Virus record (IMG/VR): IMGVR_UViG_3300037424_000495
Span: 1-64,000 of that record
Origin: a virus
Taxonomy: Duplodnaviria > Heunggongvirae > Uroviricota > Caudoviricetes
Reading direction: 5' to 3' (one strand)
DNA: 64,000 nt
Part shown: positions 1 to 64,000 of the stretch, piece after piece
Position numbering within the stretch: position 1 is the first letter of the stretch
Layout of the letters: every line of letters begins with the position of its first letter
Notes under the pieces: model-generated
Databases searched by the model: none
Seen by the model: only the letters and a program-made list of their open reading frames with translations
What the model was told of the DNA's origin: nothing
Translations under genes and position numbers: made by a program

Positions 1-8
1 TAGACACT

Positions 9-344
9 GTGCGTGAGGGCAAGCAAGTCCCAATGGATGTGAAATTGGAATGTGTTTACGAACACATAACGCAAGGGACTGCGGAGCCGACCAGCCCGAT
101 GGATGCGCTGAAAGGCATCGGCGGGGCGGTTCATTGGGTAAGTGCATCGAGCGACAAGTGTGAACCGTATGCAATTGACATTATTGTAGTGCATACACCA
201 CCTTGTGGTACGTCGCAGATTGAAACTACGACGTTCCCTGATTTCCGTTCAGATTCGCGAGAAATCAACCTCAAAGATGCTTCAATTTCGGTGAGCGGCA
301 AATGCAAGGCCGTTGAGCCGATTGTCGAGCGATCTAGTAGTTAA
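9..344 (+). CDS. hypothetical protein, possibly 5'-truncated at the window edge (upstream of the tail module)
   Basis: ORF in track; no recognisable motifs; gene order only. Confidence 0.3.
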   Translation: MREGKQVPMDVKLECVYEHITQGTAEPTSPMDALKGIGGAVHWVSASSDKCEPYAIDIIVVHTPPCGTSQIETTTFPDFRSDSREINLKDASISVSGKCKAVEPIVERSSS

Positions 345-473
345 ACGACTCCCCGGCTTTAAAAGTCGGTTTGGCTGGTCTACAAGACTAGTTAATAAGG
401 GCATCGGTGCCGGCGTCAAAACCGGCACCGTTCTTTTCACATTTCTTTTATATTCCATGCGAGGGAATAAATC

Positions 474-1001
474 ATGAAAATTGCTGGCGTTGATCCTAAA
501 ACATTGTGTAACGAGACTATTTTGGTGCTACCCCGTGGCGAGGAGACTATGGTCTTTCGCGCGGCCGGTTTAAAAGACATGGATGAATTTAATACTCTGT
601 GCCCAGTACCAAAGCCACCTGGAAAATTAACGAAAGACGGCTGGGTGGCTAATGACAATGATCCTACATATCAACAGGTAGTTTCTGAGTGGGGACGGAA
701 ACGGCTTGGGTACATGATAACGCGCTCGTTGATTCCGAGTCAGATTGAGTGGGATACGGTGAAATATGAAGACCCCCGTACTTGGTCTAGTTGGGACACT
801 GACTTGAAGAATGGCGGTCTGACGCAAACGGAAGTTAACCGTGTGTTGGGGTTAGTGCTGGAAGCGAATGCACTTGACGAGAGTAAATTGCAGAAGGCCC
901 GCGAGGTTTTTCTTCGTGGTCAGGCTCCCATGCCCTCCGAGTTCTCTGGCCTAGTTTCCGCACAAGCGAATACTCCGTCTGGAGAGCCTGCGAACGCTTA
1001 G
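474..1001 (+). CDS. hypothetical protein; position suggests a tail assembly chaperone
   Basis: ATG preceded by GAGGGA RBS; lies two genes upstream of the tape measure gene. Confidence 0.45.
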   Translation: MKIAGVDPKTLCNETILVLPRGEETMVFRAAGLKDMDEFNTLCPVPKPPGKLTKDGWVANDNDPTYQQVVSEWGRKRLGYMITRSLIPSQIEWDTVKYEDPRTWSSWDTDLKNGGLTQTEVNRVLGLVLEANALDESKLQKAREVFLRGQAPMPSEFSGLVSAQANTPSGEPANA

Positions 1002-1165
1002 GCATCCGGCCTCCCGGCGTCAATGAATCTTGGGATGACTGCGGTCTTGAAACGCAAGCTCTTATTGTCGCTTACGATCAAACTCGAAGCTATGACGAGG
1101 AACGAGCGGGAAGCTCAATGCTTGGGGCAGGGACGCCCCTTGGCGCGGTTAAATCCTAAGTTTCA

Positions 1166-1699
1166 GTGATGACGGAGTCTGACATGCGAGTCAAGTATTC
1201 ATTCCGTAGTCCACGTATAGATGTGGAAGCTTATCGTAAAACATTGGATAAGCAAATGAAAGAAGCGTTAGCACAGGGCCTCATGGCTTGGCTCGATGCG
1301 GTATTAGTGGAAATCCCTGATTGGAGCGGTGCGTCGCGTGCGACATTTATTCAACTCGCTAGTTTGATAGGGCACAATGTGGATGCCGGTGGCGGGGCGG
1401 CTCCGTTTAATCGCGTCGGCGAAGGCATCTCCAACGGACAAGGTGAAATGACTACAGACCAAGCAAAGGGTCTCTATACGTTCACGTATGGAACAACATT
1501 ACCTTGGTTGGTTTGGAATGAATATCACAACGCAAATACTGATCCAGACCCGACTAAGTGGCCATCTCCATCCATACTTCATAAACCTGGTCCGTATCGT
1601 TTCCAGGATAAAGGCGCTAGAGCGTTTCAGAAAATAGCTGACTCTGTGCAACTACCAAAAGTCGCTCCGTTTATTAAATCTTCCCCTGTTCGCTCATAG
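1166..1699 (+). CDS. hypothetical protein immediately upstream of the tape measure gene (likely start ATG ~1184 after GGAG)
   Basis: ORF ends 8 nt before the TMP start; internal ATG with GGAG RBS at 6-nt spacing. Confidence 0.5.
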   Translation: MMTESDMRVKYSFRSPRIDVEAYRKTLDKQMKEALAQGLMAWLDAVLVEIPDWSGASRATFIQLASLIGHNVDAGGGAAPFNRVGEGISNGQGEMTTDQAKGLYTFTYGTTLPWLVWNEYHNANTDPDPTKWPSPSILHKPGPYRFQDKGARAFQKIADSVQLPKVAPFIKSSPVRS

Positions 1700-1707
1700 G
1701 TGTAGAC

Positions 1708-4700
1708 ATGGCTGACGAAGTAATCAATAAACTGGGCTTCAATGTTGATGAAGCGTTGGAGGCTTTGCAGCGCTTGGACACTGCGTTGCAAGGCGCTGGG
1801 TCAGCATTTAGTAAGTTTGGCACGACTCTTGATTCTTTTAATGATCGTGCGTCTGCGGCTTTGGCGACTATGCGAAGTTTAGCTTCCGCAGCTTCTCGTC
1901 TTTCCACGTCAATGCAAAGTGCTCCAGCTTCTACTGGGGCGACTGCTACCACTGCGCCTGCAACTAAACTTTGGTTGCCGTCTGGTGTCGAGTCGTCTGC
2001 GTCACAAGCAGCCCAAGCTATGGCCGCAGTAGGTACGGCTGCTCAGCAAGCTGGTCAGAAGGCAGCGGCGGGCATGAATAATGCTGCCAATGCTACGGCT
2101 GGCGTGAAGAAGCACGCGGATTCTTTAATTGTCAGTTGGAATACAATCGCGCGTGTTGTTATGACGCAAACGATTGTACGCGCGATGTCAATGATTCGAG
2201 ACGCCTTGAAGGACGCCGTTACAACGGCGGAAGATTTTCAAGTTCATTTAGCAGAAATTCGATCCATTGCACCGCGCATCGGTGCTGATTTGGCAAAAGG
2301 TGTCGCCGGTGCCGGTGAGTCATTGAAGTCGTTTCAAATTGAAGTCACAGAGTTTTCTAAAAGAGCTAATCTACCGTTGCCACAAGTTACTGAAGGTTTA
2401 TATCAGACTATATCTGATCAATTCACGTCTGTGACAGACCGCAGCAATGTGATGAATGCCGCGATGAAATTGTCCAAAGTCGGTGTCATGGATTTCCAAG
2501 ATGCTATCACGTTGTTGACGGGGACATTGAATGCTTATGGAAAGGGCAGTGCAGAGGCCGAGTCTTCGGCCGCGAAATTCTTTGAGACAATTCGTTTAGG
2601 GCATGTTCGCGGCAAAGAATTAGCTGACACGATGGGGCAAGCGATTCCAATTGCGGCTGAGTTAGGAGTCGGTCTAGATGAATTGAATGCTGCAATGGTT
2701 ACTATGACTATTGGAGGCATGGATGCACATAAATCAGTTACAGCTTTGCGCGGTGTTATGACAGCTTTTCTTAAGCCTTCTGAGGACATGAAGAAGGTAA
2801 TGAGGGAGATGGGCTTTTCGGACCCGGCGCAGTTGATCGCTGCAAAAGGTTTCGAGGGGGCGTTGAAAGCAATCGCAGAGCAAGCGGATGGTATGGGTTC
2901 GGAGATTGCTAAGTCGGTTCGCAATGTACGTGCTTTAACAGCGGAATTGCGTTTGACGAGCGAGGGCGGCGCACAGCAGTATGAGCAAGCTTTAAAGGCA
3001 ATGCGAACTGCTACGCCCGAGAATCTAGAACAGATTCTCAAAGAGTTCCGATCTACAGACGCCGAACGACTGACTTCACAAATTAACGCGCTTAAAGTGA
3101 ATTTAACGCAAGATTTTGGACAAGCTATCGTTGGCGTTTTGGCCAATATGATGGAAATGATGGGCGGTGCCGACAAAATGGCGTCTGCTATTACAGCTAT
3201 TGCAGCGGCCGCTATTCCGTGTGCGGTTGCGTTGGCTGGTCTCGCAGCCGCGTTCGCACTTGTGCATATTTCACTCGGACCAATTGGTATTGCAATGCTT
3301 GCTTTGACAGCGGGGCTTTCGCTAGCTGTAGGCACATACACTTATGTAACGATGTCTAACATTGCCAATATCCGCCAGGAAGCGGACGCACGACGACAGC
3401 TTACTTTACAAGTCTTACGTGAGGAAGATCAGAAGATTGCTAAGTGGAAGGAAACGGCTGAGGCACAAAATAAGACTCGGTTAAGTAGTCTGCAAACTGA
3501 TCTCGCTAGCTTACGTCGTGATTATTTTCGTGCTATGGATGATCTTAAGGTGAAGAATAATGAAGCCATCAATGGCGCGCGCCAAACGATGGAGTCAATG
3601 ATTCAAGCCCAAGAACGTGTCATAGCAGTTTATCGCAACGCAGCTAATGCAGCGGTGCGGGCAGTTCAAGAGTCACAACAGCGGCAAAAAACTTTGTTGG
3701 CTGACTACGCGGACACACGGTTCAAGTATGCACAGCAAGGATTGGATGCTGAACAGAAAGCTGAGAATTATCGACTTCGTGCGTTACAGCAAGCTCGCGT
3801 CGCTGCGAAAGAATTAGCAAATGCCAAGTCGCCGGACGAAATACAATCTGCGCTAGCAGCTTATCAACGCGCGGAAGCACAGATTCAAGAGGCAGAGAAT
3901 ATCGCAAAAAGTACGAATAATATCGTACTTCAACAAGATGCTGAGCGGGCTGTCTTGACAATAATGTTGCAAAAAGTTGATGCCGAGAAGAAGTTACAAC
4001 AGGTACAAGCAAAACAAGCGGCTGATCTCGCTAAAAAGGCGGCCGCCGAGCAGGCTCGCACGAACGAGATGAAGTCTTTGATGCCACAGATTCTCAAGGA
4101 TCTGCAGGCGTTCGATAAACAAGGGCCAAAGGATGATAAGTCGCTAGCTGAACAGGAAGCTCGCTTGAAGGCAAATGTCGCCCGTTTTGGGCAGTTGTTC
4201 TTAGGTGGGCAAAAGGTTGATATTTCAGATTTATTGTCGTTCGATCAGTTACAGCGCCGTGTGACAGTTGCTTTGGAAGGCGGCGTAGACCAAGTAAAGA
4301 TTAACAAGTTTCTTGCTGATCCCGGTGGTTTTTCTGATTTACGCCAACAGATTAAGGACGGCGTCGGTCCTGTTGAAATCTTCATCAAAGCGGCTGTTAA
4401 ATACGACCCTGCGTTAAAACAAGAACTTAAAGGTATGACTTCGGGCGAAGCGATGGATCACATCGCCAACAAGGCAACGCAGGCTGCTCAACGGACTGTA
4501 GATTTTACTATTGCGGAACAAAATTTAGATGCAGCCGAGAAAGGACTTAAAAATCTAGCCGCGAACGCTGCTAAGTCTTTGCAACAGTGGGCACAAAAGA
4601 CTGGTGATATGGATATAGGTATCACTGACGCCTTTCAACTTCTACTGGCACCAGATTCTCAATGGTCAAAAGGTGTCAAAGCTGCAACTACCGAATTCAA

Positions 4701-5460
4701 GAAGCAGTCTGCTAAATTCACACGAAAAGGTGCGAATGTTACAGATAAAGACTTCAAAGAATTGGAGGATGCTTACACTCGGTATACGGAATTAGTAAAA
4801 CCCTCTGCTGAGTCCAAAGAAGCTTATGAACAGTTTGTTAAGGATGCCAAATCTGTTTTGGAGCAGTCGCAGAAAGTCAAAGCCGCTAAGACGTTAGTCG
4901 ATGGTGCTCGTAGTAATGCGACCGAAGCTGGTCAACGACTTCCCGACATTGAAGCTGCAATGAAGGCTGCGAAAGAAGCTGCCGAGCAGACAAAACAGTC
5001 TACAGACGGGGCGAATCAAGGCGCACAAGTAACTAAGTCTGCACTAGGTGAAGTTGCGTCCTTAGATATGAGTGGATTAACTTCGCAAATCAGTAATGCA
5101 GCCATAGCAATGTGGGATTTAGCATCCGCGTCAATGTCGGTGCAAGCTCCATCTTACGGTGCTACAGCGCGATTCGGCGGAGAAATGCAACGGTACGCAG
5201 ACGGCGGTTCCGTGGGCACGGATGTCATACCGGCATTACTTTCGCCCGGCGAGTTTGTAATGACATCGACGGCAACACGGAAGTTTGCTTCACAGTTGTC
5301 GGCAATGAATGCCGGCATTCAACCTATCTTCCGCAATGAAGGTGGCAGCGTCACCAATATCGGTGATGTTGCGATCAATATCGATGGCAGTAAGAGTCCT
5401 GAATTAACTGGCAGGGCTGTTCATTCTGCCTTGAAAAGATTTACGCGCCGCGGCGCATAA
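1708..5460 (+). CDS. tail length tape measure protein
   Basis: 1250 aa; Ala/Gln-rich coiled-coil N-terminus; hydrophobic segment AIAAAAIPCAVALAGLAAAFALV; long helical repeats; follows two small chaperone-like genes and precedes distal tail genes. Confidence 0.85.
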   Translation: MADEVINKLGFNVDEALEALQRLDTALQGAGSAFSKFGTTLDSFNDRASAALATMRSLASAASRLSTSMQSAPASTGATATTAPATKLWLPSGVESSASQAAQAMAAVGTAAQQAGQKAAAGMNNAANATAGVKKHADSLIVSWNTIARVVMTQTIVRAMSMIRDALKDAVTTAEDFQVHLAEIRSIAPRIGADLAKGVAGAGESLKSFQIEVTEFSKRANLPLPQVTEGLYQTISDQFTSVTDRSNVMNAAMKLSKVGVMDFQDAITLLTGTLNAYGKGSAEAESSAAKFFETIRLGHVRGKELADTMGQAIPIAAELGVGLDELNAAMVTMTIGGMDAHKSVTALRGVMTAFLKPSEDMKKVMREMGFSDPAQLIAAKGFEGALKAIAEQADGMGSEIAKSVRNVRALTAELRLTSEGGAQQYEQALKAMRTATPENLEQILKEFRSTDAERLTSQINALKVNLTQDFGQAIVGVLANMMEMMGGADKMASAITAIAAAAIPCAVALAGLAAAFALVHISLGPIGIAMLALTAGLSLAVGTYTYVTMSNIANIRQEADARRQLTLQVLREEDQKIAKWKETAEAQNKTRLSSLQTDLASLRRDYFRAMDDLKVKNNEAINGARQTMESMIQAQERVIAVYRNAANAAVRAVQESQQRQKTLLADYADTRFKYAQQGLDAEQKAENYRLRALQQARVAAKELANAKSPDEIQSALAAYQRAEAQIQEAENIAKSTNNIVLQQDAERAVLTIMLQKVDAEKKLQQVQAKQAADLAKKAAAEQARTNEMKSLMPQILKDLQAFDKQGPKDDKSLAEQEARLKANVARFGQLFLGGQKVDISDLLSFDQLQRRVTVALEGGVDQVKINKFLADPGGFSDLRQQIKDGVGPVEIFIKAAVKYDPALKQELKGMTSGEAMDHIANKATQAAQRTVDFTIAEQNLDAAEKGLKNLAANAAKSLQQWAQKTGDMDIGITDAFQLLLAPDSQWSKGVKAATTEFKKQSAKFTRKGANVTDKDFKELEDAYTRYTELVKPSAESKEAYEQFVKDAKSVLEQSQKVKAAKTLVDGARSNATEAGQRLPDIEAAMKAAKEAAEQTKQSTDGANQGAQVTKSALGEVASLDMSGLTSQISNAAIAMWDLASASMSVQAPSYGATARFGGEMQRYADGGSVGTDVIPALLSPGEFVMTSTATRKFASQLSAMNAGIQPIFRNEGGSVTNIGDVAINIDGSKSPELTGRAVHSALKRFTRRGA

Positions 5461-5536
5461 GCTCTTTGTCAAATTGGTAGGGTCGTTGCTGACCCATCAT
5501 CTTAATAGTTTTGAAAAATTCAAAAGAGGAACATCA

Positions 5537-6118
5537 ATGAACGACACTATTCAATTTCAACAACGAGCGAATTGTGAGTTGATTCGCCCGATTCCACAAT
5601 CTGCTGACCAACTTCAGTGTCGCGGTCGCTTCCAAGTGGAGCACTGGCGGGATGGAAAACTGATTGGGACGCATAGCATCCGCAATGCTGTCACGAACGA
5701 GGGGAAAAATAAACTCTTGGACGTGATGTTTCACGGTGTGACAGCCATCGGTACTTGGTATGTGCTGCTGGTAGATGGAGCCGGAACGCCGACTTTGGCC
5801 GCAGGCGACACTTACGCACAGATCAACGGTACAAATGGCTGGGACGAGTTTACGACTTATACTGAGTCCACTCGTCAAGAATGGACTGAAGGGGCGGCAG
5901 CGTCGCAATCGATTACGAATGCCAGTCCACTTGTCTTTAATATAAGTGGCTCAGGCAGTGTTTATGGTCTTGGCGTTGTTGGCGGCGGTTCGACTCCGTC
6001 AACAAAGAATGATGCAGCCGGCGGTGGTTCGCTCTGGGCGGCTGCACAGTTTTCGAGTGGCACTGTTTCAGTGCTTAATGGAGACCAATTAAAGGTGACG
6101 TACACCGTCAACGCTTAA
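5537..6118 (+). CDS. tail structural protein (hypothetical)
   Basis: ATG after AAAGAGGA RBS; Gly/Ser-rich C-terminus; sits between TMP and fibre-like genes. Confidence 0.5.
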   Translation: MNDTIQFQQRANCELIRPIPQSADQLQCRGRFQVEHWRDGKLIGTHSIRNAVTNEGKNKLLDVMFHGVTAIGTWYVLLVDGAGTPTLAAGDTYAQINGTNGWDEFTTYTESTRQEWTEGAAASQSITNASPLVFNISGSGSVYGLGVVGGGSTPSTKNDAAGGGSLWAAAQFSSGTVSVLNGDQLKVTYTVNA

Positions 6119-6208
6119 CGTGTACTCCCTCGCCACGGCCGGATCAGGGAGGTAACTTCCTGGTTCGGCCGATTATTTTCTTATACTCAGCGTTTGTGGA
6201 GGTGTGTT

Positions 6209-7255
6209 ATGTTACTCTGGATCGAAGGCTTCGAGACATTTGGCACCGCCGCCGCTCAATGGGCGCAGGTTGCGACAAAATACTACACAGACCCGACGTA
6301 TTATTCAGGCGGCAGTTACTATAAGTTACGTGACGGCCGGTGGGGTGGATACTCATTGGAGTTGTGGGATAATAACATTTACATCACAACGCTTCCGCTT
6401 CCTACAACTGACCCGACAATGGTGGTTGGGTTCAATTTTTATAACACAGTTATTGTTGACGGGAACTACAACGGTCCCAGTGTTGCGTTTTGGGACGACA
6501 CTGCAATGCGATTGGCCGTAATTTTAACTATCACAGGGGAATTATCTGTTTATCGTGGTTCAACATTATTAGGGACGACCACGGGTGCGGGTATATCTGC
6601 CGCTCAATGGCATCATATTGAAATTAAAGTTTATTGCCACGCGACTGCTGGGACAGTTACCATTCGTGTGGATGAGGTTGAAAAGTTAGCCTTAACGAGT
6701 CAAAATACTAGGAACAGCGGTGACGCGCGTTTTAATCGAGTGCGTTTTCGTGGCATTACGAATACCACTAATTCACGCTTTGATGACGTGTATATTCTGG
6801 ACGCGACTAGCACAGTAAATAATAATTTTCTCGGCCGTAAGCGCGTGATAGCAATTTTTCCAAACGCAGCAGGAGATTTGACGCAGTGGACAGCTTCCAC
6901 AGGAACTAATTGGGATTGTGTGGATGAGCAAAATCCTAGTACAACTGACTACGTGCAAGCGGATACGTCTGGTTTAACAGATTTATACAATTTTAGCGCG
7001 GTGTCGGGTATTACAGGTGGCGTGTGTGGTGTCCAGATCAATGTGCTTGCTATCTCGACTCAAGATGGAGCACCGTGGAATGTTTATCTGCCTGTTAAAC
7101 CTCAAAGCGGCAGTGAGAATGATGGGTCAGCAATTCTTGTAGTATCTTCCACACATAAAATTAAATCTCGTTTACTAGAAACGAATCCAACAACAGGTGT
7201 TGCATGGACGACGGCCGATTTGGATAGTGCGCAATTTGGTCTCAAGTTGGTTTAA
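6209..7255 (+). CDS. tail fibre/receptor-binding-like protein, paralog A
   Basis: GGAGG RBS; N-terminus MLLWIEGFETFG and C-terminus AWT..DL..AQFGLKLV shared with the next gene; central region divergent. Confidence 0.6.
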   Translation: MLLWIEGFETFGTAAAQWAQVATKYYTDPTYYSGGSYYKLRDGRWGGYSLELWDNNIYITTLPLPTTDPTMVVGFNFYNTVIVDGNYNGPSVAFWDDTAMRLAVILTITGELSVYRGSTLLGTTTGAGISAAQWHHIEIKVYCHATAGTVTIRVDEVEKLALTSQNTRNSGDARFNRVRFRGITNTTNSRFDDVYILDATSTVNNNFLGRKRVIAIFPNAAGDLTQWTASTGTNWDCVDEQNPSTTDYVQADTSGLTDLYNFSAVSGITGGVCGVQINVLAISTQDGAPWNVYLPVKPQSGSENDGSAILVVSSTHKIKSRLLETNPTTGVAWTTADLDSAQFGLKLV

Positions 7256-7268
7256 GGTGAGGTTGATT

Positions 7269-8288
7269 ATGGCATTGCTTTGGATTGAAGGCTTTGAAGG
7301 TTTTGGAATAACCGTTGATTCGGCCCCGACACCGACGGGAGTCTATGCGCGTAAGTATACTGTGACAACAGAGAGTGGCTTTAGAGTTGTTACGGGCCGA
7401 CATGCTGGTTATGCTTTAAAATTTGTGACTTCGACTTGTATTCTAGCGTCGGGTTCTTTAACGACCGATGCTACAATGGTTGTTGGCTTAGCCTATAAAA
7501 CTGTCAATGGAACCAGTCACGGTCTTTTAGCATTTTACGATGGCGTGACGATGGGGATGAATCTTCGATGGGTTAGTGGTGGCAATCTTGCGGTTTATCG
7601 GGGTGGTACACAATTGGCAGTGACAGCCGGCCTTGGATTACAGGTTAATACTTGGTACTACTTGGAGTTTAAGGTAGTTTGCAACAGTACAACCGGTTCT
7701 TTTGAAGTTCGTGTTGACAGCGTTAATCAGTTATCGGCGACGGGTCAGAATACGAAGGCAGGTAGCCACGATTATCATACTGCTTTTTGGATTCAGAATG
7801 TGGCCGGCGAGAATCCAACGTATGACAATTTATATTGTTTGGACGGCAGTGGTTCGGTCAATGATTTTTTAGGGGTACAACATGTTGCGACGAGTTATCC
7901 TGATGGAGCAGGTGACTCAGCACAGTGGACACCGTCTGCGGGTGCAAATTATGCTACCATCGATGAAGAATCGGCTGACGATGATACAACCTACGTGGAA
8001 ACAGACACGAGTGGATATTTGGATTTATACACCTACGGTGATTTGACTGGAACCGGCGATATCAATGGCGTCCAGATCAATACGCAGGTTCGACGGACGA
8101 ATTCACTGGTGAGCAGAGATTTTTACCAATCTGCTAAGCGTGGAACAACAGAGAGCGATGGATCAGCGGTGACAGCGGCAGAAGATACGTTTACAACTAA
8201 AGTACGTATTATGGAAACTGACCCGACGGGGATAGCTTGGACGCCGACAAATTTTAATGGTACGCAATTTGGTGAAAAACTCGTGTAA
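7269..8288 (+). CDS. tail fibre/receptor-binding-like protein, paralog B
   Basis: AAGGTGAGG RBS; MALLWIEGFEGFG N-terminus and ...AWTPTNFNGTQFGEKLV C-terminus mirror paralog A. Confidence 0.6.
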   Translation: MALLWIEGFEGFGITVDSAPTPTGVYARKYTVTTESGFRVVTGRHAGYALKFVTSTCILASGSLTTDATMVVGLAYKTVNGTSHGLLAFYDGVTMGMNLRWVSGGNLAVYRGGTQLAVTAGLGLQVNTWYYLEFKVVCNSTTGSFEVRVDSVNQLSATGQNTKAGSHDYHTAFWIQNVAGENPTYDNLYCLDGSGSVNDFLGVQHVATSYPDGAGDSAQWTPSAGANYATIDEESADDDTTYVETDTSGYLDLYTYGDLTGTGDINGVQINTQVRRTNSLVSRDFYQSAKRGTTESDGSAVTAAEDTFTTKVRIMETDPTGIAWTPTNFNGTQFGEKLV

Positions 8289-8300
8289 CAAGGTGCAGCG

Positions 8301-10541
8301 ATGGACCCGATTCGCATTACACAGCAGTTAGTGTCGGCCTTGCAAGACCTCGTGACTAATCGCCGTGTGGCACAAGAGTCCGTGGAGATTGCAGGGGATG
8401 CACCGATAGGTGGTAATGCGCGCATATCGCAGCAGGCTATTGAAGTTTTAGCTGATCCTATCGGGATATTTACAGCCAATGTTACAGACTCGCTTTCATT
8501 GAGTCACCAGGCTAGACTGACGACAGTGATTGTGAATGGTGTGCATTCTTTGAGTGTTACACACCAAGCAACGCAGAATCTTGTTCGTGAGGCGTCAGCA
8601 TCTAGCAATATCTCCTTGACAGACATTGCTGAAGGCGGAAGAATTCTTTCGGGCGATGTTACAGATACGTTGACTTTGGCACATGTGGCAACTGTTACGG
8701 CAGTCAAAGTCATAGTTGATACGCTTTCACTGTCTGATTTGGCTTCAGGCGAAATTATCAAGCTAGCCAATCATACGTTGGTTATCACCCATGAAGCGAC
8801 GGTCTCGAATGTATTTGAGCGTTTAGCAGTAGATACTTTGACGCCGGTCGATGAGGCAATTACTGCTTACGCTAAACGACTCAATGCAATCAGCAGTCTA
8901 GAAATTGTTGATGTTGCGTCGGGTGAATGTATAAAACCTATTTCGCATACGTTAACGATATCGCATACGGCTCAATTAGAATTAGTTCGACGTAGCTCGG
9001 ATACAATTTCATTAAATGATACAGCTAGTGTGGTGACAGTTTATGCCCGATCTGTTACAGAAGAGACTGTGTCTTTAGGGCATCAAGCGGCGTTTCTCGG
9101 TGAATTTGGCCGAGTTACGTCAGATACATTGACACTTAATGAATTGGTGGCCGGGGATCATTGTCGCGTTGTTACTAGTGTATTGACATTGGATGACATA
9201 GCAAGTGTCGATCTAGTACGATTAGCATCTGATACTTTAAGTCTATCTCAGACAGTCGAGTCAAATTGGATATTGACACGACGCCGGGCCGAGTTGTTAA
9301 ACGTAACACATTCTGCGATTGCTACACTTGTTCACACGTATGTAGCAGATTCAACCATTGTGTTAACTCAGCAAGCTGTCGTTAGCGTTGCTAAAGTCGT
9401 GGCGGATACGCTAACATTGATGCAAGTTGCGACTGTGGATAACGTCCGACAAGCGTCTGATGAATTAACAATTACACAAGTAGCGAGTGCGTCCAATACT
9501 AGGTTGGCAGCCTACGATGATTTGATTGGTTTGAATCATGTAGCCATAGTGGGTTTTGTTAAACAAGTATCAGCCGCAAGCACCCTAAATATACGCGAGA
9601 AAGCACGCTCAGGAATTGAAATCGGGGTTGCATCAGATCAGCTACAAGAATTGCATTATAATTATGATCCAGTAACGGGTGAGTTGACACCTTATTACAT
9701 TGGATTGCAAGACCGGGCGGATGTAGCTGTAATTCGGTACGCACCTTATCCAGCTATTGACATTGTATCACTGTCTGATAAATCTCTCGGTGTTTTGCTT
9801 CACGCGGACGCAAAGCCAGGTGATGGAAGTGATACATTAAATTTATCGCACACGGCTGTGGGTGAACAGTGGCCCTTTTTCCGGGGCGGTCAACAAGCAG
9901 CTAATAATTTGATTGTGACTCAAACTGCCGACGTATTGTTGGTGCGTTTGGCAAGCCATACGTTAGCTTTAACGCAATCGGCAGTGGTTGCAATTGTTCA
10001 TGCGACTTTACCAATTGTCGATACCCTACAATTTAGACATTCAGTTGGCTTCGTTCTGATTTCAGCAGATGCTACTCATCAATATCATCCGTTTATCGGT
10101 GAAGGCGATGGATTAACACCTTCTGCAAATTGTCCGACGCCGGTGGCGGGTATCGGTGCATGTAGGTTATGTTATCCTGTCAGCCATCCGACTGAGTCTA
10201 TAATTTTACGTAGCCCAGAGTTCAGCAACAGAGATCGGTTGCAGATGAATCGTATTAGCCGCGAGACGCGAGGCGGCACATTGATTGTGTTTGCGGATGC
10301 AATCTGGCCGAAGATTCAGACTTTGGCTCTAACATTCAGTGGTTTAACACGCACGCAAGCACAAGAGTATTTGCTTTTTGTGAAGGAACATCTTGGCCTT
10401 GAAGTTGGTTTTGTAGATTGGGAGGGATTCTATTGGAAAGGAGTAATTATGAATCCGTCGGAGCCGGCAGTCCAGGACAGTAAATCTATTTTCACTGTCA
10501 GTTTTGAGTTTGAATGTGAAACTGCAACTTGGGAGCCGTAG
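8301..10541 (+). CDS. repeat-rich tail protein with ~25 copies of a ~20-aa repeat (xDTLTLxHxAxVxxVxxV)
   Basis: Periodic motifs DSLSLSHQA / DTLTLAHVATV / DTLSLSDLA / HTLVITHEATV seen in the translation; globular C-terminal domain. Confidence 0.6.
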   Translation: MDPIRITQQLVSALQDLVTNRRVAQESVEIAGDAPIGGNARISQQAIEVLADPIGIFTANVTDSLSLSHQARLTTVIVNGVHSLSVTHQATQNLVREASASSNISLTDIAEGGRILSGDVTDTLTLAHVATVTAVKVIVDTLSLSDLASGEIIKLANHTLVITHEATVSNVFERLAVDTLTPVDEAITAYAKRLNAISSLEIVDVASGECIKPISHTLTISHTAQLELVRRSSDTISLNDTASVVTVYARSVTEETVSLGHQAAFLGEFGRVTSDTLTLNELVAGDHCRVVTSVLTLDDIASVDLVRLASDTLSLSQTVESNWILTRRRAELLNVTHSAIATLVHTYVADSTIVLTQQAVVSVAKVVADTLTLMQVATVDNVRQASDELTITQVASASNTRLAAYDDLIGLNHVAIVGFVKQVSAASTLNIREKARSGIEIGVASDQLQELHYNYDPVTGELTPYYIGLQDRADVAVIRYAPYPAIDIVSLSDKSLGVLLHADAKPGDGSDTLNLSHTAVGEQWPFFRGGQQAANNLIVTQTADVLLVRLASHTLALTQSAVVAIVHATLPIVDTLQFRHSVGFVLISADATHQYHPFIGEGDGLTPSANCPTPVAGIGACRLCYPVSHPTESIILRSPEFSNRDRLQMNRISRETRGGTLIVFADAIWPKIQTLALTFSGLTRTQAQEYLLFVKEHLGLEVGFVDWEGFYWKGVIMNPSEPAVQDSKSIFTVSFEFECETATWEP

Positions 10542-10555
10542 CTGGAGGAATAAGC

Positions 10556-10954
10556 ATGTTTATCTTCGAGGCACCTTATCCATTGATTCAGACAACTTCG
10601 TTGTTGCCAAACCCACAGTTCAGTGATCAAGAAATGTTGTTAGACACTGTGACACGGAAGTTGGCAATGGACGGAACACGGTATACTTACGTGAAACGAC
10701 GCAATGGTCGGCGTAAGTTGAAATGGTCTTTTCGTCTTACACGCAATAAAGCATTAGAGATGCGGGAATATCTTCGTGTATATTTTGCGTCAAAAATTCG
10801 CGTGACTGACCATAATGCACGGGTGTGGCTTGGTTATTTTGTGAATAATCCTTTTGAGTTTGAAACGGCTGATCGTGCGGCACCGGCGATTGAACCGTTG
10901 CCGCGTGGTGAGACAGTTAATATCGAAATCGAGTTTGAGGGGGTTGAGCAGTAA
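10556..10954 (+). CDS. tail assembly/minor tail protein (hypothetical)
   Basis: ATG after GGAGGAATAAGC RBS; stop overlaps the start of the large downstream tail gene (ATGA). Confidence 0.5.
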   Translation: MFIFEAPYPLIQTTSLLPNPQFSDQEMLLDTVTRKLAMDGTRYTYVKRRNGRRKLKWSFRLTRNKALEMREYLRVYFASKIRVTDHNARVWLGYFVNNPFEFETADRAAPAIEPLPRGETVNIEIEFEGVEQ

Positions 10955-13900
10955 TGCGCAATATATCTTCCGCTGGCTTGGCGAAACTGGCAACACGAAA
11001 CGGTATCGAACCCATCACCATCGTTGAGGTGGATTGGGTCAATGGGCATACGCGCACTTACGCCGATCGCGCTCTCACTACTGCCCTTAGTGAGATTCCC
11101 GGTAAAATTATCGAAGTCGGTGACATGGATAATGTTATCAATGTGTCTGATAACAATTCATCCCAATCCTTGAATGTAACGCTTGACGATACAGACGGCA
11201 CTATCAAGGCGGTTTTTGACAATCAGGATATTCATAAACGCAGTGCGCGCGTCTATCAGTATTTCGAGGGTCTTGACCTTGCAGACAAGTTTTTACTGTT
11301 CGCAGGCAAGGTAAGTTCACCGATTACATGGAATGAGCGTGACCGTACTGTCAAGTTTACGATTATTTCGCAATTGGAAGACCGGGAAATTGGCTTCAGT
11401 GCTGAAGAGGGGCAATTTCCTTATTTACCGGCGGATTTAGTTGGTAAGCCGTGGCCGATGATTTTTGGCACAGTTCAAGATTCACCTGCCTTACAAGTCA
11501 ATCATGCGGTGCAAGGCACCACGTTGACGGGCGTCGGGATAATTGCCGGGCAAGAATACTACTCTGATTTTCCAATCTATAACAACGGATCAGACCAAGA
11601 TAGCAATCTTGGCGCAGGGCTGGCAAATATCTCAGCCCAGATTAGTGTCTTATGGTGTGCGCACGCTTGTGCCAGTCAGATAGGTGACACTGGCAAAACG
11701 CGCGGATACATGGATCAGATAAATGAGTTAGAGGCTCAGCGCTCAAATATGGTGAATCAAGCCTCATCAAGTCAAGCTTGTGTACAGTGGCAAAGGGCGA
11801 AACAATTGGCCGACGCAAACGCCAAGGGGCTTGGATCAAATCCGATTAAAGTTATTGGCGGTGAAGATTTTCCACAGGATACGCCGATTATCATCGATAT
11901 TAACGGTGCTTGGTTCTGGGGGCATTTTCATGGGCAAGATTTTTATGTCACAAGTAGGTATAGTGAAGACTTAGCTGAGCAAGCTGCGAATGCAAATAAT
12001 GAACAGACCGACGATTGCCCGTATAATTCTGGCGGCGGCGGTGGAAGTATACAAGAGTATGACTATAAGATTGACGCATCTTGTAACTGTTCAGGCGTGG
12101 AAATGGACACGTGTTGGTGCCGGCAGCACGGCTGGATTATTACCACGGGTAGTGGTAGCACAAACAAGAAATCTGATAATCCAATTTTGCAGCAATTCTG
12201 GGCTGATGCTGGCGCTACTGTCAGGATGCACAGCGACGAACCTATTACCTACATAGTTTCAATTGTGCCGGGTACGGTTTTGGCCGTCAAAGCGTATAAA
12301 CAGTTTGACGGTGAGCGCCGATTGATTGCCGTGCCTAATAATCTGTACCGTGTGGAGACTAGAGTTTACGGGTCAATCACGGCGGTTCAAATTGTATTTA
12401 ACAAACCGTTAAGCACAGTCACGGATCAAGGGTGGAGTGACGATATCTACGTCACTTTCCAATCAAGTGTAGGCCCGGATACTGTCAACATTCTCAAGTA
12501 TCTAATTACTAATTACACAGACTTGACATGGGATAACACCAGTTTCGACCATGTTCAAACAAAGTTGACACCGTTCCCGGCAAATTTTCCAATCTTAGAG
12601 CGAAAGAATACGCTGCAAGTTCTGCAAGAGATTGCATTCCAGGCCCGATGTGCTATTTGGCTTGACAACGGCGTGTTTTCTATGAAGTATTTGCCTGAAG
12701 AGCCAACAGCCGATTCGACAATTACCGTGAGCGACTTGGACGCCGATGCTGGCGTGGAAGTCGAATTGACAAGCACGGAAGACCTTGTAACCAAGATGAA
12801 AGTCTCTTGGCGGGTAAGTTGGGCACCCGGGGCGACAGACCGGGATAAAGACAAGTCTGAAAAGACGATGATTTTGCGGCACAATATCACGCGGTACGGG
12901 ACTCAAGAAGAGGAGTTTGATTGGTACATCTATAATCAGCCGGATGTAATCTACAAAGCGGCAACCTTTTGGCTGATTCGGAAATCGAATACATGGAAAC
13001 GAATCAAGTTTAAGACTTTCCTGCAAAAGTTAAACTTGGAGACGTTTGACACGGTAACATTGAATGTTTCCAGTTACGTTGCTAACAGCGATATAAAAGC
13101 GATTGTTGAACAAGCAAATTATAATTCGGCAGATAACACGGTCGATTTTCAATGCTTGGTTCCAGTCCGTGCCGGCGAGATGACACAATATGTGTATTTC
13201 TGGCCGAGTGCTTTGCCACAATCCGTGGCATGGCCGCCCGCAAACGCTGTTGCCAGTAACGACGCCGGCGGCGGTGGAATCGGAATGGGCGCTACCGGTG
13301 ATTTACCGATTGGTGACACGTCTGAAATAGATGGGAGTGATGTTGTATGGGTCGGCGGTCCGAATGTTGTTTTCAGGGCGCGAAGCGATTGGGGAGACCG
13401 GCGGCCGACGGATGTTGGATTCTCTGCCCAGCAAACTATCAATCCAGCTAACTACGCGGAATTGGACGCAAAGCCTAAACCATATCTCAATCTGCGAACC
13501 TATACGGCAGAGCCATCAAAGCCATATATTCCTGCGCCATTGGCAGGGGCTTTCACTATAGATATTGCTAAAACAATTGTTGTTGACTCGGATGAAGACA
13601 ATAATGTACACACACATTTTAAATCTTTTTTCTCACGAATCAATGACAATGGTCGTTTGGTGATGCGGGATGATGCCCGTATTGGTGATGTTGATAAAAC
13701 GAAGGAAGGTAGTGCGGAGGATTTAATCTATGTAACGTCTGCTGGCGTGGTATGCCTCCAAGAAAATACTTATATTGCCAGCCAAGAACATGATACCAGC
13801 CAAGCTTGTTTATCTGATGCGTTAGTTATTGGTGATGCAACAGGCTACTTGTGCTTGGATGCTGACACGTTTATTGCCAATGGCGATGGAGAGGAAAATA

Positions 13901-13968
13901 AATTTGACTTTAAATGGGCGGCTGATTACAGCGTCTACGCTGCAGGGACCGCATTCTTACGAGATTAA
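10954..13968 (+). CDS. large tail tip / host specificity protein (gpJ-like central fibre)
   Basis: 1004 aa; poly-Gly tracts GGGGGS / AGGGGIG; placed at the end of the tail module. Confidence 0.6.
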   Translation: MRNISSAGLAKLATRNGIEPITIVEVDWVNGHTRTYADRALTTALSEIPGKIIEVGDMDNVINVSDNNSSQSLNVTLDDTDGTIKAVFDNQDIHKRSARVYQYFEGLDLADKFLLFAGKVSSPITWNERDRTVKFTIISQLEDREIGFSAEEGQFPYLPADLVGKPWPMIFGTVQDSPALQVNHAVQGTTLTGVGIIAGQEYYSDFPIYNNGSDQDSNLGAGLANISAQISVLWCAHACASQIGDTGKTRGYMDQINELEAQRSNMVNQASSSQACVQWQRAKQLADANAKGLGSNPIKVIGGEDFPQDTPIIIDINGAWFWGHFHGQDFYVTSRYSEDLAEQAANANNEQTDDCPYNSGGGGGSIQEYDYKIDASCNCSGVEMDTCWCRQHGWIITTGSGSTNKKSDNPILQQFWADAGATVRMHSDEPITYIVSIVPGTVLAVKAYKQFDGERRLIAVPNNLYRVETRVYGSITAVQIVFNKPLSTVTDQGWSDDIYVTFQSSVGPDTVNILKYLITNYTDLTWDNTSFDHVQTKLTPFPANFPILERKNTLQVLQEIAFQARCAIWLDNGVFSMKYLPEEPTADSTITVSDLDADAGVEVELTSTEDLVTKMKVSWRVSWAPGATDRDKDKSEKTMILRHNITRYGTQEEEFDWYIYNQPDVIYKAATFWLIRKSNTWKRIKFKTFLQKLNLETFDTVTLNVSSYVANSDIKAIVEQANYNSADNTVDFQCLVPVRAGEMTQYVYFWPSALPQSVAWPPANAVASNDAGGGGIGMGATGDLPIGDTSEIDGSDVVWVGGPNVVFRARSDWGDRRPTDVGFSAQQTINPANYAELDAKPKPYLNLRTYTAEPSKPYIPAPLAGAFTIDIAKTIVVDSDEDNNVHTHFKSFFSRINDNGRLVMRDDARIGDVDKTKEGSAEDLIYVTSAGVVCLQENTYIASQEHDTSQACLSDALVIGDATGYLCLDADTFIANGDGEENKFDFKWAADYSVYAAGTAFLRD

Positions 13969-13989
13969 AAGGGAGGTGTCAAAGAATAT

Positions 13990-14175
13990 ATGGCGAAGAA
14001 TTGGATTCAGGGTGCTATTAAACATCCTGGCAAGTTAACACAACGGGCCAAAGCGGCTGGCATGACTTTAAGCCAGTTTATGGCGATGCCGCACAAGAAT
14101 CCCGAGATTAAACGGGAGATTAACCTTGCTCAGACACTTATGTCCATGAATCATAAACGTGGACGCAGTAAGTAA
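13990..14175 (+). CDS. small hypothetical protein
   Basis: AAAGGGAGG RBS 8 nt upstream of ATG; followed by a terminator. Confidence 0.45.
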   Translation: MAKNWIQGAIKHPGKLTQRAKAAGMTLSQFMAMPHKNPEIKREINLAQTLMSMNHKRGRSK

Positions 14176-14203
14176 ATATCAATAAGTACGACAGTGTAAA
14201 ACA

Positions 14204-14237
14204 AAATGCCCAGGCGGATAACCGCCCGGGCATTTTC
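14204..14237 (+). terminator. rho-independent terminator ending the tail module
   Basis: ATGCCCAGGCGG-ATAA-CCGCCCGGGCAT stem-loop followed by TTTTCATT. Confidence 0.6.
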
Positions 14238-14265
14238 ATTAACTTCATTTATAAAGGAACATCTA

Positions 14266-14841
14266 ATGGAATCCGCTTTTGCTTGGTTAAATCAACTTAT
14301 TGAAGCGTTTTACAAGTTGTTTCCTCGCGTTCTCATTATACGAGCTACACATGGTGGGGTGAAATGGGTGCGTGGTAACAAGATTAAATTACTACCACCT
14401 GGTTGGCATTTATACTGGCCTTTAACAACTGAAGTCGAATTAGTTGTCACGGCGCGACAGACACTCGCTATTCCTGATCAGGTCATGGCGACAAAAGATG
14501 GCAAGACGGTCGTTGTTAAGACATTGGTAGTTTATCGTATCCCTGACCCATTGAAAGCTATAGGCAAAGTAAATTGGGATGTGGATACGACTATCAATGA
14601 CATGACGCAGGCTGCCGTGGCGAAAGTGATTGCTACGCATGTCTACGATGAGGTTATGGCGGGGATTCGAGACGAGACGTTAACGAAGACGTTAACAAGA
14701 GAAGTTCGTCGTGAGTTACGGCAATTCGGTGTACATATCACACGTTGTAAATTAGTAGATTTTGCAGTGTGTAAGGTTTACAAATTACTCACGACGCAGG
14801 CAGACCGTCAAGGTTTATCAACGCATCAATTTTATCAGTAA
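14266..14841 (+). CDS. SPFH/band-7 (prohibitin/HflK-like) domain protein
   Basis: TAAAGGAAC RBS; motif pattern ...VKWVRGNKIKLLPPGWHLYWPL...QTLAIPDQ..TKDGKTVVVKTLVVYRIPDP typical of SPFH domains. Confidence 0.55.
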   Translation: MESAFAWLNQLIEAFYKLFPRVLIIRATHGGVKWVRGNKIKLLPPGWHLYWPLTTEVELVVTARQTLAIPDQVMATKDGKTVVVKTLVVYRIPDPLKAIGKVNWDVDTTINDMTQAAVAKVIATHVYDEVMAGIRDETLTKTLTREVRRELRQFGVHITRCKLVDFAVCKVYKLLTTQADRQGLSTHQFYQ

Positions 14842-15313
14842 TGATCGGCATTGATCCGATGGCACATCCAATGACACATAAGCTACATTTTTCACGGGTA
14901 ATTGGTTTGTTAGCTGGGATACCTGTCAATGGATTTGAGCAGAGACCTTCGATTTTCAATTGACCGTCATCGAGCATCTGTACACGAAATATGCGATAAA
15001 TACATGATGGCCAGATTGGTCGCAATATCCAAGGGACGCTCTCGTCTCTCAAGTATCCTTCGGGTACTTGAGGAGCGGGAGCGTCTTTTTCATATTCTAT
15101 CCGACCGTCTGAATGAATCGTTGGGCGGTAAAGACGAATAATTTCATTCGGCTGGGTATGGTCAACAATATGTTGCATAGTTGCGTATTGTGCAGTGGGT
15201 GGCCCACCAGCGTACACGATAAAGAACACACCTTCAAGAGTCTTGTCGTCAGGACAATTATCACACCCCATGTTTAAGTCTCCCAAGGTTTTCGTGCGAG
15301 GCAACTGTGGCAA
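14789..15313 (-). CDS. hypothetical protein (start possibly internal)
   Basis: ORF in track, Cys-rich; first gene of the minus-strand block. Confidence 0.4.
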   Translation of the reverse strand: MPQLPRTKTLGDLNMGCDNCPDDKTLEGVFFIVYAGGPPTAQYATMQHIVDHTQPNEIIRLYRPTIHSDGRIEYEKDAPAPQVPEGYLRDESVPWILRPIWPSCIYRIFRVQMLDDGQLKIEGLCSNPLTGIPANKPITREKCSLCVIGCAIGSMPIITDKIDALINLDGLPAS

Positions 15314-15645
15314 GTGTCATGGCTGACACGGTCGGCAAAAGACGGTAATTGAGGGTTGTTACACCGCATGATGATGTTGATACAACCGCATTTGGCGATA
15401 CGATAACCTGTTTGAAACCGGAGTTGACACGGTAACCATAGAGGTACAAAGCGGTAAAGATTGTTAGGGTCACGAAGGTAGCCGTTAATGTCGTTGGGCG
15501 GGTCGTCATCTTCCTCTTGTTTGTAGACAATCGCGCCGTTTTCTTCAAAGCGCAGCACGCGGTCACGCAGGGGTTTATGTGGGGGTAGCGTAGCTTCAAT
15601 GCCCGCAAGCGACCAATGTCCAGATGGCAATTCTTTTTCAGGCAT
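15274..15645 (-). CDS. hypothetical protein
   Basis: ORF in track, minus-strand block. Confidence 0.4.
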   Translation of the reverse strand: MPEKELPSGHWSLAGIEATLPPHKPLRDRVLRFEENGAIVYKQEEDDDPPNDINGYLRDPNNLYRFVPLWLPCQLRFQTGYRIAKCGCINIIMRCNNPQLPSFADRVSHDTCHSCLARKPWET

Positions 15646-15654
15646 ATTTAATTC

Positions 15655-16275
15655 CTAGTACATTCGCAGCAATGTGCGATAAGCTTCGGCACCCGCTAGA
15701 CAATCGGCTAAAGCGTCATGTGGATTTGAATTGATGACGCCTAATTTATTGCAAAGGGGTCCGAGACCGACACGCTCGAAGAGAGCGTTTTCACCCCGGG
15801 CAACGGCTCGGTCATTTAGTGTAATTGCGCAGAGCATCGAATCACGTGCGTGTGAGTGGAATACTTGATCCACCATTGCGACCCCAAGCCAAGCTTTCAA
15901 CATTGACGACTCGAAAGCCCAGTTGTGGGCGAGCGGGACAAGACAGCGTTTGAAAGGTAGGTGTAAGTTTTCAAACCATTCAACGAGCCAATCTTTTACC
16001 TTGTCTTGTGTTGGAGCGTGTAGCATCAACTCGGCCATAGGAATCTTGTGTTTTTGCCGTGCTTGTTCAGATTCACGCTCTGGATGCTCTGGTCGAATGT
16101 GTGTGTAGAATGGACGCACACCTTCGTGTGGCTTAAAGTCGGAGTCTAATGGGACCACGGCAATCTGAATAATTTCGTGATACCCTGGTTGGACGCCGGT
16201 TGTTTCAAGGTCGATGGCGGCAAGGAGATTGCCGCGCATTGTAGCGAGACTGGAATACGTTTTGACACTGGACAT
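15655..16275 (-). CDS. DnaQ-like 3'-5' exonuclease (DEDDh)
   Basis: Exo I motif LETTGV, Exo II HNWAFESSML, Exo III HDALADCLAGAEAY (H-x4-D). Confidence 0.7.
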   Translation of the reverse strand: MSSVKTYSSLATMRGNLLAAIDLETTGVQPGYHEIIQIAVVPLDSDFKPHEGVRPFYTHIRPEHPERESEQARQKHKIPMAELMLHAPTQDKVKDWLVEWFENLHLPFKRCLVPLAHNWAFESSMLKAWLGVAMVDQVFHSHARDSMLCAITLNDRAVARGENALFERVGLGPLCNKLGVINSNPHDALADCLAGAEAYRTLLRMY

Positions 16276-16344
16276 GGGAAGATGGTAGTCGGAGTAGTGA
16301 TGAAGGGCGGCCTCCGTGTGGAGACCGCCCGTGAAGTCAAAGGA

Positions 16345-16797
16345 TTAAGCAGCTTTGCGGATTTTCCGTTTGGCGTTTTTTGTGGGTTTGCGAGATAGCT
16401 TACGGGCCATCTTCTTCTTGCTTCTGGGGACTGGCTCGTAGTTCGGCATGTCGTTTAACTCTGCCAGCAATACGCCTCGTTCAATCATCTCTTCGTAATG
16501 GATCAGAGCCATCGCATTGAACATGATAGCAGCCAGATGGTCTTCATCTTTTTTGCCTTGCTGGTATTTCATCAGGTGGCGTTTGAGAGACGCCACGCAC
16601 CGTGAGAAGGGCATTCCTTTCTCCCAGTTGCGTTCAGCGTATTTTCTAGCACCTAAGAGCAGCCAATGACCTTGACGTTCCTCGGCGAACGGTGAAATTA
16701 AATCAGGGCGAGGTTTATCGTCAGCCGTGTCGCGGATAGCTCGGTTCTCACCAAAAGATTGACGTTTACCATTATCAACCATACTGTATTTAGACAT
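16345..16797 (-). CDS. dATP/dGTP diphosphohydrolase N-terminal-domain-like phage protein
   Basis: Pattern ARKYAERNWEKGMPFSRCVASLKRHLMKYQQGKKDEDHLAAIMFNAMAL recalls the phage dATP/dGTP pyrophosphohydrolase domain; recalled from memory, not searched. Confidence 0.45.
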   Translation of the reverse strand: MSKYSMVDNGKRQSFGENRAIRDTADDKPRPDLISPFAEERQGHWLLLGARKYAERNWEKGMPFSRCVASLKRHLMKYQQGKKDEDHLAAIMFNAMALIHYEEMIERGVLLAELNDMPNYEPVPRSKKKMARKLSRKPTKNAKRKIRKAA

Positions 16798-17002
16798 TCT
16801 TTTCTTCCTCTTCAGGGTTCTGAGATGCAGTTTCTATGAGGTCGCCGTCATATTTGTCTGCGAATGCTCGCGGATTTTTCGGGCAGTTATTGGTTGGAAA
16901 TTCACGCACTAGTTCTGCTTGTAGGATCGAGCGTGTGAGATAGCCAGTGGTGCGGTAGACTCGAAGAGTCATGAGTCGGCTCCTTCCCTGTTGATTTTCC
17001 AA
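16790..17002 (-). CDS. small hypothetical protein
   Basis: ORF in track; overlaps neighbouring genes by a few nt. Confidence 0.3.
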   Translation of the reverse strand: MENQQGRSRLMTLRVYRTTGYLTRSILQAELVREFPTNNCPKNPRAFADKYDGDLIETASQNPEEEEKNV

Positions 17003-19695
17003 GCGAGGCCGGATACATAGCGTTTATTACCTGTGCCAACGACGAGTGGGTAGGTTAAAGGCATGTTTCTTTGCACATGGATTTTTGTCCAACTATGTTT
17101 TTCAGCCGGTGCAACTTGTTCATAGAAGCGTATGAAAAAATCTTTGAAGCTAATTTCTTTTGCGTCGGCTATGCGATCACAGTATTCGTCTATAAACACT
17201 TCTAATAAATTACGATTTACGCTTTCGGCTTGTCGTTTACTTTCAGTTGTGACAACCGGAATACGAAGTCGATCCATGACAGGGGGCAGTTCCAAGTGCA
17301 TTAAAGTGTAGAGAAAATGCGGAGCCTCTTTTTCTAATTCAATTTCCATCTTGGATTTAGCAATGATTTGCTCGGACAACAAATCAGGGACGTTAATGAC
17401 AGCAATGCGGGTGTCCCCTGGAAAAATAGGACAATTTTTCCGGCTGTTAGCTGTCTGCACCCAGTGGGTTGAATTTGGTTGTTCATACGCATCGTGTCGC
17501 ATTTTGCGTATCGTGATTGTGCGACCCGTTACCCATGTTTTGATTTTGGCGTGCGCACCCGGTGATTTGGAAATATCTTTTTCTTCAATCGCGCAGATAA
17601 TGGCTCCGGCTAGTTCGCCGTTGAAATCGTTGTTACTTGTTAAAGCGTGGTCAGCTTGAACTACACCTTTAGTGACTAGTATTTTTAGACTTTCAAAGAA
17701 AATACTTTTGCCACAGTTTTCTGTGCCAAATAGAAATAAATATGGTGTAGGCTCAAAAGGACAGCGGAAAGCACATGCCGTCCAAGCTCTTAAGTAATCT
17801 GCACCAGTTCGGATACCAGCACGTTGTGCCCACGCTAAATCTTTTAACGCGGATGTCAATTCAGTGCCGATATGCTCATAGATTTTGTCCCAGTGTGGGT
17901 GATAAGGAACTTCGTCATCACCTAATTCTATAGGTGCAAATCGGAATTGAGCCGCATCTATGTTCCACTGGCGATCACCAGGGTACTCCTCACGAAACGG
18001 CAAATTTACTAGTCGCCAAGACTGCCAGCCTGCACCGCCCATGACGCTTTCTGCGTCCGCTTTGGGTAGACCAAGATTTTGCAACATCATTTTGACTTGT
18101 CCGGCCGGTTGTCGGAGCCAGTCTTTGTTCTGCTTTGTAACCCAGCCAGAATGTTCGAGATTGGCAGACACTAGACAACGAACGACACTGTCATATTTTC
18201 CGATTGTGTCGTCTGCTTCATCATTTTGATCTATCTTCACGTCGAAGATGCGGACCCATTTGCCTGTTTTCTCCAGCCAGCCGGGGAGGGTAACATTATT
18301 CTTCGTGTCTTCTTTTGTTCGTTCAACTTGTGCGATTAACCGACCGTCTTTATGCGATTTAAGTGTGATTTTTCTTTCGTGGACCGTGGTAGGGTCTAAA
18401 TCAAGTTTCTGTCCGATTGCGTCAGCCGCTTTTATCGCATTGTTGATGTCTGTAAAAACGAAGCCACCGCCCTCTTCCTCTATACCCTCGTGCATTTTGC
18501 AGGCCGAGGCTAGCGTGGGGTAACGATTAAAATAGCAGGTAGTCCAGCCATCGTCACTCTGAGTCCAAGTGTCAGCCTCATTGATTCCCGGTGAAAAACG
18601 AAAGACTCGCCACCCGCCATTTGTTAACGGAAAAAGGAAACAATTGGGCGAGCCTTTATCATGCCCCTCAGAAATTGTTTTGAAGATGCCAATAAGATGG
18701 AGTTCTTTACGCGAGGTATCCAGTAGTTGCTGTAATGCGTGTGTGTGTGTTTGGAGTAAGTGATGGTCAGCTATCCACAGTGTTGTGTAACCTGATCGCA
18801 TCAAGGCTTCAATTTGAGCCTTATGGCTGTCGTCCAATGGAATCATTTTTCGGCCAGATGCCAAAGTCTCGAACGGGTCTTGGTCATCTTCGGTAATTTG
18901 GTTGACACGGATTTTATTGCGGCGACCTTTAACAACTTCGATGTGATCTTTCCAATTCAGTGGGAGATCGACCATAGACAACCGCTTACTTGCAGACTTG
19001 ATAATTTCCAAACCGTGATTTTCGGCAGTCATTTTTCGATGCCATATCCACATAACGTGCCCACAGGCGTCGATATGTGAAGCAAAATCGAAGTTAACTT
19101 CCGCAGACATCATTCCCAGAATACATCTGGCTAACGCAGCGTGTTCGGTGTGATTTTCACTTGGGATACCTTCATCATCTAAGTAGACGTACAAATGGAT
19201 ACCGCCGCCGCCGGTTGAGCGGCGCACCTCGACATAGGGCAGCGCACAGGCGGCTTCTTGGACCTTTGTTAATTGTTCGTCGTCAATTCCAATTCCCTTT
19301 GCGTGTCCTGTGATAGAGTCGAAATCATAGGCAAAATGCCGTGAACGACGGGCCTCCCAGTCCCATCCTGTCATGCCAATACCTTCTGCATAAACATCGA
19401 GTGGAAATGATAAGGAATAGTCGTTGAAAGTTGGCTCGGTATCAGCTTTTTTGGGGATGCGGACGTTGAACCATTCGTTAATCCCGTCCGACCAAGTAGA
19501 TTGTTTACCTCCGACTGGTTCGCCATTGTCTGGAGCCACTTTTAATTGGGTCTCCATATTCTTTCCCCAGCGTGCGACGAGATCAGCGTTGGCTGAAGTC
19601 TTTCTTGCATCCAAGAAGCTACGCAGGGCATCAGTGACTTTGGGCATTTGGTGATCTCTCGTCTTACAGAGCGTGTAAACAGTCTGAGGGCGCAT
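16969..19695 (-). CDS. bifunctional primase-polymerase (prim-pol) / SF3 (D5-like) helicase
   Basis: 908 aa; N-terminal GGGGIHLYVYLDDEG prim-pol-like motif; C-terminal Walker A FGTENCGKS and Walker B-like AIEEKD. Confidence 0.7.
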   Translation of the reverse strand: MRPQTVYTLCKTRDHQMPKVTDALRSFLDARKTSANADLVARWGKNMETQLKVAPDNGEPVGGKQSTWSDGINEWFNVRIPKKADTEPTFNDYSLSFPLDVYAEGIGMTGWDWEARRSRHFAYDFDSITGHAKGIGIDDEQLTKVQEAACALPYVEVRRSTGGGGIHLYVYLDDEGIPSENHTEHAALARCILGMMSAEVNFDFASHIDACGHVMWIWHRKMTAENHGLEIIKSASKRLSMVDLPLNWKDHIEVVKGRRNKIRVNQITEDDQDPFETLASGRKMIPLDDSHKAQIEALMRSGYTTLWIADHHLLQTHTHALQQLLDTSRKELHLIGIFKTISEGHDKGSPNCFLFPLTNGGWRVFRFSPGINEADTWTQSDDGWTTCYFNRYPTLASACKMHEGIEEEGGGFVFTDINNAIKAADAIGQKLDLDPTTVHERKITLKSHKDGRLIAQVERTKEDTKNNVTLPGWLEKTGKWVRIFDVKIDQNDEADDTIGKYDSVVRCLVSANLEHSGWVTKQNKDWLRQPAGQVKMMLQNLGLPKADAESVMGGAGWQSWRLVNLPFREEYPGDRQWNIDAAQFRFAPIELGDDEVPYHPHWDKIYEHIGTELTSALKDLAWAQRAGIRTGADYLRAWTACAFRCPFEPTPYLFLFGTENCGKSIFFESLKILVTKGVVQADHALTSNNDFNGELAGAIICAIEEKDISKSPGAHAKIKTWVTGRTITIRKMRHDAYEQPNSTHWVQTANSRKNCPIFPGDTRIAVINVPDLLSEQIIAKSKMEIELEKEAPHFLYTLMHLELPPVMDRLRIPVVTTESKRQAESVNRNLLEVFIDEYCDRIADAKEISFKDFFIRFYEQVAPAEKHSWTKIHVQRNMPLTYPLVVGTGNKRYVSGLAWKINREGADS

Positions 19696-19711
19696 CCCTC
19701 GTGCCAGAATT

Positions 19712-19790
19712 TGCTACCTAGACCTAACGAAAAAAACGTGTATTTGTTCAAAGAATTCTTGAATAAAGACTGGGATTTTTCGTTAGGTCT
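19712..19790. promoter_or_regulatory. divergent intergenic control region with a perfect 19-bp inverted repeat plus an inner EcoRI-centred near-palindrome
   Basis: ACCTAGACCTAACGAAAAA ... TTTTTCGTTAGGTCTAGGT with ~43-nt spacer containing TTCAAAGAATTCTTGAA; lies between the divergently oriented primase and ParB genes. Confidence 0.5.
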
Positions 19791-19819
19791 AGGTGCCAAG
19801 ATAAAAAGCGTGAATACCT

Positions 19820-20731
19820 ATGCAAGATGATACTCGTAACATTCCGCTGGGGCAGATTATTGAGCCGTGGGTGGTTCTACGCTTGGTAAATCGATCCTCA
19901 GTGGAATATATCGAGTTACGTGATTCTTTGGCAGATAAAGGCTTCTTCAATTCAATTTGTGTCCGGCCATCTGCCAAGAAACCGGACAAATATGAAGTTG
20001 TTGACGGTCTCTATCGTTTTACAGCAGCGACCGAGTTGGAATTACCTGTAGTACCGTGCATCGTGAAACATAACCTCACTGATGAGGATGTTTTAGCTGC
20101 ACAGATTCAAGCCAATGTGTTACGGCCGGAGACGACGCCGGTAGAGTATGCACGACAGTTACGAAAGATCATGGACTCAAAGCCGGACACTATGACTCTG
20201 GCTGAATTGAGTGTACGGATTCATAAGAATCCAGAGTGGATCAGCAGTCAACTGTCGCTGTTGAATCTTATCAAGATGGCGCAGAATGCGGTGTCACACG
20301 GTGAAATTCCATTGGCGTCTGCGTATGCGCTCGCTCGTGTGCCAAAGAGTCAACAGCGAGTTTACGTGGACATGGCAAAGATGATGGCTGCGAAAGAATT
20401 CGTTGCTGTCGTGAATACGCATGTCCGAAAGTATCGTGAAAATGTAAAACGTGGTATTTGGTTTGAGTTTCAATCTGAAGTTGAACCAGTGCCGCATCTT
20501 CGCCGTTTGAACGACATTCTCGCGGAGTATCAAAACCACAATTTAGGTGGGCTTACGCTAACGACTGCAAATTGTAAGACACCTGTAGATGCCTGGTATC
20601 TCGCATTGCAGTGGGTTTTACACTTGGACGAGGAGAGCGTCAAAGAACAACGTGAAAAAATCTTGCAACGGCAAAAGACCGCTATTGTAGAGCAAATTGA
20701 AGAGGAGGATGAGCCATGTGACACGTCGTAA
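19820..20731 (+). CDS. ParB-like nuclease/partition domain protein
   Basis: N-terminal ParB/Srx fold pattern ...ICVRP...KYEVVDGLYRFTAATELELPVVPCIV. Confidence 0.6.
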   Translation: MQDDTRNIPLGQIIEPWVVLRLVNRSSVEYIELRDSLADKGFFNSICVRPSAKKPDKYEVVDGLYRFTAATELELPVVPCIVKHNLTDEDVLAAQIQANVLRPETTPVEYARQLRKIMDSKPDTMTLAELSVRIHKNPEWISSQLSLLNLIKMAQNAVSHGEIPLASAYALARVPKSQQRVYVDMAKMMAAKEFVAVVNTHVRKYRENVKRGIWFEFQSEVEPVPHLRRLNDILAEYQNHNLGGLTLTTANCKTPVDAWYLALQWVLHLDEESVKEQREKILQRQKTAIVEQIEEEDEPCDTS

Positions 20732-20816
20732 TACACCAGTGAATTCATGAAACAACAACGTGAAACAACACCATGTAATGTGAAACTTTGAACCCTGAAA
20801 CTTAGAGGTATTTTAA

Positions 20817-21557
20817 ATGTCCGACAACACTGAATTAGCAATCGTCAATCTTGAACAGCTTCCTTCGACTCAAATCGGCAGCGATGACATCTACAATAAA
20901 TTGGCCCAGGGCGGCGACTATCTCGGCCGCTTGCAATTGTACACCAAGGGCAAAGCTGTCAATAAAGCTTTGATTCCTCCCGGCCACTATGGTATCCCCG
21001 AGAGCGAGGAAGAGATCATCGATTTGGGCACAGGTGTCGATTTCATTCCTTTGGCCCGCCGGCCGAAAGCTATCGACATGACTGATAGTGAAGCGTTAGT
21101 GATCTCCTATGATATGGAGTCCGAAGAATTCAAACGCATCGCGGCGAAGTCGGTAGAATCCGAGTCGCATTGTCAATATGGCCCGTCGTTCTTGATTTAT
21201 GAACGGACCACCGGCCGGTTCTTGGAGTTCTTCTGCGGAAACAAGAGCAACCGTATTGAAGCGAAGAAAATCTTCCCATTCTTGGCTCTTTCGCAGGTGG
21301 ATATCGACGCCAAGGCGGCAGCGGGGAATGATGTTGCCGATTTGAAACCACACGGCCCGATCCCTGTCACTTTGAAAGTGAAGTTGGCCGAGAACAGCCG
21401 TGGCTCTTGGCACGTTCCCGTGGTTGTGAAATGCAGCACGCCTTTCCCAAAAGTGCCAACAATGGATGTGATTGTCCGTGAGATGCAGAAGTTTCTCACA
21501 GTGAAAGACAACGGCGTTGAACGTGTGGCCGAAGATAAACCGGCTCGTGCGCGATAA
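20817..21557 (+). CDS. hypothetical protein
   Basis: AGAGGT RBS; no recognised motifs. Confidence 0.5.
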   Translation: MSDNTELAIVNLEQLPSTQIGSDDIYNKLAQGGDYLGRLQLYTKGKAVNKALIPPGHYGIPESEEEIIDLGTGVDFIPLARRPKAIDMTDSEALVISYDMESEEFKRIAAKSVESESHCQYGPSFLIYERTTGRFLEFFCGNKSNRIEAKKIFPFLALSQVDIDAKAAAGNDVADLKPHGPIPVTLKVKLAENSRGSWHVPVVVKCSTPFPKVPTMDVIVREMQKFLTVKDNGVERVAEDKPARAR

Positions 21558-21586
21558 CTCGTCCACCGTGTGTGGAAGGAGTACCG

Positions 21587-21665
21587 ACGCCGTGCCTTAA
21601 GGGACGGCGTCAGACGTATCTTAACCCAGCAGAATCAACCGAAAGGTCTTCTGCTGGGTATTGTA
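21587..21665 (+). terminator. pair of stem-loops after the 20817-21557 gene (terminator candidates)
   Basis: GACGCCGTGCC-TTAAGG-GACGGCGTC and CCCAGCAGAA-(14 nt)-TTCTGCTGGG followed by a T-rich stretch. Confidence 0.4.
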
Positions 21666-21921
21666 CTCCAAATGTTTAATGTGTTGCTGATCTAACTATA
21701 GCAAACTCGTCGGGCCTCTATTGCAAATATGCTCAACGCGACGGGTCTTTTATCCTGTCTGAGACTAGTTTCATAAACTGGCGCAGACAGCGTTATACCG
21801 CTTGGCTCATTGCGACAGTGGTGAGTCTGACTGTAGGAAGCTGATCGTATAGGTGTGCTACAGCCTCAACCATATTTGATTGACAGAAGAGATTAGCAAG
21901 CGGTTTTATTGGAATAAATAA

Positions 21922-22449
21922 ATGAATCCAGATGCAGTGTTAGTTCAAGTACCGTCGATTGATTTTCGCACATTTCTTGGTTTGACGCATAAGGTCTTGG
22001 GCCGCAATTTAGCTGCGGCAGCCGATGCTTCACGCCGAGAACTATCCGATGCGGAGAAGTTTCTTGGTTGCCTTGCATCCATGCGTGATGTGAAGGCTGG
22101 AGTCGGACTACCTCCATATTTATTGTCGCACGTTTCGTTCAGTGCTTTTATTGGCGCGGATGATCGCGACATGCTTGACATTCTTCAATGCTGTGCAGGG
22201 ATGCCGTTTGTCACGGTGGAAACAAATGTTCGTGGTGTTCAGATAGCAGTTGTCACTGGCACATTAGCTCAATGGAAAGATGCAGTCGTGTCTGGTTGTC
22301 GCCGTGAAGTCGAGCCGTCGGTTCGATCTTGTTTTAACAAATTATACGGCTTGTTTATGGCTAACGGTTTGAATGTCTGGATTGATTTTCAGACACGTTC
22401 TACGTCTGATCAAACTTTTCTGCTGCTTGAAGACAAACGTGGGAAGTGA
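21922..22449 (+). CDS. hypothetical protein
   Basis: ORF in track; stop overlaps the MTase start. Confidence 0.45.
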   Translation: MNPDAVLVQVPSIDFRTFLGLTHKVLGRNLAAAADASRRELSDAEKFLGCLASMRDVKAGVGLPPYLLSHVSFSAFIGADDRDMLDILQCCAGMPFVTVETNVRGVQIAVVTGTLAQWKDAVVSGCRREVEPSVRSCFNKLYGLFMANGLNVWIDFQTRSTSDQTFLLLEDKRGK

Positions 22450-24128
22450 TTATGCAACCTTATTATCAAAGCGGTGATGTGACTTTATATTCTGGTGATT
22501 TACGAAATGTATTACCTGCGTTGCCGGAGTGTAGCGTAGATTGTGTTGTAACCGACCCTCCCTACGGCTATTCATTTATGGGTAAGGATTGGGATCACTC
22601 TGTACCGGGGTCGGAGTATTGGAAAGAAGTTTTAAGAGTTTGTAAACCTGGCGCGATATTGTTGGCCTTTGGTGGAACTCGAACATTTCATCGTTTGACT
22701 TGTGCAATTGAAGATGCTGGCTGGGAAATTCGAGATTGTTTGATGTGGTTATATGGTTCGGGTTTCCCCAAGTCACTGGATATTAGCAAAGCCATTGATA
22801 AGGCCGCAGGTGCAAAGCGTGAAGTAGTTGGCAGTAAAGTAGGTTTGCCGGGTTATTCTTTGAAGCATCAAGGAGTCGGCGGTGTCTTGGCCGGCCGGGC
22901 AGATGGTTCGTTAGATAACAGTGAAGGTGAGTGTGCAATTACGGCCCCTGCCACTGATCTTGCGAAACAGTGGCAGGGTTACGGCACGGCTCTTAAGCCT
23001 TCCTGGGAACCCATCATTTTGGCAATGAAACCACTGGATGGCACCTTTGCTAACAATGCCGAGAAACATGGAGTGGCAGGTTTAAATATCGATGCTTGTC
23101 GAATTGCCACAGAAGAGAATTTAAACGGCGGTGCCTACGCTAAAAATGGCAGCAGGTCAAAACTTGTTGATGATAAGCGAGAAGGTGCGGCAGCCGGAAT
23201 GTTTCAGTCTGGAAAAACAGTTGGACAGGAATATGTACAACCGGTAGGACGTTTCCCAGCAAACTTATTGCTTGATGAAGAAGCCGCCAAACAACTTGAT
23301 GAGCAAACAGGCACACTTAAAAGTGGCACAAATTGTACACGAACAAAACCAGGGACAGGTTATCACGGCAACATTGGCAAGGCTGGAGATGTGCAAACTA
23401 CCTACGGCGACTCCGGCGGGGCGAGCAGATTTTATAGGGTTATTTCATGCCAAGACCAAAACCACCACTTAAACAGTGTGAATACTGTGGAAATTGGTTT
23501 CAACCCGCAAAGCGTAGCTGAAGATTCTGTTCTGGCTCTTGCAGTAATCTTGGAGCACCTCGGGGAAACAGTATCAAACGAACCGTTGGCACGTTTTATA
23601 GCCGACATGCGGAATGTATTAAGCGACAGCACAAAGACAGGTACGCAAACGATCCTGAGTTCAGGAGAAAAGTGCGTGCAAGAGTCGAAGCACATGCTCA
23701 TGGAACAGTTAAAACTGGACCCTGTGAATTGTGCGGAAATATCAAAGCAGACAAACATCATTACGACTATTCAAAACCTCTTGTGTACCAGTGGCTTTGT
23801 CGATCTTGTCATGTCAAGCAACATATTAAAGTCTTGGGCAGTTGGGGAAGTGGTTTGTCCCAAAAATAGATTTAAGTATTGTGCAAAAGCATCAAAGAAA
23901 GAACGTGGTGACGGCAACGATCATTCGACTGTTAAACCGCTTTCTCTTATGGAATATCTCTTAACACTTTGCTCAACACCGACGGGAGGTGTGGTATTAG
24001 ACCCCTTTGCGGGCAGCGGCACTACTCTTGTGGCCGCGAAGCGGCTGGGCCGCACATGTATCGGCGTGGAATTATTGGAACACAACTGTGAGATTGCAAA
24101 ATCACGAATCTCCCAAATACAACTCTAA
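22446..24128 (+). CDS. DNA N6-adenine/N4-cytosine methyltransferase (beta class) carrying a ~440-nt insertion
   Basis: Motif IV VVTDPPYG near the N-terminus; C-terminal HSTVKP...VVLDPFAGSGTTLVAAKRLGRTCIGVEL (motif I). The conserved SRFFY..CAKASKKER region is split (GASRFY ... KYCAKASKKERG) by an insert that encodes an HNH gene in another frame. Confidence 0.8.
   Translation: MIMQPYYQSGDVTLYSGDLRNVLPALPECSVDCVVTDPPYGYSFMGKDWDHSVPGSEYWKEVLRVCKPGAILLAFGGTRTFHRLTCAIEDAGWEIRDCLMWLYGSGFPKSLDISKAIDKAAGAKREVVGSKVGLPGYSLKHQGVGGVLAGRADGSLDNSEGECAITAPATDLAKQWQGYGTALKPSWEPIILAMKPLDGTFANNAEKHGVAGLNIDACRIATEENLNGGAYAKNGSRSKLVDDKREGAAAGMFQSGKTVGQEYVQPVGRFPANLLLDEEAAKQLDEQTGTLKSGTNCTRTKPGTGYHGNIGKAGDVQTTYGDSGGASRFYRVISCQDQNHHLNSVNTVEIGFNPQSVAEDSVLALAVILEHLGETVSNEPLARFIADMRNVLSDSTKTGTQTILSSGEKCVQESKHMLMEQLKLDPVNCAEISKQTNIITTIQNLLCTSGFVDLVMSSNILKSWAVGEVVCPKNRFKYCAKASKKERGDGNDHSTVKPLSLMEYLLTLCSTPTGGVVLDPFAGSGTTLVAAKRLGRTCIGVELLEHNCEIAKSRISQIQL
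23447..23869 (+). CDS. HNH homing-endonuclease-like gene nested in the +2 frame of the MTase ORF, interrupted by one in-frame TGA
   Basis: Translation MPRPKPPLKQCEYCGNWFQPAKRS-(TGA)-RFCSGSCS...CELCGNIKADKHHYDYSKPLVYQWLCRSCHVKQH has a canonical HNH motif plus an N-terminal zinc-finger; the MTase frame stays open across it. Confidence 0.5.
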
Positions 24129-24203
24129 AAACAATCGTAAGGATTGATCTAACTTTAGAGAACTAGAGATCAATCCGGCTTTAAGCCGTTTACACGAGGT
24201 CTG

Positions 24204-26243
24204 TTGATGCCTATCGAGCATGTCAAATTCACAGTGCGCACGTCCAGTGGGACGTTGATTCGCAAGCCCTTGATCCTAGAGTCCGTAGGTGGACGTATTT
24301 ATTTCTGGGACGAGGCGATGAAAAAATCGCCGTGGGGATTCAAGGATGAAATAAAGAGCATGTCTGGCTCGCACTTCCACGGCTACGATGATGAAGGCCA
24401 GTACGCCAAGAAGATGGTTTGGTCCGTGGACGAGTGTCAGCGCAATCGTTTTCAGCTTGGCTTTCTTATGGGAGAGGATGTCTATGCGTGGTTTGACCGA
24501 CCGTTCATTCGGCATCAGTATCGCCCGCTCTATCGCAACGGTGTCCCACAAGACTACATGCCGCATCAAGCAGACTTGTCCGACGGCGGGTTGACGTATC
24601 ACTATCAGATATTCGGTGCCGAGATGGGCGTTGGTAAGACGCTTGCTGCCCAGATGGTTATGGAGATGGCCGGTAAACCGTTGTGGTGGTGGGCAGGGCC
24701 AAAGACCAGTATCCCCAACATTAAACGTGAATTGAAATTGTGGGGCTTTCCATCTAACGATATTCATGTTGAATTCTTCACCTATGAAGGTTTAGTTCGT
24801 GTCATGGATGAGTGGGATGGGACACAGCCATTGCCTTATGGTTTTGTTGCTGATGAATCGAGTCGGTGCAAAAATCACACGTCACAACGCTCTCGTGCCT
24901 GCCAGAAACTTGCGGATTTGATCCGTACAACTTATGGCTTGGAAAATGGCTACGTGCTTGAAATGTCCGGCACGCCATCGCCTAAAACGCCGGTGGATTG
25001 GTGGAGCCAGTGTGAAATCGCGTGGCCCGGTTTTCTTAAAGAAGGCAGTCCGAAAGCGTTGGAAGAACGCTTAGCTTTCATGGTTGAGCAGCAATACGAC
25101 GCCGGCCCTTTCAAGAAGCGAATTGGTTGGCGTGATGATGAACATAAGTGTGAAGTATGCGGTGAGCTTCGTGACGAGGGGCCACACGCAATGGATACTT
25201 GTGACGACCCCGAGGACTATCACCCGTTTAAGGCCAGCAAGAATGAAGTTGGCTATCTCTACGAGCGGTTGAAGGGTTTGGTGATTGTAAAGCATAAGAA
25301 GGATTGTTTGAAACTGCCGGATAAACGCTACCGGAGAATTATTTGCAAACCAACGCCTAGTATTATGCGTGTTGCACAGGCTATCAGTAACGCAGCACCC
25401 AATGCCGTGACGGGGATGACACTTTTACGGGAATTGAGCGACGGTTTTCAATACCGCGATATCCAAGAGGGTGTGACAAAATGCACCCATTGTAAAGATG
25501 GCACGGTAGAAGAGTGGTCGGACCCAGACAACCCGGATAAAACATACTCAGCAATCGAAATGCTGGACCCGAATGTTGTATCAAAACTCGTCAAGCAAAT
25601 TGTCCCGTGCCCTGCTTGTGGTGGGAGTCAAGAAGTTCCAAAAATTGTTCGCGTGACTCGTGAAATCCCGTGTCCAAAAGAAGCAGCTTTGAAGATGTTG
25701 CTGGAAGAAAATGAGGAAACCGGTCGCATTGTGATTTTTGCAGGTTTCACTGGCTCCGTGGATCGAGTCGTTAAATTGTGTCTGCGTGAAAAGTGGAATG
25801 TAGTACGGTGTGATCAAGGTAACTTTCAAGTTTTTGCAGCGACGAGCGACGGTCCTGATGGTTGTCTAGTGACAAATGAAGAGCCATTGGATTATTGGGC
25901 TAATTTGGCGGATCACTCTAAAGTTGCGTTTGTCGCAAATCCTGAGTCAGGCGGCATGTCTTTGACTCTTGTTGAAGCCCGTATGGCAGTCTATTGGTCA
26001 AATTCTTGGAAGCCTGAGTATCGCGTACAGTCTGAAGATCGCATCCACCGTAAAGGCATGGACCTGAATCTTGGTTGCACCATTGTTGACTTGATTCACT
26101 TACCGAGTGATTCGCGCGTTCTTAATGTACTCCATGAGGATCGTCGTCTGGAATTGATGTCGATGGGTGAAATTATGGGGGACGTGAATTGGGATGACGC
26201 CAACGAAGAAGGCGGGATATTAGTCGAGGAGGCTGTGTCGTGA
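24204..26243 (+). CDS. SF2-family helicase with zinc-ribbon insertions
   Basis: Walker A GAEMGVGKT, DExx-like VADESS, helicase C-terminal motif QSEDRIHRKG, several CxxC pairs (CEVCGE, CTHCKDG, CPACGG). Confidence 0.65.
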   Translation: MMPIEHVKFTVRTSSGTLIRKPLILESVGGRIYFWDEAMKKSPWGFKDEIKSMSGSHFHGYDDEGQYAKKMVWSVDECQRNRFQLGFLMGEDVYAWFDRPFIRHQYRPLYRNGVPQDYMPHQADLSDGGLTYHYQIFGAEMGVGKTLAAQMVMEMAGKPLWWWAGPKTSIPNIKRELKLWGFPSNDIHVEFFTYEGLVRVMDEWDGTQPLPYGFVADESSRCKNHTSQRSRACQKLADLIRTTYGLENGYVLEMSGTPSPKTPVDWWSQCEIAWPGFLKEGSPKALEERLAFMVEQQYDAGPFKKRIGWRDDEHKCEVCGELRDEGPHAMDTCDDPEDYHPFKASKNEVGYLYERLKGLVIVKHKKDCLKLPDKRYRRIICKPTPSIMRVAQAISNAAPNAVTGMTLLRELSDGFQYRDIQEGVTKCTHCKDGTVEEWSDPDNPDKTYSAIEMLDPNVVSKLVKQIVPCPACGGSQEVPKIVRVTREIPCPKEAALKMLLEENEETGRIVIFAGFTGSVDRVVKLCLREKWNVVRCDQGNFQVFAATSDGPDGCLVTNEEPLDYWANLADHSKVAFVANPESGGMSLTLVEARMAVYWSNSWKPEYRVQSEDRIHRKGMDLNLGCTIVDLIHLPSDSRVLNVLHEDRRLELMSMGEIMGDVNWDDANEEGGILVEEAVS

Positions 26244-26518
26244 GAATTCATGTTGTGCTTTATAAGGGGCAATGGAAACGGTCAGCGACAGCGTCCCATC
26301 TTCGCGAGCAATTACAACGAGTATTTGGAGATGATTTATGCAATGTCGAGTTTCCTACACCGGATGACACTGATGTAGCTGTAGACGCGATGGTTCGCGT
26401 CTACACAGATAAAAACACAATTCGTGATTTACTTTGTGACAAGTTATTTGAAGCGTTACTACGCCGCATGGAGCCAGAATACGAAAGCATGTTGGAAGTG
26501 GAAGTGCTGGATATGTAG
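26240..26518 (+). CDS. small hypothetical protein
   Basis: Start overlaps the helicase stop (GTGA). Confidence 0.4.
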   Translation: MRIHVVLYKGQWKRSATASHLREQLQRVFGDDLCNVEFPTPDDTDVAVDAMVRVYTDKNTIRDLLCDKLFEALLRRMEPEYESMLEVEVLDM

Positions 26519-26571
26519 CTGAATATGCAACTGGCTGTTACATCTATACACCCCATTTGGAGTCTGCATCA

Positions 26572-27537
26572 ATGAAGTATCTATTAGCTGTGTGTATTGT
26601 CGCGATGTCGTTTGGTGCCTTATTGGCCGCCGAACCTATTACATCTATCCCGGATTATTTACAGGAAATCAGCGTGACTGTTAAAGCTGGCAACTCACAA
26701 GGTTCCGGCACAATTGTTACGCGCAAAGTGGGTGATGATACAGTCTCTTTTATATGGACTGCGGGCCACGTTGTCAATGACTTACGTGTCGTTCGCTCGA
26801 TTATTACTGACACTGGCAACACTCGTGTATTGACTGAATTTAAAGACGCTGAAATTGTTCAAGAATTTCGACAACAGGACGGCCGGCGTGTCGGTGAAAT
26901 CAAGTTGGACGCGAAGATTATTAAGTTTTCGGACGCAGACTACGGTGAAGATTTGGCTTTGCTTATGGTCCGCCGCTTGAATGCGTATCCACTTTCAACG
27001 TCCGCCAAGTTCATAACCGAGCGGCGCTATGTTCCAGCAATCGGCGTCGAATTGAGTCATTGCGGCAGTTTGCTTGGACAATTTGGTGCCAATAGTTATA
27101 CCACAGGTGTTTTGTCGCAGGTCGGGCGCACGTTGGCTATGAAGGGAGCGAATGTCAAGGTCTTTGACCAGGTGACAGCGGTTGCTTTTCCCGGTAGTTC
27201 AGGCGGTGGTATGTATTTGAAGGAGAATGGTGAGTACATCGGAATGTTGACGCAAGGTGTCCAGAAGCTTCAAGGCTTCAATTTTATTGTACCTATACGG
27301 CGCATACATGCTTTCGCGGCTGACGCTAAGATTGAATGGGCTATTGATCCGAATGCGACGATGCCTACATTGAAAGAGATTGATAAAATCCCCGTAGAAG
27401 ATCGAGGCATTCTTCCTGGCGACAAAGCAGCTTTAAATGATAGTTCGCCGTGTGAAGTTCAAGATTATCTCGAACAACTCCGCTACTGGGTACGTGCTCG
27501 TACTGATAGTTTCTTTAAGCGGTCAAAACCTGGTTGA
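26572..27537 (+). CDS. secreted trypsin-like (S1 family) serine peptidase
   Basis: Signal peptide MKYLLAVCIVAMSFGALLAAEP; catalytic-triad contexts TAGHVV (His), DLALLMV (Asp), GSSGGGMY (Ser). Confidence 0.6.
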   Translation: MKYLLAVCIVAMSFGALLAAEPITSIPDYLQEISVTVKAGNSQGSGTIVTRKVGDDTVSFIWTAGHVVNDLRVVRSIITDTGNTRVLTEFKDAEIVQEFRQQDGRRVGEIKLDAKIIKFSDADYGEDLALLMVRRLNAYPLSTSAKFITERRYVPAIGVELSHCGSLLGQFGANSYTTGVLSQVGRTLAMKGANVKVFDQVTAVAFPGSSGGGMYLKENGEYIGMLTQGVQKLQGFNFIVPIRRIHAFAADAKIEWAIDPNATMPTLKEIDKIPVEDRGILPGDKAALNDSSPCEVQDYLEQLRYWVRARTDSFFKRSKPG

Positions 27538-27548
27538 CCATCTGTGTC

Positions 27549-27590
27549 AAACGGCCTCGGGCAGCAGGCCGTTTGGCGTTCTTTTATTGA
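27549..27590 (+). terminator. rho-independent terminator
   Basis: AAACGGCCT-CGGGCAGC-AGGCCGTTT hairpin followed by GGCGTTCTTTT. Confidence 0.6.
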
Positions 27591-27707
27591 CACTGACGCT
27601 GATATCAACTGGCTGAAGAAGTGCATTTTATTGCGCATTTAGGCCACTTCCCAGGCATTGAATCCGTAAAATCAGGCAAAAGCGCATTATAGTAGTGCGG
27701 AGACATC

Positions 27708-29024
27708 ATGAAGTTAAAAAAAGAAATAGTGTCGAGTATTAAGCAAGCTATAGTGGACGGTGTTAAACAGTCTGAGATTGCGAATAAATTTCAGATAAGC
27801 CGATCTACAATTTCGGACATAGCGACTGGGCGGGTTCATAAGGACGTTGAATGGCCGAATAATATGCCACCGGCTCCCAAACGGGCGGGCGGGCAACATA
27901 AGCCTGTTCCAGATTATGACCCCACGGATAAGCGAATCTTGGAGTTGGAAGCTGAGGTTGTTCATCTGACTGATGAACGAAATCGAGAACGCCAACGAGT
28001 TAAAGCAAGTGCTAAGATTACGGGACTGTTTAAGGCTGTCACAGCGGAACTTGATCAACGCATCAAACCGTTTGACGCATTGCCTCAAGCCTTTGAACCC
28101 CGGTGTAAGGCACAGATTGTTGAACATTGTGTGATGCACATGTCGGATGGACATCATGACCAGGTTGTTCGGCCAGAGGAAGTTGGTGGGCTGGAAAATT
28201 ATAATTTCCCCATTTCCTGCAGTCGCGCTGAGCGGTATGTCAATACAGTTTTGGAATGGACACAAGATACTTTGACGCCGAAGTTTTACTTCCCTGTTCT
28301 TTGGGTGTTGGCTTATGGCGATTTTACAAGCGGTGAAATTCATAAGGCTTGTGAACGATCCTATTACCGCAACCAATTCCGAAACTGTTTGGCTATTGGA
28401 CAACTACATGCGTTGATGTACCGCGACTTAGCGGCACACTTCGAGCAAGTGAATGTTTTGTATCTTGCAGGTAATCACGGGCGACGCACGCCCAAGAAAG
28501 ATTATCTTGGTGCCAACGACAACTGGGACTTCTTATGTGGTGAAATTTCCCGTCTTTATTGCCGGGGGCTTGCAAATGTTAATTTTACCATCCCTGATGC
28601 GTGGAGTGCCAATGTTAATATCAACGGCGTAGGCTTCAACGTCTCACATGGCGACGATGTGAAGGGGAACATGGGTATTCCGTGGTACGCTATGACACGC
28701 CGACAAAAAGGCTTAATTGCTCTCGGTGCAGCAGCCGGTGCGCAGCGTTGCAGATATTTTTGTGTGGGGCATCATCACGCCGCAAGTATCTTGTCCGATG
28801 TAGACGGTGAATTGTTGGTTAACGGCAGTTGGATTGGAACTGATCCGTTTGCGTACAACGCCTTGTCTGGTTATCGGGAACCGTCGCAATGGTTACACGG
28901 TGTCAATCCTAAGCACGGTATTACGTGGCGGATGAATGTTAAGTTGCGGCATGAGGCAGAGAAACATGGACCGCAACGATACGTGATTGATGGCGGGCGT
29001 GATGTTGGTCCCTTAATACTGTAA
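27708..29024 (+). CDS. HTH DNA-binding domain fused to a calcineurin-like metallophosphoesterase domain
   Basis: N-terminal QSEIANKFQISRSTISDIATG HTH; phosphoesterase motifs SDGHHD, AYGDFTSGE, LAGNHG, VGHHHAA. Confidence 0.5.
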   Translation: MKLKKEIVSSIKQAIVDGVKQSEIANKFQISRSTISDIATGRVHKDVEWPNNMPPAPKRAGGQHKPVPDYDPTDKRILELEAEVVHLTDERNRERQRVKASAKITGLFKAVTAELDQRIKPFDALPQAFEPRCKAQIVEHCVMHMSDGHHDQVVRPEEVGGLENYNFPISCSRAERYVNTVLEWTQDTLTPKFYFPVLWVLAYGDFTSGEIHKACERSYYRNQFRNCLAIGQLHALMYRDLAAHFEQVNVLYLAGNHGRRTPKKDYLGANDNWDFLCGEISRLYCRGLANVNFTIPDAWSANVNINGVGFNVSHGDDVKGNMGIPWYAMTRRQKGLIALGAAAGAQRCRYFCVGHHHAASILSDVDGELLVNGSWIGTDPFAYNALSGYREPSQWLHGVNPKHGITWRMNVKLRHEAEKHGPQRYVIDGGRDVGPLIL

Positions 29025-29040
29025 CTTAAACGAGGTAACT

Positions 29041-29340
29041 ATGTCGAAAGTCAATGTTCAAGCGGCTGTCGCTATGTGCGGAGCCGCTGTCATCGGGGGT
29101 GTTGTCTTATTCTTAGCCGCCCTTTTAACTCGCGGTCTTGTAATCACATTACTGTGGAGTTGGTTTATGGTCCCAGTATTTGGCCTACCAGCCTTGGGGA
29201 TCGCGTCAGCACTCGGTTTAACACTTGTACTCAATTACTTACTTGACCCGGGTAAGAAGGGAAATCAAACTCTCGTGGAAATCTTTACCACTGCCGGCGG
29301 CGTCTTGGTGATTGGCTATGTGATTCATCTTTTTATGTAA
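29041..29340 (+). CDS. small membrane protein (three predicted TM segments), holin-like
   Basis: 99 aa, hydrophobic stretches VIGGVVLFLAALL, LLWSWFMVPVFGLPALGIASALGLTLVL, GGVLVIGYVIHLF. Confidence 0.4.
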   Translation: MSKVNVQAAVAMCGAAVIGGVVLFLAALLTRGLVITLLWSWFMVPVFGLPALGIASALGLTLVLNYLLDPGKKGNQTLVEIFTTAGGVLVIGYVIHLFM

Positions 29341-29359
29341 AGGAACTACAGTGGCTTGC

Positions 29360-29436
29360 ACGGGTAAAGGCGGTAAAGGTGGTAAGGGCAGTAAAAGCGG
29401 TCGCAAGGGCGGCAGTAAAAGCGGCTGCAAGGGAAA
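29360..29436 (+). repeat. imperfect 9-nt tandem repeat (GGTAAAGGC-like) able to encode a Gly/Lys-rich peptide
   Basis: GGTAAAGGCGGTAAAGGTGGTAAGGGCAGTAAAAGCGGTCGCAAGGGCGGCAGTAAAAGCGGC; GTG at ~29351 after AAGGAAC would give MACTGKGGKGGKGSKSGRKGGSKSGCKGK. Confidence 0.4.
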
Positions 29437-29456
29437 ATAATTTATACGAGGCACCA

Positions 29457-29657
29457 ATGACTACTTGCACTATTGAACATTGGCGGGATGGTGAGTGCCT
29501 AGAGACCTGGGCGGTTACGGAAGACATGATTCAGAAAAATGGCGACAAAGCACGCATTGTTTTCCCTGCTGGGCACATTGAATTGGCAAGTTTTGATGAA
29601 CTGCATTTTTGTCTGGCAGCCGGAATAAATGTTTTGGAGGAGGTACAGGACCGTTGA
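29457..29657 (+). CDS. small hypothetical protein
   Basis: ATG with weak RBS; the track ORF 29379-29657 likely starts here. Confidence 0.35.
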   Translation: MTTCTIEHWRDGECLETWAVTEDMIQKNGDKARIVFPAGHIELASFDELHFCLAAGINVLEEVQDR

Positions 29658-29915
29658 GTAGAGCACTTTTCATCGGCGGGCCTATTGATGGGCAGGAGCG
29701 TGTGCTACGTGACGCTGTATCCGTAATAAGTATAGCCTCGCACCATCAGTCTGATAAGGTCAGACTCTTTAACCCTCAGCCTGTTCCACCACCTGAGCCA
29801 ACATACGAAGTAATTGACTATCATCTATTATTTGCCTTTGGCTCACCAGAGATATTTATTTATTCAATTTGGGATATTACTCCGACACTGTTACATTTGT
29901 GGAAGAATTATAAAC

Positions 29916-30251
29916 ATGCCAACTCTGCCTGATTTTTATAATTTTATACGTGTTCATGCTAATCAAGATTGGGCCGGGGATCAAATTGATTTCCGAATAG
30001 CTCACCTTCAAACAGGTCGCAAACTAGCGGTTTGTCAACCGCTGGAGTTTATCGAGATTCCTGAAGGATCGCGGGTAGCACCGGCTTTCAGTCTAAATCG
30101 TGTGGAGGCGCAACGCCTTATGGATCAGTTATGGGACTGCGGATTACGACCGACGCAGGGGAAGGGCAGTGTTGGGCAGTTAGAAGCAACTGAGCGTCAT
30201 TTAGCTGACGTGCGGATGCTTGTTTCTAACAAGTTGGGAGTGAAATTGTAA
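29916..30251 (+). CDS. hypothetical protein
   Basis: Internal ATG of track ORF 29814-30251. Confidence 0.35.
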   Translation: MPTLPDFYNFIRVHANQDWAGDQIDFRIAHLQTGRKLAVCQPLEFIEIPEGSRVAPAFSLNRVEAQRLMDQLWDCGLRPTQGKGSVGQLEATERHLADVRMLVSNKLGVKL

Positions 30252-30278
30252 AACATTTTATAGTAAAGAGCGGCTTAT

Positions 30279-30392
30279 ATGCTTGATTTATTATTTCCGC
30301 AATCAGATGACCGTGGTGACGAGTGGGATGAGGAAGATGACTTCCTTGAAGAAGCCGACGATTTAATGTATGAGGCGGCAGATGAAGTTTGA
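30279..30392 (+). CDS. small highly acidic protein (37 aa)
   Basis: MLDLLFPQSDDRGDEWDEEDDFLEEADDLMYEAADEV; below the ORF-track cutoff; lies in an otherwise ORF-poor stretch. Confidence 0.3.
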   Translation: MLDLLFPQSDDRGDEWDEEDDFLEEADDLMYEAADEV

Positions 30393-30685
30393 TTCTGTGG
30401 CAGTAGTAGCGTGTAATACGCCTTATGCAATACCCGAATCCCTGTATGGTTAAGACATCGCATAAAGAATGTAGTGGACCAAAGAAACGAAAATACAGAG
30501 TAAAAGCTAGGTGAACAAAGAAGTATTTTCGTCCCGCAAGGGAGTGGCTGAGCACAGACTCACGGCCACAAAATCCTAGCGGATGGAAGACGCATCGCAT
30601 CGGTCTCAAATCTACGAAGAGGGTGAAAGTTCCAGTCGGTTCTATTCCGACCTGCCACAGACTTATATCAATTGAGGAATATCTA

Positions 30686-30895
30686 ATGAATAGTTTTATG
30701 CCTAATCCTCTTGGTTACCCTGTTTCACGCGACTGGGAAGAAATTGATTGCAATGCAGCCGCTTGCATAAACAACCGCGAGGGTAAGTGTCTTGTGCCTT
30801 CATTGGCGAAGATCAATGTCGCGGGACGTTGTGATGGGTATACACCTAAAATTGTAGATGATTTAATCAGGCAATATAAGGAGCAGTCAACTTGA
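30686..30895 (+). CDS. small Cys-rich hypothetical protein
   Basis: GAGGAA RBS; Cys-containing motifs CNAAACINNREGKC...GRCDGY. Confidence 0.45.
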   Translation: MNSFMPNPLGYPVSRDWEEIDCNAAACINNREGKCLVPSLAKINVAGRCDGYTPKIVDDLIRQYKEQST

Positions 30896-31686
30896 AAACA
30901 TTTGCAATTAGTGATTTGCATTGTGGTGACGGAGGTCCGCGTGACAACTTCGCTTGCGGCAACCATGAGAAGGATTTGCTTTCTTTCTTGGACATGGTCG
31001 AGGACGAAGGGGGCAAACTAGTCGTTGGTGGTGACTTATTTGAGTTGTGGCAAAGCAACATAAGTAAAGTCATCACTAAGCGAATTTGTCTTTTGGATCG
31101 GCTGGCGGCGATGGGTGCAATCTATGTCCTGGGGAATCATGATGCCGATCTTCGTTACTTCAAAAACTACGGCCGGCAATGGTTGAATCATCCGTTCTTT
31201 CGCACAATGTGTGATGAATACTTGCTGAATGTCAACGATACATTATTTTATTTCATTCACGGACATCAAGCAGACGCATATTGTGCGGGCGACACACCCG
31301 GCCTCGGACGCATCACTGCTATATACTCGGGACTTGCTGAGGATAAAAACGGTAGCCCGATGTTAGACAAGTATCGAACGGTTGAAGACAAGGTAGTTGG
31401 TCGCCTTGAAAAGCTGGTTAGCTTGTGGAATAGATTTCGGGGTAAACCAGATCGTTTCACAGAAATCAATCGTGCGTTACGGTATCAAGTGGCTAAATAT
31501 GCAGCACATGCAGTAATCTGCGGACACACACATTTTCCCGGCCAGTACGGTGGTTGGTTGTATAACACTGGGACATGGGCGGAACGAACTAATAGTTTCG
31601 TTCGCATTGATGACGACGGTTCAATCAATGTTTTTGATTGGGCCAATGGACGCGCGACTTTGAATCATACTACGTTGCCAATGTAA
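30892..31686 (+). CDS. calcineurin-like metallophosphoesterase
   Basis: Motifs DLHCGDGG, GGDLFELW, LGNHDAD, FIHGHQ, ICGHTHFP. Confidence 0.7.
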   Translation: MKTFAISDLHCGDGGPRDNFACGNHEKDLLSFLDMVEDEGGKLVVGGDLFELWQSNISKVITKRICLLDRLAAMGAIYVLGNHDADLRYFKNYGRQWLNHPFFRTMCDEYLLNVNDTLFYFIHGHQADAYCAGDTPGLGRITAIYSGLAEDKNGSPMLDKYRTVEDKVVGRLEKLVSLWNRFRGKPDRFTEINRALRYQVAKYAAHAVICGHTHFPGQYGGWLYNTGTWAERTNSFVRIDDDGSINVFDWANGRATLNHTTLPM

Positions 31687-31691
31687 TTGTA

Positions 31692-32534
31692 ATGGTAATG
31701 AATCTTGAACCAATTCCACAATACTCCGCGTACCCGTTGCCGGTAAGCAGCGTTTATTATGACTCGGATTTTAATTGCCGGGCTGAGTTCACGATGCAAT
31801 CGGTTAAGGATTTAGCGGACAGTGTCGCGGAGAATGGTCTTCAGTTTCCTCTTGTCGTGCAACCCTGGAAAAAGCAGTCTGGTTATAGCTATCGTCTACT
31901 CGCAGGTCACAGACGGTTCAAGGCGTTGACAGTCTTTTTACATTGGGACACCGTGCCGAGTATCATTCGTAAAAGACTCACTGACCATCAAGCCCGTTTA
32001 ATAAATGTTACCGAGAATCTGGAACGCAAGGATTTGAATATCTGGGAAGAGGCGCGTGCTTTGGAACGACTCTACCCTAAAGGCGTGACGTTGCGACAGG
32101 CGTCGAAGGAACTGAAACAATCAACAGATTGGGTGTTTGTTCGTTTACGGTTGCTGCGTATGCCGCCTGAAGTGCAACAGAAAGCAGCGGCCGGTTTATT
32201 GTCTCAAACAAATTTAAACGCGATAGCGGGTTTAAAAAAACCGGAAGATCAAATTCTAGCCGCCGGTAAGATTGCTGCAGCGAGAATTGCTGGGAAAGGG
32301 AAGCGGCTCCCAGGCGTCGAAAGAGTGTTTAAACGCCGCACCGCCACGGTGCGTTCTAAGGAAGAAATCAATCGGATGGTTGAACGAATGTTGTCAGCCG
32401 GCATCGATGGATTGGCTCCACGGGTTGGGGTGTGGTGTGCTGGCAACATATCAGATGAAGATTTATGGGCAGACGTTGAAAGTGCTCCAAAATTTCATCC
32501 GCCTATTGATCCAACTGTAGAGGAAGAAACATGA
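31692..32534 (+). CDS. ParB-like nuclease domain protein (second copy)
   Basis: YRLLAGHRRFKALTV ParB N-terminal motif. Confidence 0.6.
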   Translation: MVMNLEPIPQYSAYPLPVSSVYYDSDFNCRAEFTMQSVKDLADSVAENGLQFPLVVQPWKKQSGYSYRLLAGHRRFKALTVFLHWDTVPSIIRKRLTDHQARLINVTENLERKDLNIWEEARALERLYPKGVTLRQASKELKQSTDWVFVRLRLLRMPPEVQQKAAAGLLSQTNLNAIAGLKKPEDQILAAGKIAAARIAGKGKRLPGVERVFKRRTATVRSKEEINRMVERMLSAGIDGLAPRVGVWCAGNISDEDLWADVESAPKFHPPIDPTVEEET

Positions 32535-32917
32535 GCGAGGATTATAACGCTAATTCGGAACCAACTCCGACTGATCCGGCTACTCTGCCACTTTACATCA
32601 ATCCAAAGATGCTTAAAAGGGGCACAGCGTTGATTTTGGCGGGTGAGTCAGATATTTATGAGTTGACTCTACTTTATCCTGAGCATGGCATCGCTGAGAT
32701 TACGTCGAACTTGCCGCCGCTGCGTGCAGTTACAGTGGGTCAGTTTCTCTTTAGCGTGCGCTGGGATCAACCGGGTGTACGTCGCAATGTTATTCAGCAA
32801 GGCTGGGCACTGATGTTGCGTTTTCGTAATGGCGAATATCAGACACAACCTATTTTGACGGCGAGTGTTCACGGTCAATGTGAAGACGGTAGCCGTTGGT
32901 CTTATGACGTATTCTAA
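32531..32917 (+). CDS. hypothetical protein
   Basis: ORF in track; overlapping stop/start with flanking genes. Confidence 0.45.
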   Translation: MSEDYNANSEPTPTDPATLPLYINPKMLKRGTALILAGESDIYELTLLYPEHGIAEITSNLPPLRAVTVGQFLFSVRWDQPGVRRNVIQQGWALMLRFRNGEYQTQPILTASVHGQCEDGSRWSYDVF

Positions 32918-32929
32918 TCGCGAGGTCGT

Positions 32930-35578
32930 ATGAGTCTTTATCCTCCAAAATTATATTTAGATACAGAGACCTGCGGGCTGCATAGCATGATGGTACTTTT
33001 GCAGTACGCTTTGGAAGACGGTGACATTGTCTTACATGACGTGTGGTTACGACCTGTTAAAGAAACCTTATCGCTTATTGAATGGATTTGTAAGCATACT
33101 GTTGTCGGTTTCAATCTTGCATTTGACTGGTTTCATATCTGTAAAATCTACACTGTTTTCAGTTTGTGTGATCCCGATTGGATTCCTATCGAACACATAG
33201 ACGAAATCGCTTTATTGGAGCCAAAGGGACAAGATGGGCCGTGTATAAAACCGGCTGCTTCTCTTGATTTGATGCTCCACTCTCGAAAAGGCCCCTTTCA
33301 ATCACTCATGGCGCGGGACGACATTCGCATTAAGCGGGTGCCGACCGCGTTGGCCTATGCGCTGGCTGAAGAATTGGAAAGCCGAGTGCATTTGGACGAC
33401 ATCTATTTTGCCAAGTCAGCGGACCCGGATGCACCTCGGTGGCAAGTTTTTGACCGCAAGGATAGATGGGGCGACATTGATACTGACTTTAAAGATGTTG
33501 TTCTTCGTTTCAATCCTGCCGGCGGTTTGAAATTTTTAGCTGAGCATGTTCTGGGTTATAAGCCTAAATTTCATTTCAAGGATGTTGAACCTCCTACGTC
33601 TTGGCGGCCATACGAATTGGGTTATGCACCTACGGCTTTAGCTGTGTCCACACCTGAAAAGAATTGGGAAGTCTGGGGCGTCAAAAAGGGGAAGCCAAAG
33701 TTTCTAGATGAAGCCACCAGTGATCTCAGTGCTGATATGGTTGATGACCATGATGATGACCGCATTACGAAAGTTGATCCTGAGTCTAAATTATTGGGTG
33801 TAGCGTGGCCAGCCGTAATTCGCAAGCATGTTGAACACTGGGCAAATTCCCAAAATGCACGGGAATACGCCAATGATGATATTGTCTACACGCGGGGGTT
33901 GGATAAGCATTTCGGCAGCCCGGAGCCGAACGATGATGACTCCGTTTTGGCGTGCATGGTGCCGGCTGTACGTTGGCACGGCTTCAAGATTGACCGTGAA
34001 GGCGTCATAGAATTATTACGCAAAGCCTATAAAGTAGTTCTCGACAGTCCAGTTAACATCAATAAACCAGGTGACGTTCGTGCTTATGTGACAGCGGCAA
34101 TGGACGATGTTGAGGCGGTCATTCTGGAAGAATCGACAAAGAAAAGCAATCTGGAAGCGATTCTCGATTGGGAAATTCTTGCTGATGAACCATGTAGTAA
34201 GTGTCACGGCAACGATCCGAAATGTGCGCGTTGCGGTGGTACAGGCATCTTGAAGGTAGGTAAACATCCGGCAGCCCTTCGTGCGAAGGAAATTCTCAAT
34301 GTGAAGTTCGCTGCGAAAGAGGTAGAGTTATACAACAAATTGCTTATGGCGGGTAAGTTTCACGCCAGTTTTGTTGTGATTGGTGCATTGTCCTCGCGTA
34401 TGTCCGGGGCTGATGGCTTGAATCCCCAGGGCATCAAGCACACAAAAGAAGTTCGTTGCATGTTCCCGTTGGCGTGGGAAGGGACAGTTCTGTGTGGAGG
34501 TGACTTCGATTCGTTTGAGGTTACGTTAGCGGACGCTGTTTACAACGATCCGGCCTTGCGACGTGAGTTATTGAGTAAAGTACCGTGCCATAAATGCGGT
34601 TTGACTGGGTGGCAGGCGTGCAAGAAATGCTCGAAGAAGCATAAGCGTCCACATCCTGACTGCCCGGAATGCGGTAAAGGACAACTCGGCCCGTGCGAAG
34701 AGTGTGAGGGGACAACTTGGACCCGCAAGAAAATCCATGCTTTATTCGGGACTGCTTTGTCCGGTTTGACATACAACGAGGTCATGGCTTCGTCTGGCAC
34801 TGACGCCGATTGGTATGATAAGGGTAAACGCGGTGTATTCGCCATGATTTATGGTGGCGATTGGAATACTTTGGTTCAAAAGTTAGGCGTTACACCCGAA
34901 CGTGCTAAAGCGGCTTACGATAAATTCTGCTCTGATTATCCTGGCGTGTTCAAGGCGCGGCAAAAGACGTTTAATGCGTTCTGCTCAATGAAGCAACCGG
35001 CTGGCCTTGGTTCTGCCGTCGTCTGGGAAGACCCTGTAGACTATGCAATTACGTTCTTAGGATTTAAGCGGTACTTTACGCTTGAAAACAAGATTTGCAA
35101 GGCATTGTTTGATTTAGCCCGCAACATTCCCAAACATTGGAAAGCTTGCAAGGTTAAAGTCGTTCGGCGCGATCGTGTTCAAACAGCCGGCGGGGCGGTT
35201 GCGTCCGCTCTTTACGGGGCAGCGTTTCAGATGCAAGCGGCAAACATGCGTGCGGCAGCGAACCATGAAATTCAATCGCCCGGTGCTCAAATTACAAAGC
35301 GTGTACAACGTCGAGTTTGGGACTTGCAACCAGTCGGTATCCATCCGTTACAAATTGCCATTCTCAATGTCCACGATGAACTTATGACTGTAGCCGCTCC
35401 GCTTCTTGTTACAAGCATCACGGAGGTGGTTCGTGAATCCGTGGAATCATTCCGACCGCAAGTGCCACTGATCGGCATGACATGGTTCGAGGGGATGGAT
35501 AACTGGGCTGAGAAGAAGGGGGGAGCAACGCCGGTAAGGATTCGCTCGAAAGAAATGGAAATGGCAGTTTCAATATAA
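32930..35578 (+). CDS. family A DNA polymerase with N-terminal 3'-5' exonuclease domain and zinc-finger insertions
   Basis: Exo I YLDTETCGL; Pol A motif B KRGVFAMIYGG and motif C NVHDELM; Cys clusters CSKCHGNDPKCARCGGTG and CHKCGLTGWQACKKC...CPECGKGQLGPCEEC. Confidence 0.75.
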   Translation: MSLYPPKLYLDTETCGLHSMMVLLQYALEDGDIVLHDVWLRPVKETLSLIEWICKHTVVGFNLAFDWFHICKIYTVFSLCDPDWIPIEHIDEIALLEPKGQDGPCIKPAASLDLMLHSRKGPFQSLMARDDIRIKRVPTALAYALAEELESRVHLDDIYFAKSADPDAPRWQVFDRKDRWGDIDTDFKDVVLRFNPAGGLKFLAEHVLGYKPKFHFKDVEPPTSWRPYELGYAPTALAVSTPEKNWEVWGVKKGKPKFLDEATSDLSADMVDDHDDDRITKVDPESKLLGVAWPAVIRKHVEHWANSQNAREYANDDIVYTRGLDKHFGSPEPNDDDSVLACMVPAVRWHGFKIDREGVIELLRKAYKVVLDSPVNINKPGDVRAYVTAAMDDVEAVILEESTKKSNLEAILDWEILADEPCSKCHGNDPKCARCGGTGILKVGKHPAALRAKEILNVKFAAKEVELYNKLLMAGKFHASFVVIGALSSRMSGADGLNPQGIKHTKEVRCMFPLAWEGTVLCGGDFDSFEVTLADAVYNDPALRRELLSKVPCHKCGLTGWQACKKCSKKHKRPHPDCPECGKGQLGPCEECEGTTWTRKKIHALFGTALSGLTYNEVMASSGTDADWYDKGKRGVFAMIYGGDWNTLVQKLGVTPERAKAAYDKFCSDYPGVFKARQKTFNAFCSMKQPAGLGSAVVWEDPVDYAITFLGFKRYFTLENKICKALFDLARNIPKHWKACKVKVVRRDRVQTAGGAVASALYGAAFQMQAANMRAAANHEIQSPGAQITKRVQRRVWDLQPVGIHPLQIAILNVHDELMTVAAPLLVTSITEVVRESVESFRPQVPLIGMTWFEGMDNWAEKKGGATPVRIRSKEMEMAVSI

Positions 35579-35583
35579 GCTAA

Positions 35584-35610
35584 TCGAGAGGAAATCGAGA
35601 GGAAATCGAG
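35584..35610 (+). repeat. tandem 12-nt repeat overlapping the RBS of the next gene
   Basis: CGAGAGGAAATCGAGAGGAAATCGAG immediately upstream of ATG 35611. Confidence 0.5.
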
Positions 35611-36000
35611 ATGGGAAACTGGAATATCACTATACAAGGGATTGGTAGTCACGGTAACGGTAAACCTGAAATCGACGCTGATTTATTGGCTGTGGATTTT
35701 GTGAATTATCTACAGTCAAGGGGCCAAATAATAGAATCGGCTAGTTTTACCTGTGGTGGAAAAGTCGATTTGATTGAAAAGAGTGGGCGTGTGAAAATAC
35801 TGGTCAACGGCGTTTCTTATAAATCTCTACATACAGTGTCTTATGAAGAGGTAAAGAAACTAGCAGGATTCATTGCCCCAGTCGTTACTATAACATTCCG
35901 AAAAGCAAAGTTTGAAAACGCAGGGATTCTTGGACTGGGGCAATCTATCAAAGTCATCGATGGAACAATCTTTGACGTGGCTGATACAAGTAATGTTTAA
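35611..36000 (+). CDS. hypothetical protein
   Basis: ORF in track with GAGG-containing RBS. Confidence 0.5.
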   Translation: MGNWNITIQGIGSHGNGKPEIDADLLAVDFVNYLQSRGQIIESASFTCGGKVDLIEKSGRVKILVNGVSYKSLHTVSYEEVKKLAGFIAPVVTITFRKAKFENAGILGLGQSIKVIDGTIFDVADTSNV

Positions 36001-36017
36001 TTACTGCGTCAACAGCA

Positions 36018-36986
36018 GTGTCAACTATGGTAAGCAACAATGTGGATATACATACCCTCAGCCTGTGCTCCGGCGGTGCCGGACTCGATCTTGGACTTGA
36101 ATTGGCTCTCGGAGCAGTTCGCACAGTCTGTTGGGTGGAGTGGGAAGCCTTCGCCATCGAGTACCTGGCGTCGGCGATGCAAGCGGGTTGCTTGGCTCAA
36201 GCGCCTATTTGGACGAATTTGCGAACCTTCGACGGCCGCCCGTGGCGTGGCGTCGTGGATTGCATCACTGCAGGGTATCCTTGCCAACCGTTCAGTTTGG
36301 CCGGTAAGCGTCGTGGACAAGCTGACCCAAGACATCTATGGCCACATGTCTGTAGAGTCATTGAAGAAGTTGAACCAACACTCGTATTTCTCGAAAACGT
36401 GCCCGGCCATCTCACCCTTGGATTCGATGAGGTCGCCCGAGACCTTGAAAGTTTGGATTACAAAGTTGCGGCGGGTCTCTTTACAGCGGAGGAAGTTGGC
36501 GCAAGCCACAAACGAGAACGATTGTTTACCCTTGGCGTGGCCATCACCTCGCACAATTACTGGAGGAGCAGAATCGGCTCAACGGAAGAAAGAATTGGGC
36601 AGGTTGAATGCGGGCGGCGGGGATTTGCAGGCGGCAGTAATCAATTGGCCGACGCCCACGGCGCGAGATTGGAAGGACGGAGCGTGCGAGAATGCAAATG
36701 TCCCGGACAATGGATTATTGGGTCGAGTAGTAGTGCGACAGCACACACACACACACACAACTATTCCCACCAAGACCCAATGAACTCGATAAATGGTCTC
36801 AAGTGCTCAAAGAAAACCCGTGCCTCAGCCCCGCGATTGAATCCGGTGTTTGTGGACTGGTTGATGGGTTGGCCCGAACTGAATGGCTTCGACTTCTCGG
36901 CAACGGAGTGGTCCCGTTACAAGCAGCGTATGCGTTCTGCTCTTTGTGGGCTTCTATCCGAGGTGAGTAATGGGAAAGATTCGTAA
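36018..36986 (+). CDS. DNA (cytosine-5)-methyltransferase, frame-disrupted; candidate phase-variable gene or pseudogene
   Basis: Frame 0 has motif I LSLCSGGAGLDLG, motif IV GYPCQPFSLAG, motif VI FLENV, motif VIII HKRERLFTLGV. TRD-like WPSPRTITGG / NWPTPTARDWKDG repeats are in frame +1 (track ORF 36040-36783). Motif IX FVDWLMGWP is back in frame 0, and an LLGNGVVPLQAAYAF motif X-like stretch is in frame +2. Confidence 0.55.
   Translation: MSTMVSNNVDIHTLSLCSGGAGLDLGLELALGAVRTVCWVEWEAFAIEYLASAMQAGCLAQAPIWTNLRTFDGRPWRGVVDCITAGYPCQPFSLAGKRRGQADPRHLWPHVCRVIEEVEPTLVFLENVPGHLTLGFDEVARDLESLDYKVAAGLFTAEEVGASHKRERLFTLGVAITSHNYWRSRIGSTEERIGQVECGRRGFAGGSNQLADAHGARLEGRSVRECKCPGQWIIGSSSSATAHTHTHNYSHQDPMNSINGLKCSKKTRASAPRLNPVFVDWLMGWPELNGFDFSATEWSRYKQRMRSALCGLLSEVSNGKDS
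36742..36757 (+). repeat. (CA)8 dinucleotide microsatellite inside the C5-MTase gene at a frame junction
   Basis: GCACACACACACACACAACT, read as HTHTH / HTHTHT in the two frames. Confidence 0.8.
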
Positions 36987-37013
36987 ACCGCGCCTTGCGA
37001 AGGTGGTAGGCTG

Positions 37014-37421
37014 ATGGCAAGAATCAAACGACCAAAACACGGCCCCGAGTGGTTCATTCAAAGAGACTTGATCGCCCTTCTCAAGGCCCGTGGGTGGCAT
37101 GTCGAACGGACGCATGGCAATTTGTATCAGACAGGTTTCCCTGACTTGTATGTAATGCACAAGAAATGGGGAACTCGGTGGATCGACTGCAAACAACCAA
37201 AATACTATTCGTTTACGAAGGCTCAGAGGATCAAATGGCCACTGTGGGAGGCGATGGGCACTCCAATCTGGATTCTTACTGCTGCGACTCAGGAAGAGTA
37301 TGACAAGTTGATGGGGCCTCCGAACTGGCGAGATTACGTGAAGGATAGTTGGAAGATTCCAACTCAAGATGAGATCGACAAACTACTTGATGAGATAGAT
37401 GCCGGCGACGACTTCTTATAA
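37014..37421 (+). CDS. VRR-NUC domain nuclease
   Basis: Pattern EWFIQRDLIALLKARGWHVERTH...GFPDLYVMHKK...WIDCKQ matches the VRR-NUC PD-(D/E)xK layout. Confidence 0.65.
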   Translation: MARIKRPKHGPEWFIQRDLIALLKARGWHVERTHGNLYQTGFPDLYVMHKKWGTRWIDCKQPKYYSFTKAQRIKWPLWEAMGTPIWILTAATQEEYDKLMGPPNWRDYVKDSWKIPTQDEIDKLLDEIDAGDDFL

Positions 37422-37911
37422 CAAGAATCCAGACCATTACCGCGCTAAGTCGCGGGAGTATTATGCTGCGCATCGTAAAGAACGATTGGCTTATGCCAGA
37501 CGCTATCAGAAAGCCAACAAGAAACTTTTACGTGAGAAAAGCCGTGTTTACCGTGAAGCCAATCGTGACATAATAAATGCGAAACAGCGTGCTTATCGAG
37601 AGAGCAATCTTGAAAAGCGGCGTGCGTATTCACGCGAATACGGGCGTGCCCATCCACGGCGGGCACGTAATTATGGGTTGTGGTATCGACACGGGCTGTC
37701 CGTAGCTGATTATCGTGCCTTGCTTAAGAGGCAGAAACATTGTTGTGCCGTGTGCGGAAAGAAACCTCGCAAATATGTGGTTGATCATGACCATAAGACT
37801 GGGAAGATTCGTGGTCTGCTGTGTAGCTTTTGCAATTCGCTGCTGGGATTTGCAAAGGATAACCGCAGTGTCTTGAAAGCAGCCATCCACTATTTAAGCA
37901 AAACTGGCTGA
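37399..37911 (+). CDS. HNH endonuclease, recombination endonuclease VII-like
   Basis: CAVCGKKPRKYVVDHDHKTGKIRGLLCSFCNSLLG signature; basic N-terminus with repeats. Confidence 0.75.
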   Translation: MPATTSYNKNPDHYRAKSREYYAAHRKERLAYARRYQKANKKLLREKSRVYREANRDIINAKQRAYRESNLEKRRAYSREYGRAHPRRARNYGLWYRHGLSVADYRALLKRQKHCCAVCGKKPRKYVVDHDHKTGKIRGLLCSFCNSLLGFAKDNRSVLKAAIHYLSKTG

Positions 37912-37963
37912 GTACCCGTCTCCAACTTGCTATCAAGCGCTAACCGGCTAGGAGTCTGCGCCC

Positions 37964-38455
37964 ATGCTATTTCAACAACGTCCCGAACCGTGGATGTGTA
38001 TGCCATTAGCGTTCGCAATGGCATTGGACATGCCTGTTGCTGAATTGCTTGCGGAGATCGGCCACGATGGCGGCAAGATTTTATTTCCCAATCTGCCGGC
38101 TGAAGCCTGTCGTCAAGGATTTCATATCCAAGAATTTATTCATGTAGCTATGCAACGTGGATTCGCTGTGACGCCGGTTGAATTGTATCCCGTTTTAATG
38201 GCAGCCGATGGGCGACAGACTCACACAATTCTTTATCCAGATAGCAACTGGAAGCGTTTTACAGACCACCTTGCTACTAGTCGGGGCGTGATTGACGGAA
38301 TTGGTCGTCGTTTCGGTCACATGGTCGCCTATGACCACGGCCACATCTTTGATCCTAGAGGCTATGAGTATGCCTACTCGCGCATCGCGTGTGAGGCACA
38401 CCATTTTTACAGCCGTTGTCTTTGGCGTATTGACGCAGTAGGAGTAAATCAATGA
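37964..38455 (+). CDS. hypothetical protein
   Basis: ORF in track. Confidence 0.45.
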   Translation: MLFQQRPEPWMCMPLAFAMALDMPVAELLAEIGHDGGKILFPNLPAEACRQGFHIQEFIHVAMQRGFAVTPVELYPVLMAADGRQTHTILYPDSNWKRFTDHLATSRGVIDGIGRRFGHMVAYDHGHIFDPRGYEYAYSRIACEAHHFYSRCLWRIDAVGVNQ

Positions 38456-39162
38456 ATCAATATAGCAATTCGCAACTAATTGCGGAGATGAAGCAAAATG
38501 ACTCCCTCAATCGAGAAGACAATGACACATTGTTTGAATTGGTTAAGGCCGGCGATACTGCTGCTCGCGAACGAATGATTACAGGCAACATGTATCTTGT
38601 TGTAGATAAGGTTGATTGTTTTCTTCGACGCCATCCACATGCTACACATCTGCGAGATGACTTGACTAGCGCAGGTTTCATCGGACTTCTACAGGCCGTT
38701 AACGCGATTAGTGGCGGCAATGTCGCGAAAACAAATATTACTGGGTATCTTGCCGTGGGGATTGGTCGTGAAATGAGTGAGTTGATGGATCAAGAAAATG
38801 TAATCTTTATAAGTGCCGGCCAGCGTCGCTATGCACGCGAGCACGGTTACGAGTTAGAAATTCCAAAGGTGCAAACATTGCCCTCTGATAAAGATAAACA
38901 TTACGATCCGAATGACGACGGACAATTAGCTGACAATGAAACTTTGCCGGTCGGCAGTGATTTTGGTTACTATCCATTCGGAGCGACAGAAGTGCGTGAT
39001 TTACTAGACGCCTGCTGTCAAACACATGAAGAACGTGAATTTATGTGGTTGCGTGAGGCAGGTTACACGTTTAAAGAGATTTCGGGAAAATTAAAGATGC
39101 CTGTGGCATCTGTCCACGCAATTAAAACACGACTCTATCAAAGATTCTTGCGAAAATCTTAA
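38452..39162 (+). CDS. sigma-70 family (ECF-like) RNA polymerase sigma factor
   Basis: Region 2-like NMYLVVDKVDCFLRRHP and C-terminal region 4 HTH YTFKEISGKLKMPVASVHAIKTRLYQRF. Confidence 0.55.
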   Translation: MNQYSNSQLIAEMKQNDSLNREDNDTLFELVKAGDTAARERMITGNMYLVVDKVDCFLRRHPHATHLRDDLTSAGFIGLLQAVNAISGGNVAKTNITGYLAVGIGREMSELMDQENVIFISAGQRRYAREHGYELEIPKVQTLPSDKDKHYDPNDDGQLADNETLPVGSDFGYYPFGATEVRDLLDACCQTHEEREFMWLREAGYTFKEISGKLKMPVASVHAIKTRLYQRFLRKS

Positions 39163-39241
39163 ATTAGCACTCCAATAATATTCCCTTCCAGTGATTCAAC
39201 TTTAGAAAACAAAGTATGCAATCATTCACTGGATGTAACAA

Positions 39242-40396
39242 ATGGCAAAATCCCTAAAACGTGAATTCCTACAACTGGCGGATCATTATAAGACGGACAA
39301 ATCAAACGTCGCCGGTTGGTTCATATCTGAAAAATTGGACGGCACACGTTGTTTTTGGGACGGTGGAGTGAGTCGGGGAGTCCCCACTGAAGAGGTGCCG
39401 TGGGCATCGATCATTGACCCAAAAACTGGTAAGCGTAAGGCTAAGATCAAACCAGTGGCCACCGGCTTGTGGAGTCGCTATGGGAATCCGATTATCGCAC
39501 CTGACGAATTCCTAAATCTATTGCCGTGTTGTCCTTTGGATGGTGAGTTGTGGGCCGGACGTGGAAATTTTCAGCTTTGTCGGAGTATCTGTGGCGGCGA
39601 TACGCCTGATCCACGCTTCATGGAGCATATTGTTTACGCTGTCTACAGCAGCCCGCCATTGGCATCGATTTTTGCTACTGGCGAAATTGCCAATGCCAAT
39701 ATGGTTTGTTCAATTGATTACATCGCATGTGAGCATTGGCTCAATCAACGACTCAGTGCAAAATCCGAGAAAAATGCCGCCGTACCTGTCCCACGTCATT
39801 GTTTGCGTGACGATTATCGCTATCTGCCGCCAGATAGACCCTTCTCGGAAGAAGTGCGTTTCTTAGCTGAAAATCTTGACAACGGTCCTGAATCAAAGTG
39901 TTACCTACATCAGCAAACCAAACTGATTGACATCCCCGAGGAAGCTGCTGGTCAAGTGGAAGCCTTTTTACAAAAGGTTTTGGATCGCGGCGGCGAAGGG
40001 GTTGTAATTCGCAATCCAGACGCATTGTGGACTCCGAAGCGACATAAGGGCATCCTCAAATATAAGCCATATCAGGACTGTGAAGTCTCTGTCACTGGGT
40101 TTACTTCCGGCCGTGAGACTGATAAAGGCAGCAAGCATCTTGGTCGCATCGGCGCATTGATAACCGACTACAAAGGAAAGCGCCTCGAAATATCTGGACT
40201 AACAGATATCGAACGTGAATTTGCATCTGGGGAAATGGGCGTCTTTGCATCTGCGAATCCCGGCGTGGACATGCCAACTTGGTTTCAAGGTCGGCGTTTT
40301 AAAACCGGCGATACCATAAGCATTCTCTTCAGAGAATTAAGCGACGATGGTATCCCGAAAGAGGCAAGGTATTTTCGTCAGCGAGACGTGGAGTAA
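39242..40396 (+). CDS. ATP-dependent DNA ligase
   Basis: Motif I SEKLDGTRCFW (KxDG), motif IV GEGVVIRNP, motif V LKYKPY. Confidence 0.75.
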   Translation: MAKSLKREFLQLADHYKTDKSNVAGWFISEKLDGTRCFWDGGVSRGVPTEEVPWASIIDPKTGKRKAKIKPVATGLWSRYGNPIIAPDEFLNLLPCCPLDGELWAGRGNFQLCRSICGGDTPDPRFMEHIVYAVYSSPPLASIFATGEIANANMVCSIDYIACEHWLNQRLSAKSEKNAAVPVPRHCLRDDYRYLPPDRPFSEEVRFLAENLDNGPESKCYLHQQTKLIDIPEEAAGQVEAFLQKVLDRGGEGVVIRNPDALWTPKRHKGILKYKPYQDCEVSVTGFTSGRETDKGSKHLGRIGALITDYKGKRLEISGLTDIEREFASGEMGVFASANPGVDMPTWFQGRRFKTGDTISILFRELSDDGIPKEARYFRQRDVE

Positions 40397-40399
40397 ACC

Positions 40400-40588
40400 A
40401 TGAGATTCGGTAAACCAACCCGCCGCCCTAGTGACGGTGAAGAACGTATCTTCCGGCATTTTCTTTGGCTACCAGTAACTATTGGCGGTGAAACACGTTG
40501 GCTAGAGACGGCTGATATCAATTATCGTTATGAACGCAGTGGCTACGTTGGCGATGAGTGGGTGCCAATACGTTTTATCAATCACTAG
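40400..40588 (+). CDS. small hypothetical protein
   Basis: ORF in track. Confidence 0.3.
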   Translation: MRFGKPTRRPSDGEERIFRHFLWLPVTIGGETRWLETADINYRYERSGYVGDEWVPIRFINH

Positions 40589-40596
40589 GAATTAAC

Positions 40597-40872
40597 ATGC
40601 GAATACTGATATCAAAGATTCAACGCTGGTTGCGTTTATTCCGCCGTCGAAGTAATATGACATTGACCATCCCGCTAGCGGATAGATGGCTGGCTCAAGC
40701 CATTCTCAATTGTCTTTATTGTTGGCACAGGCAGCATGGCCCCGGGGTGTGGATTGTAACCAAAGAAGACATTGATCAATTAGAAGAAATGACTCGTTGG
40801 CTCTACGCTCAACATGAGGACACTCGTCGATTTGCGTTCTGGCAGCGTTATCGAATTAAATACCGGCAATAA
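40597..40872 (+). CDS. hypothetical protein
   Basis: Internal ATG of track ORF 40558-40872. Confidence 0.4.
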   Translation: MRILISKIQRWLRLFRRRSNMTLTIPLADRWLAQAILNCLYCWHRQHGPGVWIVTKEDIDQLEEMTRWLYAQHEDTRRFAFWQRYRIKYRQ

Positions 40873-40896
40873 CTAAACCACAAAGGAAACTAACTT

Positions 40897-41490
40897 ATGC
40901 GAACCTTGCTGTGTACCGCGATTATTGTTTTACTTTTTACAAGTATATCATGCGAATCACCCAAGAACGATCTTGTATGTCCGCCAGGACCACATTATCA
41001 GGCACCCGAGACGCCTCGATTGATGCTCTTGGATGAATTCCTCAAAATAAAAACTCGCTGCTTTCGCACAGGAGGTAGCGACAGTGTATTAAATACAATC
41101 GCCGAAGAAGGGGCAACTCTGCAAGCCATTGCACAACAATGTAGTCATGCAGGTTGGGATGCCAGACTGACGAAACTTGCTACAGCATACCCAGGCTGGG
41201 TGTTTCGCGAAGTTGTTTGTGACGCTGTAAGCGGGTTGTGTCATTTCGACTCCGCTAAAGATATTGCCACGAGTCTGCAGACTAACACTTCTAATTGGTC
41301 CGTTTTGAATGCCTCATGTGACGCCTGGGGACTGACGATGGTGAAAGGCAAGAATGATACCTACTACGCCTGCATCATCCTGGGTTACAAAAACAACAAT
41401 TTCAATGACAGGTACACGCCTGCAGAGGTGCCTAATCTTATCGACCAATATCGGCAAAACTATTGGCCGCATGGGGTGCCTAAACACTAA
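40897..41490 (+). CDS. putative lipoprotein
   Basis: Signal peptide MRTLLCTAIIVLLFTSISC with lipobox-like ISC. Confidence 0.5.
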   Translation: MRTLLCTAIIVLLFTSISCESPKNDLVCPPGPHYQAPETPRLMLLDEFLKIKTRCFRTGGSDSVLNTIAEEGATLQAIAQQCSHAGWDARLTKLATAYPGWVFREVVCDAVSGLCHFDSAKDIATSLQTNTSNWSVLNASCDAWGLTMVKGKNDTYYACIILGYKNNNFNDRYTPAEVPNLIDQYRQNYWPHGVPKH

Positions 41491-41492
41491 TA

Positions 41493-42404
41493 ATGTCCTC
41501 AACTATTTCAAGTCTGACTAATCGCGGACTAATAAGTCCACCGACATGGCTGCCTGATAACATCGTCTTCGAGGGTGTGCAAGGAAGCAATGCCTACGGT
41601 GTGGCAGTTGACACGTCCGACTTTGATATTATTGGCTTCTGTATTCCGCCGAAAGATTTGATCTTCCCGCATCTTGCAGGCGAGATTGAAGGTTTTGGAC
41701 GCCAAAAGAAACGCTTTGTCTGCTACCAGAAGCACCATGTTCGCGACCAGCAAGCACAGAATGGAGCCGGGCGTGAATATGATTTCAACGTCTACAACAT
41801 TGTCCACTATTTTAATCTGGCAATGCAGAATAATCCAAATATGCTAGCCAGCTTGTTTCTACCGGCCGATTGCATTCTTTTCACAACTCGAATCGGTGAG
41901 ATGATTCGCGACAAGAGGCATATCTTCTTACATAAAGGTGCATGGCACCGTTTCAAAGGCTATGCCTACAGTCAATTGTCTGAAATGGGTAAGAAACCCG
42001 ACTCTGGTAGCAAGCGGGAAGCCCTGGTGCAAAAGTTCGGTTTCGACGTAAAATTTGCGTATCATCTTGTCCGCTTAATGTTCGAGATAGAACAAATCTT
42101 AACTACCGGCGACCTCGATCTGCGAAGAAACGCAGAAGAACTAAAAGCGATTCGTCGTGGTGAGATACCCGAATCAGAGATTCGGAACTTTTTCGCCGAT
42201 AAAGAAAAGTTTCTCGAAGGTTTGTACGAGAAATCAAATCTGCCTTGGGGACCGCGTGAGGCAGAGATCAAGCAATTGCTCTTGGACTGTTTGGAAGAAC
42301 ATTATGGCAGCCTTGAAGATTGTGTCGTGACCGAAGCTGATCCGTTAAGAGCATTGCGTGAGATTGCGTCCATTGTCGATGACAACCGGCATCTGTTGAG
42401 GTAA
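41493..42404 (+). CDS. Pol-beta superfamily nucleotidyltransferase (RlaP/YcgL-like)
   Basis: GSNAYGVAVDTSDFDIIGF (GS..G......SDxD) nucleotidyltransferase motif. Confidence 0.55.
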   Translation: MSSTISSLTNRGLISPPTWLPDNIVFEGVQGSNAYGVAVDTSDFDIIGFCIPPKDLIFPHLAGEIEGFGRQKKRFVCYQKHHVRDQQAQNGAGREYDFNVYNIVHYFNLAMQNNPNMLASLFLPADCILFTTRIGEMIRDKRHIFLHKGAWHRFKGYAYSQLSEMGKKPDSGSKREALVQKFGFDVKFAYHLVRLMFEIEQILTTGDLDLRRNAEELKAIRRGEIPESEIRNFFADKEKFLEGLYEKSNLPWGPREAEIKQLLLDCLEEHYGSLEDCVVTEADPLRALREIASIVDDNRHLLR

Positions 42405-42407
42405 GGA

Positions 42408-42824
42408 ATGGCGCAGAGATTCAGGATTGGTTTGGGTCGAAACGACGATGAGACTTTCACGTTCGACGTAGTTCTCTACAAGAATCATCGTCAACTTCAA
42501 CGGTCTTATCGTCATTGTGCCAAGCAGGATCGCGGTGCCGAACCGAAGCGGACACGTATCGGTGCGTTCACCACTGAGTATTACTGGTCAAAGCATTCGC
42601 AAGAAATTGGGTCCATTCGATTTTCGACAGAACATCTGACTGAGAAGTTTATTGTCCACGAATCTACACACGCAGCATTGCATCTTGCCAGGTACATGGA
42701 CAAATATGCCGGTGGATTCAGGAGTAAACGTGCCCGCGAGGAGTTGGTGGCGATAGCCACGGATGTGATCTACATCGAGATTTGTCAGCACGTAAGAAAA
42801 CGAAAACTGAAGATAGGGCGGTGA
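42408..42824 (+). CDS. hypothetical protein
   Basis: ORF in track, immediately downstream of the NTase. Confidence 0.45.
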   Translation: MAQRFRIGLGRNDDETFTFDVVLYKNHRQLQRSYRHCAKQDRGAEPKRTRIGAFTTEYYWSKHSQEIGSIRFSTEHLTEKFIVHESTHAALHLARYMDKYAGGFRSKRAREELVAIATDVIYIEICQHVRKRKLKIGR

Positions 42825-42825
42825 A

Positions 42826-42996
42826 ATGATTATGACCGACTACACCAATGAAACATCAGAGCAATTGTTAACTGAATTAGTGCGCCTACGGCAAGAGATT
42901 CGATTGTGTCAAAGGCCAGTTGACCAGAAATGCAAGGACGCAGAGGTAATTTATGGCGTTTTGATGCAACGTGGTATCGATCCTGATTCACACTGA
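42826..42996 (+). CDS. small hypothetical protein (56 aa)
   Basis: MIMTDYTNETSEQLLTELVRLRQEIRLCQRP...; below the ORF-track cutoff; preferred over the antisense track ORF 42830-43204. Confidence 0.35.
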   Translation: MIMTDYTNETSEQLLTELVRLRQEIRLCQRPVDQKCKDAEVIYGVLMQRGIDPDSH

Positions 42997-42997
42997 A

Positions 42998-43531
42998 ATG
43001 ACTCGATCTACCCTCATCTATGAAGCGGAATTGTTTGCGCGTGAAGCACATGCGAGGCAGGTTCGTAAATACACGGGGATGCCATATATCGTCCACCCGA
43101 TGAACGTGGCCAAAATCGTGTCCGAAGTCACCGACGATCCAGTCACAATTGCCGTGGCATGGTTGCACGATACCGTGGAAGACACGAGTGTCACATTCGC
43201 CCAAATCGGAACACTGTTTGGCCGGGAAGTCGCTGACTTAGTGGCAGACGTGACGAACATCACGAAGAAGACAGACGGCAACCGCGCGTTTCGTAAGGCA
43301 TTGGAGCGGACCCATCTGGCGATGGCAGCCCCGAAAGCGAAAACTGTCAAGTTGGCGGACATGTTGGACAACATTCCCAGCACAGTGCAGTACGATCCAG
43401 GCTTCGCAGTTACTTACGTGGACGAGAAACGCCGGCTGCTGGGCTACCTACGCGCAGGCAATCGCACGCTTTGGGATCGTGCAGTGCGACTCATCGAACA
43501 GAGCACTGAACTTTTGAGGAGGAAGACATGA
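42998..43531 (+). CDS. HD-domain (p)ppGpp hydrolase, small alarmone hydrolase SpoT/Mesh1-like
   Basis: HARQVRKYTGMPYIVHP...AVAWLHDTVEDT...FGREVADLVADVT matches the RelA/SpoT HD hydrolase signature. Confidence 0.7.
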   Translation: MTRSTLIYEAELFAREAHARQVRKYTGMPYIVHPMNVAKIVSEVTDDPVTIAVAWLHDTVEDTSVTFAQIGTLFGREVADLVADVTNITKKTDGNRAFRKALERTHLAMAAPKAKTVKLADMLDNIPSTVQYDPGFAVTYVDEKRRLLGYLRAGNRTLWDRAVRLIEQSTELLRRKT

Positions 43532-43708
43532 ATTTAACCCGCGAGAAACTACTGGAATTGATTCGACGTTGGAATTATGCGAGTGAGGTAGATCACCGTA
43601 TCAAAGAATTGAATCAATACGGTAGTGCTGCCAGTGGCTCCCAACAGGTAATCGACGCCGCACTCGACGATGTGCTTGAAATTCTTAACGAAAGGCCAGT
43701 GCAATGAC
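43529..43708 (+). CDS. small hypothetical protein (59 aa)
   Basis: GAGGAGG RBS; ATGA overlap with the upstream stop. Confidence 0.4.
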
Positions 43709-43717
43709 TATTTCAAG

Positions 43718-44092
43718 TCACTCCCGGCGCTTCGCGAGTATAGGGACACCTTCGGAGAGAAGCCGGTCTAATTCCGTCCGGGGTATTTTCCAGCGACCAC
43801 TTGAATCCTTGACACCTTTGATATCGCCCTGAATGCACAGTTGGCGGATAGTCCAAGCAGACCGACTAAGATAAACGCCGGCTGCGGCTGCATTCAAGTA
43901 GACAGCCCTCGGTTTAGGCACATCACTTACATGCGAGAGGATTGTGTCATTTAACTGTTCAACATGTTTAATATGTTGCATCTGTTCAAGAAGAACATTG
44001 TTAAAAGTGTCATAAACAGTGTCACGCACAGTGTCACGAATAATTTGTCTTAATAAATCGTCAATAGTTTGTGTAGTCATATTAGCCTCCAT
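43718..44092 (-). CDS. excisionase/AlpA-like HTH DNA-binding protein
   Basis: RAVYLNAAAAGVYLSRSAWTIRQLCIQGDIKGVKDSSGRWKIPRTELDRLL helix-turn-helix (Xis family); the lone minus-strand gene in a + strand block. Confidence 0.6.
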   Translation of the reverse strand: MEANMTTQTIDDLLRQIIRDTVRDTVYDTFNNVLLEQMQHIKHVEQLNDTILSHVSDVPKPRAVYLNAAAAGVYLSRSAWTIRQLCIQGDIKGVKDSSGRWKIPRTELDRLLSEGVPILAKRRE

Positions 44093-44163
44093 GTCATTTA
44101 TTGTAATCGCTTCCTAAATTCTGTAAAGCTAAATTCTGAGAGCGTTTAAACGCGCTGCATAAC

Positions 44164-44892
44164 ATGACAAAAAGAAATCCAAAACAAGACGGCAGTAATT
44201 TATTCGATTGTATACCGCAGATCGGCCCCTGTCCAATCGGCTGCAACGCTTGCTTCTACAACCGGCCCGGTGCATTCTATCTCCCAATCGATCAACCCAG
44301 CATCCCAACGTCTGAGGAAGTAGGTGATGGAATTGTGCGAATGAATTGCGGCAACGATAGCAATAATCAACGCGATCTTGTAATTGAGACTGCTAAGCAA
44401 TACAAGCACGCTTTCTTCAACACCAGTATTCCACGTTTTGACTTTCCTGGCCCTGTCGTTTGGACCGCAAATCCTTGTGAGGAGCAATATGTGCGCATCC
44501 CGCCTGCATTGCAATGCGAGATTCCCAGCAACTTGATGTTTATTCGTTTGCGAGTATCAAGCACAAATCTTTTTCGCATTAAGTTGGCTGCCGAATGGTT
44601 CAACGCAAAACAAGTGCCAGTTGTCTTAACATTCATGGCTTATTATGAGACGGAGCCAATGGTGCCAACTGACGTACTCACCGCTGTCGGTGGACCGTGC
44701 TACGAATGGAAAGTACGTCACATCAATTCATATTTCTGTCCTACCCCTGCGTTCATTCGGTATGTCATGAGTCTCTTTAAAGGCAACCGCCTTGTATCAT
44801 ACTGTGGCAGCCTCGAAGGATCATACTGCCGACTGTGTCTAAACTGCGAAACATATTACCACCAGGCAGTTAAACGAATGAAGGGCGAGTAA
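44164..44892 (+). CDS. hypothetical protein
   Basis: ORF in track. Confidence 0.45.
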   Translation: MTKRNPKQDGSNLFDCIPQIGPCPIGCNACFYNRPGAFYLPIDQPSIPTSEEVGDGIVRMNCGNDSNNQRDLVIETAKQYKHAFFNTSIPRFDFPGPVVWTANPCEEQYVRIPPALQCEIPSNLMFIRLRVSSTNLFRIKLAAEWFNAKQVPVVLTFMAYYETEPMVPTDVLTAVGGPCYEWKVRHINSYFCPTPAFIRYVMSLFKGNRLVSYCGSLEGSYCRLCLNCETYYHQAVKRMKGE

Positions 44893-45413
44893 TGCGGCGA
44901 ATCAATATCTTCGGCGGTCCTGGTGTCGGTAAATCAACACTGGCCGCTCAAATCTTTGGACATTTGCGTCAACAAGGTCAATCAGCCGAATTGGTTCAAG
45001 AATGGTTTAAAACTTGGGCCTATGCCGGCCATCAAGCTAAATCATTTGATTACGTCTATGCTTTTGCCAACCAATTACATGCCGAGGACCAATTGCTGCA
45101 AGCAGGCGTCAAGATAATTATTTCTGACAGTCCGATGTACTTGCAGTGCATTTATGCGTATCGCCATAAATTGCCGTTTGCAGGTGAACTTTTGCAAATC
45201 GCAAAAAGGTTTGAAGCAACCTATCCCTCTATCAATTTTGTTATCGACCGGCCTCAATTTCAAGTCTACGAACAAGCAGGTCGCTATGAAACTCTTGACC
45301 AAGCGATAGAAATGGACCGTTTCATTGTGCAATTATTGGATGACTTTTGGGCCATTCCGTTTAAACGTGTTCGACCAGGTGACTTAAATGCAATACTCAA
45401 GGAGCTTGTATAA
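44892..45413 (+). CDS. P-loop nucleoside/nucleotide kinase-like protein
   Basis: Walker A INIFGGPGVGKSTLA close to the N-terminus; ~170 aa size typical of dNMP kinases. Confidence 0.55.
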   Translation: MRRINIFGGPGVGKSTLAAQIFGHLRQQGQSAELVQEWFKTWAYAGHQAKSFDYVYAFANQLHAEDQLLQAGVKIIISDSPMYLQCIYAYRHKLPFAGELLQIAKRFEATYPSINFVIDRPQFQVYEQAGRYETLDQAIEMDRFIVQLLDDFWAIPFKRVRPGDLNAILKELV

Positions 45414-45415
45414 AC

Positions 45416-46120
45416 ATGTATAAATATCTTTTGATTCTCTGTTTGGTATTTATTGGCTGCCAAGAGCCAGCGAAACCTAAGTCGCCACAGCCCGATCCAC
45501 TGCGAACCTTGCAGACAGATATACGACACATTGCGCACGTCCGCCCGAGCGGTAGTGCCGCAAATCAGCAAGTGGCCAATTATCTTGCTCGCGAGTTGCA
45601 AAAATCCGGCTTCCAAGTTACACGTCAACCTTTTAATAAAGGTACGAACATTGTCGGTATTCGCCGTGGATCTTCAGCCCGGACTATCATTATTGGCAGC
45701 CATTATGATAGCGTGAACTGTCCAGGAGCCGACGATAACGCTTCCGGTTGTGCTGTAAATCTACTTGTTGCTCGGCAGCTTATAAAGCAGAAACTCAATC
45801 ACACATTGACTATTATCTTCTTTGACGCTGAAGAAATTGGACTTGTTGGATCAAATTACTACGCCAAGTCGATGACAGCAAAATGCGACTTGATGATTAA
45901 CCTCGACATGGTAGGCAATCTTCATGTCTCAAGTACACCGGACGCCATATTCAACGACCTCTACCGTAAATATCCGTGGGCACGCAACATTTCTTTTAGA
46001 ACCGGCGACGCTCCAAGCGACCACACACACCGTTCAATGCGAAAGGCATTCCCGTCGTCTGGGTCTTTACTGGCACACATCCTCGTTACCATGAATCAAC
46101 AGATGTGCCTTCAAGTTTAA
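45416..46120 (+). CDS. M28-family zinc aminopeptidase lipoprotein
   Basis: Lipobox LVFIGC; M28 motifs IIGSHYDS, GADDNASG, FFDAEEIGLVGS, NLDMVG. Confidence 0.7.
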   Translation: MYKYLLILCLVFIGCQEPAKPKSPQPDPLRTLQTDIRHIAHVRPSGSAANQQVANYLARELQKSGFQVTRQPFNKGTNIVGIRRGSSARTIIIGSHYDSVNCPGADDNASGCAVNLLVARQLIKQKLNHTLTIIFFDAEEIGLVGSNYYAKSMTAKCDLMINLDMVGNLHVSSTPDAIFNDLYRKYPWARNISFRTGDAPSDHTHRSMRKAFPSSGSLLAHILVTMNQQMCLQV

Positions 46121-46237
46121 ACTACAGCGGAATGATTCTAATTTCGCAGTATGTTTGCGACATTGCACGCAGCTTCGATAAACAAATAAATACTACCTTC
46201 CTCAACTCTCTTCAGCCTTTAACCAACGAGGTATTCA

Positions 46238-46384
46238 ATGGGCGGAATAGTAACACTGATAATTAGCCTGCTTGCAGGAGCCATTGTCATCACCATGACT
46301 TGCGAGGCTCCAGTAGCCATTGTAACTGTCTGTGGTGTAGTGATAGTGGCTGCAATCATCGCCAAAGCCAAAGGTACGATATGA
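46238..46384 (+). CDS. small hydrophobic membrane peptide (48 aa)
   Basis: MGGIVTLIISLLAGAIVITMTCEAPVAIVTVCGVVIVAAIIAKAKGTI; below the track cutoff; ATGA overlap with the next gene. Confidence 0.35.
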   Translation: MGGIVTLIISLLAGAIVITMTCEAPVAIVTVCGVVIVAAIIAKAKGTI

Positions 46385-47418
46385 GCGACACGATTTGGAC
46401 GCCGTTACAAGCCGATATAGTCACCCCGAAATGGTGCGACGGCACAGCTTTTTATTATCCCACTCAATCTAAACCTTTATCGCTAACAGCGTACAATCAA
46501 ATAGTTCAAATTAGAAATGCAATTGTTCCCAATGCACTCAGGGACGAATGGCTACTGGATAAAGCGCTTACATGTACCGAAATTAAAACATTCAAGGAAG
46601 CCATTAACGAGCATCAATTTAATTATCCTTGGACAATCACGCCCGGCAGCGAGAAGTATTTTCACGCCGACGACATCAATGAACTACGTCGTTTGGCGAC
46701 TTACCCGAATACTTTAAAACAAATTGTTACCAATGAGTCCGCAATCCTTGATGAGTGGTGCATCGAGTATGTAACTAGCGGTATGCAGATATTGGCAGAA
46801 TGTGCTGGCAGTAGTTCAGAAGGTTGGCAATCATTTGTCGGCACCAAAGTAGCAGATGAAAACACTTCACATCGTTTTTGGATTTGGACTCAATACCCTG
46901 AGTATCATGATTGGTTAGGGGCCAGTGTTGGAATCATTGGACTCGACGGACGCATCAAAGCACCGATTGGTGGATCGGCCACCGAAGCAGGCGATTGGCA
47001 GTCTGGCCCGCAGTCTGGACAACATGATAACGCCAACTGGTGGCTAATTCAATTGGTCCAAGATATCCATAGTCCACTCAATGAAGTAGCCACAGTAACG
47101 AAGCCTCTAAAAGGTTTGATTTTCGGACAAGAAGAACACTATACCACCACCACTGAAATATACTATGAAAATTGTGTCCCGGCTACCGGCGACACGCAGG
47201 GCACCGTAGACAAAGTAACTAGATACACATGGTCAAGTAACTGTAACTATTGGGTATCGACGTATGTGCAACATCTAACTCATTGGCACACAAGTTGTGA
47301 CTGGTACAACAGTCACGTAACTTACACTTCAACAGGCACGTCACCAGCAGAATTTGATCTAATTGAAATCGGTGAAAGTTTCTTTCATACGTGGGAATTC
47401 TATATGGATCAACTTTAA
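46381..47418 (+). CDS. hypothetical protein
   Basis: ATG MSDTIW...; the track ORF begins further upstream at a non-ATG codon. Confidence 0.5.
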   Translation: MSDTIWTPLQADIVTPKWCDGTAFYYPTQSKPLSLTAYNQIVQIRNAIVPNALRDEWLLDKALTCTEIKTFKEAINEHQFNYPWTITPGSEKYFHADDINELRRLATYPNTLKQIVTNESAILDEWCIEYVTSGMQILAECAGSSSEGWQSFVGTKVADENTSHRFWIWTQYPEYHDWLGASVGIIGLDGRIKAPIGGSATEAGDWQSGPQSGQHDNANWWLIQLVQDIHSPLNEVATVTKPLKGLIFGQEEHYTTTTEIYYENCVPATGDTQGTVDKVTRYTWSSNCNYWVSTYVQHLTHWHTSCDWYNSHVTYTSTGTSPAEFDLIEIGESFFHTWEFYMDQL

Positions 47419-47923
47419 TATGACTACGCCAACTGTCTTAGATGTAATACACCCGTTTCAAGATATCTCGACGCAACTAGCACATTTAAAGATCGAAAGT
47501 GTTGATTTAGGTGATTGGCCTTCCTGTCTCTGGCGACTTTTTGAAATTAAATCAAATCAAACTGTCAATCCTGTCTGCGGGCACAAAAATAAGTATGGCA
47601 CACTAAATAACTCTCTTTGTCAAAACTGCAGGTCTCGACGGCCATTGATTGGCCCCATTGTAGAGGGGCCAATTATAAAAGGGCCGGGTGACCTCCTACA
47701 TGACGCTATTACTACCGTCTTCGGTGAAGAAGCCAGAAAAAGTTGCCACTGTAACAAACACATTGCACAGATGAATCGATGGGGTGCCTCTGGTTGCCGG
47801 GAACACATTGAAGAAATCGTACAGTGGCTTTATGACGAAGCACTCCGACGTGGCTGGAAAGCAGTGCAACTACCTTTATCCAGAATCTTTATAAAACAAT
47901 TTATCCTTGACGCAATCGCATAA
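47418..47923 (+). CDS. hypothetical Cys-containing protein
   Basis: Internal ATG MTTPTVLDV... of track ORF 47363-47923. Confidence 0.4.
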
Positions 47924-48020
47924 GTTGTACAGACAACTCTAATTTTAACTGACTCTGTTGATCTAACTTTAGAGTCAGAAATCTTGTCAACAACCGTCAA
48001 CTGTCTCGAACCCTGCACCC

Positions 48021-48668
48021 ATGTCAGAAGTCACAATCACCGTTGAACGTATTGAGGCCATTAAACCGCATCCAAATGCGGACAAAATGGAAATTGCCGA
48101 AGTAGCCGGCACTCAAACCCTTGTTGGCAAAGACCAATTTAAGGTTGGTGATTTAGCAGTCTATTTTCCACCTGACATTTTAATCCCCGGAGAAGTCTCC
48201 GAGGCTCTAGGTGTCGCAAAATATCTCAAGACCGCTCTCTATGGCGGCTTGCGTGTGCCTTGTCGCGTGGCGGCTTGCCGACTACGTGGCGTGCCGAGCT
48301 ATGGCTTTGCTCAACCGTTGACGGTTTTGGGAACTGTTGATCTACGCCAGATTCATGTCGGCAAAGATGTAACTGAAACCTTTCGTGGCCTCAAGTACGA
48401 GCCAGTGGTTAAGGTTCAGCGTGGGCACGGTGGCGGCACAGGTGAAGTCTGGGGTGGCTTGGCTCCCGAACCAATTAACTTCCACCGTTACACTGACATT
48501 CAGCATTACCGCAAATACAGGCATTTGCTTGCGACAGAGACGCCAGTGCGCATAACCGAAAAAGTACACGGTTGCCTAATGTTCCAGGAACGTATCACAA
48601 TGGTAGACGGGTCCAAGAAAAAGATTGGACACACGTCCGCATTGGTGATTTTGTTCTTGGGGTTGTGA
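48021..48668 (+). CDS. RNA ligase N-terminal segment: tRNA-binding (Myf/EMAP-like) domain, motif I lysine, start of intein
   Basis: IKPHPNADKMEIAEV...VGDLAVYFPPD tRNA-binding fold; EKVHG (ligase motif I) followed by intein block A CLMFQERITMVDGSKKKI; ORF stops shortly after an A5 run. Confidence 0.6.
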   Translation: MSEVTITVERIEAIKPHPNADKMEIAEVAGTQTLVGKDQFKVGDLAVYFPPDILIPGEVSEALGVAKYLKTALYGGLRVPCRVAACRLRGVPSYGFAQPLTVLGTVDLRQIHVGKDVTETFRGLKYEPVVKVQRGHGGGTGEVWGGLAPEPINFHRYTDIQHYRKYRHLLATETPVRITEKVHGCLMFQERITMVDGSKKKIGHTSALVILFLGL

Positions 48669-49639
48669 ATGGACAAGTCGTTCCGAGCCAAGTATTAAAC
48701 GTCTTTAATAACGGTCGCAGCGACCGCTGGCTCAAGGTGACATTCACACGGCGACTTGCGGGTCGGGGCGGCAACAATGTTGGCACAATACATTGCACAC
48801 CGAATCACTGCTTCTGGACGCCGGATAAAAATGACTACACACCAGCCAGTGAGTTGCGTGTTGGAAATCTCGTCAATTTACTTCGCTCTGACACCGATCT
48901 AACCCCAGTCCAGCACGCTATCTTGCCACCGACCGCAACACATTACAAGCCGCTTCTAGTCTCGCAGCGTGTTGTCGCTATTGAAGAATACATTGCTCCA
49001 CGAGCAAACCGCTATGACATTGAAACCGAAACACATAATTACTTCGCTAATGGTGTTTTGACTCACAATTCTAATTCGCGCGTGGGGCTTCTGAAAGTTG
49101 ATGGCGAATGGCAATTTGTTGCCGGCTCCCATAAGACTGCCCGCAAGCAGATTGATCCTGAAGGGCGAGAATCCGTGTACTGGTCTCCACTTCAGGATTT
49201 TAATGTGTTGCGGATGCTTACCGATATGTGCAATGAAGCCAACGATATTATTCTATTCGGTGAGTTATACGGTCCTGGAGTTCAAGACTTAGACTATGGG
49301 ATTCCTGCCGGTGACATTGGTTGGCGGATGTTTGATATCACTGCGAATGGAGAATACTTGGACTGGGGTCTCATTGCATTCTTATCCATGCACTACGATG
49401 TGCCCACTGTTCCGCTGCTTTATTCAGGTCCATTCAAACGGGAGTTGATCGACGAATTGACTTGTGGCCCGACGACTGTCGTCTCGGGGACCGAGATCAA
49501 ATCCAAATTCAAAGGTCGTGAAGGGATCGTCATTACACCATTGGTAGAAGAGACATGCAGCATTGGCCGTCTAATTCTAAAGTCTGTCAGCGCGGATTAT
49601 TTAGACAGGAAGGGAGCAGAAGACAATGGTGACATCTAA
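48572..49639 (+). CDS. remainder of the mini-intein plus the RNA ligase nucleotidyltransferase domain (Rnl2-like), in the -1 frame relative to the upstream segment
   Basis: Intein block B TPNHCFWT and C-terminal YDIETETHNYFANGVLTHN|S; extein motifs ILFGELYG (III), GWRMFDI (IV), KGREGIVIT (V), LILKSVSADY (VI). Confidence 0.6.
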   Translation: MPNVPGTYHNGRRVQEKDWTHVRIGDFVLGVVNGQVVPSQVLNVFNNGRSDRWLKVTFTRRLAGRGGNNVGTIHCTPNHCFWTPDKNDYTPASELRVGNLVNLLRSDTDLTPVQHAILPPTATHYKPLLVSQRVVAIEEYIAPRANRYDIETETHNYFANGVLTHNSNSRVGLLKVDGEWQFVAGSHKTARKQIDPEGRESVYWSPLQDFNVLRMLTDMCNEANDIILFGELYGPGVQDLDYGIPAGDIGWRMFDITANGEYLDWGLIAFLSMHYDVPTVPLLYSGPFKRELIDELTCGPTTVVSGTEIKSKFKGREGIVITPLVEETCSIGRLILKSVSADYLDRKGAEDNGDI

Positions 49640-50510
49640 CACGTGCTTAACATCTGACGATCAATTGTTCACAAAAAATCGAAGCCGTGAAGCTCCATCT
49701 TTTGCAAATATCAATCTTCTCGGCCGATGTAATGTAGACTGTTATTTCTGCCTGGGAAAAGATATCCCAGACTTGCTTGCGCCTCATAACCAATTGACAA
49801 CACACTTTTTGCAGTGGAATAATTGGCTGGATTTCCTGATAACGTGCCAGCAACACAACATTCGTAAGCTGTATGTCACCGGCCAGAACACCGACAGTTT
49901 ACAGTATCGGTATCTTGCAGAATTGATTAACTATTTGCACAGGTATGGCTTCCAAGTCGGACTGCGAACAAATGGCTACTTGGCATTGAAGCAAATGGCG
50001 GCCATAAACCAATGCGACTTATCGGTTGGCTACTCAATTCATACGCTCAAGCCAGATATAAACTTTCAGTTGATGAAACACCGCCGGCTACCAGAATGGC
50101 AAACTATTTTGGAAAAGACAAAGCGGCCACGAGTACAAATTGTTGTTACAAGACACAATGCTTCCGAAGTATTTGACATTATTAAATGGCTGTCACAATT
50201 TCCACATCTACGTTATGTACAAGTGCGGCGTGTCAGCAGCGACACTCGGCGTGAGGAATTAGCGCCCGACGCATTGGCTTATGATACGTTACTCTCGCAG
50301 GTACAGGATTTGTATCCACGAGAAAGTGTTCTATGGGGCACAGCAAGCATTTATCGAATACATGGGCTGCCAGTATGCTTCTGGCAAACAACAGCCACAA
50401 GTATCAACAGTTTCAACTACTTTACAGACGGCACTATCAGCCGTGAGTATTTTATTGTTGAAGGCTATAAGAAAGCCTTGCAAGGAGCCAAGTGTGACAC
50501 CAAAGTCTAA
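49626..50510 (+). CDS. radical SAM enzyme
   Basis: CNVDCYFC (CxxxCxxC) cluster-binding motif near the N-terminus. Confidence 0.65.
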   Translation: MVTSNTCLTSDDQLFTKNRSREAPSFANINLLGRCNVDCYFCLGKDIPDLLAPHNQLTTHFLQWNNWLDFLITCQQHNIRKLYVTGQNTDSLQYRYLAELINYLHRYGFQVGLRTNGYLALKQMAAINQCDLSVGYSIHTLKPDINFQLMKHRRLPEWQTILEKTKRPRVQIVVTRHNASEVFDIIKWLSQFPHLRYVQVRRVSSDTRREELAPDALAYDTLLSQVQDLYPRESVLWGTASIYRIHGLPVCFWQTTATSINSFNYFTDGTISREYFIVEGYKKALQGAKCDTKV

Positions 50511-50985
50511 AGAAATCATACTATTATCCTTACGTGGCTTACTTATAGCCCAATGTCTTTTCCTTTTACTACCATACAGTATCGGCTGGTGGTATGACCA
50601 TACTGGACCACACGCTTCCGAACAACTTTGGCTTAATAAAGCTATTACGCATTGCAAACAGATGCGAGCAGCGTGCGTCGATCCCGATCTCTGCGATATC
50701 CTTGACTACACCATTCAACGCTATCACCGCATCGGCGGCTTTGATGTAGCTGTTATGCCTTGCTTCACTCCCGATGATAGCGACGGTGGTTACGTGATTG
50801 GTATAAATATGCCAACATGCCCGGGAATGTGTATTGACCCAAAAGTTTTAAATTACCCAATTGAAATAGGCGCGATGGTTGTAGTTCATGAGGCCATGCA
50901 CGATTACCGGCCGTGGTGGGGCCACAATCACATCAATGAACGTGAACGCAAACTCTATGACCTTTCCTACAGTGTAAGGAGATAA
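50493..50985 (+). CDS. secreted/membrane HExxH zinc-metallopeptidase-like protein
   Basis: GTG after AGGAG; signal-like LLSLRGLLIAQCLFLLLPYS; HEAMHDY motif. Confidence 0.4.
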
Positions 50986-50987
50986 CG

Positions 50988-51665
50988 ATGGATTATACTC
51001 GCGAACAAATTTTAAGCGTCTTGGACATTGCGGTTCTACGACCGGCTGCACCCTTATTAGAAATTCAAGAGGCTGCTATTGAAGTAGAGCGGCAGAACAT
51101 GGCTTCCGTATGCGTCACCTCAGCTAACGTGGCGTTTGCCCGGCGGTTCACAAAACGAGTTTGTGCTGTCGTTGGTTTTCCACACGGCAACACGTTACCG
51201 CAAATCAAAGCCGTTGAAGCACAGAATGCGATCAAAGATGGGGCGGTAGAAATTGATTTTGTTCTTAATTACGGACATTTTCTGTCCGGCGATATCCGAA
51301 CTGTCGAAGAAGAATTGCAATTATTGTCACAGACACGTGCGGAAGTATACGGATGCAAATTAAAAGCGATTCTTGAAACATGCTACTACCATCCTTCACA
51401 AATCGCAACAATCAGTGAGCTTTGCATCAGCTATGGCATGGACTTTATAAAAACATCGACAGGCTTCGGTCTGGAGACGGCTATTTATGCTAGTCTACCT
51501 GACGCACTTCAAGTAATCCTTAACACAATCAAAAAGTGTAATAGCCGCACGAAGGTTAAAGCCAGCGGCGGTATTCGATCTTACGCAGATGCGTGTAAAT
51601 ATCTGGATATGGGCTGTACACGTTTAGGCGTCAGCTATCAAAACTATGAGAATTTGCTGCCATGA
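50988..51665 (+). CDS. deoxyribose-phosphate aldolase (DeoC/DERA family)
   Basis: VVGFPHG, Schiff-base lysine context IKTSTGF, KASGGIR. Confidence 0.75.
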   Translation: MDYTREQILSVLDIAVLRPAAPLLEIQEAAIEVERQNMASVCVTSANVAFARRFTKRVCAVVGFPHGNTLPQIKAVEAQNAIKDGAVEIDFVLNYGHFLSGDIRTVEEELQLLSQTRAEVYGCKLKAILETCYYHPSQIATISELCISYGMDFIKTSTGFGLETAIYASLPDALQVILNTIKKCNSRTKVKASGGIRSYADACKYLDMGCTRLGVSYQNYENLLP

Positions 51666-51889
51666 AAATACCTGCTGGTTACATCGTGGAGAAACGCCTA
51701 CGAAACATCTTAGGCGAACCGCATGAAGAAACGATTCTCACGCACCCTTGTGGTTCCTACATCGCCTGGTGTGTTCAAATCCAAGCTGATGGCACACCGT
51801 CCCACAAGAGACTGAAATCTATGAAAATAGAAGTCTCAAAAATAATAGACCAACACATTGCGTACTTTAATTTAAACCGCGCGGCATAA
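51662..51889 (+). CDS. small hypothetical protein
   Basis: ORF in track. Confidence 0.35.
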   Translation: MKIPAGYIVEKRLRNILGEPHEETILTHPCGSYIAWCVQIQADGTPSHKRLKSMKIEVSKIIDQHIAYFNLNRAA

Positions 51890-51891
51890 CA

Positions 51892-52476
51892 ATGACTAAA
51901 CATAAAATGAATCGTTTAGCTTTCAACCGATGCTACTTATGCGGTCCTATGGACCGTGTTCCAGACGGTGGAATCGGTTGGCGTCAAAAGCTTATCCACG
52001 ATCTGAAAGACTTAAAAATCAATTGGCTCAATCCATGCTGTAAACCTATTGACATAGGTGTCGAAGATTTGGAGAGCCGCGCGGCACGGAATTACGCCAA
52101 GCAAATGGGCGATTTTGGCTATGTGCAAACCCAAATGCAACAAATTTGTCCGGTTGACTTGCGGATGGTCGATATAAGCGATCTCTTAATCGTCAATCTC
52201 GATCTAGCTGTCCATGCGACAGGGTCGTATGAGGAACTTTTCCGCGCTAATAACCTTGGTAAACCGATTTTAGTGCGAATCGAGCAAGGAATTGAACATA
52301 CGCCGGATTGGCTCTTGGGTCGCCTCCCTCTCGAAATGCTTTTTTCTACTTGGGACCAAGTTAAAACCTATGTGCGGCATATTGCACACGATCCAGTTAT
52401 TGACCGACTGAATCGATGGTTCTTTTTCAATTACACCGGTGAATATCCACACAAAAAGAAAAACAGCAAGCATTAG
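51892..52476 (+). CDS. nucleoside 2-deoxyribosyltransferase-like (NDT/DNPH1-type) protein
   Basis: CYLCGPM near the N-terminus and DLLIVNLDLAVHATGSYEELFRANNLGKPIL resemble the NDT family YLAGP / D..GT.fE.G signatures. Confidence 0.55.
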   Translation: MTKHKMNRLAFNRCYLCGPMDRVPDGGIGWRQKLIHDLKDLKINWLNPCCKPIDIGVEDLESRAARNYAKQMGDFGYVQTQMQQICPVDLRMVDISDLLIVNLDLAVHATGSYEELFRANNLGKPILVRIEQGIEHTPDWLLGRLPLEMLFSTWDQVKTYVRHIAHDPVIDRLNRWFFFNYTGEYPHKKKNSKH

Positions 52477-52485
52477 AGTTCAACT

Positions 52486-52708
52486 AATGAAACCTGATTC
52501 AAGCACACCAAAACGATCATTCTTGAAAGCCTTATCCTGGGAAACTTTCTCGAATCTTATCTGCTTCGTACTTGCCATTGCTATGTTTGGCAACATTGGC
52601 GGATGCGTAGCATTCACTATTCTTGCATTCATTGTGAAACTGATTCTTTATTATTGGCATGAACGTATTTGGCACCAAATCCCTTTCGGAAAGAACATAC
52701 GTGAATAA
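52486..52708 (+). CDS. small membrane protein
   Basis: Two hydrophobic helices FSNLICFVLAIAMFGNIGG / AFTILAFIVKLILYYW. Confidence 0.4.
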
Positions 52709-52862
52709 AACAGCAAAGACACTTCTTGAAATTGGTTGCGGTTTGGCACTCACCGGCGGTGCGGGTTTTGCATGGAATGCTTGGCAAATTAACGGATGGT
52801 TAGCCTGTTTTATTGCTCTTACAGGTCTCACGTTAATAACACATCCTTTTACAGTTGACTAA
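52659..52862 (+). CDS. small membrane protein
   Basis: Hydrophobic TLLEIGCGLALTGGAGF / WLACFIALTGLTLI. Confidence 0.35.
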   Translation: MNVFGTKSLSERTYVNKTAKTLLEIGCGLALTGGAGFAWNAWQINGWLACFIALTGLTLITHPFTVD

Positions 52863-52981
52863 CGATCCTCACGGGAGCCGGGGAGGTTGTCCAGCGAATC
52901 CGGGCTGGCGGTAAGGTTGGAGCATCAAGATTACTGGTCCGGCAGTAAGACTGACGCAGTACCCGGCTCTAGGAAGTAATT

Positions 52982-53236
52982 ATGCGTAAGACATGCAGAC
53001 AATGCAATAAACCCGTAGCCTTTGAAGGCTGTGCCAGGTGTGAAAATTGCTACGAAGTCGAAAGACGCCTTGAAGAATACCTCAGCCATCCGCGTGGTTT
53101 AGAGTTCGTATGTAATCTTTTAAAAACACAAGAAATTCAACGCAATCTCGAAGCGTTTGAACGCGGAGACTTTAAACCACTTTCGCAAGTGATCGAAGAC
53201 CTGCGGATTAAAATCAAAGAGGCTGAACATGGTTAA
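52982..53236 (+). CDS. small zinc-finger protein
   Basis: CRQCNKP...CARCENC; AGGAAG RBS. Confidence 0.4.
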   Translation: MRKTCRQCNKPVAFEGCARCENCYEVERRLEEYLSHPRGLEFVCNLLKTQEIQRNLEAFERGDFKPLSQVIEDLRIKIKEAEHG

Positions 53237-53852
53237 TTGGGAAGAAGCACAAAAACACGAAGCAGAATACTGGCAAAATTGCCTTGGTATGAGAGCCTGG
53301 GGTGAATTCTGCAAGCAGGAAATGTACGCCCGTGAAATGGGCCTATGGGATGCCTATGGCAACGGCCTAGGTGAATTACAGATGCAGGGCAAATCTGTCC
53401 TCGATGTCGGCGGCGGTCCTGTATCCATGACTCTTCGCTGTCTGGACGCTTCCCGATTGCTCGTAGTTGATCCGTGTGAGTGGCCGTCGTCAGTTTTACG
53501 GCGTTACCATAATTACGGTATTCAATTCGTCCGGCAACCGTGTGAAGACTTAGATAAGATATTTCTTGAACCAGCAACATGCTATGACGAAGTATGGATT
53601 TACAACGTACTTCAACACGTTCAAGACCCTGTCAAAGTCATGCAAAATGCAATTGCGCGTGTTGCTCCCGGCGGCGTTCTTCGTGTCTTCGAGTGGTGCT
53701 ATATACCGGCGGACGCTTGCCATCCACACGTTCTGACTCCCGAGGGATTGCTTACCTGGCTGACTGGTACACGCATCTTGCAAGTACGAATTCCACGTCT
53801 CAAAGAATTTTGGTCTGACGCAACCGCATTCTGTGGTGTTTTCGGGCGTTAG
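53229..53852 (+). CDS. class I SAM-dependent methyltransferase
   Basis: Motif I VLDVGGGPVSMTL. Confidence 0.6.
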   Translation: MVNWEEAQKHEAEYWQNCLGMRAWGEFCKQEMYAREMGLWDAYGNGLGELQMQGKSVLDVGGGPVSMTLRCLDASRLLVVDPCEWPSSVLRRYHNYGIQFVRQPCEDLDKIFLEPATCYDEVWIYNVLQHVQDPVKVMQNAIARVAPGGVLRVFEWCYIPADACHPHVLTPEGLLTWLTGTRILQVRIPRLKEFWSDATAFCGVFGR

Positions 53853-53944
53853 ACTCCAATCATAATTCGCAATACTGATCTAACTGTATGGACGAATCTG
53901 GTCCTACCGGTGTTAACGGCATCCAACCTCAGAAGAAAGCTACT

Positions 53945-54220
53945 ATGCCAACCTTTCGACGCGAAAAAGTTCCTCGCCGCAACGAGCGTTGCCCTTGTGG
54001 CAGCGGCAAAAAAGCCAAACGCTGTTGTTTAGCAAAAATTAAAATGCTCGCCACATTACCACCACGTGTTCGGAAGCAACTTGTAGTCGCCAAAGTGCTT
54101 CGCCGCCCGGTCGGAGAAACCCCGCCCGTACCAAAGAATCTTTTGAATCTTACTGACGGCAAAATCATCACATCAGATGGCGTCGAAATTCCTATTCAAA
54201 GTGCGGAGATCACAATCTAA
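53945..54220 (+). CDS. SEC-C motif (SecA C-terminal zinc-binding) domain protein
   Basis: ERCPCGSGKKAKRCC. Confidence 0.6.
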   Translation: MPTFRREKVPRRNERCPCGSGKKAKRCCLAKIKMLATLPPRVRKQLVVAKVLRRPVGETPPVPKNLLNLTDGKIITSDGVEIPIQSAEITI

Positions 54221-54222
54221 CC

Positions 54223-55224
54223 ATGCGTAAACCTAAATCTCTTAGCTACTCAGCACTTACACTATGGGAAACAGATCGAGACGAATTTTATATTCGCTAT
54301 CTTTCGGATCGCGCCGCTCCACGCCCTCCGCAAGAGAAGCCAATGGCAGTTGGATCGGCTTTTGACGCCTATGTTAAAGCTAATCTCCACGCTGCTTTGT
54401 TTGGAGCCGGCTCGAACCCGCAATTCGAGTTTAAAACCATCTTTGAGGCCCAAGTCGAGAAACAATGCCGTGATTTCGCCTTGGAAGCTGGCAAAGTAGT
54501 CTATGACGCATACAAATTGACCGGTGCTTACGATGATTTGTTGAAACTTTTACAGCAGTCCATTGAGCCACCACGCTTTGAGTTCACTGTCACCGGCAAC
54601 ATTGGCGGTGCGCCTTTCCTCGGCAAGCCGGATTGCCGTTTCGTCCTCGACTTGGGACAAGGACGTATTTCATGTATCTTCGATTTCAAAGTTCACGGCT
54701 ATTGCGGCAAATACAATACATCCCCGTCTAAAGGTTACATGGTTTGTTTAGACGGATTCAAAGCGGCCAAACCAAGCAAGAGTCACGGTAAAGAACACGC
54801 GATGTTCTTACCCTATGACTTCCGTGGCTTTACCATCAATTCCGGCTACATGGAATTTTGCAACAGTGAATACGCCGATCAACTTTGTCTCTATGGCTGG
54901 TTACTAGGCGAAAAACCAGGCGATGAAAATGTAGTATGCGGCATTGAAGAAATGTGCGCTAAATTCATGGGTGCAGATGTGCCCCCAACATTCCGATACG
55001 CACGCCATCGAGGACGTGTCAAAGCCGACTACCAACTTGCTTTGGAAGCCCGTGTTAAGAAATGCTGGGATGCAATCACAGACGGGTACATCTTCTCCGA
55101 CTTGTCTCCCGAAGATAGTCAAGCCCGTTGTGAAGTGCTTGATCAAATGGCCGTTACTCTTATGCCAGATGGCTCAGCTTTAGACAAATGGTTTTCAGAA
55201 GTCACGAAACCGTCGAGGTTTTAA
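54223..55224 (+). CDS. PD-(D/E)xK nuclease superfamily-like protein (Cas4/RecB-like exonuclease fold)
   Basis: N-terminal LSYSALTLWETDRDEFYIRYL and CIFDFKVHGYCGK (D...D.K) pattern; weak. Confidence 0.4.
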   Translation: MRKPKSLSYSALTLWETDRDEFYIRYLSDRAAPRPPQEKPMAVGSAFDAYVKANLHAALFGAGSNPQFEFKTIFEAQVEKQCRDFALEAGKVVYDAYKLTGAYDDLLKLLQQSIEPPRFEFTVTGNIGGAPFLGKPDCRFVLDLGQGRISCIFDFKVHGYCGKYNTSPSKGYMVCLDGFKAAKPSKSHGKEHAMFLPYDFRGFTINSGYMEFCNSEYADQLCLYGWLLGEKPGDENVVCGIEEMCAKFMGADVPPTFRYARHRGRVKADYQLALEARVKKCWDAITDGYIFSDLSPEDSQARCEVLDQMAVTLMPDGSALDKWFSEVTKPSRF

Positions 55225-55433
55225 TGTTAATTTTAAGCTTGGTTATTGTATTCTTGTGGGTGCTTGGCTCAATGTTGACGCTCAAAATGGACGCCATGTT
55301 TGGTGACACCGCAACAGACTGGAGCCAATGGTGGCTCTCCTTAATCGCCTGGGTGCCCATCGGCATACTTATGTTAACTACAAAACATAAAGCCAGATTT
55401 CGTTACCACCCTGATGACGAGTTTTACTACTGA
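55188..55433 (+). CDS. small membrane protein
   Basis: Two TM helices. Confidence 0.35.
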   Translation: MVFRSHETVEVLMLILSLVIVFLWVLGSMLTLKMDAMFGDTATDWSQWWLSLIAWVPIGILMLTTKHKARFRYHPDDEFYY

Positions 55434-55447
55434 AATGAGACAATAAG

Positions 55448-55684
55448 ATGAATCAAGTAATTGGCGTCTGTTCAATATGCGGCGGAAATGTTGTTTTTCC
55501 AAATATGATGGTGAATGCAGTGCCTTATTGTGAACGCTGCGGCGCACGATCTCGCCAACCGGTTATCCCAATGCAGAAGCCTATCAAACCCACTTGGCCG
55601 ACAGAACGCCCGACACGACCTTTCTTATATGAATACCACTGCGGCGATGTTGCACCGTTCCACACCGGCTGGATTAACTGCTAA
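55448..55684 (+). CDS. small zinc-ribbon protein
   Basis: CSICGGN ... CERCGA. Confidence 0.4.
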   Translation: MNQVIGVCSICGGNVVFPNMMVNAVPYCERCGARSRQPVIPMQKPIKPTWPTERPTRPFLYEYHCGDVAPFHTGWINC

Positions 55685-56146
55685 GGATGATTCGATGCCT
55701 ATTCCTGTACAACTATTAGATCGTATCCGATCTACATCGTTCGATAACCATAAAATCGCCGACACCTTGGAAAAAATAGCTGTCATCGCAGACGCAAGAA
55801 ATCTTAATGAGTGTGCTGTCAACATTGAATTTGACCGTGCAACAGATGCAATACACGCCGGCGATTTAATTCCAATGGTAACACTTTCCTTAGCACGAAG
55901 AGTCTGAATAAAGGTTTAAAATGACCGTAAAAGAACTTAAAGACGTGCTCCAAAACCTTGATGACAATTTAAATGTCCATATTCAAGACGATCCTCAAGA
56001 CGTTCACACGAAGTTAGTAACAACTGTAAAACTCTATAAACACGATGACAGTGTCCTATACCAGCAGGATAAGAGACCAGTCGCCTCGGTAATAAACCGA
56101 CTGCTGTTGTCGTAGTCATAGACACTCACATTGGAGAGGCTAGAGT

Positions 56147-56389
56147 ATGTCAGCCTTGGCAGTAATCGCTTTTGCGTTTGTCTGTGGTTTCGCAATGGAC
56201 CTTGTTTGGACCCTTTGCGTAAACGCCGTCACATGCAAGAAGCCTGTAACTGCCGCCAATTTGAGCGCCATCCTTTATATCTGCACCGTCGTCTCAACAG
56301 TCTTAATCATTGAAAAATGTTTTATCGCCGTCGCCGCCTACATCGTCGGCGGTTGGCTTGGTACTTACCTTGTTGTGCGTTGGAGATAA
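56147..56389 (+). CDS. small membrane protein
   Basis: Hydrophobic throughout (AVIAFAFVCGFAMDLVW...). Confidence 0.35.
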   Translation: MSALAVIAFAFVCGFAMDLVWTLCVNAVTCKKPVTAANLSAILYICTVVSTVLIIEKCFIAVAAYIVGGWLGTYLVVRWR

Positions 56390-56705
56390 AAGTTCATGCA
56401 CAGCCTAAGTCATATTGGCAAGCAAACCGGTACAGTGATGATCGACAATAGAAAACTATCTATCATCGGCTGGAGCTATTCAGATGCCGACTCCAAGCCG
56501 CTTTCTGTGGCCTACAAACATCGACTTTATTCACCTACAACCATTGAATTTAATTTTATTTTCCCTGCATTTTGCTGGTGGAAACCTTGGACGTGGTTTA
56601 ATAGTCAACGAAAACAGTGGCAAAAATATCTCCGTATAAGTCAAAGATACCGCCCACTATAACCCTGTTAAATCAATTTGCTATGAAACGCTTCCTCTCT
56701 TATGT

Positions 56706-56745
56706 CGCCGTGTTTTATCTCGGTGTTTTATCTCGGTGCCATCTT
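56706..56745 (+). repeat. tandem direct repeat 2 x GTGTTTTATCTCGGT in an intergenic region
   Basis: GCCGTGTTTTATCTCGGTGTTTTATCTCGGTGCC. Confidence 0.6.
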
Positions 56746-57219
56746 CTCTTTAAGATTCAGTTGTCATTGATTTGATGAAATACCGTGCATTAAATCTTGG
56801 CATCTTGCAGATGGGGATCGGTCCAGGATTGTTGTGGTTCCGAGTCTTCAACAAAGGGTTTCGCATAAAAGACCTGCAACAATCTCCGCTACTATTCTCT
56901 GAGCGGAATAGATTGGTGTTCGCTGTAACAATTTTCCAGTATCACATAAGACCGTTGTTATGAGTAGTAAAGTCATACGAATTTTAATCTATCAAGGCAA
57001 GCATGGAGACGAGTATTGGATCGCGGACACAGACGCGCAAGTGGATTGTGCTTGTCGTAAATTGTTTAAACGATTTGATGAGGATGGTTGTTACGAAGAT
57101 GATGAACCAGCCTTAAAAGAGGCTCGTGAAGGTGACATTCAAGCCATCAGGCACTTACTCACAAAACATCGCGGCTTTGAGTACGAGAAATGGAGCATCG
57201 TCATTGCGGTTGATCCACT

Positions 57220-57918
57220 ATGCGAATAATATCATCCTTTAAAGACTATTACGACTGTGTGCAGTCGCAGGGGCAAGATCAATCTTTGCTGTATCTGCGT
57301 GAGCCAAAAGAAGTTGTACTAGAAGGACGGCAGACACCTTTCCAATTTACGACTATCCTTCAGCGATGGGGTAATGATATCATTTACGGTTGTAACGTGA
57401 TTGGTTTCTGCGGTCGCGTTATACCCGTTCTCAGTTTGTGTCATCCGCAAGATTCTAGCATCAAGCCAGTATTTGCCTACACGCTGGCCGAAGTTGATTC
57501 CTTCGTCGAGGCACATTTCAAGAAGGCCCGGATAGAACGCTACTACGCCGCCAAGCGTAAAAGCTATTGGAGCGAGTTATGGCGGTATACGTCACACAGG
57601 ACAATTGACGAATTCTTCCAAGAAGCCGCGCGTCACGCTGGCGACTTTGAGCATCTGTTTCAAAATAATCGCAGCCCAATCTTCACCTACCGCGAGTGTC
57701 GGGCAGGTCACATTCTCACATTCAACGGCTGCTTGAAGGAGTTCCAATTCTTCAAGTTAGTGGACCCGTACACAGCATTTCAAGAGATTCAAATGTATCT
57801 GGGCGGCATGGCGTTTCCAAATAAACCTATGCCACAAATTGATGACAAGACAATGGCGGAAGCCAAAGGATTTAACAAATGGAGTTTCCGTAAAGAATCT
57901 AAACAATCGCATAAATGA
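57220..57918 (+). CDS. hypothetical protein
   Basis: ORF in track. Confidence 0.45.
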   Translation: MRIISSFKDYYDCVQSQGQDQSLLYLREPKEVVLEGRQTPFQFTTILQRWGNDIIYGCNVIGFCGRVIPVLSLCHPQDSSIKPVFAYTLAEVDSFVEAHFKKARIERYYAAKRKSYWSELWRYTSHRTIDEFFQEAARHAGDFEHLFQNNRSPIFTYRECRAGHILTFNGCLKEFQFFKLVDPYTAFQEIQMYLGGMAFPNKPMPQIDDKTMAEAKGFNKWSFRKESKQSHK

Positions 57919-57926
57919 ACGCCTAA

Positions 57927-58853
57927 ATGATGACACACCAATTGATTAACGCCGACTGTCTCGAATACCTGCAAGAATCCAATGATACTTGGGCTACTAT
58001 CGTCGCAGACCCACCTGATAATATCGGGTTGCGTTATAATCAATACAAAGACAAACTACCCGACGATGATTATATTGCACAACTTGATGAATGGCTGTCA
58101 CTCTTCATCAAACGTGCCTCAACAGTCTGGTTTTCATTTAACGCTCGCTGGACGATTCCAATGGGCGATATCGTGTCGTGCATTCAAAACGCCAACCCGA
58201 CATTAGAAGTCAAGCCCTGCGTGCAGACATTCACATTCGGGCAGCATTGTCACTCCGACCTTGGCAACAACCACCGACCACTTTGGCGCTTACAATGGCC
58301 GAATGCTTCATTGTTCCCTGACGCCATACGTGTGCCCTCTTGGCGGCAAGAAAATGGGGATAAGCGGGCTGATCCACGGGGAAGAGTGCCGGGGGACGTA
58401 GCCTCATTTGAACAATATGAACCTGCTGTACTAAGTCTCCGCATTGAAGATGTCATTCGCATTGTTCAGTCTAAAGATACGAATGCGGCACTCACTAAGC
58501 GATACGGTGTTTCAGACGCCGCTATAGATTGCATCCGCAACGGTCAACTCGCGCTAAGCGACTTATTTGATTACCCCCGTGTAACCGGAAATAGCAAACA
58601 ACGTCGCAATTGGCACCCGACACAGTTAAATGAGGGACTTGTCGAGCGATGTATCAAACTCACAACACCAGCTACCAGCACGGTTCTCGACCCATTCGGC
58701 GGCACTGGAACCACACTTAGAGTGTGTAAACGTCTTGGAATTCCCTGTTCCTTGATTGAATTGGACCCTAGTTATTGTGCCAAGATCGCAGAAGAGCATT
58801 GCATGGTGCAAACCGATGCCATCACTTGGAAGTTAAGCCATGGCGAAGGATGA
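57927..58853 (+). CDS. DNA methyltransferase-like protein (beta-class order) with atypical DPPD in place of DPPY
   Basis: IVADPPDNIG (motif IV position) then C-terminal VLDPFGGTGTTLRVCKRLGIPCSLIEL (motif I). Confidence 0.55.
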   Translation: MMTHQLINADCLEYLQESNDTWATIVADPPDNIGLRYNQYKDKLPDDDYIAQLDEWLSLFIKRASTVWFSFNARWTIPMGDIVSCIQNANPTLEVKPCVQTFTFGQHCHSDLGNNHRPLWRLQWPNASLFPDAIRVPSWRQENGDKRADPRGRVPGDVASFEQYEPAVLSLRIEDVIRIVQSKDTNAALTKRYGVSDAAIDCIRNGQLALSDLFDYPRVTGNSKQRRNWHPTQLNEGLVERCIKLTTPATSTVLDPFGGTGTTLRVCKRLGIPCSLIELDPSYCAKIAEEHCMVQTDAITWKLSHGEG

Positions 58854-58930
58854 AATCTACCGGCGAATTGAAAGCGCAACAAAACTGGTCCAAAGCTGGC
58901 CAGCTTGGAAACAAAATATCTTAATTCAAA

Positions 58931-59311
58931 GTGCGCAGCCGACCGTTAAAATACCGCGAATCCCTGTGGACAATAAACAAGAAAACGATTGATCCCGCTA
59001 TGCAATGTACACGTTGTGACGGTACGGGCTTTCTCAACCTGGAACAGGTTGATGGCGACATTCTCGCTAAATTCACAGAAACAGGCGACCATCAAATTAT
59101 TCTCGATTGGATCGACGAAATGGCCATCAAAGCCATGCGAGCGGGTGGAAGTTGCACATGCTCGATCCATCCTCAGTGGGTGCCTTGTTCCTACTGCGAA
59201 GTCCTGCACGATGTTCAAATCTGCAATTGCTGCAGCGACGGTGAAACATGGTATGGCACACCGGGTGAACATGATTGGAACAATTCTAACGATCCTAAAG
59301 GCTGCCGCTAA
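58931..59311 (+). CDS. Cys-rich zinc-binding hypothetical protein
   Basis: CTRCDGTG ... CSIHPQWVPCSYCEVLHDVQICNCCSDG. Confidence 0.4.
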   Translation: MRSRPLKYRESLWTINKKTIDPAMQCTRCDGTGFLNLEQVDGDILAKFTETGDHQIILDWIDEMAIKAMRAGGSCTCSIHPQWVPCSYCEVLHDVQICNCCSDGETWYGTPGEHDWNNSNDPKGCR

Positions 59312-60105
59312 TGCTCACTATTAAAATTGAACTCCATTCAGCCGTGACAGGTGAGGTTAAAACCGTTGCAACCGGCAAATCGTCAATACCGGCACCGGTA
59401 CACATGCCCAAGGGAACTACGTAATCGTTCTCCGTGATGCCGCCGGCCGCGAATGGAAACGTGGCACCGTGGAAAAATTTCCACGAACGCGCCTTCTTGC
59501 GTGGGATTTGCTGTATCGGGCACTAGCTTGCATGGTCGGAAGTCGAAATCCAACTCCAAAACTTCCATGCCGCGTTGATTCAACTTTAGGAGAGGAGAGC
59601 AACACCCTTAACACACCGTGAGGTCGAATCATGTACGCACAACTACCGTGTTTAAAAGAGATTTTGAAACGTAATGACATTCATCCAAAGTTCCACGATG
59701 AATTTCGCGCTCTTGTGGAAGACGGCATTCGCCCCGGCAAGGAACTACGAACCCGTCTTGATTGTGTCACCAACTATAAAGCCGCCTTGGATGAAGCACT
59801 GGTGGAATTGTCCAAGGGGCTTGACGATCAATTTCCACCGTCTGCTTTCGAGTCTTTGGATTTCGAGTCTTTGGATTTAGAGGAATTCACCCAATGAACA
59901 AACCTGTCGATTTTCTCGGGCATGAAATTACCCCCGGCTGTCTTTGCGTCTATCCGTGGCGACGTGGCAGTAGTATGGGAATGAACAAATTGAATGTGAC
60001 ACAAGTCACCGACTCCTATATCACCGGCTACAGCCCCACGGGCCGGCTTATAAAAGTCTCCAACCTGAAAAATGTTGTGGTAGTCCCTTCGGAGACTATC
60101 TAACT

Positions 60106-60312
60106 ATGCCGAATTACGATCTGCAATGCAGCGCGTGTGGTACATACTCCGAAGAATTCCAGGCAATGAATTTGCCTCAGCCCACGCGCTGCGAGAAATG
60201 TGGGAAGAAAAAAGTACGCAGGGTAATTTTAAAACCCGTCGCAACCTACAATTCTTACTCGCCAATGCACCCGCGTAAGAAACGTGGTACGGGTATCGGA
60301 CGTAAGAATTAG
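60106..60312 (+). CDS. FmdB-family zinc-ribbon protein
   Basis: MPNYDLQCSACGTYSEEF...RCEKCG. Confidence 0.5.
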   Translation: MPNYDLQCSACGTYSEEFQAMNLPQPTRCEKCGKKKVRRVILKPVATYNSYSPMHPRKKRGTGIGRKN

Positions 60313-60326
60313 CGGAGTAGGAATCG

Positions 60327-61106
60327 ATGGAATTCACGCGAAAAAAGAAACGTGGTCAAAACCGTCGAGTCCAAAGAATGTGGCTCTCCGTCGAAGGCTA
60401 CAGAATTGTTTGGCGCAAGGAGGTCTGCGGTATACCAGTCCCCGCCCGCTTTCAGGCTACTGTTCGCATCATGCTTCCTGAAAGCAAGCAAATGTGGGAC
60501 TTCACAGAGCGCCGTCTTTTCAAGACACTCGCAAAAGCGCAGGAATCCTGCGAACGTCATCACCGACTTTGGCTGCAAGCATGTGACGCTACAGGCGTGC
60601 GAAGTTTATTAAAAATCTTCGGCAAACTGCCCTTTGGAATTCCACTTTGGGTGCGAAAGAAACTTAACCGCACAGTTTATGAAATCCTTTCACAACCGCG
60701 TAGTGCCAAATACCTGGAGGAAGAGGAAAGGGAAGAGGAAGAAAACAAATGCTTGAGCGACCATACAAAAACCTTGAAGACTTCCGTCGAAAGCATTTCT
60801 TCTGGCGTCCCAACGCTGCAAACGACCCAATCAAATGGCCTTGTCTGCTCTGCAACAGCCGAGGATGGGATTACGATCCCGACGACCCGCCGGACCCCAT
60901 CGAAGGCAACAAAATGCGAAGACACCTCGCATGTCCCGCCTGTGAAAAAAGTGGGTGCGGTCCCCGTGAAGCGGTCGTCAAAGCGTACCGTGAAGCAATC
61001 ACGGCGTGGAAAAGAAGAAAAGACGAACACAACCAACTTGTCAAAATCCGCAAAACGGCCCTTAAAAAGCTCTCGAAAGAAGAAATCACCGCCCTCCGCT
61101 TGCTAG
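60327..61106 (+). CDS. hypothetical protein with low-complexity Lys/Ser-rich C-terminus (true end uncertain)
   Basis: Track ORF; the second half overlaps a better-looking ORF in another frame. Confidence 0.3.
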   Translation: MEFTRKKKRGQNRRVQRMWLSVEGYRIVWRKEVCGIPVPARFQATVRIMLPESKQMWDFTERRLFKTLAKAQESCERHHRLWLQACDATGVRSLLKIFGKLPFGIPLWVRKKLNRTVYEILSQPRSAKYLEEEEREEEENKCLSDHTKTLKTSVESISSGVPTLQTTQSNGLVCSATAEDGITIPTTRRTPSKATKCEDTSHVPPVKKVGAVPVKRSSKRTVKQSRRGKEEKTNTTNLSKSAKRPLKSSRKKKSPPSAC

Positions 61107-61114
61107 GAGTCTGA
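60749..61114 (+). CDS. zinc-finger hypothetical protein
   Basis: GGAAGAGGAAGAAAAC RBS then ATG; CLLCNS...CPACEKSGC. Confidence 0.45.
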   Translation: MLERPYKNLEDFRRKHFFWRPNAANDPIKWPCLLCNSRGWDYDPDDPPDPIEGNKMRRHLACPACEKSGCGPREAVVKAYREAITAWKRRKDEHNQLVKIRKTALKKLSKEEITALRLLGV

Positions 61115-61456
61115 TGTGCGAACGTGTTACTACGAAATAAAGGTTCAAGACTCCGACAACTTATTCATTGGCGGCAATGACACAACACAACTGTTGCAGC
61201 GCGATCGAACTTATTATCTGGCGACCAATCTCGGGATTGTTTTAAAAATCGCATTCCGAAATGAAACATGGCGTATTAAGCAAGTGGCCGGACCACCTGC
61301 TCGCCGCGATAAAGCACCGGACGGTGGTTGGTCAGACTGTGTTTACCACCCAGATAAAGTAACTGCCTATGTATTCGGTGTCGGGCATGGATACACCAAA
61401 CCCGATATTGCTATACGCACGATCCCTGGTTATCTCGTCCCTAGAATATAACAATC

Positions 61457-61987
61457 ATGTCTGAATTCTGCCCACGTTGTGCGTCACCGCTTGAAACGAC
61501 TTCAGATCCTAGCCGTCTATGTGATGTCTGCGGTTGGTTCGGCGACGCAATTGAAGCACTCGATAAGCCTCCCAAACCTGATGCCGTCAACCCTGTCTTA
61601 GCGGCCGCTCAATGTCTTGAACTATACCGTGAAGTATGTCGTAAAGAACTAATTGCAGAAATGATTTACGACGCCGGCAACGCCACGGAAGCCGAATTAC
61701 GCCATATTCACAACACCCGCCGAAACGCCGTCAATTCAATAATTGAACTCTTTGCTGCGTTTCAAAAACCTTCTACCCTGCCAAACCCGCCAAAGTACCG
61801 CATTCCGCGAGCATCTAACGGCCTCGTTCCTTGGCCAAATGAGTGGGCTGACCGCCACTTCAACGCCTGCAAGGAACCATGTGACATGCTGATCGGGCCA
61901 TGCGCCTGTGGTGCATGGCACACTGAGTCTGAACCTTGGGTCCAAGCTTTGTTGACAAAATACAACGCAGAAATTGTTGATGAATAA
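61457..61987 (+). CDS. hypothetical protein with N-terminal zinc ribbon
   Basis: CPRCASP...CDVCGW. Confidence 0.4.
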   Translation: MSEFCPRCASPLETTSDPSRLCDVCGWFGDAIEALDKPPKPDAVNPVLAAAQCLELYREVCRKELIAEMIYDAGNATEAELRHIHNTRRNAVNSIIELFAAFQKPSTLPNPPKYRIPRASNGLVPWPNEWADRHFNACKEPCDMLIGPCACGAWHTESEPWVQALLTKYNAEIVDE

Positions 61988-62045
61988 CTCCAATTTCTCC
62001 GTAGCCTGTTGATTCAACTGTAGAAGCAAAAGACACCAAAGATTC

Positions 62046-62981
62046 ATGAAGGTTCTACGAATGCGAAGAAAATTGTGCCCACACTGTGAAGAATTGCTTA
62101 AAACCGATGGTTGCGGTAACGCATCTTGCAACGGTTGTGGTTGGTCTGGCGACTTGCGTGACGGTTTAAAAGAGCCGAGTCTGCCAGCAGCACCTAAAAT
62201 GCCGTATGTCAGTATTGACATCGAAACGACTGGCTTAGACCCAGATACTTGCCAGATACTTGAATTCGGAGCCATTATTGATGACTGGAAGACTCCTATC
62301 AACAAGTTGCCTGTCTTCCGGCGTGTACTACTTTATGAAAAAGTGTCTGGCAGCCCGTTTGCAATGGCGTTAAATGCTAGTTTGCTCAAATTTATTGCAA
62401 ATGCACCAAACTCACTGCAATTACAATGTCTGGAAGGTGCAGTTTCAACATGGCTTGATCAATGTAGCAAACAAGATAAGCAACATGGCCAACAGATTAC
62501 TGCACTGCTACGTTCCCGTTTTCCGGACGCTAGAATACTTTGGTGGACGATCCCTGACAGACTGTTCGCAATTGAATCAATTGCGCAATATCCAAACATT
62601 CTCCGATTAGCGGCGAATCCGCCTGGAATAAGCTGTTCTTGCAAACCTGAACTCTTAGGCCCTCTATTCCAAAAGTGGCTTATAGCACATGGTTTGAATC
62701 CGTATGACGTGCAAGTGGCAGGTAAGAATTTTGCCGGTTTTGACGCACAGTTTCTTTGGAAACATCCAAATTTCAAATGTGTCAAATTTCGGCACCGTGT
62801 AATCGATCCGGCAATCCTCTATTGGCGACCGCTCGAAGACGACCGCTTACCGGACAGCAAAACTTGTTCACAACGATCAGGTGGAGACGGCCACGTTGCT
62901 CACACAGCCGTGGACGATGCCCTAGCAGTTGTGTGGCAAGTACGCAAAGGAGTCAAGCGCGTCATCGAATTGGGATTTTAA
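62046..62981 (+). CDS. DnaQ/RNase T-like DEDDh 3'-5' exonuclease with N-terminal zinc ribbon
   Basis: CPHCEELL...CNGCGW; Exo I SIDIETTGLD; Exo III HTAVDDALAV. Confidence 0.7.
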   Translation: MKVLRMRRKLCPHCEELLKTDGCGNASCNGCGWSGDLRDGLKEPSLPAAPKMPYVSIDIETTGLDPDTCQILEFGAIIDDWKTPINKLPVFRRVLLYEKVSGSPFAMALNASLLKFIANAPNSLQLQCLEGAVSTWLDQCSKQDKQHGQQITALLRSRFPDARILWWTIPDRLFAIESIAQYPNILRLAANPPGISCSCKPELLGPLFQKWLIAHGLNPYDVQVAGKNFAGFDAQFLWKHPNFKCVKFRHRVIDPAILYWRPLEDDRLPDSKTCSQRSGGDGHVAHTAVDDALAVVWQVRKGVKRVIELGF

Positions 62982-63017
62982 ATTATCAACAATGAAAGGT
63001 TTGAAAGGTACGAATCA

Positions 63018-63329
63018 ATGAGCCAACTTTATGTACAAGCGATCCAACAACTTTTAGGCAATACTCGCTCAACTGACTTTACCACGTTAGTGAGTCAACT
63101 CAATGAATTGCGTAACACTTTGAAGAACAAAACCACAACATTGATGCAAGCCACCACCACCCCGGAAATGGTGATTAAATATGCACCTCGGCTTCAAGAA
63201 CTTGCAGATGAAGACGCCACAGTCCTTACAGTCCTGAACGAGCTAAGCAAACTTATCGATGCGACAGCCGAAAGAAGCTCCCGCATTTTGAAGAAGCTTA
63301 CCAAGAAACTCCCTAAGTCGAATACTTAA
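63018..63329 (+). CDS. hypothetical protein
   Basis: ORF in track. Confidence 0.4.
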   Translation: MSQLYVQAIQQLLGNTRSTDFTTLVSQLNELRNTLKNKTTTLMQATTTPEMVIKYAPRLQELADEDATVLTVLNELSKLIDATAERSSRILKKLTKKLPKSNT

Positions 63330-63406
63330 ATATGCGGCGGGCCGAAGAGAATGGGTTATCTGGTTAAGGTTTACCCCACTCTCACTAACTTGCCCGCCCA
63401 TTTATG

Positions 63407-63530
63407 AACACTGTAGCTCAGTTGGTAGAGCGCTAAAACCGCTTGCCACCACTAGCCTGAAAGGGCCGAATGGTTAAGCGTTATCCATTTCTAACGGAGA
63501 GGTCGCAGGTTCAAGTCCTGCCAGTGTTCA
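63407..63530 (+). ncRNA. tRNA-like RNA 1 (Y-RNA-like tRNA mimic candidate) with ~50-nt insertion in place of a normal anticodon arm
   Basis: 7-bp acceptor-like stem AACACTG/CAGTGTT; D-arm TAGCTCAGTTGGTAGAGC; T-arm GCAGGTTCAAGTCCTGC; ~67 nt between D- and T-arms where a tRNA has ~22. Confidence 0.55.
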
Positions 63531-63535
63531 CTATG

Positions 63536-63666
63536 TACGTCGTAGCTCAGTCTGGTAGAGCAAAAGTTAGTATGCCGCTGTCCGCTCTTTTACCCGGCAA
63601 CGGGTCGATAGGCCAGCGTTATCATTGGGAACTTTAGGTCGCAGGTTCAAATCCTGCCGACGTGCC
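63536..63666 (+). ncRNA. tRNA-like RNA 2 (Y-RNA-like tRNA mimic candidate) with ~56-nt structured insertion in the anticodon loop
   Basis: Acceptor-like stem TACGTCG/CGACGTG; D-arm TAGCTCAGTCTGGTAGAGC; anticodon-stem-like AAAGT/ACTTT enclosing a 63-nt loop with a CCCG-GCAA-CGGG hairpin; T-arm GCAGGTTCAAATCCTGC. Confidence 0.55.
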
Positions 63667-63701
63667 TTAATTTTGGGTCGAATTTTAACCCGGAGACTAC
63701 T

Positions 63702-64000
63702 ATGAATTACGCCCAGCATGTTTCATCCCGCGTTACACCGCAATCAGAGCCGATCCCTGGAAAGCCCCAAGTGGCAAACAACGGTGGCGGCTACAGTTTC
63801 ACTCTTGATTGCTGGGGCCAACTTCAACGCTTCTTAATCCTTGGCTCTGAAGGCGGCACATATTATGTGTCCGAACATAAGCTAACTATCGATAACGCCA
63901 ACTGCGTATTGGCGTGCGGCAATGCTGACTCGACCCGTGCTGTTGAGTTGATTGTATCTGTGAGTCAAGCTGGTCGAGCGCCGAAGAATGACCCTGCCAT
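63702..64000 (+). CDS. rsr: Ro60/TROVE-domain protein (Rsr-like), 3'-truncated by the window end
   Basis: [34 protein letters not shown]...[12 protein letters not shown] closely parallels the Ro60 N-terminus ([22 protein letters not shown]...EGRAAKQEPTLFALA, recalled from memory). Confidence 0.8.
   Translation, partial: [99 protein letters not shown]

Follow-up and report, generated by a model that had tools for sequence, protein, structure and literature searches.

A single-copy palindrome heads the divergent primase and ParB-like operons of a group of Planctomycetota phages and is a candidate operon-head control element

The window analysed here, a stretch of 64,000 nt from the IMG/VR virus record IMGVR_UViG_3300037424_000495, is a tailed-phage genome in which a tape-measure protein and tail genes are present. 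Its replication genes fall into two blocks that diverge from one intergenic region (Table 1). The leftward block is short and comprises the primase, a MazZ-like diphosphohydrolase and an RNase T-type exonuclease. The rightward block is a long replication and nucleotide-metabolism block that encodes the ParB-like protein, methylases, a helicase, an exonuclease, PolA, a ligase and endonuclease VII; the ParB-like gene is followed by a 246-aa ORF, a 175-aa ORF, a methylase and the helicase on the way to PolA. An 882-aa ORF of the window encodes a family A DNA polymerase. The first-pass annotation had placed an inverted repeat between the minus-strand replication block and the ParB-like gene, and the flanking genes, with a primase-helicase of 908 aa on the minus strand, are as it described. 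It had also dismissed two ORFs that read through the region as spurious, and we agree: those at 19542-19799 (minus strand) and 19648-19830 (plus strand) both cross the intergenic region, and we found no gene support for either. The true start of the primase is probably the ATG at 19647 and not 19695, because the matches of relatives begin at residues 13-19 and the upstream frame is not conserved. The stretch upstream of 19647 is conserved across relatives as nucleotides, with differing reading frames.

Table 1. Coordinates of the inverted repeat, its parts and the neighbouring features in the 64-kb window
Feature	Position	Strand	Remarks
Primase-helicase	16969-19647	-	DUF5906; PHROG 'DNA primase'; first gene of the leftward operon; probable start at 19647
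12-bp palindromic motif GCGTnTAnACGC	19671-19682	-	10/12 copy; primase side of the repeat
Small hairpin GAGGG-N5-CCCTC	19686-19700	-	presumed primase leader, directly past the left arm; weak feature
Whole imperfect palindrome	19711-19799	.	89 nt; 41-nt arms, 80% complementary (repeat finder)
Left arm ACCTAGACCTAACGAAAAA	19716-19734	.	reads TTTTTCGTTAGGTCTAGGT towards the primase
Spacer	19735-19775	.	41 nt; ~32% G+C (by-eye count) vs ~47% for the window
Inner imperfect palindrome TTCAAAGAATTCTTGAA	19747-19763	.	17-mer at the dyad centre
Perfect inner core AAGAATTCTT	19751-19760	.	only perfect part of the 17-mer
Right arm TTTTTCGTTAGGTCTAGGT	19776-19794	.	exact reverse complement of ACCTAGACCTAACGAAAAA
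ParB_N + HTH_ParB protein	19820-20731	+	303 aa; first gene of the rightward replication operon

We confirmed the perfect 19-bp inverted repeat that had been annotated, with a spacer that measured 41 nt and not the 43 nt originally given. The repeat is well beyond chance. At up to three mismatches, the half-site ACCTAGACCTAACGAAAAA occurred only at these two places in the window (0.03 expected; 0 of 100 shuffles reached two), so the search for further copies proposed in the first-pass annotation found none beyond the two arms. Extra copies of the 13-mer outer motif, also at up to three mismatches, were no more numerous than expected by chance, and when perfect inverted repeats of 14 nt or more were sought in the 64-kb window, with spacers allowed up to 350 nt, the 19-bp repeat was the only one. 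Folded as single-stranded DNA, the intergenic region reached -24.9 kcal/mol compared with -8.3 +/- 2.7 kcal/mol for shuffles (z = -6.3; 0 of 200 shuffles as good).

The spacer consists of an inner palindrome flanked by two semi-complementary 'internal loop' segments. The inner palindrome of the first-pass annotation holds for the ten-base core, whereas the 17-mer itself is imperfect; the core and the outer arms are co-centred to within 1 nt (centres 19755.5 and 19755). The counterpart in relatives is a covarying inner stem of 7-9 bp (TTTCCCA/TGGGAAA, TTTTCAG/CTGAAAA and others). The left arm aligns to the 5' arm of the conserved element of 50 distinct relatives, and the right arm ends 25 nt before the ParB-like start codon. 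The outer end of the right arm (...TAGGTG) is the best-conserved part of the element, with AGGTG invariant in the alignment of relatives. On the primase side, a hairpin equivalent to the small one listed in Table 1 occurs in relatives in variable form, and the conserved GCGTnTAnACGC motif sits 23-49 nt (mostly 23-35 nt) outside the inverted repeat. This motif is non-coding, since its reading frame varies among loci.

Relatives of this locus are plentiful in IMG/VR, where we identified 65 loci through the primase and 80 through the ParB-like protein. Further relatives were found in Planctomycetota MAGs, some within megabase-sized contigs, and the latter are therefore prophages. The hosts are Planctomycetota, and several of the relatives are integrated prophages. 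Among deposited phages we found no close relative, whether near-identical or at the protein level: the region and PolA were unmatched and the primase gave two weak matches. For the primase and the DNA polymerase there was essentially no match among ~50,000 deposited phage genomes.

A long and usually perfect inverted repeat was found at the same spot in ~100 related phage and prophage loci, always heading the divergent primase-helicase and ParB-like operons. In 50 of the 64 ParB-anchored loci, the 610 nt upstream of the rightward operon contained a perfect repeat of at least 15 nt, and the density of such repeats there was 12.8 per 10 kb compared with ~0.1-0.3 per 10 kb elsewhere. The architecture is constant within the clade of the window: an outer stem of 17-29 bp, reading roughly (GAC)ACCTAyAC.......CCAAA, is followed inwards by about nine semi-complementary nt per side and then by an inner stem of 7-9 bp that closes a 4-8-nt loop. 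The half-site of the window was found in none of the first 65 relatives at up to four mismatches, yet nearly all of them have a long inverted repeat in this position. The closest relative (L066, primase 78% identical) retains ACCTAGACCTAAC, has CCGGAAAA/TTTTCCGG in place of GAAAAA/TTTTTC and differs in its inner hairpin. We aligned 24 non-redundant elements on a 30-pair structure and built from them a covariance model, R1, which yielded 50 distinct elements and gave one match per locus over 835 kb. Its sole match in the window, at 19706-19804, scored 76.2 bits on the plus strand and 64.2 bits on the minus strand. The element is a family-wide, single-copy palindrome that heads two divergent replication operons. 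The earlier suggestion of a cis-element has therefore stood up well, with position and architecture kept in ~100 loci and massive covariation between the arms, and a functional cis-element in this divergent intergenic region is strongly supported.

The covariation was apparent by several measures. RNAalifold recovered 28 pairs from the 24 elements, 19 of them with compensatory double changes. In the 30-pair structure 96.0% of cells were paired, compared with 76.4% in shuffles and 32-48% in slid controls, and 133 cells were double-changed compared with 40 +/- 6 in shuffles (0 of 500 as high). Across the 50 distinct elements, 1401 of 1494 cells were Watson-Crick and ~94-96% were paired overall. 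Positions in the arms vary among phages, yet the two arms of one phage almost never differ. Compensatory covariation across homologues, as expected of a conserved base-paired structure, was thus observed, with the caveat that close inverted DNA repeats can covary via template switching without structural function. As ParB identity drops, the arms of different phages come to differ at 0.10, 0.25, 0.41 and 0.49 of positions with complementarity kept, whereas the loop segments differ at 0.31-0.67 of positions and evolve almost neutrally. The arms are therefore constrained, though they undergo considerable turnover, and complementarity is never lost. Within single genomes, the arms are 100% identical over 17-43 nt when inverted and 32-120 nt apart, and 76-100% identical when 125-290 nt apart, and the identity falls to ~80% for direct copies separated by 5.8 kb.

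The turnover is sharpest in one pair of relatives, L119 and L126, which share 92-95% identical DNA on both flanks. Between them the ~90-nt palindrome has been replaced with sharp edges: 10 of 23 positions in the arms and 3 of 7 in the inner stems differ, and both versions are perfect on their own. This exchange of a cassette without any protein gene argues against a co-evolving specific binding protein and favours a structural requirement or generic host factors. Template-switch correction of quasi-palindromes during replication has been published, and the behaviour of the arms matches it (PMC5941160, PMC8794818). The element resembles template-switched quasi-palindromes in its perfect arms, its multi-base compensatory changes and its evolutionary persistence, and also in the lower identity of distant or direct copies (PMC5941160, PMC8794818, PMC8604942). 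Template switching can also explain an asymmetric pair composition such as that of the element (PMC8794818). However, template switching is a mutational mechanism and not a function, and the element, unlike quasi-palindromes, occupies one fixed syntenic place in ~100 genomes, so that selection must also be keeping the repeat. Selection for pairing itself may be a further reason for the symmetry of the arms.

The surroundings of the element indicate what it is attached to. In some relatives an HNH gene or another ORF is inserted between the element and the primase, leaving gaps of 207, 547, 315 and ~720 nt. These insertions always fall between the element and the primase, whereas the element, the small hairpin and the GCGTnTAnACGC motif stay at the operon head, and the distance from the element to the first rightward gene remains 0-35 nt. 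In some relatives, moreover, the first rightward gene is a p123-like gene or the p246 gene and not ParB. Taken together, the insertions and the swapped first genes show that the element marks operon heads and not particular genes. It heads both operons whichever gene comes first, as a divergent promoter/operator region should.

One relative, L035, has its two operons in co-directional arrangement and carries the arm-homologous sequence twice in direct orientation, once ahead of the primase operon and once ahead of the ParB operon (GGCGTAAAAyCTrCC...GCCTATAGTATG...GTATCGA, with conserved blocks of 9, 12 and 7 nt). The copies lie 5.8 kb apart, at 5893-5940 and 11727-11775, and are the only two in the 106-kb contig. 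Identity between them is ~80% over 48 nt. A TATAGT box is found 35-57 nt in front of the start codons, both copies are without a partner for hairpin formation, and the primase copy is preceded by a terminator. In this one genome, either half precedes its operon without the other. The nearest relative of L035, L159, has 29-nt arms that are 97% identical and 266 nt apart, each ~25-36 nt from a start codon. In distant clades the arms are likewise 250-290 nt apart and 79-100% identical, with each adjoining one gene start, and the whole intergenic region of 200-1000 nt forms a nested mirror image. Here, both gene starts have operator-like TGATTTGATT inverted pairs close by, with L039 and L050 as the clearest cases, and in L055 and L087 the mirror symmetry extends to both ribosome-binding sites. 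Measured from the end of the right arm, the ParB start codon falls at -3 to +34 nt across relatives, and the arm of L101 ends within the Shine-Dalgarno sequence GGAGGG. It follows that the arm belongs to the transcription/translation start region.

On these grounds we tentatively favour, with confidence a little short of even, the reading that the halves are mirror-image copies of one promoter/operator/leader element of the operon head, their symmetry being maintained through hairpin-mediated copying, through selection for pairing, or through both. The palindrome would be a shared control region heading the two divergent replication operons. Each half would correspond to one ~40-bp element, made up of a promoter/operator region and the first leader bases, and would point outward into its own operon, with a putative transcription start site of its own. 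At the dyad centre, the small palindrome probably serves both halves as a site for a dimeric regulator, which would be the predicted binding protein. The arms of each phage are likely identical because close inverted copies are homogenised by hairpin or template-switch copying, and the pairing itself may also be under selection. Of the three roles that the first-pass annotation had put forward, namely operator, parS-like centromere and origin-associated site, the operator is the one that fits best, in part and as a candidate only, in the form of a promoter/operator-type role at both operon heads. With Planctomycetota hosts and integrated prophages among the relatives, a regulated early or replication switch is to be expected.

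Divergent promoter-operator regions are well known from lambda (OL/OR with PL/PR), from phage 186 (pR/pL) and from systems of the tetR-tetA type. Like these, the element is a compact non-coding head of divergent operons with dyad-symmetric sites, present in one copy and in a prophage setting, and its architecture is kept while the sequence varies among related phages. Unlike these, its arms are 17-43 nt long and usually perfect, almost every position covaries, the spacer of 32-120 nt holds a second palindrome, and the whole can be swapped without a protein gene. There is also no repressor gene between or beside the sites, and sigma-70 hexamers are not recognisable. A sigma-70 scan of the intergenic region gave no promoter and no terminator at the inverted repeat, and a manual search for a -35/-10 pair in the arms, spacer and flanks gave no conserved solution; the putative -10 (TATAGG/TGTAGG) is without a conserved final T. 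In about eight lineages the arm has the ParB start codon as its last 3 nt, which implies a leaderless mRNA or a transcription start within or upstream of the arm. Our search of the literature on Planctomycetota phage promoters, leaderless mRNAs and P4 immunity RNA returned nothing directly usable. It also counts against the promoter reading that promoter copies alone do not require perfect identity over 17-43 nt, and that they leave unexplained a bias towards G.T pairs on the ParB-sense strand.

This bias is among the observations that suggest an RNA-based explanation, in which a rightward (ParB-sense) transcript that starts left of the palindrome folds into a hairpin of ~85 nt. The hairpin would have a lower stem of 19-29 bp, an internal loop, an upper stem of 7-9 bp and a loop, and the 3' strand of the lower stem would carry or abut the ParB translation start, so that the hairpin would control translation or mRNA stability. 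It could act as an RNase III substrate, as an anti-RBS stem or as the cis-antisense partner of an overlapping leftward transcript. Long RNA hairpins are familiar in leaders, for example the RNase III sites of T7, the CI RNA of P4 immunity in the leader of the primase operon, and the CopA/CopT antisense stem-loops. The element shares with them a potential ~85-nt fold with an internal loop, an upper stem-loop and covarying stems, its position at the start of replication genes and a specificity that turns over fast. The strong covariation described above (96.0% of cells paired, 133 double-changed) supports this explanation, as do the many lineages with a start codon at the foot of the stem, the asymmetry of the spacer, which keeps its orientation, and the cassette swap without a protein gene, which suits a self-contained pairing element. 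Counted over 50 sequences, the ParB-sense strand has 42 G.U cells besides its 1401 Watson-Crick cells, compared with 5 G.U and 37 A.C cells when the other strand is read. Transition mismatches on the ParB-sense strand are G.T in 42 cells and A.C in 6 (37 and 5 parsimony steps, respectively). In 22 of 29 elements, RNA folding also favours the ParB-sense strand, and the left arm varies by wobble-compatible transitions only, at two hot columns, opposite a constant right arm. This strand asymmetry is suggestive of a plus-strand hairpin, either in RNA directed towards ParB or in plus-strand DNA. However, four-fold sites on either side of the element are enriched in G and T on the ParB-sense strand, with (T*G)/(C*A) of 1.4-2.8, random flanking hairpins show a similar G.U excess, and the most frequent asymmetric column involves an invariant G that is a base of the ParB start codon in one clade (ParB-side GTG). 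For these reasons the G.U asymmetry is not clean evidence, and strand composition, together with coding constraint on the ParB-side GTG, accounts for part of the G.T bias. When the small hairpin on the primase side was tested for the opposite G.U bias, the ParB-sense strand again folded better (31 vs 19), and a strand bias of that hairpin could not be shown. Several other points weigh against the RNA hairpin. No promoter is visible upstream of the left arm, where 23-49 nt separate it from the primase-leader motif, L035 manages without any hairpin, and arms that lie 250-290 nt apart beside both gene starts in other clades are not explained by a hairpin in an mRNA leader. A perfect stem of 20-29 bp that includes the start codon would block translation unless processed, and Rfam gave nothing above threshold: only miRNA-precursor models were hit, at 15-25 bits against gathering scores of 39-140, as a generic hairpin shape would be. 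The element thus differs from the T7, P4 and CopA/CopT hairpins in its lack of an Rfam match, its widely spaced arms in other clades and its hairpin-free form in L035, and its transcript is predicted. We regard the RNA hairpin as unlikely, if still a credible contender. A broader alternative, which we likewise hold doubtful, is a self-contained, structure-based switch in which the hairpin (RNA) or cruciform (DNA) form, and not the sequence, governs both replication operons. It might conceivably, by analogy with P4 CI RNA or CopA/CopT, be a cis-antisense or hairpin device for immunity or copy control embodied in a single palindrome, and it would be exchangeable among phages as a ~90-nt cassette without a protein partner.

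A role in replication itself would have the element act as a cruciform or single-stranded DNA hairpin beside the initiator gene, for loading or priming by the adjacent primase-SF3-type helicase. Palindromic or hairpin origins are known from SV40, papillomavirus, HSV (oriL/oriS) and plasmid pRN1 with its stem-loop origin, and plasmids carry ssi sites. As at the SV40, papillomavirus, HSV and pRN1 origins, a palindrome with an A+T-rich centre (spacer ~32% G+C) lies by an initiator gene between divergent replication genes, here adjoining the primase-helicase gene. The element is unique per genome, the strand-specific tolerance of G.T pairs suits a hairpin on one DNA strand, and the phage-encoded endonuclease VII could cut cruciforms. 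Distant relatives carry very A+T-rich giant palindromes, such as that of L050 with arms of 102 nt, and there the same intergenic region contains repeats resembling DnaA boxes or iterons, among them the DnaA-box-like TTATCCACA inverted repeats of L065. In the intergenic region of the window, however, we found neither direct-repeat iterons nor DnaA boxes. The cumulative GC skew rises straight through 19.7 kb to a peak at ~43 kb, and the plus strand has more G than C at four-fold sites in both the leftward primase and the rightward ParB genes; strand composition thus keeps the same polarity on both sides of the element, which speaks against a bidirectional origin. In L035 the halves head one operon each, as direct copies separated by 5.8 kb, and insertions always part the element from the primase gene and never from the operon head. 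Nor do the arms track the primase. The relative with 78% primase identity, L066, has the same arm start, whereas those with 73% (L067) and 72% (L001) have unrelated arms, and between L119 and L126 the adjacent primase coding sequence is ~92-95% identical while the palindrome has been replaced. With no skew switch, no iterons, separable halves and arms uncoupled from the primase, the element departs from the known palindromic origins. The origin-associated site raised in the first-pass annotation is accordingly weakened, and we consider it quite improbable. The third proposal, a parS-like centromere, would make the arms or the inner palindrome a centromere or operator for the adjacent ParB-like HTH protein, with a role in partition or KorB-like silencing. 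Palindromic sites beside parB genes are the rule in ParABS and KorB systems, and, as at parS and the KorB operator OB, palindromic DNA here adjoins a gene encoding ParB_N and HTH_ParB domains; the inner palindrome would be a plausible target of a dimeric HTH protein. However, the 16-bp parS consensus TGTTNCACGTGAAACA had one match with three mismatches in the window, at 9295 (3.0 expected), and none near 19.7 kb, and there was no ParA-type ATPase among the 47 distinct ORFs scanned. Moreover, there is a single site per genome, and at the position of the canonical CTP-binding box GERRxRA the ParB-like protein has VVDGLYRF (DGLYR), judged by eye. Three relatives (L056, L072 and L074) retain the palindrome without an adjacent ParB gene, and several have the p123-like gene as the first rightward gene. 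The ParB proteins of L119 and L126 are 94% identical (95% in the HTH region), yet their palindromes differ as described above. In its missing consensus and ParA, its single site, its persistence without an adjacent ParB gene and the uncoupling of its arms from ParB sequence, the element is unlike parS or OB, and the centromere proposal does not hold up; we give it very little credence.

The mirror-image operon-head element that we favour belongs to a phage and prophage group of Planctomycetota, with genomes of ~60-150 kb, that is without a cultured relative. As the palindrome marks the start of both replication operons, it is the likeliest handle on how replication is switched on. With 50 versions, it also offers an unusually clean natural case in which an inverted repeat changes its sequence without ceasing to be perfect. 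Together with the cassette-like replacement in one pair of relatives, these versions should be useful for separating selection on pairing from homogenisation by template switching. If it is true that the structure itself regulates, phage replication genes would have a control module of a new, protein-independent kind.

Two further candidates were considered and rejected. An intrinsic terminator was set aside, with none predicted at the repeat, flanking genes that diverge and no T run after either arm. A T7-type promoter pair was suggested by the arm ends, which read TATAGGTG / TATAGG, but there are only two copies, and the ORFs scanned included no RNA polymerase or sigma gene. We also observed that the orientation of the TAAGGGTGT motif appears to be reversed in L055 and L087, which counts against the promoter reading.

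The ~90-nt palindromic element between the divergent primase and ParB-like operons may be exchangeable between related phage and prophage loci (L-numbers; each with its own coordinates). Two contigs, L119 and L126, encode ParB proteins that are 94% identical and share flanking DNA of ~92-95% identity, but their palindromes are very different. Since the divergence is limited to the element itself, the comparison suggests cassette replacement at this single site or, alternatively, the co-existence of alleles there. A further locus, L035, amounts to a natural experiment in which the halves of the palindrome have been set apart. Alone among the genomes found, it carries the primase block in reverse orientation, which makes the two operons co-directional, and the arm-homologous element forms a direct repeat with copies ~80% identical.

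The ParB-primase intergenic region of distant relatives (L065, L039, L037, L042, L043 and L050) holds different repeats. In L065 the DnaA-box-like sequence TTATCCACA occurs three times in alternating orientation (5902-5975). Others have inverted pairs of TGATTTGATT around a large A+T-rich central palindrome; L039 and L050 show most clearly that these pairs flank the starts of both genes. The arms in L055 (5809-5995) and L087 (5801-5993) reach as far as both ribosome-binding sites, and the TAAGGGTGT motif apparently points inward in these two loci, whereas it points outward in the clade of the window.

We also found a conserved, non-coding palindromic motif of 12 bp, GCGTnTAnACGC. Most relatives have it in the primase leader, at a distance of 23-49 nt (mostly 23-35) from the inverted repeat. 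In some relatives it has a second setting, ~10 nt 5' of the helicase-gene start codon, and in the window it precedes the start codon of ORF 44164-44892 by the same distance. The motif may act close to ribosome-binding sites, either as a short RNA hairpin or as an operator. In several relatives an additional ORF separates the primase gene from the palindrome, always inserted downstream of this leader motif, including an HNH-type endonuclease (CHSCDNRLCVNPRHLF) in L012 and a 220-aa product in L067.

The perfect copy of the 12-bp motif in the window, GCGTTTAAACGC, separates an HTH_17 gene on the minus strand from ORF 44164 on the plus strand, a second divergent junction. This junction coincides with the maximum of the window's cumulative GC skew (~43-44 kb) and may therefore serve as a regulatory switch or mark a landmark in replication.

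The primase gene of the window is followed immediately by a MazZ-like gene and then by an RNase T-type exonuclease gene. The substitution of 2-aminoadenine for adenine in phage DNA has MazZ as one of its hallmarks, but the ORFs scanned yielded no PurZ-like gene. The rightward block includes a second ParB_N + HTH_ParB gene 12 kb 3' of the first, and an endonuclease VII gene that is possibly relevant should the palindrome form an extruded cruciform. The RNA ligase ORF, with a sub-threshold match to an intein-splicing domain, may contain an intein.

Coordinates of features in the window and in related loci
Feature	Locus	Position	Strand	Remark
RNase T-type exonuclease	window	15655-16275	-	next after MazZ-like gene
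MazZ-like dATP/dGTP diphosphohydrolase	window	16345-16797	-	PF18909, E = 6.5e-20
GCGTnTAnACGC, imperfect copy	window	19671-19682		
Second ParB_N + HTH_ParB protein	window	31638-32534	+	298 aa
Endonuclease VII	window	37399-37911	+	cruciform and Holliday-junction resolvase
HTH_17 protein	window	43718-44092	-	124 aa
GCGTTTAAACGC, perfect	window	44142-44153		
RNA ligase ORF	window	48572-49639	+	
12-bp motif (examples)	L002	5949-5960		
12-bp motif (examples)	L014	2144-2155; 5973-5984		
Arm-homologous element, two copies	L035	5893-5940; 11727-11775		contig IMGVR_UViG_3300028840_005768
Compared element	L119	958-1055		
Compared element	L126	408-507		
Inserted ORF	L009	5793-6001		
Inserted ORF	L012	5453-6001		
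Inserted ORF	L013	5685-6001		
Inserted ORF	L067	5165-5827

Follow-up and report, generated by a model that had tools for sequence, protein, structure and literature searches.

An out-of-frame HNH-like endonuclease gene nested in the conserved SRFFY motif of a phage DNA methylase

Introduction

A hidden HNH endonuclease encoded out of frame within a DNA methylase gene has been described in mycobacteriophages (ShiLan gp65 and relatives) and named the ShiLan domain (Arsenault, Gosselin & Gogarten 2025, Genes 16:178, PMC11855218; earlier PMC9957025). The locus presented here is a new example of this published architecture. Its methylase belongs to the same family, being about 50% identical to those of the mycobacteriophages, and both systems have an insert in a conserved motif that leaves the host frame stop-free without an intron or intein. 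They also share an HNH gene in the third frame, with its start some 18-20 nt past the beginning of the insert and its stop within the final bases, a brief duplicated stretch of host sequence at the junction, a disjunct distribution, a host-frame product predicted to form a helical hairpin on loops and an N-terminal FCS zinc finger, which is the only part that aligns between the nucleases. The insertion sites differ: WEP....KP in ShiLan and Pollywog (aa ~187-196 of our methylase; the Pollywog insert lies between SYEPVCVAVKP and AFEPIVVARKP) and between SRFF and Y (aa 327-330) here. The nucleases differ too, since the ShiLan type is a 195-aa protein with two fingers and a Pfam HNH_3 core, whereas the present one has a 140-aa CxxC-HH-DY-CxxCH core that fails to match HNH_3. 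Taken strictly, as an identical site and an orthologous nuclease, the ShiLan domain does not include this element. The known ShiLan hosts are actinophages, while the relatives found here come from uncultured environmental phages and a Phycisphaeraceae MAG. No ribosome-binding site was found in the ShiLan study (PMC11855218), whereas many of our relatives have a clear Shine-Dalgarno sequence (SD) or promoter, and our copy, unlike ShiLan, carries a nonsense mutation.

Other arrangements are comparable in part. In Pacc40 and in intein cases, a homing-type nuclease likewise occupies frame 3 of an insertion that keeps the host frame open; the Pacc40 host is a helicase-methylase fusion, of another family than the methylase studied here, and the host-frame product of the intein cases is a splicing intein, whereas the present insert has no splicing domain. 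Friedrich and colleagues reportedly found in 2007 that nrdA of Aeromonas phage Aeh1 is split by the free-standing homing endonuclease gene mobE. That nuclease also sits in a conserved coding region without intron or intein, and host function is retained, as it presumably is here; the Aeh1 product is reassembled from two separately translated pieces, whereas a single ORF reads through the nuclease gene in our case. In phage lambda, Rz1 is nested out of frame in Rz, the two products work as partners and the inner gene originated inside the outer one. Our locus resembles it in that a whole gene, start codon included, lies out of frame within a longer gene of the same strand, but here the inner gene would have existed beforehand as a mobile gene, and the reading in the outer frame would be a by-product.

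Results

The window analysed in this work is a 64,000-nt stretch of a Caudoviricetes genome (positions 1 to 64,000 of IMG/VR record IMGVR_UViG_3300037424_000495). It contains a DNA methylase ORF of 560 aa on the plus strand (22446-24128; PF01555, N6_N4_Mtase) that stays open through the insert, with Pfam matches on either side. The upstream part (22446-23432, +) extends from the DPPY catalytic motif (aa 37-40) through GGASRF (aa 323-329), and the downstream part (23874-24128, +), identified by Pfam and alignment, contains KYCAKASKKER, HSTVKP and the DPFAGSGTT AdoMet-binding motifs. All the columns invariant across 88 homologues were kept on both sides, those downstream being K481, H493, K497, P498, D519, F521, G523, S524 and G525. 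Insert-free homologues read YGDSGGASRFFYC.KA..KERG.GNDH.TVKP, whereas this methylase reads GASRFY, 147 extra codons and then NRFKYCAKASKKERGDGNDHSTVKP (that is, SRFY, 147 aa, RFKYCAKA). The SRFFY motif is split by a 441-nt insert (23433-23873, +), as delimited by alignment to insert-free homologues and by a direct repeat, AGATTT (Arg-Phe), whose upstream copy (23427-23432, +) is identical to the downstream one (23868-23873, +). Because of this 6-nt repeat, the coordinates given are one of two equivalent boundary choices. The original prediction of a ~440-nt insert with part of the motif duplicated at the junction was thus accurate. An R-F repeat bordered the insert in 24 of the 24 lineages listed, and the Arg codon was identical between the two copies in 12 of them; as a test of target-site duplication this identity is uninformative, because codon bias and the overlap with the HNH TAG stop constrain the codon. 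The insert had a GC content of 0.44 compared with 0.47 for its flanks, a lower value that fits with mobility. Its length is a multiple of three and it is stop-free in the methylase frame, where its translation, which includes LALAVILEHLGETVSNEPLAR, matches no Pfam family. A megablast search of GenBank phages with the methylase gene gave no match, and an exact look-up found no record identical to the protein.

The +2 frame relative to the methylase (equivalent to -1) contains a nested HNH-like endonuclease ORF of 140 codons, from ATG to TAG (23447-23869, +), within a few bases of the predicted 23428-23869. It takes up 423 of the 441 nt; its ATG lies 14 nt past the upstream R-F repeat and its TAG (23867-23869) shares 2 nt with the downstream Arg codon. 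The translation reads MPRPKPPLKQCEYCGNWFQPAKRS, a stop, RFCSGSC...CELCGN..KADKHHYDYSKPL..WLCRSCHVKQH...SQK and the terminal stop. Assignment to endonucleases was supported by PHROG 2340 'endonuclease' (E = 8e-8) but not by Pfam, in which no curated HNH model exceeded its threshold (for PF01844 the best E was 0.008, short of the gathering threshold, with matches in 21 of 59 members) and the ORF itself gave only weak NinG and zf-FCS matches. The weak zf-FCS matches and hhalign place an FCS-type zinc finger at the N-terminus (C11..C14....RFCS..C32; 23477-23542, +), which aligned with its counterpart in Pollywog, a phage whose HNH is of the ShiLan type (hhalign probability 92%). The nuclease core, CxxC(93-96)...HH(104-105)xDY...W116xC118xxCH122xxxH126 (23723-23824, +), is tentatively predicted to adopt a beta-beta-alpha fold and shows the metal-finger motif CxxC...HH...CxxCH...H. 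C93, H104, H105, D107, Y108, W116, C118, H122 and H126 were invariant across 59 sequences and C96 was near-invariant (at least 90%). A sequence-profile search of the PDB with the nuclease matched the FCS finger and, weakly, a Cascade HNH, but nothing else, and no paralogue that might act in trans was found elsewhere in the window.

A word-indexed protein search with the HNH sequence gave a single match, because gene callers miss the nested ORF, while DNA-level scans recovered the relatives. The arrangement was present in at least 150 metagenomic loci. The HNH ORF was 47-76% identical to about 68 nested relatives, 67 of which lacked an internal stop. In order to estimate how often the methylase frame would be open by chance, we fixed the HNH protein and resampled its codons. 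With codons drawn from window usage, the probability of an open frame was 0.009 for the window copy, and among 66 non-redundant loci, nearly all retrieved by HNH similarity alone, the methylase frame was open in 66 compared with 7.6 expected, although the lineages share ancestry and joint probabilities overstate their independence. The third frame was open in none of the 66. The methylase frame was also open in 80 of 80 metagenome loci recovered by tblastn, a sample blind to the host frame because the query was the HNH protein. The viral and MAG loci, and the three lineages L016-L018, had the same nested architecture with the methylase frame likewise open. The open frame is therefore conserved rather than due to chance. 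We argue that selection keeps it open, which in turn speaks for translation of the methylase across the insert.

Empty alleles were common. Among the 120 best-matching methylases, almost none carried an insert at the SRFFY site, and the SRFF-to-HPT spacing was usually 19 aa and in some cases 22-23 aa. Two homologues carried in-frame insert remnants of 27-30 aa in which both insert ends were retained. When the insert was removed, the window methylase shared its highest identities (69.5%, 67.5% and more) with insert-free alleles, the nearest insert-bearing one being 64.4% identical. The insert is thus distributed patchily among related methylases, where a single exact position either holds it or does not, and it bears signs of horizontal spread. 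It is also younger than its flanks: between the window and L016, the nearest relative, fourfold-degenerate sites differed by 0.31 in the insert and 0.66 in the flanks. HNH identity exceeded methylase identity in 94% of 1027 pairs (correlation 0.18), a difference to which unequal rates, rather than transfer, could partly contribute. Differences at HNH codon positions 1, 2 and 3 were 0.33, 0.29 and 0.58, and fourfold-degenerate sites of the HNH gene approached the saturation seen in the flanks (0.62 vs 0.65), a pattern that points to the HNH frame as the one under selection within the insert. The same architecture in all relatives examined, the insert-free majority and the younger insert agree with the predicted invasion of a still-translatable methylase gene by a homing-type HNH element.

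Expression signals preceded many of the nested genes. An SD or a TAnnnT box lay 5-8 nt upstream of the HNH start in 55 of 66 loci compared with 15% of control positions, and TTGnnn-N16-18-TAnnnT-N5-8-ATG was found in 10 of the 66 loci compared with 0.4% of controls; L036, for instance, reads TTGCTT-N17-TATAAT-N6-ATG. The region upstream of the window HNH had no clear SD or promoter-like site. A -1 frameshift joining the N-terminal part of the methylase to the HNH was rejected, given an HNH-frame TAG four codons before the ATG in the window and HNH-frame upstream stops at varying distances in the relatives.

The window copy contains a single internal stop, a TGA at codon 25 of the HNH ORF (23519-23521, +), directly after codon 24 as had been noted. 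Where L016, L017 and L034 read CGA AGA TTC TGT TCT, the window reads TGA AGA TTC TGT TCT. The position encodes Arg in 65 of 68 sequences and a stop in one, and the CGA-to-TGA change is silent for the methylase (GCC/GCT, Ala). Global reassignment of TGA, already considered unlikely, was rejected, since TGA terminates 13 of 53 large window ORFs, several with an ATGA or GTGA overlap into the next gene. The TGA being an ordinary stop at a near-invariant Arg, the window nuclease was most likely freshly inactivated by a CGA-to-TGA transition rather than recoded, although the TGA might also have arisen in assembly or vary within the population. It is the sole lesion of the gene, since every other family-invariant residue is intact, and this intactness would also be expected if the protein were still made, as originally proposed, either by read-through or recoding of the TGA (as Trp, Gly or Sec) or from an internal start. 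We consider such a functional copy improbable. Arg in nearly all relatives and a stop in a single sequence indicate that this is not a conserved recoding site, and the TGA is followed by A, which is not known as a leaky stop context. The candidate internal start, GTG at 23672, is preceded by AGGAGA-N3-GTG (23663-23674), but AGGAGA merely codes for the conserved Arg-Arg of F-R-R-K-V and the product would have 65 aa and lack the zinc finger.

Discussion

We consider it probable that a free-standing HNH homing gene is lodged in the SRFFY motif of the methylase, that the host gene is read through it and that the window copy has recently been knocked out. The element sits in the -1 (+2) frame without a surrounding intron or intein. 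The host gene would survive it, given that the inserted length is divisible by three and introduces no stop into the methylase frame. Ribosomes would read the methylase straight across the nuclease gene, adding about 147 little-constrained residues between the catalytic and AdoMet-binding parts of an enzyme that presumably stays active. The nuclease would be a separate translation product, initiated at a start codon of its own shortly after the insert begins. The relatives have either an SD or sigma-70-like -35/-10 elements, the latter placed so that transcription could start at the ATG and yield a leaderless mRNA. Alleles that lack the insert are presumably cleaved by the nuclease where they encode the conserved SRFFY, and repair would copy the insert in. 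Selection for a working methylase would purge those variants that gain a host-frame stop, while the CGA-to-TGA nonsense mutation, invisible to the methylase, may mark the onset of the decay that homing elements usually undergo.

The two genes might instead constitute a co-adapted two-in-one module, similar to a restriction-modification or addiction unit, or the host-frame peptide might fold into a domain that modifies the methylase and is maintained by selection. About 97% of the nested HNH copies were intact, an unusually high share for a parasite subject only to decay, and a shuffled DNA-binding module was suggested for ShiLan in the 2025 paper (PMC11855218). In the AlphaFold model, the host-frame peptide forms five helices (aa 355-465) between low-confidence linkers, with a pLDDT of 63-89 over the block aa ~351-440 and lower values beyond, a prediction based on only four aligned sequences. 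Against both proposals, most close methylases do without the insert, and insert and host phylogenies are decoupled. The host-frame peptide is low-complexity, rich in S/T/P/A, in GC-rich lineages, and appears barely constrained because HNH synonymous sites are near-saturated and substitutions concentrate on host-frame codon position 2. Altogether, we regard co-adaptation or a selected domain as quite unlikely compared with the homing-gene interpretation.

The mature methylase could also be insert-free, if the insert were removed by an unrecognised self-splicing RNA or an atypical intein, or skipped by ribosomal bypass from Arg-Phe to Arg-Phe. The repeat bordering the insert would suit such a removal, since joining its two copies gives ...GGASRF-KYCAKAS..., close to the insert-free SRFFYC.KAS, and the bypass of T4 gene 60 is tied to a mobile HNH cassette. 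Splicing or skipping is nonetheless disfavoured, because it would leave nothing to hold the insert stop-free and a multiple of three, as it is in all the non-redundant loci, and the decayed remnants are in frame as well. As the original prediction held, neither a group I intron nor an intein was recognised: Rfam gave nothing relevant with E up to 10 and no ribozyme core of group I or II was detected, the HNH ORF leaving only about 20 nt of the insert spare; no Hint domain was found, nor a Cys/Ser at the insert start or His-Asn at its end, the insert beginning with Y/R-V-I and ending in ..K-N-R-F followed by K. No stop follows the upstream R-F, the would-be take-off codon of a bypass, and the gaps here would be 345-552 nt compared with about 50 nt for the T4 gene 60 type; to our knowledge, every known bypass gap is ten times shorter than those found here. 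Removal of the insert is thus very improbable, and we retain translation through a homing gene as the preferred explanation.

These results extend the hidden HNH, known from a few mycobacteriophages, to a widespread arrangement in environmental phages that recurs at two further sites of one methylase family with different nuclease cores. They also provide quantitative evidence that selection keeps the host frame open, and the SD and leaderless promoters are testable expression signals not found in published work. A broader proposal, which we regard as unlikely, is that out-of-frame insertion with an open host frame is general and long-lived and joins introns and inteins as a third way in which homing nucleases persist in coding sequence, and that the peptide encoded in the host frame folds into a helical module maintained by selection, a case of true dual coding rather than filler. 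Such a way would have its own rules: the host would read HNH codon positions 2-3-1, the sole frame realistically stop-free, and the nuclease would have its own SD or a promoter yielding a leaderless mRNA. It would have been taken at three or more separate sites in one methylase family, two found here and the published ShiLan site. Nested nuclease genes of this kind are systematically missed in annotation because gene callers report the long methylase ORF only; the GenBank relatives of the window nuclease are labelled 'endonuclease' or 'endonuclease VII'.

A probable nuclease gene nested in the methylase ORF

The window carries a beta-class N6/N4 DNA methylase ORF (22446-24128, + strand; 560 aa) whose matches to PF01555 (Pfam) and PHROG 67 flank a central gap on both sides. 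We compared this methylase with its 120 best homologues from a 5.8-billion-protein collection. Nearly all of them lacked an insert, were about 400 aa long and contained the motif YGDSGGASRFFYC.KA..KERG.GNDH.TVKP, with a SRFF-to-HPT spacing of usually 19 residues. In the window methylase, GGASRFY is followed by 147 extra codons (441 nt) and then by NRFKYCAKASKKERGDGNDHSTVKP, and the alignment placed the insert boundaries at two identical AGATTT hexamers encoding Arg-Phe (23427-23432 and 23868-23873, + strand). Within the insert, a nested ORF of 140 codons runs on the same strand in the +2 frame, from an ATG at 23447 to a TAG at 23867-23869 that overlaps the downstream Arg codon of the methylase. 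The original prediction of an HNH ORF lying in the +2 frame of an open methylase ORF, with part of the motif duplicated at the junction, was confirmed in every particular. Residues that were invariant in 88 methylase homologues were all present 3' of the insert, as expected only if that part of the methylase is still translated.

The nested ORF product has a zinc finger of the FCS type at its N-terminus (CEYCG...RFCSGSC) and a core that reads CELCGN..ADKHHYDYSKPL..WLCRSCHVKQH. Profile searches supported the predicted HNH identity in part: the Pfam search of the window protein gave no HNH match, while PHROG 2340 'endonuclease' was matched with E = 8e-8. PF01844 matched 21 of 59 family members (best E = 0.008). 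Relatives of the nuclease in GenBank phages are free-standing genes, annotated as endonuclease or endonuclease VII and at most 36% identical over most of the length. The product is thus a probable His-Me/HNH-like nuclease, with predicted activity.

At the 5' junctions of some lineages, such as loci L031 and L053, the upstream copy of the duplication was longer (SAARFFYCA... and ...SRFNYCAK), so that the original duplication measured at least 18 nt. It resembles a duplication of 11 aa described for the ShiLan domain, a hidden out-of-frame HNH of mycobacteriophage methylases (Arsenault et al. 2025, PMC11855218). Another methylase homologue, P0059 (478 aa), showed a 74-aa tandem self-duplication bounded by SRFF...SRFF at the insertion site of the window, which suggests that this site may be prone to duplication or repair accidents. 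The methylase GTG start overlaps the TGA stop of an upstream 175-aa ORF (GTGA; 22446-22449). The gene order ParB-like, 245-aa, 175-aa, methylase and ~655-680-aa protein was common to related loci (L016-L022, L018 flanks), indicating that they and the window are relatives of one phage group.

The methylase frame is kept open across the nuclease gene

The sole protein-database match to the HNH protein (P0001) was encoded on a 920-bp GC-rich contig, in which an HNH in the same relative frame interrupted the methylase at the same position and the methylase frame had no stop anywhere. DNA-level scans with the HNH alignment, which are blind to the host (methylase) frame, found relatives in viral contigs, a Phycisphaeraceae MAG and at least 150 metagenome stretches; we retained the best 80 of the latter. 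In every one of these 80, the frame offset by one base downstream from that of the HNH was stop-free across the match, and the third frame contained 1-26 stops per locus; [SA]RFF was found upstream of the HNH wherever the sequence extended, and RFxY..K / HPT.KP downstream. Three further methylases with an insert, L016-L018 from the protein search, had the same nested, host-open arrangement. We evaluated this openness by a simulation that fixed each HNH protein and redrew its codons according to the usage of its own locus. Of 66 non-redundant loci, all 66 had an open methylase frame against 7.6 expected, and none an open third frame; shared descent of these loci makes the joint probability an overstatement. 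P for the window by itself was 0.009. Even with HNH identity as low as 47%, openness was clearly maintained. The simulation also accounts for the constant relative frame of host and nuclease gene: no other alternative frame is realistically likely to lack stops.

Translational bypass was rejected because no stop followed the would-be take-off codon and the gaps would span 345-552 nt. An intein was rejected, as the host-frame peptide had neither a Hint domain nor intein boundary residues, and so was an intron, since the Rfam search of the locus found nothing and the ORF occupies 423 of the 441 nt of the insert; both had already been judged absent in the original prediction. Moreover, removal or skipping of the insert would give no reason for its in-frame, stop-free state, yet exactly that is conserved, which argues against all three.

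Over 2016 pairs, HNH differences at the first, second and third codon position were 0.33, 0.29 and 0.58, a normal wobble pattern in the HNH frame, and the fastest-changing sites of the insert were second codon positions of the host frame. Saturation at 4-fold sites was nearly as high in the HNH as in the methylase flanks (0.62 vs 0.65), and in GC-rich lineages the host-frame peptide was low-complexity S/T/P/A. The wobble pattern, the saturation and the low complexity together indicate that the host-frame sequence is barely constrained beyond the lack of stops. AlphaFold predicted five helices at aa 355-465 of the window methylase (23508-23840), with pLDDT of 63-89 over aa ~351-440 and below 50 after ~aa 450; both Arg-Phe copies sit in flanking linkers with pLDDT below 50. 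With an alignment depth of four sequences over this region, the helices were given little weight. They resemble the loop-borne helical hairpin described for the ShiLan domain, and may represent either a real fold or a prediction artefact.

The window nuclease is interrupted by an in-frame TGA

As predicted, a single TGA follows codon 24 of the nested ORF (codon 25; 23519-23521, + strand). The window reads TGA AGA TTC TGT TCT where its nearest relatives read CGA AGA TTC TGT TCT, and this column holds Arg in 65 of 68 HNH sequences. In the methylase frame, the C-to-T change falls on the third position of an Ala codon and is therefore silent for the host. Of the 53 large ORFs of the window, 13 end in TGA, several of them with GTGA or ATGA overlaps to the next gene, in agreement with the earlier view that global recoding is unlikely. 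On this count and the Arg column, TGA as recoding was rejected. The original idea of a homing HNH gene that invaded with the host frame kept open was essentially right, but not its suggestion of TGA readthrough or recoding. The other invariant residues of the nuclease were all intact, and no second nuclease copy was found within the window. The simplest reading is that the TGA knocked out the gene very recently, or reflects a polymorphism or an error, and that the window copy is probably defunct.

Candidate expression signals

In relatives, the distance from junction to nuclease start was 15-90 nt. SD-like motifs occurred in 29 of 66 loci (13% of control positions), TAnnnT 5-8 nt before the start in 26 (2% of controls) and the complete TTGnnn-N16-18-TAnnnT-N5-8-ATG in 10 (0.4% of controls). 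These full, sigma-70-like sites preceded the HNH ATG in L036, L037, L051, L052, L057, L065, L067, L068, L071 and L083, that of L036 reading TTGCTT-N17-TATAAT-N6-ATG. Other lineages had strong AGGAGG-type SD sequences instead of a promoter. At the promoter-type loci, transcription would begin at the ATG, and this placement would fit a leaderless mRNA, an idea put forward as a suggestion for the hidden HNH in 2025 (PMC11855218). Upstream of the window HNH, no clear SD and no promoter-like site were found.

Signs of mobility and decay

Once the insert was removed, the window methylase had its highest identities with alleles that lack an insert (69.5%, 67.5% and, for at least a dozen, ~65%), ahead of the nearest insert-bearing methylase, L016, at 64.4%. 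Differences at 4-fold sites between the window and L016 were 0.31 in the insert vs 0.66 in the flanks. HNH identity exceeded methylase identity in 94% of 1027 pairs, with next to no correlation between them (r = 0.18), and the GC of the insert was lower than that of the host. In two methylases, P0006 (L019 ~1940-2020) and P0018 (L020 ~970-1060), 27-30 in-frame residues (SRFFKVLPCHDQ...LPRFKY) were left at the insertion site of the window, reading SRFFKVLQCAEPDN..GYLPRFKY and SRFFKVLPCHDQSPT..DPLPRFKY; these are both insert ends with the nuclease deleted. No internal stop was present in 67 of 68 distinct HNH sequences. The element would keep entering empty alleles and sometimes decay, with the host's need for its methylase filtering every step. 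Two damaged nucleases were seen among the best 80 metagenome relatives: that of L101 (1501-1909) was frameshifted after ~45 codons, in a locus where the downstream methylase motif was not found, and that of L055 (1501-1917) had a stop ~5 codons short of the usual end.

Comparison with the ShiLan domain and other sites

Elements of this kind have been described before. In mycobacteriophage DNA methylases, the ShiLan domain forms an insertion of 202 aa without host-frame stops; its 195-aa HNH lies in the third frame, starts at a GTG 18 nt into the insertion and ends with a TAA within the final four bases. A host segment is duplicated at the junction, no intron or intein is present and the distribution is disjunct, Pacc40 gp60 being a second case of the architecture (PMC11855218). 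The window methylase is ~50% identical to those mycobacteriophage methylases. In Mycobacterium phage Pollywog gp67, the ShiLan-type insert occupies a WEP....KP motif ~140 residues upstream of the window's site and its nuclease is a Pfam HNH_3, the N-terminal FCS finger being the only part alignable with the window family. Given the other site and nuclease core, the window element was rejected as the ShiLan domain itself; it adds a new member to this class of element, located at another, new site and built on a different core. What it contributes is breadth (at least 150 environmental loci), frame-maintenance statistics, candidate expression signals and multi-site recurrence.

Within this methylase family, a third insertion site lay 11 codons downstream of that of the window, behind KERN.GCEK, and held a different insert of ~141 aa (L021 3011-3436; L022 2981-3406; protein P0010). 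Its nuclease matched Pfam HNH_3 (E = 2.5e-16), with a core 37% identical to the Pollywog HNH, and occupied the same +2 relative frame, the methylase frame again being without stops. At the window's insertion site, Pollywog (L103, MK359343.1, gp67 locus 601-2484) reads SRFFPVFKYQAKA, four residues more than SRFFY..KA, which may be the footprint of a lost window-type insert. A free-standing HNH gene, gp66 (L103 248-604), adjoins the start of the Pollywog methylase.

Follow-up and report, generated by a model that had tools for sequence, protein, structure and literature searches.

The question raised by this locus is why the conserved motifs of one C5 DNA methyltransferase lie in three reading frames around a CA microsatellite. 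The locus is found in a 64,000-nucleotide stretch of a Caudoviricetes virus (IMG/VR record IMGVR_UViG_3300037424_000495, positions 1 to 64,000), here called the window. A first-pass annotation of the window had described a methyltransferase gene that changes frame several times, with slippage of the repeat or decay into a pseudogene as possible causes. Its assignment of the locus to the C5 methyltransferases was upheld by a Pfam match (PF00145, residues 12-176 of frame 0, E 7e-31) and by motifs I, IV, VI and VIII in frame 0. We found that the locus consists of two fully overlapping ORFs on the same strand, A and B, with B offset by +1 relative to A, and that it is very probably a two-frame C5 DNA methyltransferase gene of the M.EcoHK31I kind.

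As assembled, the window contains an ORF of 322 amino acids in frame 0 (36018-36986) and an ORF of 247 amino acids in frame +1 (36040-36783). Table 1 shows how the parts of ORFs A and B are distributed over the three frames. Both ORFs have a start codon in the same hexamer, and in the window an additional in-frame ATG for ORF A lies upstream at 36027. The hexamer, as RTGTGG, was kept in 25 of 26 homologous loci. In five loci (L004 and L021-L024), a stop codon in frame A is located just 5' of the hexamer, so that the GTG is the sole possible start of A. ORFs A and B overlap by at least 700 nt in 78 of 80 IMG/VR viral loci and in 77 of 79 species genomes, and B was found to be the A+1 frame in about 30 loci. 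In the 80 viral loci and 79 species genomes, PCQ and motif X are located in A, and motif X is never in B; in 74 of the 80 viral and 73 of the 79 genome relatives, a single chain has both motif X and motifs I-VIII. The reading frames show an architecture in which A is the catalytic ORF and B lies one base on.

Table 1. Features of the two-frame methyltransferase locus (positions and frames are those of the window)
Feature	Position	Strand	Frame	Remarks
Dual start hexamer ATGTGG	36040..36045	+		ORF B ATG at 36040; conserved ORF A GTG at 36042-36044
ORF A, N-terminal part	36027..36539	+	0	C5 methyltransferase motifs I, IV, VI and VIII
Motif I, LCSGGAGLDLG	36063-36095	+	0	ORF A
Motif IV, GYPCQPFS	36273-36296	+	0	ORF A
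Motif VI, FLENV	36387-36401	+	0	ORF A
Motif VIII, HKRERLF	36507-36527	+	0	ORF A
ORF A, middle "passenger" segment	36540..36741	+	0	Open; unconserved as protein
ORF A, C-terminal part	36758..36970	+	+2	Displaced; stop 36968-36970
LFPPRP	36761-36778	+	+2	A tail
SPAIE	36827-36841	+	+2	A tail
Motif X, LLGNGVVPLQAAYAF	36893-36937	+	+2	A tail
ORF B up to the tract	36040..36741	+	+1	
MWIYIPS	36040-36060	+	+1	B N terminus; conserved
GKPSPSSTW	36142-36168	+	+1	ORF B
EPSTAARGVASWIASL	36223-36270	+	+1	ORF B
WPSPRT	36538-36555	+	+1	ORF B
WPTPTARDWKDG	36646-36681	+	+1	ORF B
Truncated B, out-of-frame tail TIPTKTQ, then stop	36760..36783	+	+1	
ORF B, C-terminal part	36759..36986	+	0	Displaced; stop 36984-36986
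Motif IX-like LNPVFVDWLMGWP	36837-36875	+	0	B tail
SATEWSRYKQRMRSALCGLL	36897-36956	+	0	B tail
(CA)9 microsatellite	36742..36759	+		Only frame break; regex; Tandem Repeats Finder, 9.0 copies

The N-terminal part of ORF A gave sequence matches to M.HhaI and M.HaeIII. An AlphaFold2 model of an A homologue had a pTM of 0.71, with a pLDDT of 90-97 in the N-terminal part and 85-97 in the motif X helix. Of M.HaeIII and M.HhaI, the model matched the large domain alone, aligning with these proteins of 324-327 residues over 170-181 columns (rmsd 2.2-2.4 Å). A structured small or target-recognition domain and a motif IX between motifs VIII and X are absent from the A chain. The middle of A contains 0 stops in 14 of 14 homologues, has a pLDDT of less than 50 in the A homologue model, and shows an A-frame identity that is not above the prediction from the B sequence alone (z 0-2.6). 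In the window, this segment includes LADAHGARLEG (36645-36677), which is the frame-0 shadow of WPTPTARDWKDG in B. In the assembled sequence, frame +2 holds GNGVVP (36899-36916) and frame 0 holds motifs I-VIII. Synechococcus phage Yong-M2-251 and IMG/VR relatives have an intact A, with which the displaced A tail is collinear.

The product of ORF B is basic (pI 9.8) and mostly helical. Conserved within it are a helical region at the N terminus, one to seven WPTPxARDxKG-type repeats and the motif IX-like LNPxFVxWLMGWP, and the displaced B tail of the window fits the B consensus RLNPxFVxWLMGWP...ATxWS....RMRSxLxGL. Among relatives, LNPxFVxWLMG(W/F)P is located in B. We take this sequence to be motif IX from its resemblance to the pattern of motif IX of M.HhaI, which is not a profile match; the Pfam match of the locus ends before the motif IX-like region. 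In a profile search (E ≤ 1e-3), B homologues that had been called as proteins formed 45,587 clusters at 50% identity, and most B proteins in the databases start at the shared ATGTGG-type start. The B profile had no real match in Pfam, NCBIfam or PDB sequences, and a match to the MS2 coat protein over 25 residues was due to chance. The structural model of B was weak (pLDDT 63, pTM 0.27), and Foldseek found no fold match for this low-confidence model.

These assignments change the earlier picture of the gene. The frames of the motif IX-like LNPVFVDWLMGWP (frame 0) and of motif X (frame +2) agree with those first given. The target-recognition region, which had been read in frame +1 from about 36540, does have WPSPRT and WPTPTARDWKDG in that frame, but it does not start there, the ORF being open from the ATG at 36040. 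Since the frame does not change at about 36540, the locus has one frame break, not three. The motifs are indeed located in three frames, but for a different cause: it is the conserved, full-length ORF B that holds the WPTP region and motif IX.

To compare the constraint on the two frames, we used stop codons, identity and substitution phase. Both A and B were open in 11 of 11 divergent homologues, and the third frame had 5-18 stops. Synonymous-codon shuffles of the divergent homologues gave 2-5.5 expected stops in B and 5.5-10.6 in A. For the window gene, 5.5 stops were expected in the +1 frame, with 0 stops in 0.1% of shuffles; when the A frame was shuffled given B, 10.6 stops were expected, and 0 of 1000 shuffles had 0 stops. 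The long overlap of the two ORFs is thus as abnormal as it had been thought to be. The B-frame identity was 0.363 vs 0.231 predicted from A (z 40), and identity beyond the constraint of the other frame was found in both frames tested (z 40 and 62). The identity of the +1 frame was z 9-11 above expectation, compared with z 2-3 for the neighbouring genes in the same test.

Substitutions in close pairs pointed in the same direction. Flanking genes had 0.03, 0.01 and 0.18 changes per site at codon positions 1, 2 and 3, and the dual gene had 0.078, 0.022 and 0.060. Along the gene, substitutions at A positions 1/2/3 numbered 16/13/57 in the N region (mostly A position 3), 36/6/7 in the middle, where A position 1 is the wobble position of B, and 11/4/18 in the FPPGP segment; the motif IX and X segments had few substitutions in any phase. 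The selected frame switches along the gene from A to B, back to A and then to both. Read in this way, the substitution patterns show that each ORF has its own selected segments opposite segments of the other ORF that are merely open "passengers", and that purifying selection is acting on both frames, above what constraint on one frame predicts. The +1-frame LLPTP ORF of the mycobacteriophage Fromanvirus group had too few substitutions for this analysis, and the methylase gene was almost invariant in Kagunavirus pairs and so gave no readable phase signal.

The N region of B was open in 14 of 14 homologues. Two different inteins (326 and 348 codons) have been inserted in A, and B has 0 stops through both of them. 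The expected numbers of intein stops in B were 3.5 and 4.9, and shuffles free of stops made up 0.5% and 0%. From the conserved start, the open N region and the openness through the inteins, B is predicted to be translated independently.

M.EcoHK31I (YGGCCR) is a two-polypeptide C5 methyltransferase (Lee, Kam & Shaw 1995, via PMC2836561 and PMC3404938). As far as the accounts in these two papers go, its beta chain is read from a different frame within the alpha gene, both chains are required, alpha has motifs I-VIII together with X and beta has motif IX (PMC2836561; PMC3404938); the published placement of the predicted target-recognition domain is in alpha, not beta. Compared by these descriptions, the present locus likewise has a second polypeptide from a different frame within a methyltransferase gene, a large chain with motifs I-VIII plus X, and a motif IX-like sequence on the other chain. 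Unlike the M.EcoHK31I beta chain, which is an internal 176-aa segment, B begins at an overlapping start codon and extends over the entire gene; and unlike in M.EcoHK31I, where the recognition domain was assigned to alpha, it is B that has the WPTP repeats, the variable region's only conserved sequence. The layout described here is also widespread, and the window copy has a microsatellite at the joint. The alpha chain of M.EcoHK31I is about 309 aa, close to the size of ORF A (313 aa).

Two other kinds of system were compared. M.AquI (CYCGRG) is an alpha/beta heterodimeric C5 methyltransferase split between motifs I-VIII and IX-X (PMC3404938). It resembles the present locus as a two-chain enzyme divided in the variable region, but its motif X is on the small chain. 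The M.AquI genes are consecutive with a short overlap only, whereas the ORFs here are fully overlapping. Overprinted same-strand genes of phages and viruses, such as lambda Rz/Rz1, have been reviewed (PMC8227390; PMC7017920); as in these, two frames are used, and the second protein has a biased composition and is disordered in part. The present overlap differs from them in covering nearly the whole gene (850-1500 nt), in being ancient and conserved across phyla, and in having two products that are apparently parts of one enzyme. Apart from M.EcoHK31I, a literature search gave no described overlap of this type. A tblastn search of plasmids with the motif IX region found no EcoHK31I-like system, and megablast of the locus against GenBank phages gave no match.

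By analogy with M.EcoHK31I, we propose that one mRNA with one ribosome-binding region would produce both chains, the start codon of B overlapping that of A (ATG and GTG within ATGTGG), and that the A and B chains would assemble into the active enzyme. ORF A, which encodes the large catalytic domain with motifs I-VIII, a disordered linker and motif X, would be responsible for catalysis and cofactor binding. ORF B would be the putative supplier of motif IX and probably has a role in target recognition, as suggested by the short motif IX resemblance, by its position and by the selection pattern.

Two other explanations of the two frames were weighed. On the other hand to the division of labour just proposed, B may be a real overprinted protein unrelated to methylation, e.g., a DNA-binding or anti-defence accessory, with A working alone. 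The lack of a detectable B homologue of known function, the basic composition and low predicted order of B (as is often found for overprinted viral proteins) and the annotation of some A proteins, assumed to be active alone, would fit this explanation. We consider it unlikely, since A is without a structured small or target-recognition domain and its conserved middle is a shadow of B, since B has the motif IX pattern L-x-P-x5-(L/V)-M-G-(W/Y)-P in the canonical place between VIII and X, and since the same split in M.EcoHK31I needs both chains, according to the account of that enzyme in PMC2836561. Far less probable still is the single mosaic methyltransferase of the first-pass annotation, with several frameshifts, mutational or programmed ribosomal, leading from A to B and back to A. 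The selected segments do follow the canonical order along the DNA (I-VIII, variable region, IX, X). There is also a match of PHROG phrog_1008 to the middle of B together with an A-type motif X, and motifs IX and X are in one frame in mycobacteriophage Chanagan. However, a mosaic gives no reason for B to be conserved and free of stops all the way from its own start across the N region and the inteins, or for the middle of A to be open. In 14 homologues, the A-to-B boundary, which lies between motif VIII and WPTP, had no stop, slippery or conserved shift site, and the zero frame is open throughout. Natural single-chain forms with an A head and a B middle amounted to only 2 of 120; both were indel chimeras that lose motif VIII, with junctions before that motif. 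An initial reconstruction as one protein (frames 0, +1 and +2) aligned with a cyanophage methylase in one tblastn piece, which was misleading because the middle aligned poorly and belongs to ORF B. In a Pfam scan of artificial mosaics, only the N half matched, and the scan thus had no power to separate the models.

With the two-frame gene as the preferred reading, we examined the state of the window copy. The microsatellite had been reported as (CA)8 at 36742-36757, but both the regex and Tandem Repeats Finder gave (CA)9 at 36742-36759. Its placement exactly at the frame junction was right, the (CA)9 tract being the sole break, and the repeat-state table showed, as had been anticipated, that gain or loss of one unit re-joins upstream and downstream frames. 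Both ORFs are in frame with (CA)8 or (CA)11; one CA unit fewer gives an A of 313 aa and a B of 314 aa. With (CA)9, the products are a 319-aa fusion of the A head to the B tail without motif X (P0036, annotated as "site-specific DNA-cytosine methylase") and a 247-aa B truncated before motif IX. The tract lies in a low-constraint joint and, one unit out of register, interrupts the two ORFs together. Since both are broken at the tract, the methylase is probably off, and the active enzyme missing, in the assembled phage genome. The only other dinucleotide repeat of at least 5 units in the 64-kb window was a (GT)6 at 18739.

Comparison with homologues showed a single break with all motifs kept in the tails, which contradicts the earlier alternative of a plain pseudogene with multiple independent indels. 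Neither displaced tail has stops or other decay. The absence of decay makes reversible phase variation at the tract plausible, and we regard the tract as a candidate for it. Frameshifts elsewhere were found in about 5-10% of database copies (L010, L029, L035, P0122, P0160 and P0235), so a broken copy is not unusual by itself. The closest relative, L010 (72% protein identity), has an (AC)11 at the orthologous site (L010:3784-3805) that is in frame, and its methylase gene is broken at a site other than the tract. Searches of viral and metagenome contigs found no near-identical copies of the locus above about 81% identity. Exact look-ups of the 319-aa product and of each neighbour protein gave no contig on record.

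The extra CA unit may be a sequencing or assembly error in a phage gene that is really intact in two frames; repeat tracts are prone to polymerase stutter, and the break is exactly one unit. This is quite improbable, since the identical 319-aa product, which requires (CA)9, was found on two contigs from two sources (JGI/IMG and the Logan re-assembly). Short-read consensus, moreover, normally resolves 18-bp dinucleotide tracts. If the extra unit is real, the tract may be a neutral microsatellite in an unconstrained linker that slipped recently by one unit, leaving a freshly inactivated gene, an incipient pseudogene. To this we give slightly less than an even chance. At the tract A is a passenger and B is variable, so the repeat would be free to expand without cost; frameshifted copies of the family turn up fairly often in databases, L010, the sister copy, is broken too, and (CA)9 is the consensus in two assemblies. 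Against a neutral slip, there is no second lesion in about 950 nt of either frame, and a perfect repeat of 9-11 units kept across 28% protein divergence is unexpected if neutral. The same persistence of the repeat in L010, with no comparable repeat in about 120 other loci, would fit a selected contingency switch, in which slipped-strand mispairing alternates between (CA)8/11 on and (CA)9/10 off. So would the position of the tract exactly at the joint where both ORFs tolerate a change in length, the intact out-of-frame tails, as expected of a lineage that is often on, and the three repeat registers, which give three distinct product sets. On the other hand, a single allele of this phage was seen, L010 has its tract in frame yet its gene is broken elsewhere, and the repeat and enzyme type are unlike those of known phase-variable methylases. 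A selected switch is therefore a possibility that we hold only tentatively. A recent slip in a neutral repeat accounts for the tract equally as well as phase variation does.

Known phase-variable methylases are bacterial Type III mod or Type I hsdS systems, mostly with homopolymer or 4-5-nt repeats, and dinucleotide switches are found mainly in Helicobacter surface genes. The locus resembles the phasevarion methyltransferases (Type III mod, Type I hsdS/hsdM, Type IIG) in having a frame-shifting simple-sequence repeat inside the methyltransferase frame. It differs in being a phage-borne Type II-like C5 methylase with a dinucleotide repeat and putative switching, and in that two ORFs are shifted at once and the tails are swapped rather than only truncated. 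Phase-variable methyltransferases also include a Type IIG Campylobacter enzyme (PMC4889913). A bolder proposal, which is speculative and rather doubtful as a whole, is that the microsatellite at a joint tolerated by both frames would be a three-state switch of a two-subunit phage methylase. One register would be intact, and the other two would swap C-terminal tails (A head with B tail, or B head with A tail), so that the phage population would hedge methylated vs unmethylated DNA against methylation-dependent and methylation-sensitive host defences. In the same proposal, the two-frame layout, with the catalytic domain in one frame, the chain for recognition and motif IX in the other and the starts overlapping in ATGTG, would hold as a general but so far unannotated rule among phage C5 methylase genes in the tens of thousands.

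Viral loci of the two-frame family numbered at least 431, and the species genomes that carry it at least 467; its range runs from Planctomycetota to Alphaproteobacteria and Chloroflexota. This distribution indicates that the two-frame split represents a large, ancient family in phages and prophages of many phyla. A methylase chain in another frame had previously been described for a single enzyme, M.EcoHK31I. If the two-frame reading is true, the annotation of phage methylases would change, and "short" C5 methylases without a recognition domain would be accounted for. As a same-strand dual-coding system, the pair would be unusually long and deeply conserved; with its overlapping start codons and natural intein experiment, it would be useful for the study of co-evolution of two proteins in one sequence. 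The window tract would be a case in which phase variation of a phage is open to direct testing. Cultured carriers of the family include E. coli Kagunavirus phages, Burkholderia phage phi1026b and a Synechococcus PCC 7002 phage. Intact copies are those of E. coli Kagunavirus Golestan (gp34; NC_042084, 26317-27246), Synechococcus phage Yong-M2-251 (OM868082, 6369-7508) and phi1026b (gp68). In the annotation of relatives, one ORF or the other is called, and B is occasionally labelled "methyltransferase".

The first-pass annotation had read this locus as one C5 methyltransferase gene scattered over three frames, with a CA repeat at a frame junction, and had proposed phase variation or a pseudogene. 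We found its observations largely right and its interpretation partly right. Both ORFs that it named are present, and PF00145 covers residues 12-176 of frame 0 (E 7e-31), the N-terminal half, which also matches M.HhaI and M.HaeIII in sequence searches. The motifs are spread as described, with WPSPRT and WPTPTARDWKDG in frame +1, LNPVFVDWLMGWP in frame 0 and LLGNGVVPLQAAYAF in frame +2. A repeat does lie at the junction, but it is (CA)9 instead of the reported (CA)8. The homologues, however, show not a single scattered gene but two complete overlapping ORFs on the same strand: ORF A, with methyltransferase motifs I to VIII and X, and ORF B, with the WPTP repeats and a motif IX-like segment. In the window, ORF A runs in frame 0 before the tract and in frame +2 beyond it, and ORF B in frame +1 before it and in frame 0 beyond it. 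Removal of one CA unit makes both ORFs whole (A, 313 aa; B, 314 aa), so the gene contains a single frame break. The frame junction placed at about 36540 is merely the point where protein-level conservation switches from A to B. The G+C content of the gene is 54%, versus 47% for the window, and its neighbourhood is a phage replication module.

Coordinates of features in the window and in homologous loci (L handles)
Source	Coordinates	Feature
Window	36018-36986	ORF in frame 0, 322 aa
Window	36040-36783	ORF in frame +1, 247 aa
Window	36742-36759	(CA)9 tract
Window	32930-35578	Family A DNA polymerase gene (PF00476) with Cys-rich insertions, upstream of methylase
Window	35582-35611	11-nt tandem repeat AATCGAGAGGA (x2.7) in the intergenic stretch that follows the DNA polymerase gene, stopping at the start codon of the next ORF
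Window	37399-37911	Endonuclease VII gene (PF02945) downstream of methylase, 23-nt overlap with preceding ORF
Window	18739-18750	(GT)6, the only other dinucleotide repeat of at least 5 units in the 64 kb
L010, closest relative	3480-3620	Separate frameshift directly past motif VIII
L012 (same as L033)	1711-4029	Methylase with a 348-residue intein (GYPC-FAAGT...VHN-CQPFS)
L030	1103-3265	Methylase with a 326-residue intein (GYPC-FAAGT...VHN-CQPFS)
L012 (same as L033)	3608-3925	105-aa HNH-like ORF (CxxC...HH...CxxCH) between motif IX-like and motif X segments
L014, Burkholderia phage phi1026b	802-2862	B frame without stop at methylase end, reading on into next gene
L013, Mycobacterium phage Chanagan gp83	662-985	Fromanvirus methylase
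L015 and L203-L205, E. coli Kagunavirus phages	412-1341	Methylase gene containing a 266-codon +1 ORF with WPTP, WATPTANDYRG and LNPAHSRWLMGYPPEW
L003 (same as L017), related viral contig	1733-1832	(CGAAGA)9 and (GAC)16 inside gene upstream of methylase

The conserved two-frame, probably two-chain architecture is the most important feature of the locus. In Synechococcus phage Yong-M2-251, A (379 aa) and B (371 aa; MWLYVPN...EPSTAAHGV...WPAPAARDHKG...LNPLFVEWLMGWPPGWT...SATELSRFKQLMRSAL) start 7 nt apart and are both full length; Acidovorax phage Alfacinha1 has the same double ORF, with B as the annotated CDS. The double ORF was found in 8 of 10 IMG/VR relatives (51-63% identity), and B lies at A+1 in about 30 loci. 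A B-profile scan detected no fewer than 431 loci in IMG/VR; the count in species-representative genomes was at least 467. Among the best 80 and 79 of these, respectively, A and B overlap by at least 700 nt in 78 and 77, PCQ and motif X are located in A, motif X never occurs in B, and the third frame has a median open span of 8-18 codons. In an exhaustive HMMER search, 45,587 protein clusters at 50% identity matched the B profile, most of them beginning at the conserved start. The profile had no match in Pfam, NCBIfam or PDB, and PHROGs labels B "DNA methyltransferase" or unknown. At the level of sequence, these results demonstrate a methylase architecture that is conserved, widespread and unannotated, and that was previously known from one enzyme.

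The openness of both frames exceeds chance. Across 840-1110 nt in 11 divergent homologues, neither A nor B contains a stop, while the third frame has 5-18, matching expectation. Given A, 2-5.5 stops are expected in B (none in 0-6.7% of synonymous-codon shuffles); given B, 5.5-10.6 are expected in A (none in at most 0.2%). When the passenger segments were tested apart, the N region of B and the middle of A were each open in 14 of 14 homologues.

Substitution patterns also pointed to selection on both frames. Between the closely related loci L005 and L006, codon positions 1/2/3 change at 0.03/0.01/0.18 and 0.016/0.009/0.166 per site in the flanking genes versus 0.078/0.022/0.060 in the dual gene. 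Summed over four close pairs, substitutions at A positions 1/2/3 were 16/13/57 in the N region, where A is selected with a wobble rate about half that in flanking genes, and 36/6/7 in the middle, where the concentration on the wobble position of B indicated selection on B. The FPPGP...PAxE segment (11/4/18) reflects chiefly A, and the motif IX (5/1/4) and motif X (5/4/6) segments change little in any phase, a double constraint. At deeper divergence, B-frame identity reached 0.363, where A by itself would predict 0.231 (z 40); A identity exceeded the prediction from B in the N region and the C region, with no such excess in the middle (z 0-2.6). As controls, neighbouring genes from the same genome pairs scored z 2-3 in this test, and the methylase gene z 9-11.

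The model of A (homologue P0209, 81-sequence alignment; pTM 0.71) has pLDDT values of 90-97 at residues 1-180 and 85-97 at the motif X helix, and below 50 in the middle and in the stretch overlapping motif IX of B. Its superposition on M.HaeIII/M.HhaI was limited to 170-181 columns (rmsd 2.2-2.4 A, target TM-score 0.44); A is modeled as a large domain that lacks the small domain. The model of B (homologue P0005, 65 sequences) is helical and of modest confidence (pLDDT 63, pTM 0.27); its better segments are the N region, the C-terminal helix and a basic helix that precedes the first WPTP, and a fold search with it returned no match. The pI is 9.8 for B, which is basic, and 6.0 for A, which is acidic. 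The LNPxFVxWLMGWPxGW segment of B occupies the canonical place of motif IX, between motifs VIII and X, and resembles motif IX of M.HhaI (KLHPRECARVMGYPDSY).

A two-chain A+B enzyme is the most likely mechanism here, since A and B share the split of M.EcoHK31I, whose alpha and beta chains, in the published descriptions consulted, must associate for activity (PMC2836561; PMC3404938). Unlike in that one enzyme, B begins at an overlapping start, extends over the entire gene and contains the sole conserved part of the variable region, and the A/B family is very large. In an unlikely alternative, ribosomes would shift from A to B past motif VIII. Such a shift needs neither of two features that we found. 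An RTGTGG hexamer in 25 of 26 loci encodes RTG-TGG (M/V-W) in B and xAT-GTG-Gxx in A; in five loci (L004 and L021-L024) a frame-A stop lies just upstream and this GTG, 2 nt past the B start, is the sole possible A start, so the start codons overlap. Inteins of two distinct alleles interrupt A in three loci, between the C and Q of the catalytic PCQ, and B is stop-free across both (3.5 and 4.9 stops expected; none in 0.5% and 0% of shuffles). In 14 homologues, the motif VIII/B boundary has no conserved shift site and no stop, and natural single-chain chimeras are 2 in 120, with junctions that wreck motif VIII. In L010, the frameshift past motif VIII joins the head of A to the middle and tail of B in a single ORF of 356 aa, at a site without a repeat; similar chimeras with other junctions are the database proteins P0122, P0160 and P0235.

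The length of the CA tract sets what each start of the two-frame gene would yield. (CA)8 or (CA)11 leaves A and B intact. With (CA)9, the A start gives an A-head/B-tail fusion of 319 aa without motif X, and the B start a truncated B of 247 aa without motif IX; with (CA)7 or (CA)10, A is truncated and the B start gives a B-head/A-tail fusion. The copy in the window, one CA unit out of register, therefore appears to be off or broken. The 319-aa product, annotated as a cytosine methylase, is recorded in public data from two sources on two contigs, making a one-off assembly error unlikely. The closest relative (72% identity) carries an in-frame (AC)11 at the orthologous site, about 120 other loci have no comparable repeat within the methylase gene, and the displaced A and B tails in the window are both intact. 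This evidence is as compatible with recent slippage of a neutral repeat as with a reversible switch.

Several related loci showed further variations. The HNH-like ORF of L012 lies in the B frame, B terminating just ahead (WLMGWGL*) and A staying open over the full insertion, and may be a homing endonuclease within the dual gene. The gene entered by the phi1026b B frame is ParB-like; the same run-on occurs in L084, L087, L090 and L115-L117, with open spans of 586-788 codons, and a B-ParB fusion is possible. In the Fromanvirus methylases (L013, L200-L202), the annotated frame contains motif X as well as the motif IX-like EWLMGLPRGW, and LLPTPLARDSKG lies within a 108-codon +1-frame ORF whose substitutions are too few for a reading of selection. 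Between the Kagunavirus phages Golestan and fEg-Eco06, 6 of 930 nt differ in the methylase gene, against 50 of about 600 nt in the helicase next to it. Among genome-borne relatives, the closest (B identity of 59-62%) come from Planctomycetota, which hints at this host phylum for the window phage. They are L127 and L120, the latter covering the same region as L016 on a Thermoguttaceae chromosome (OY762224.2, 1.52 Mb). Their surroundings are prophage-like, with ribonucleotide reductase, dCMP deaminase, dUTPase and two N6/N4 methylases.
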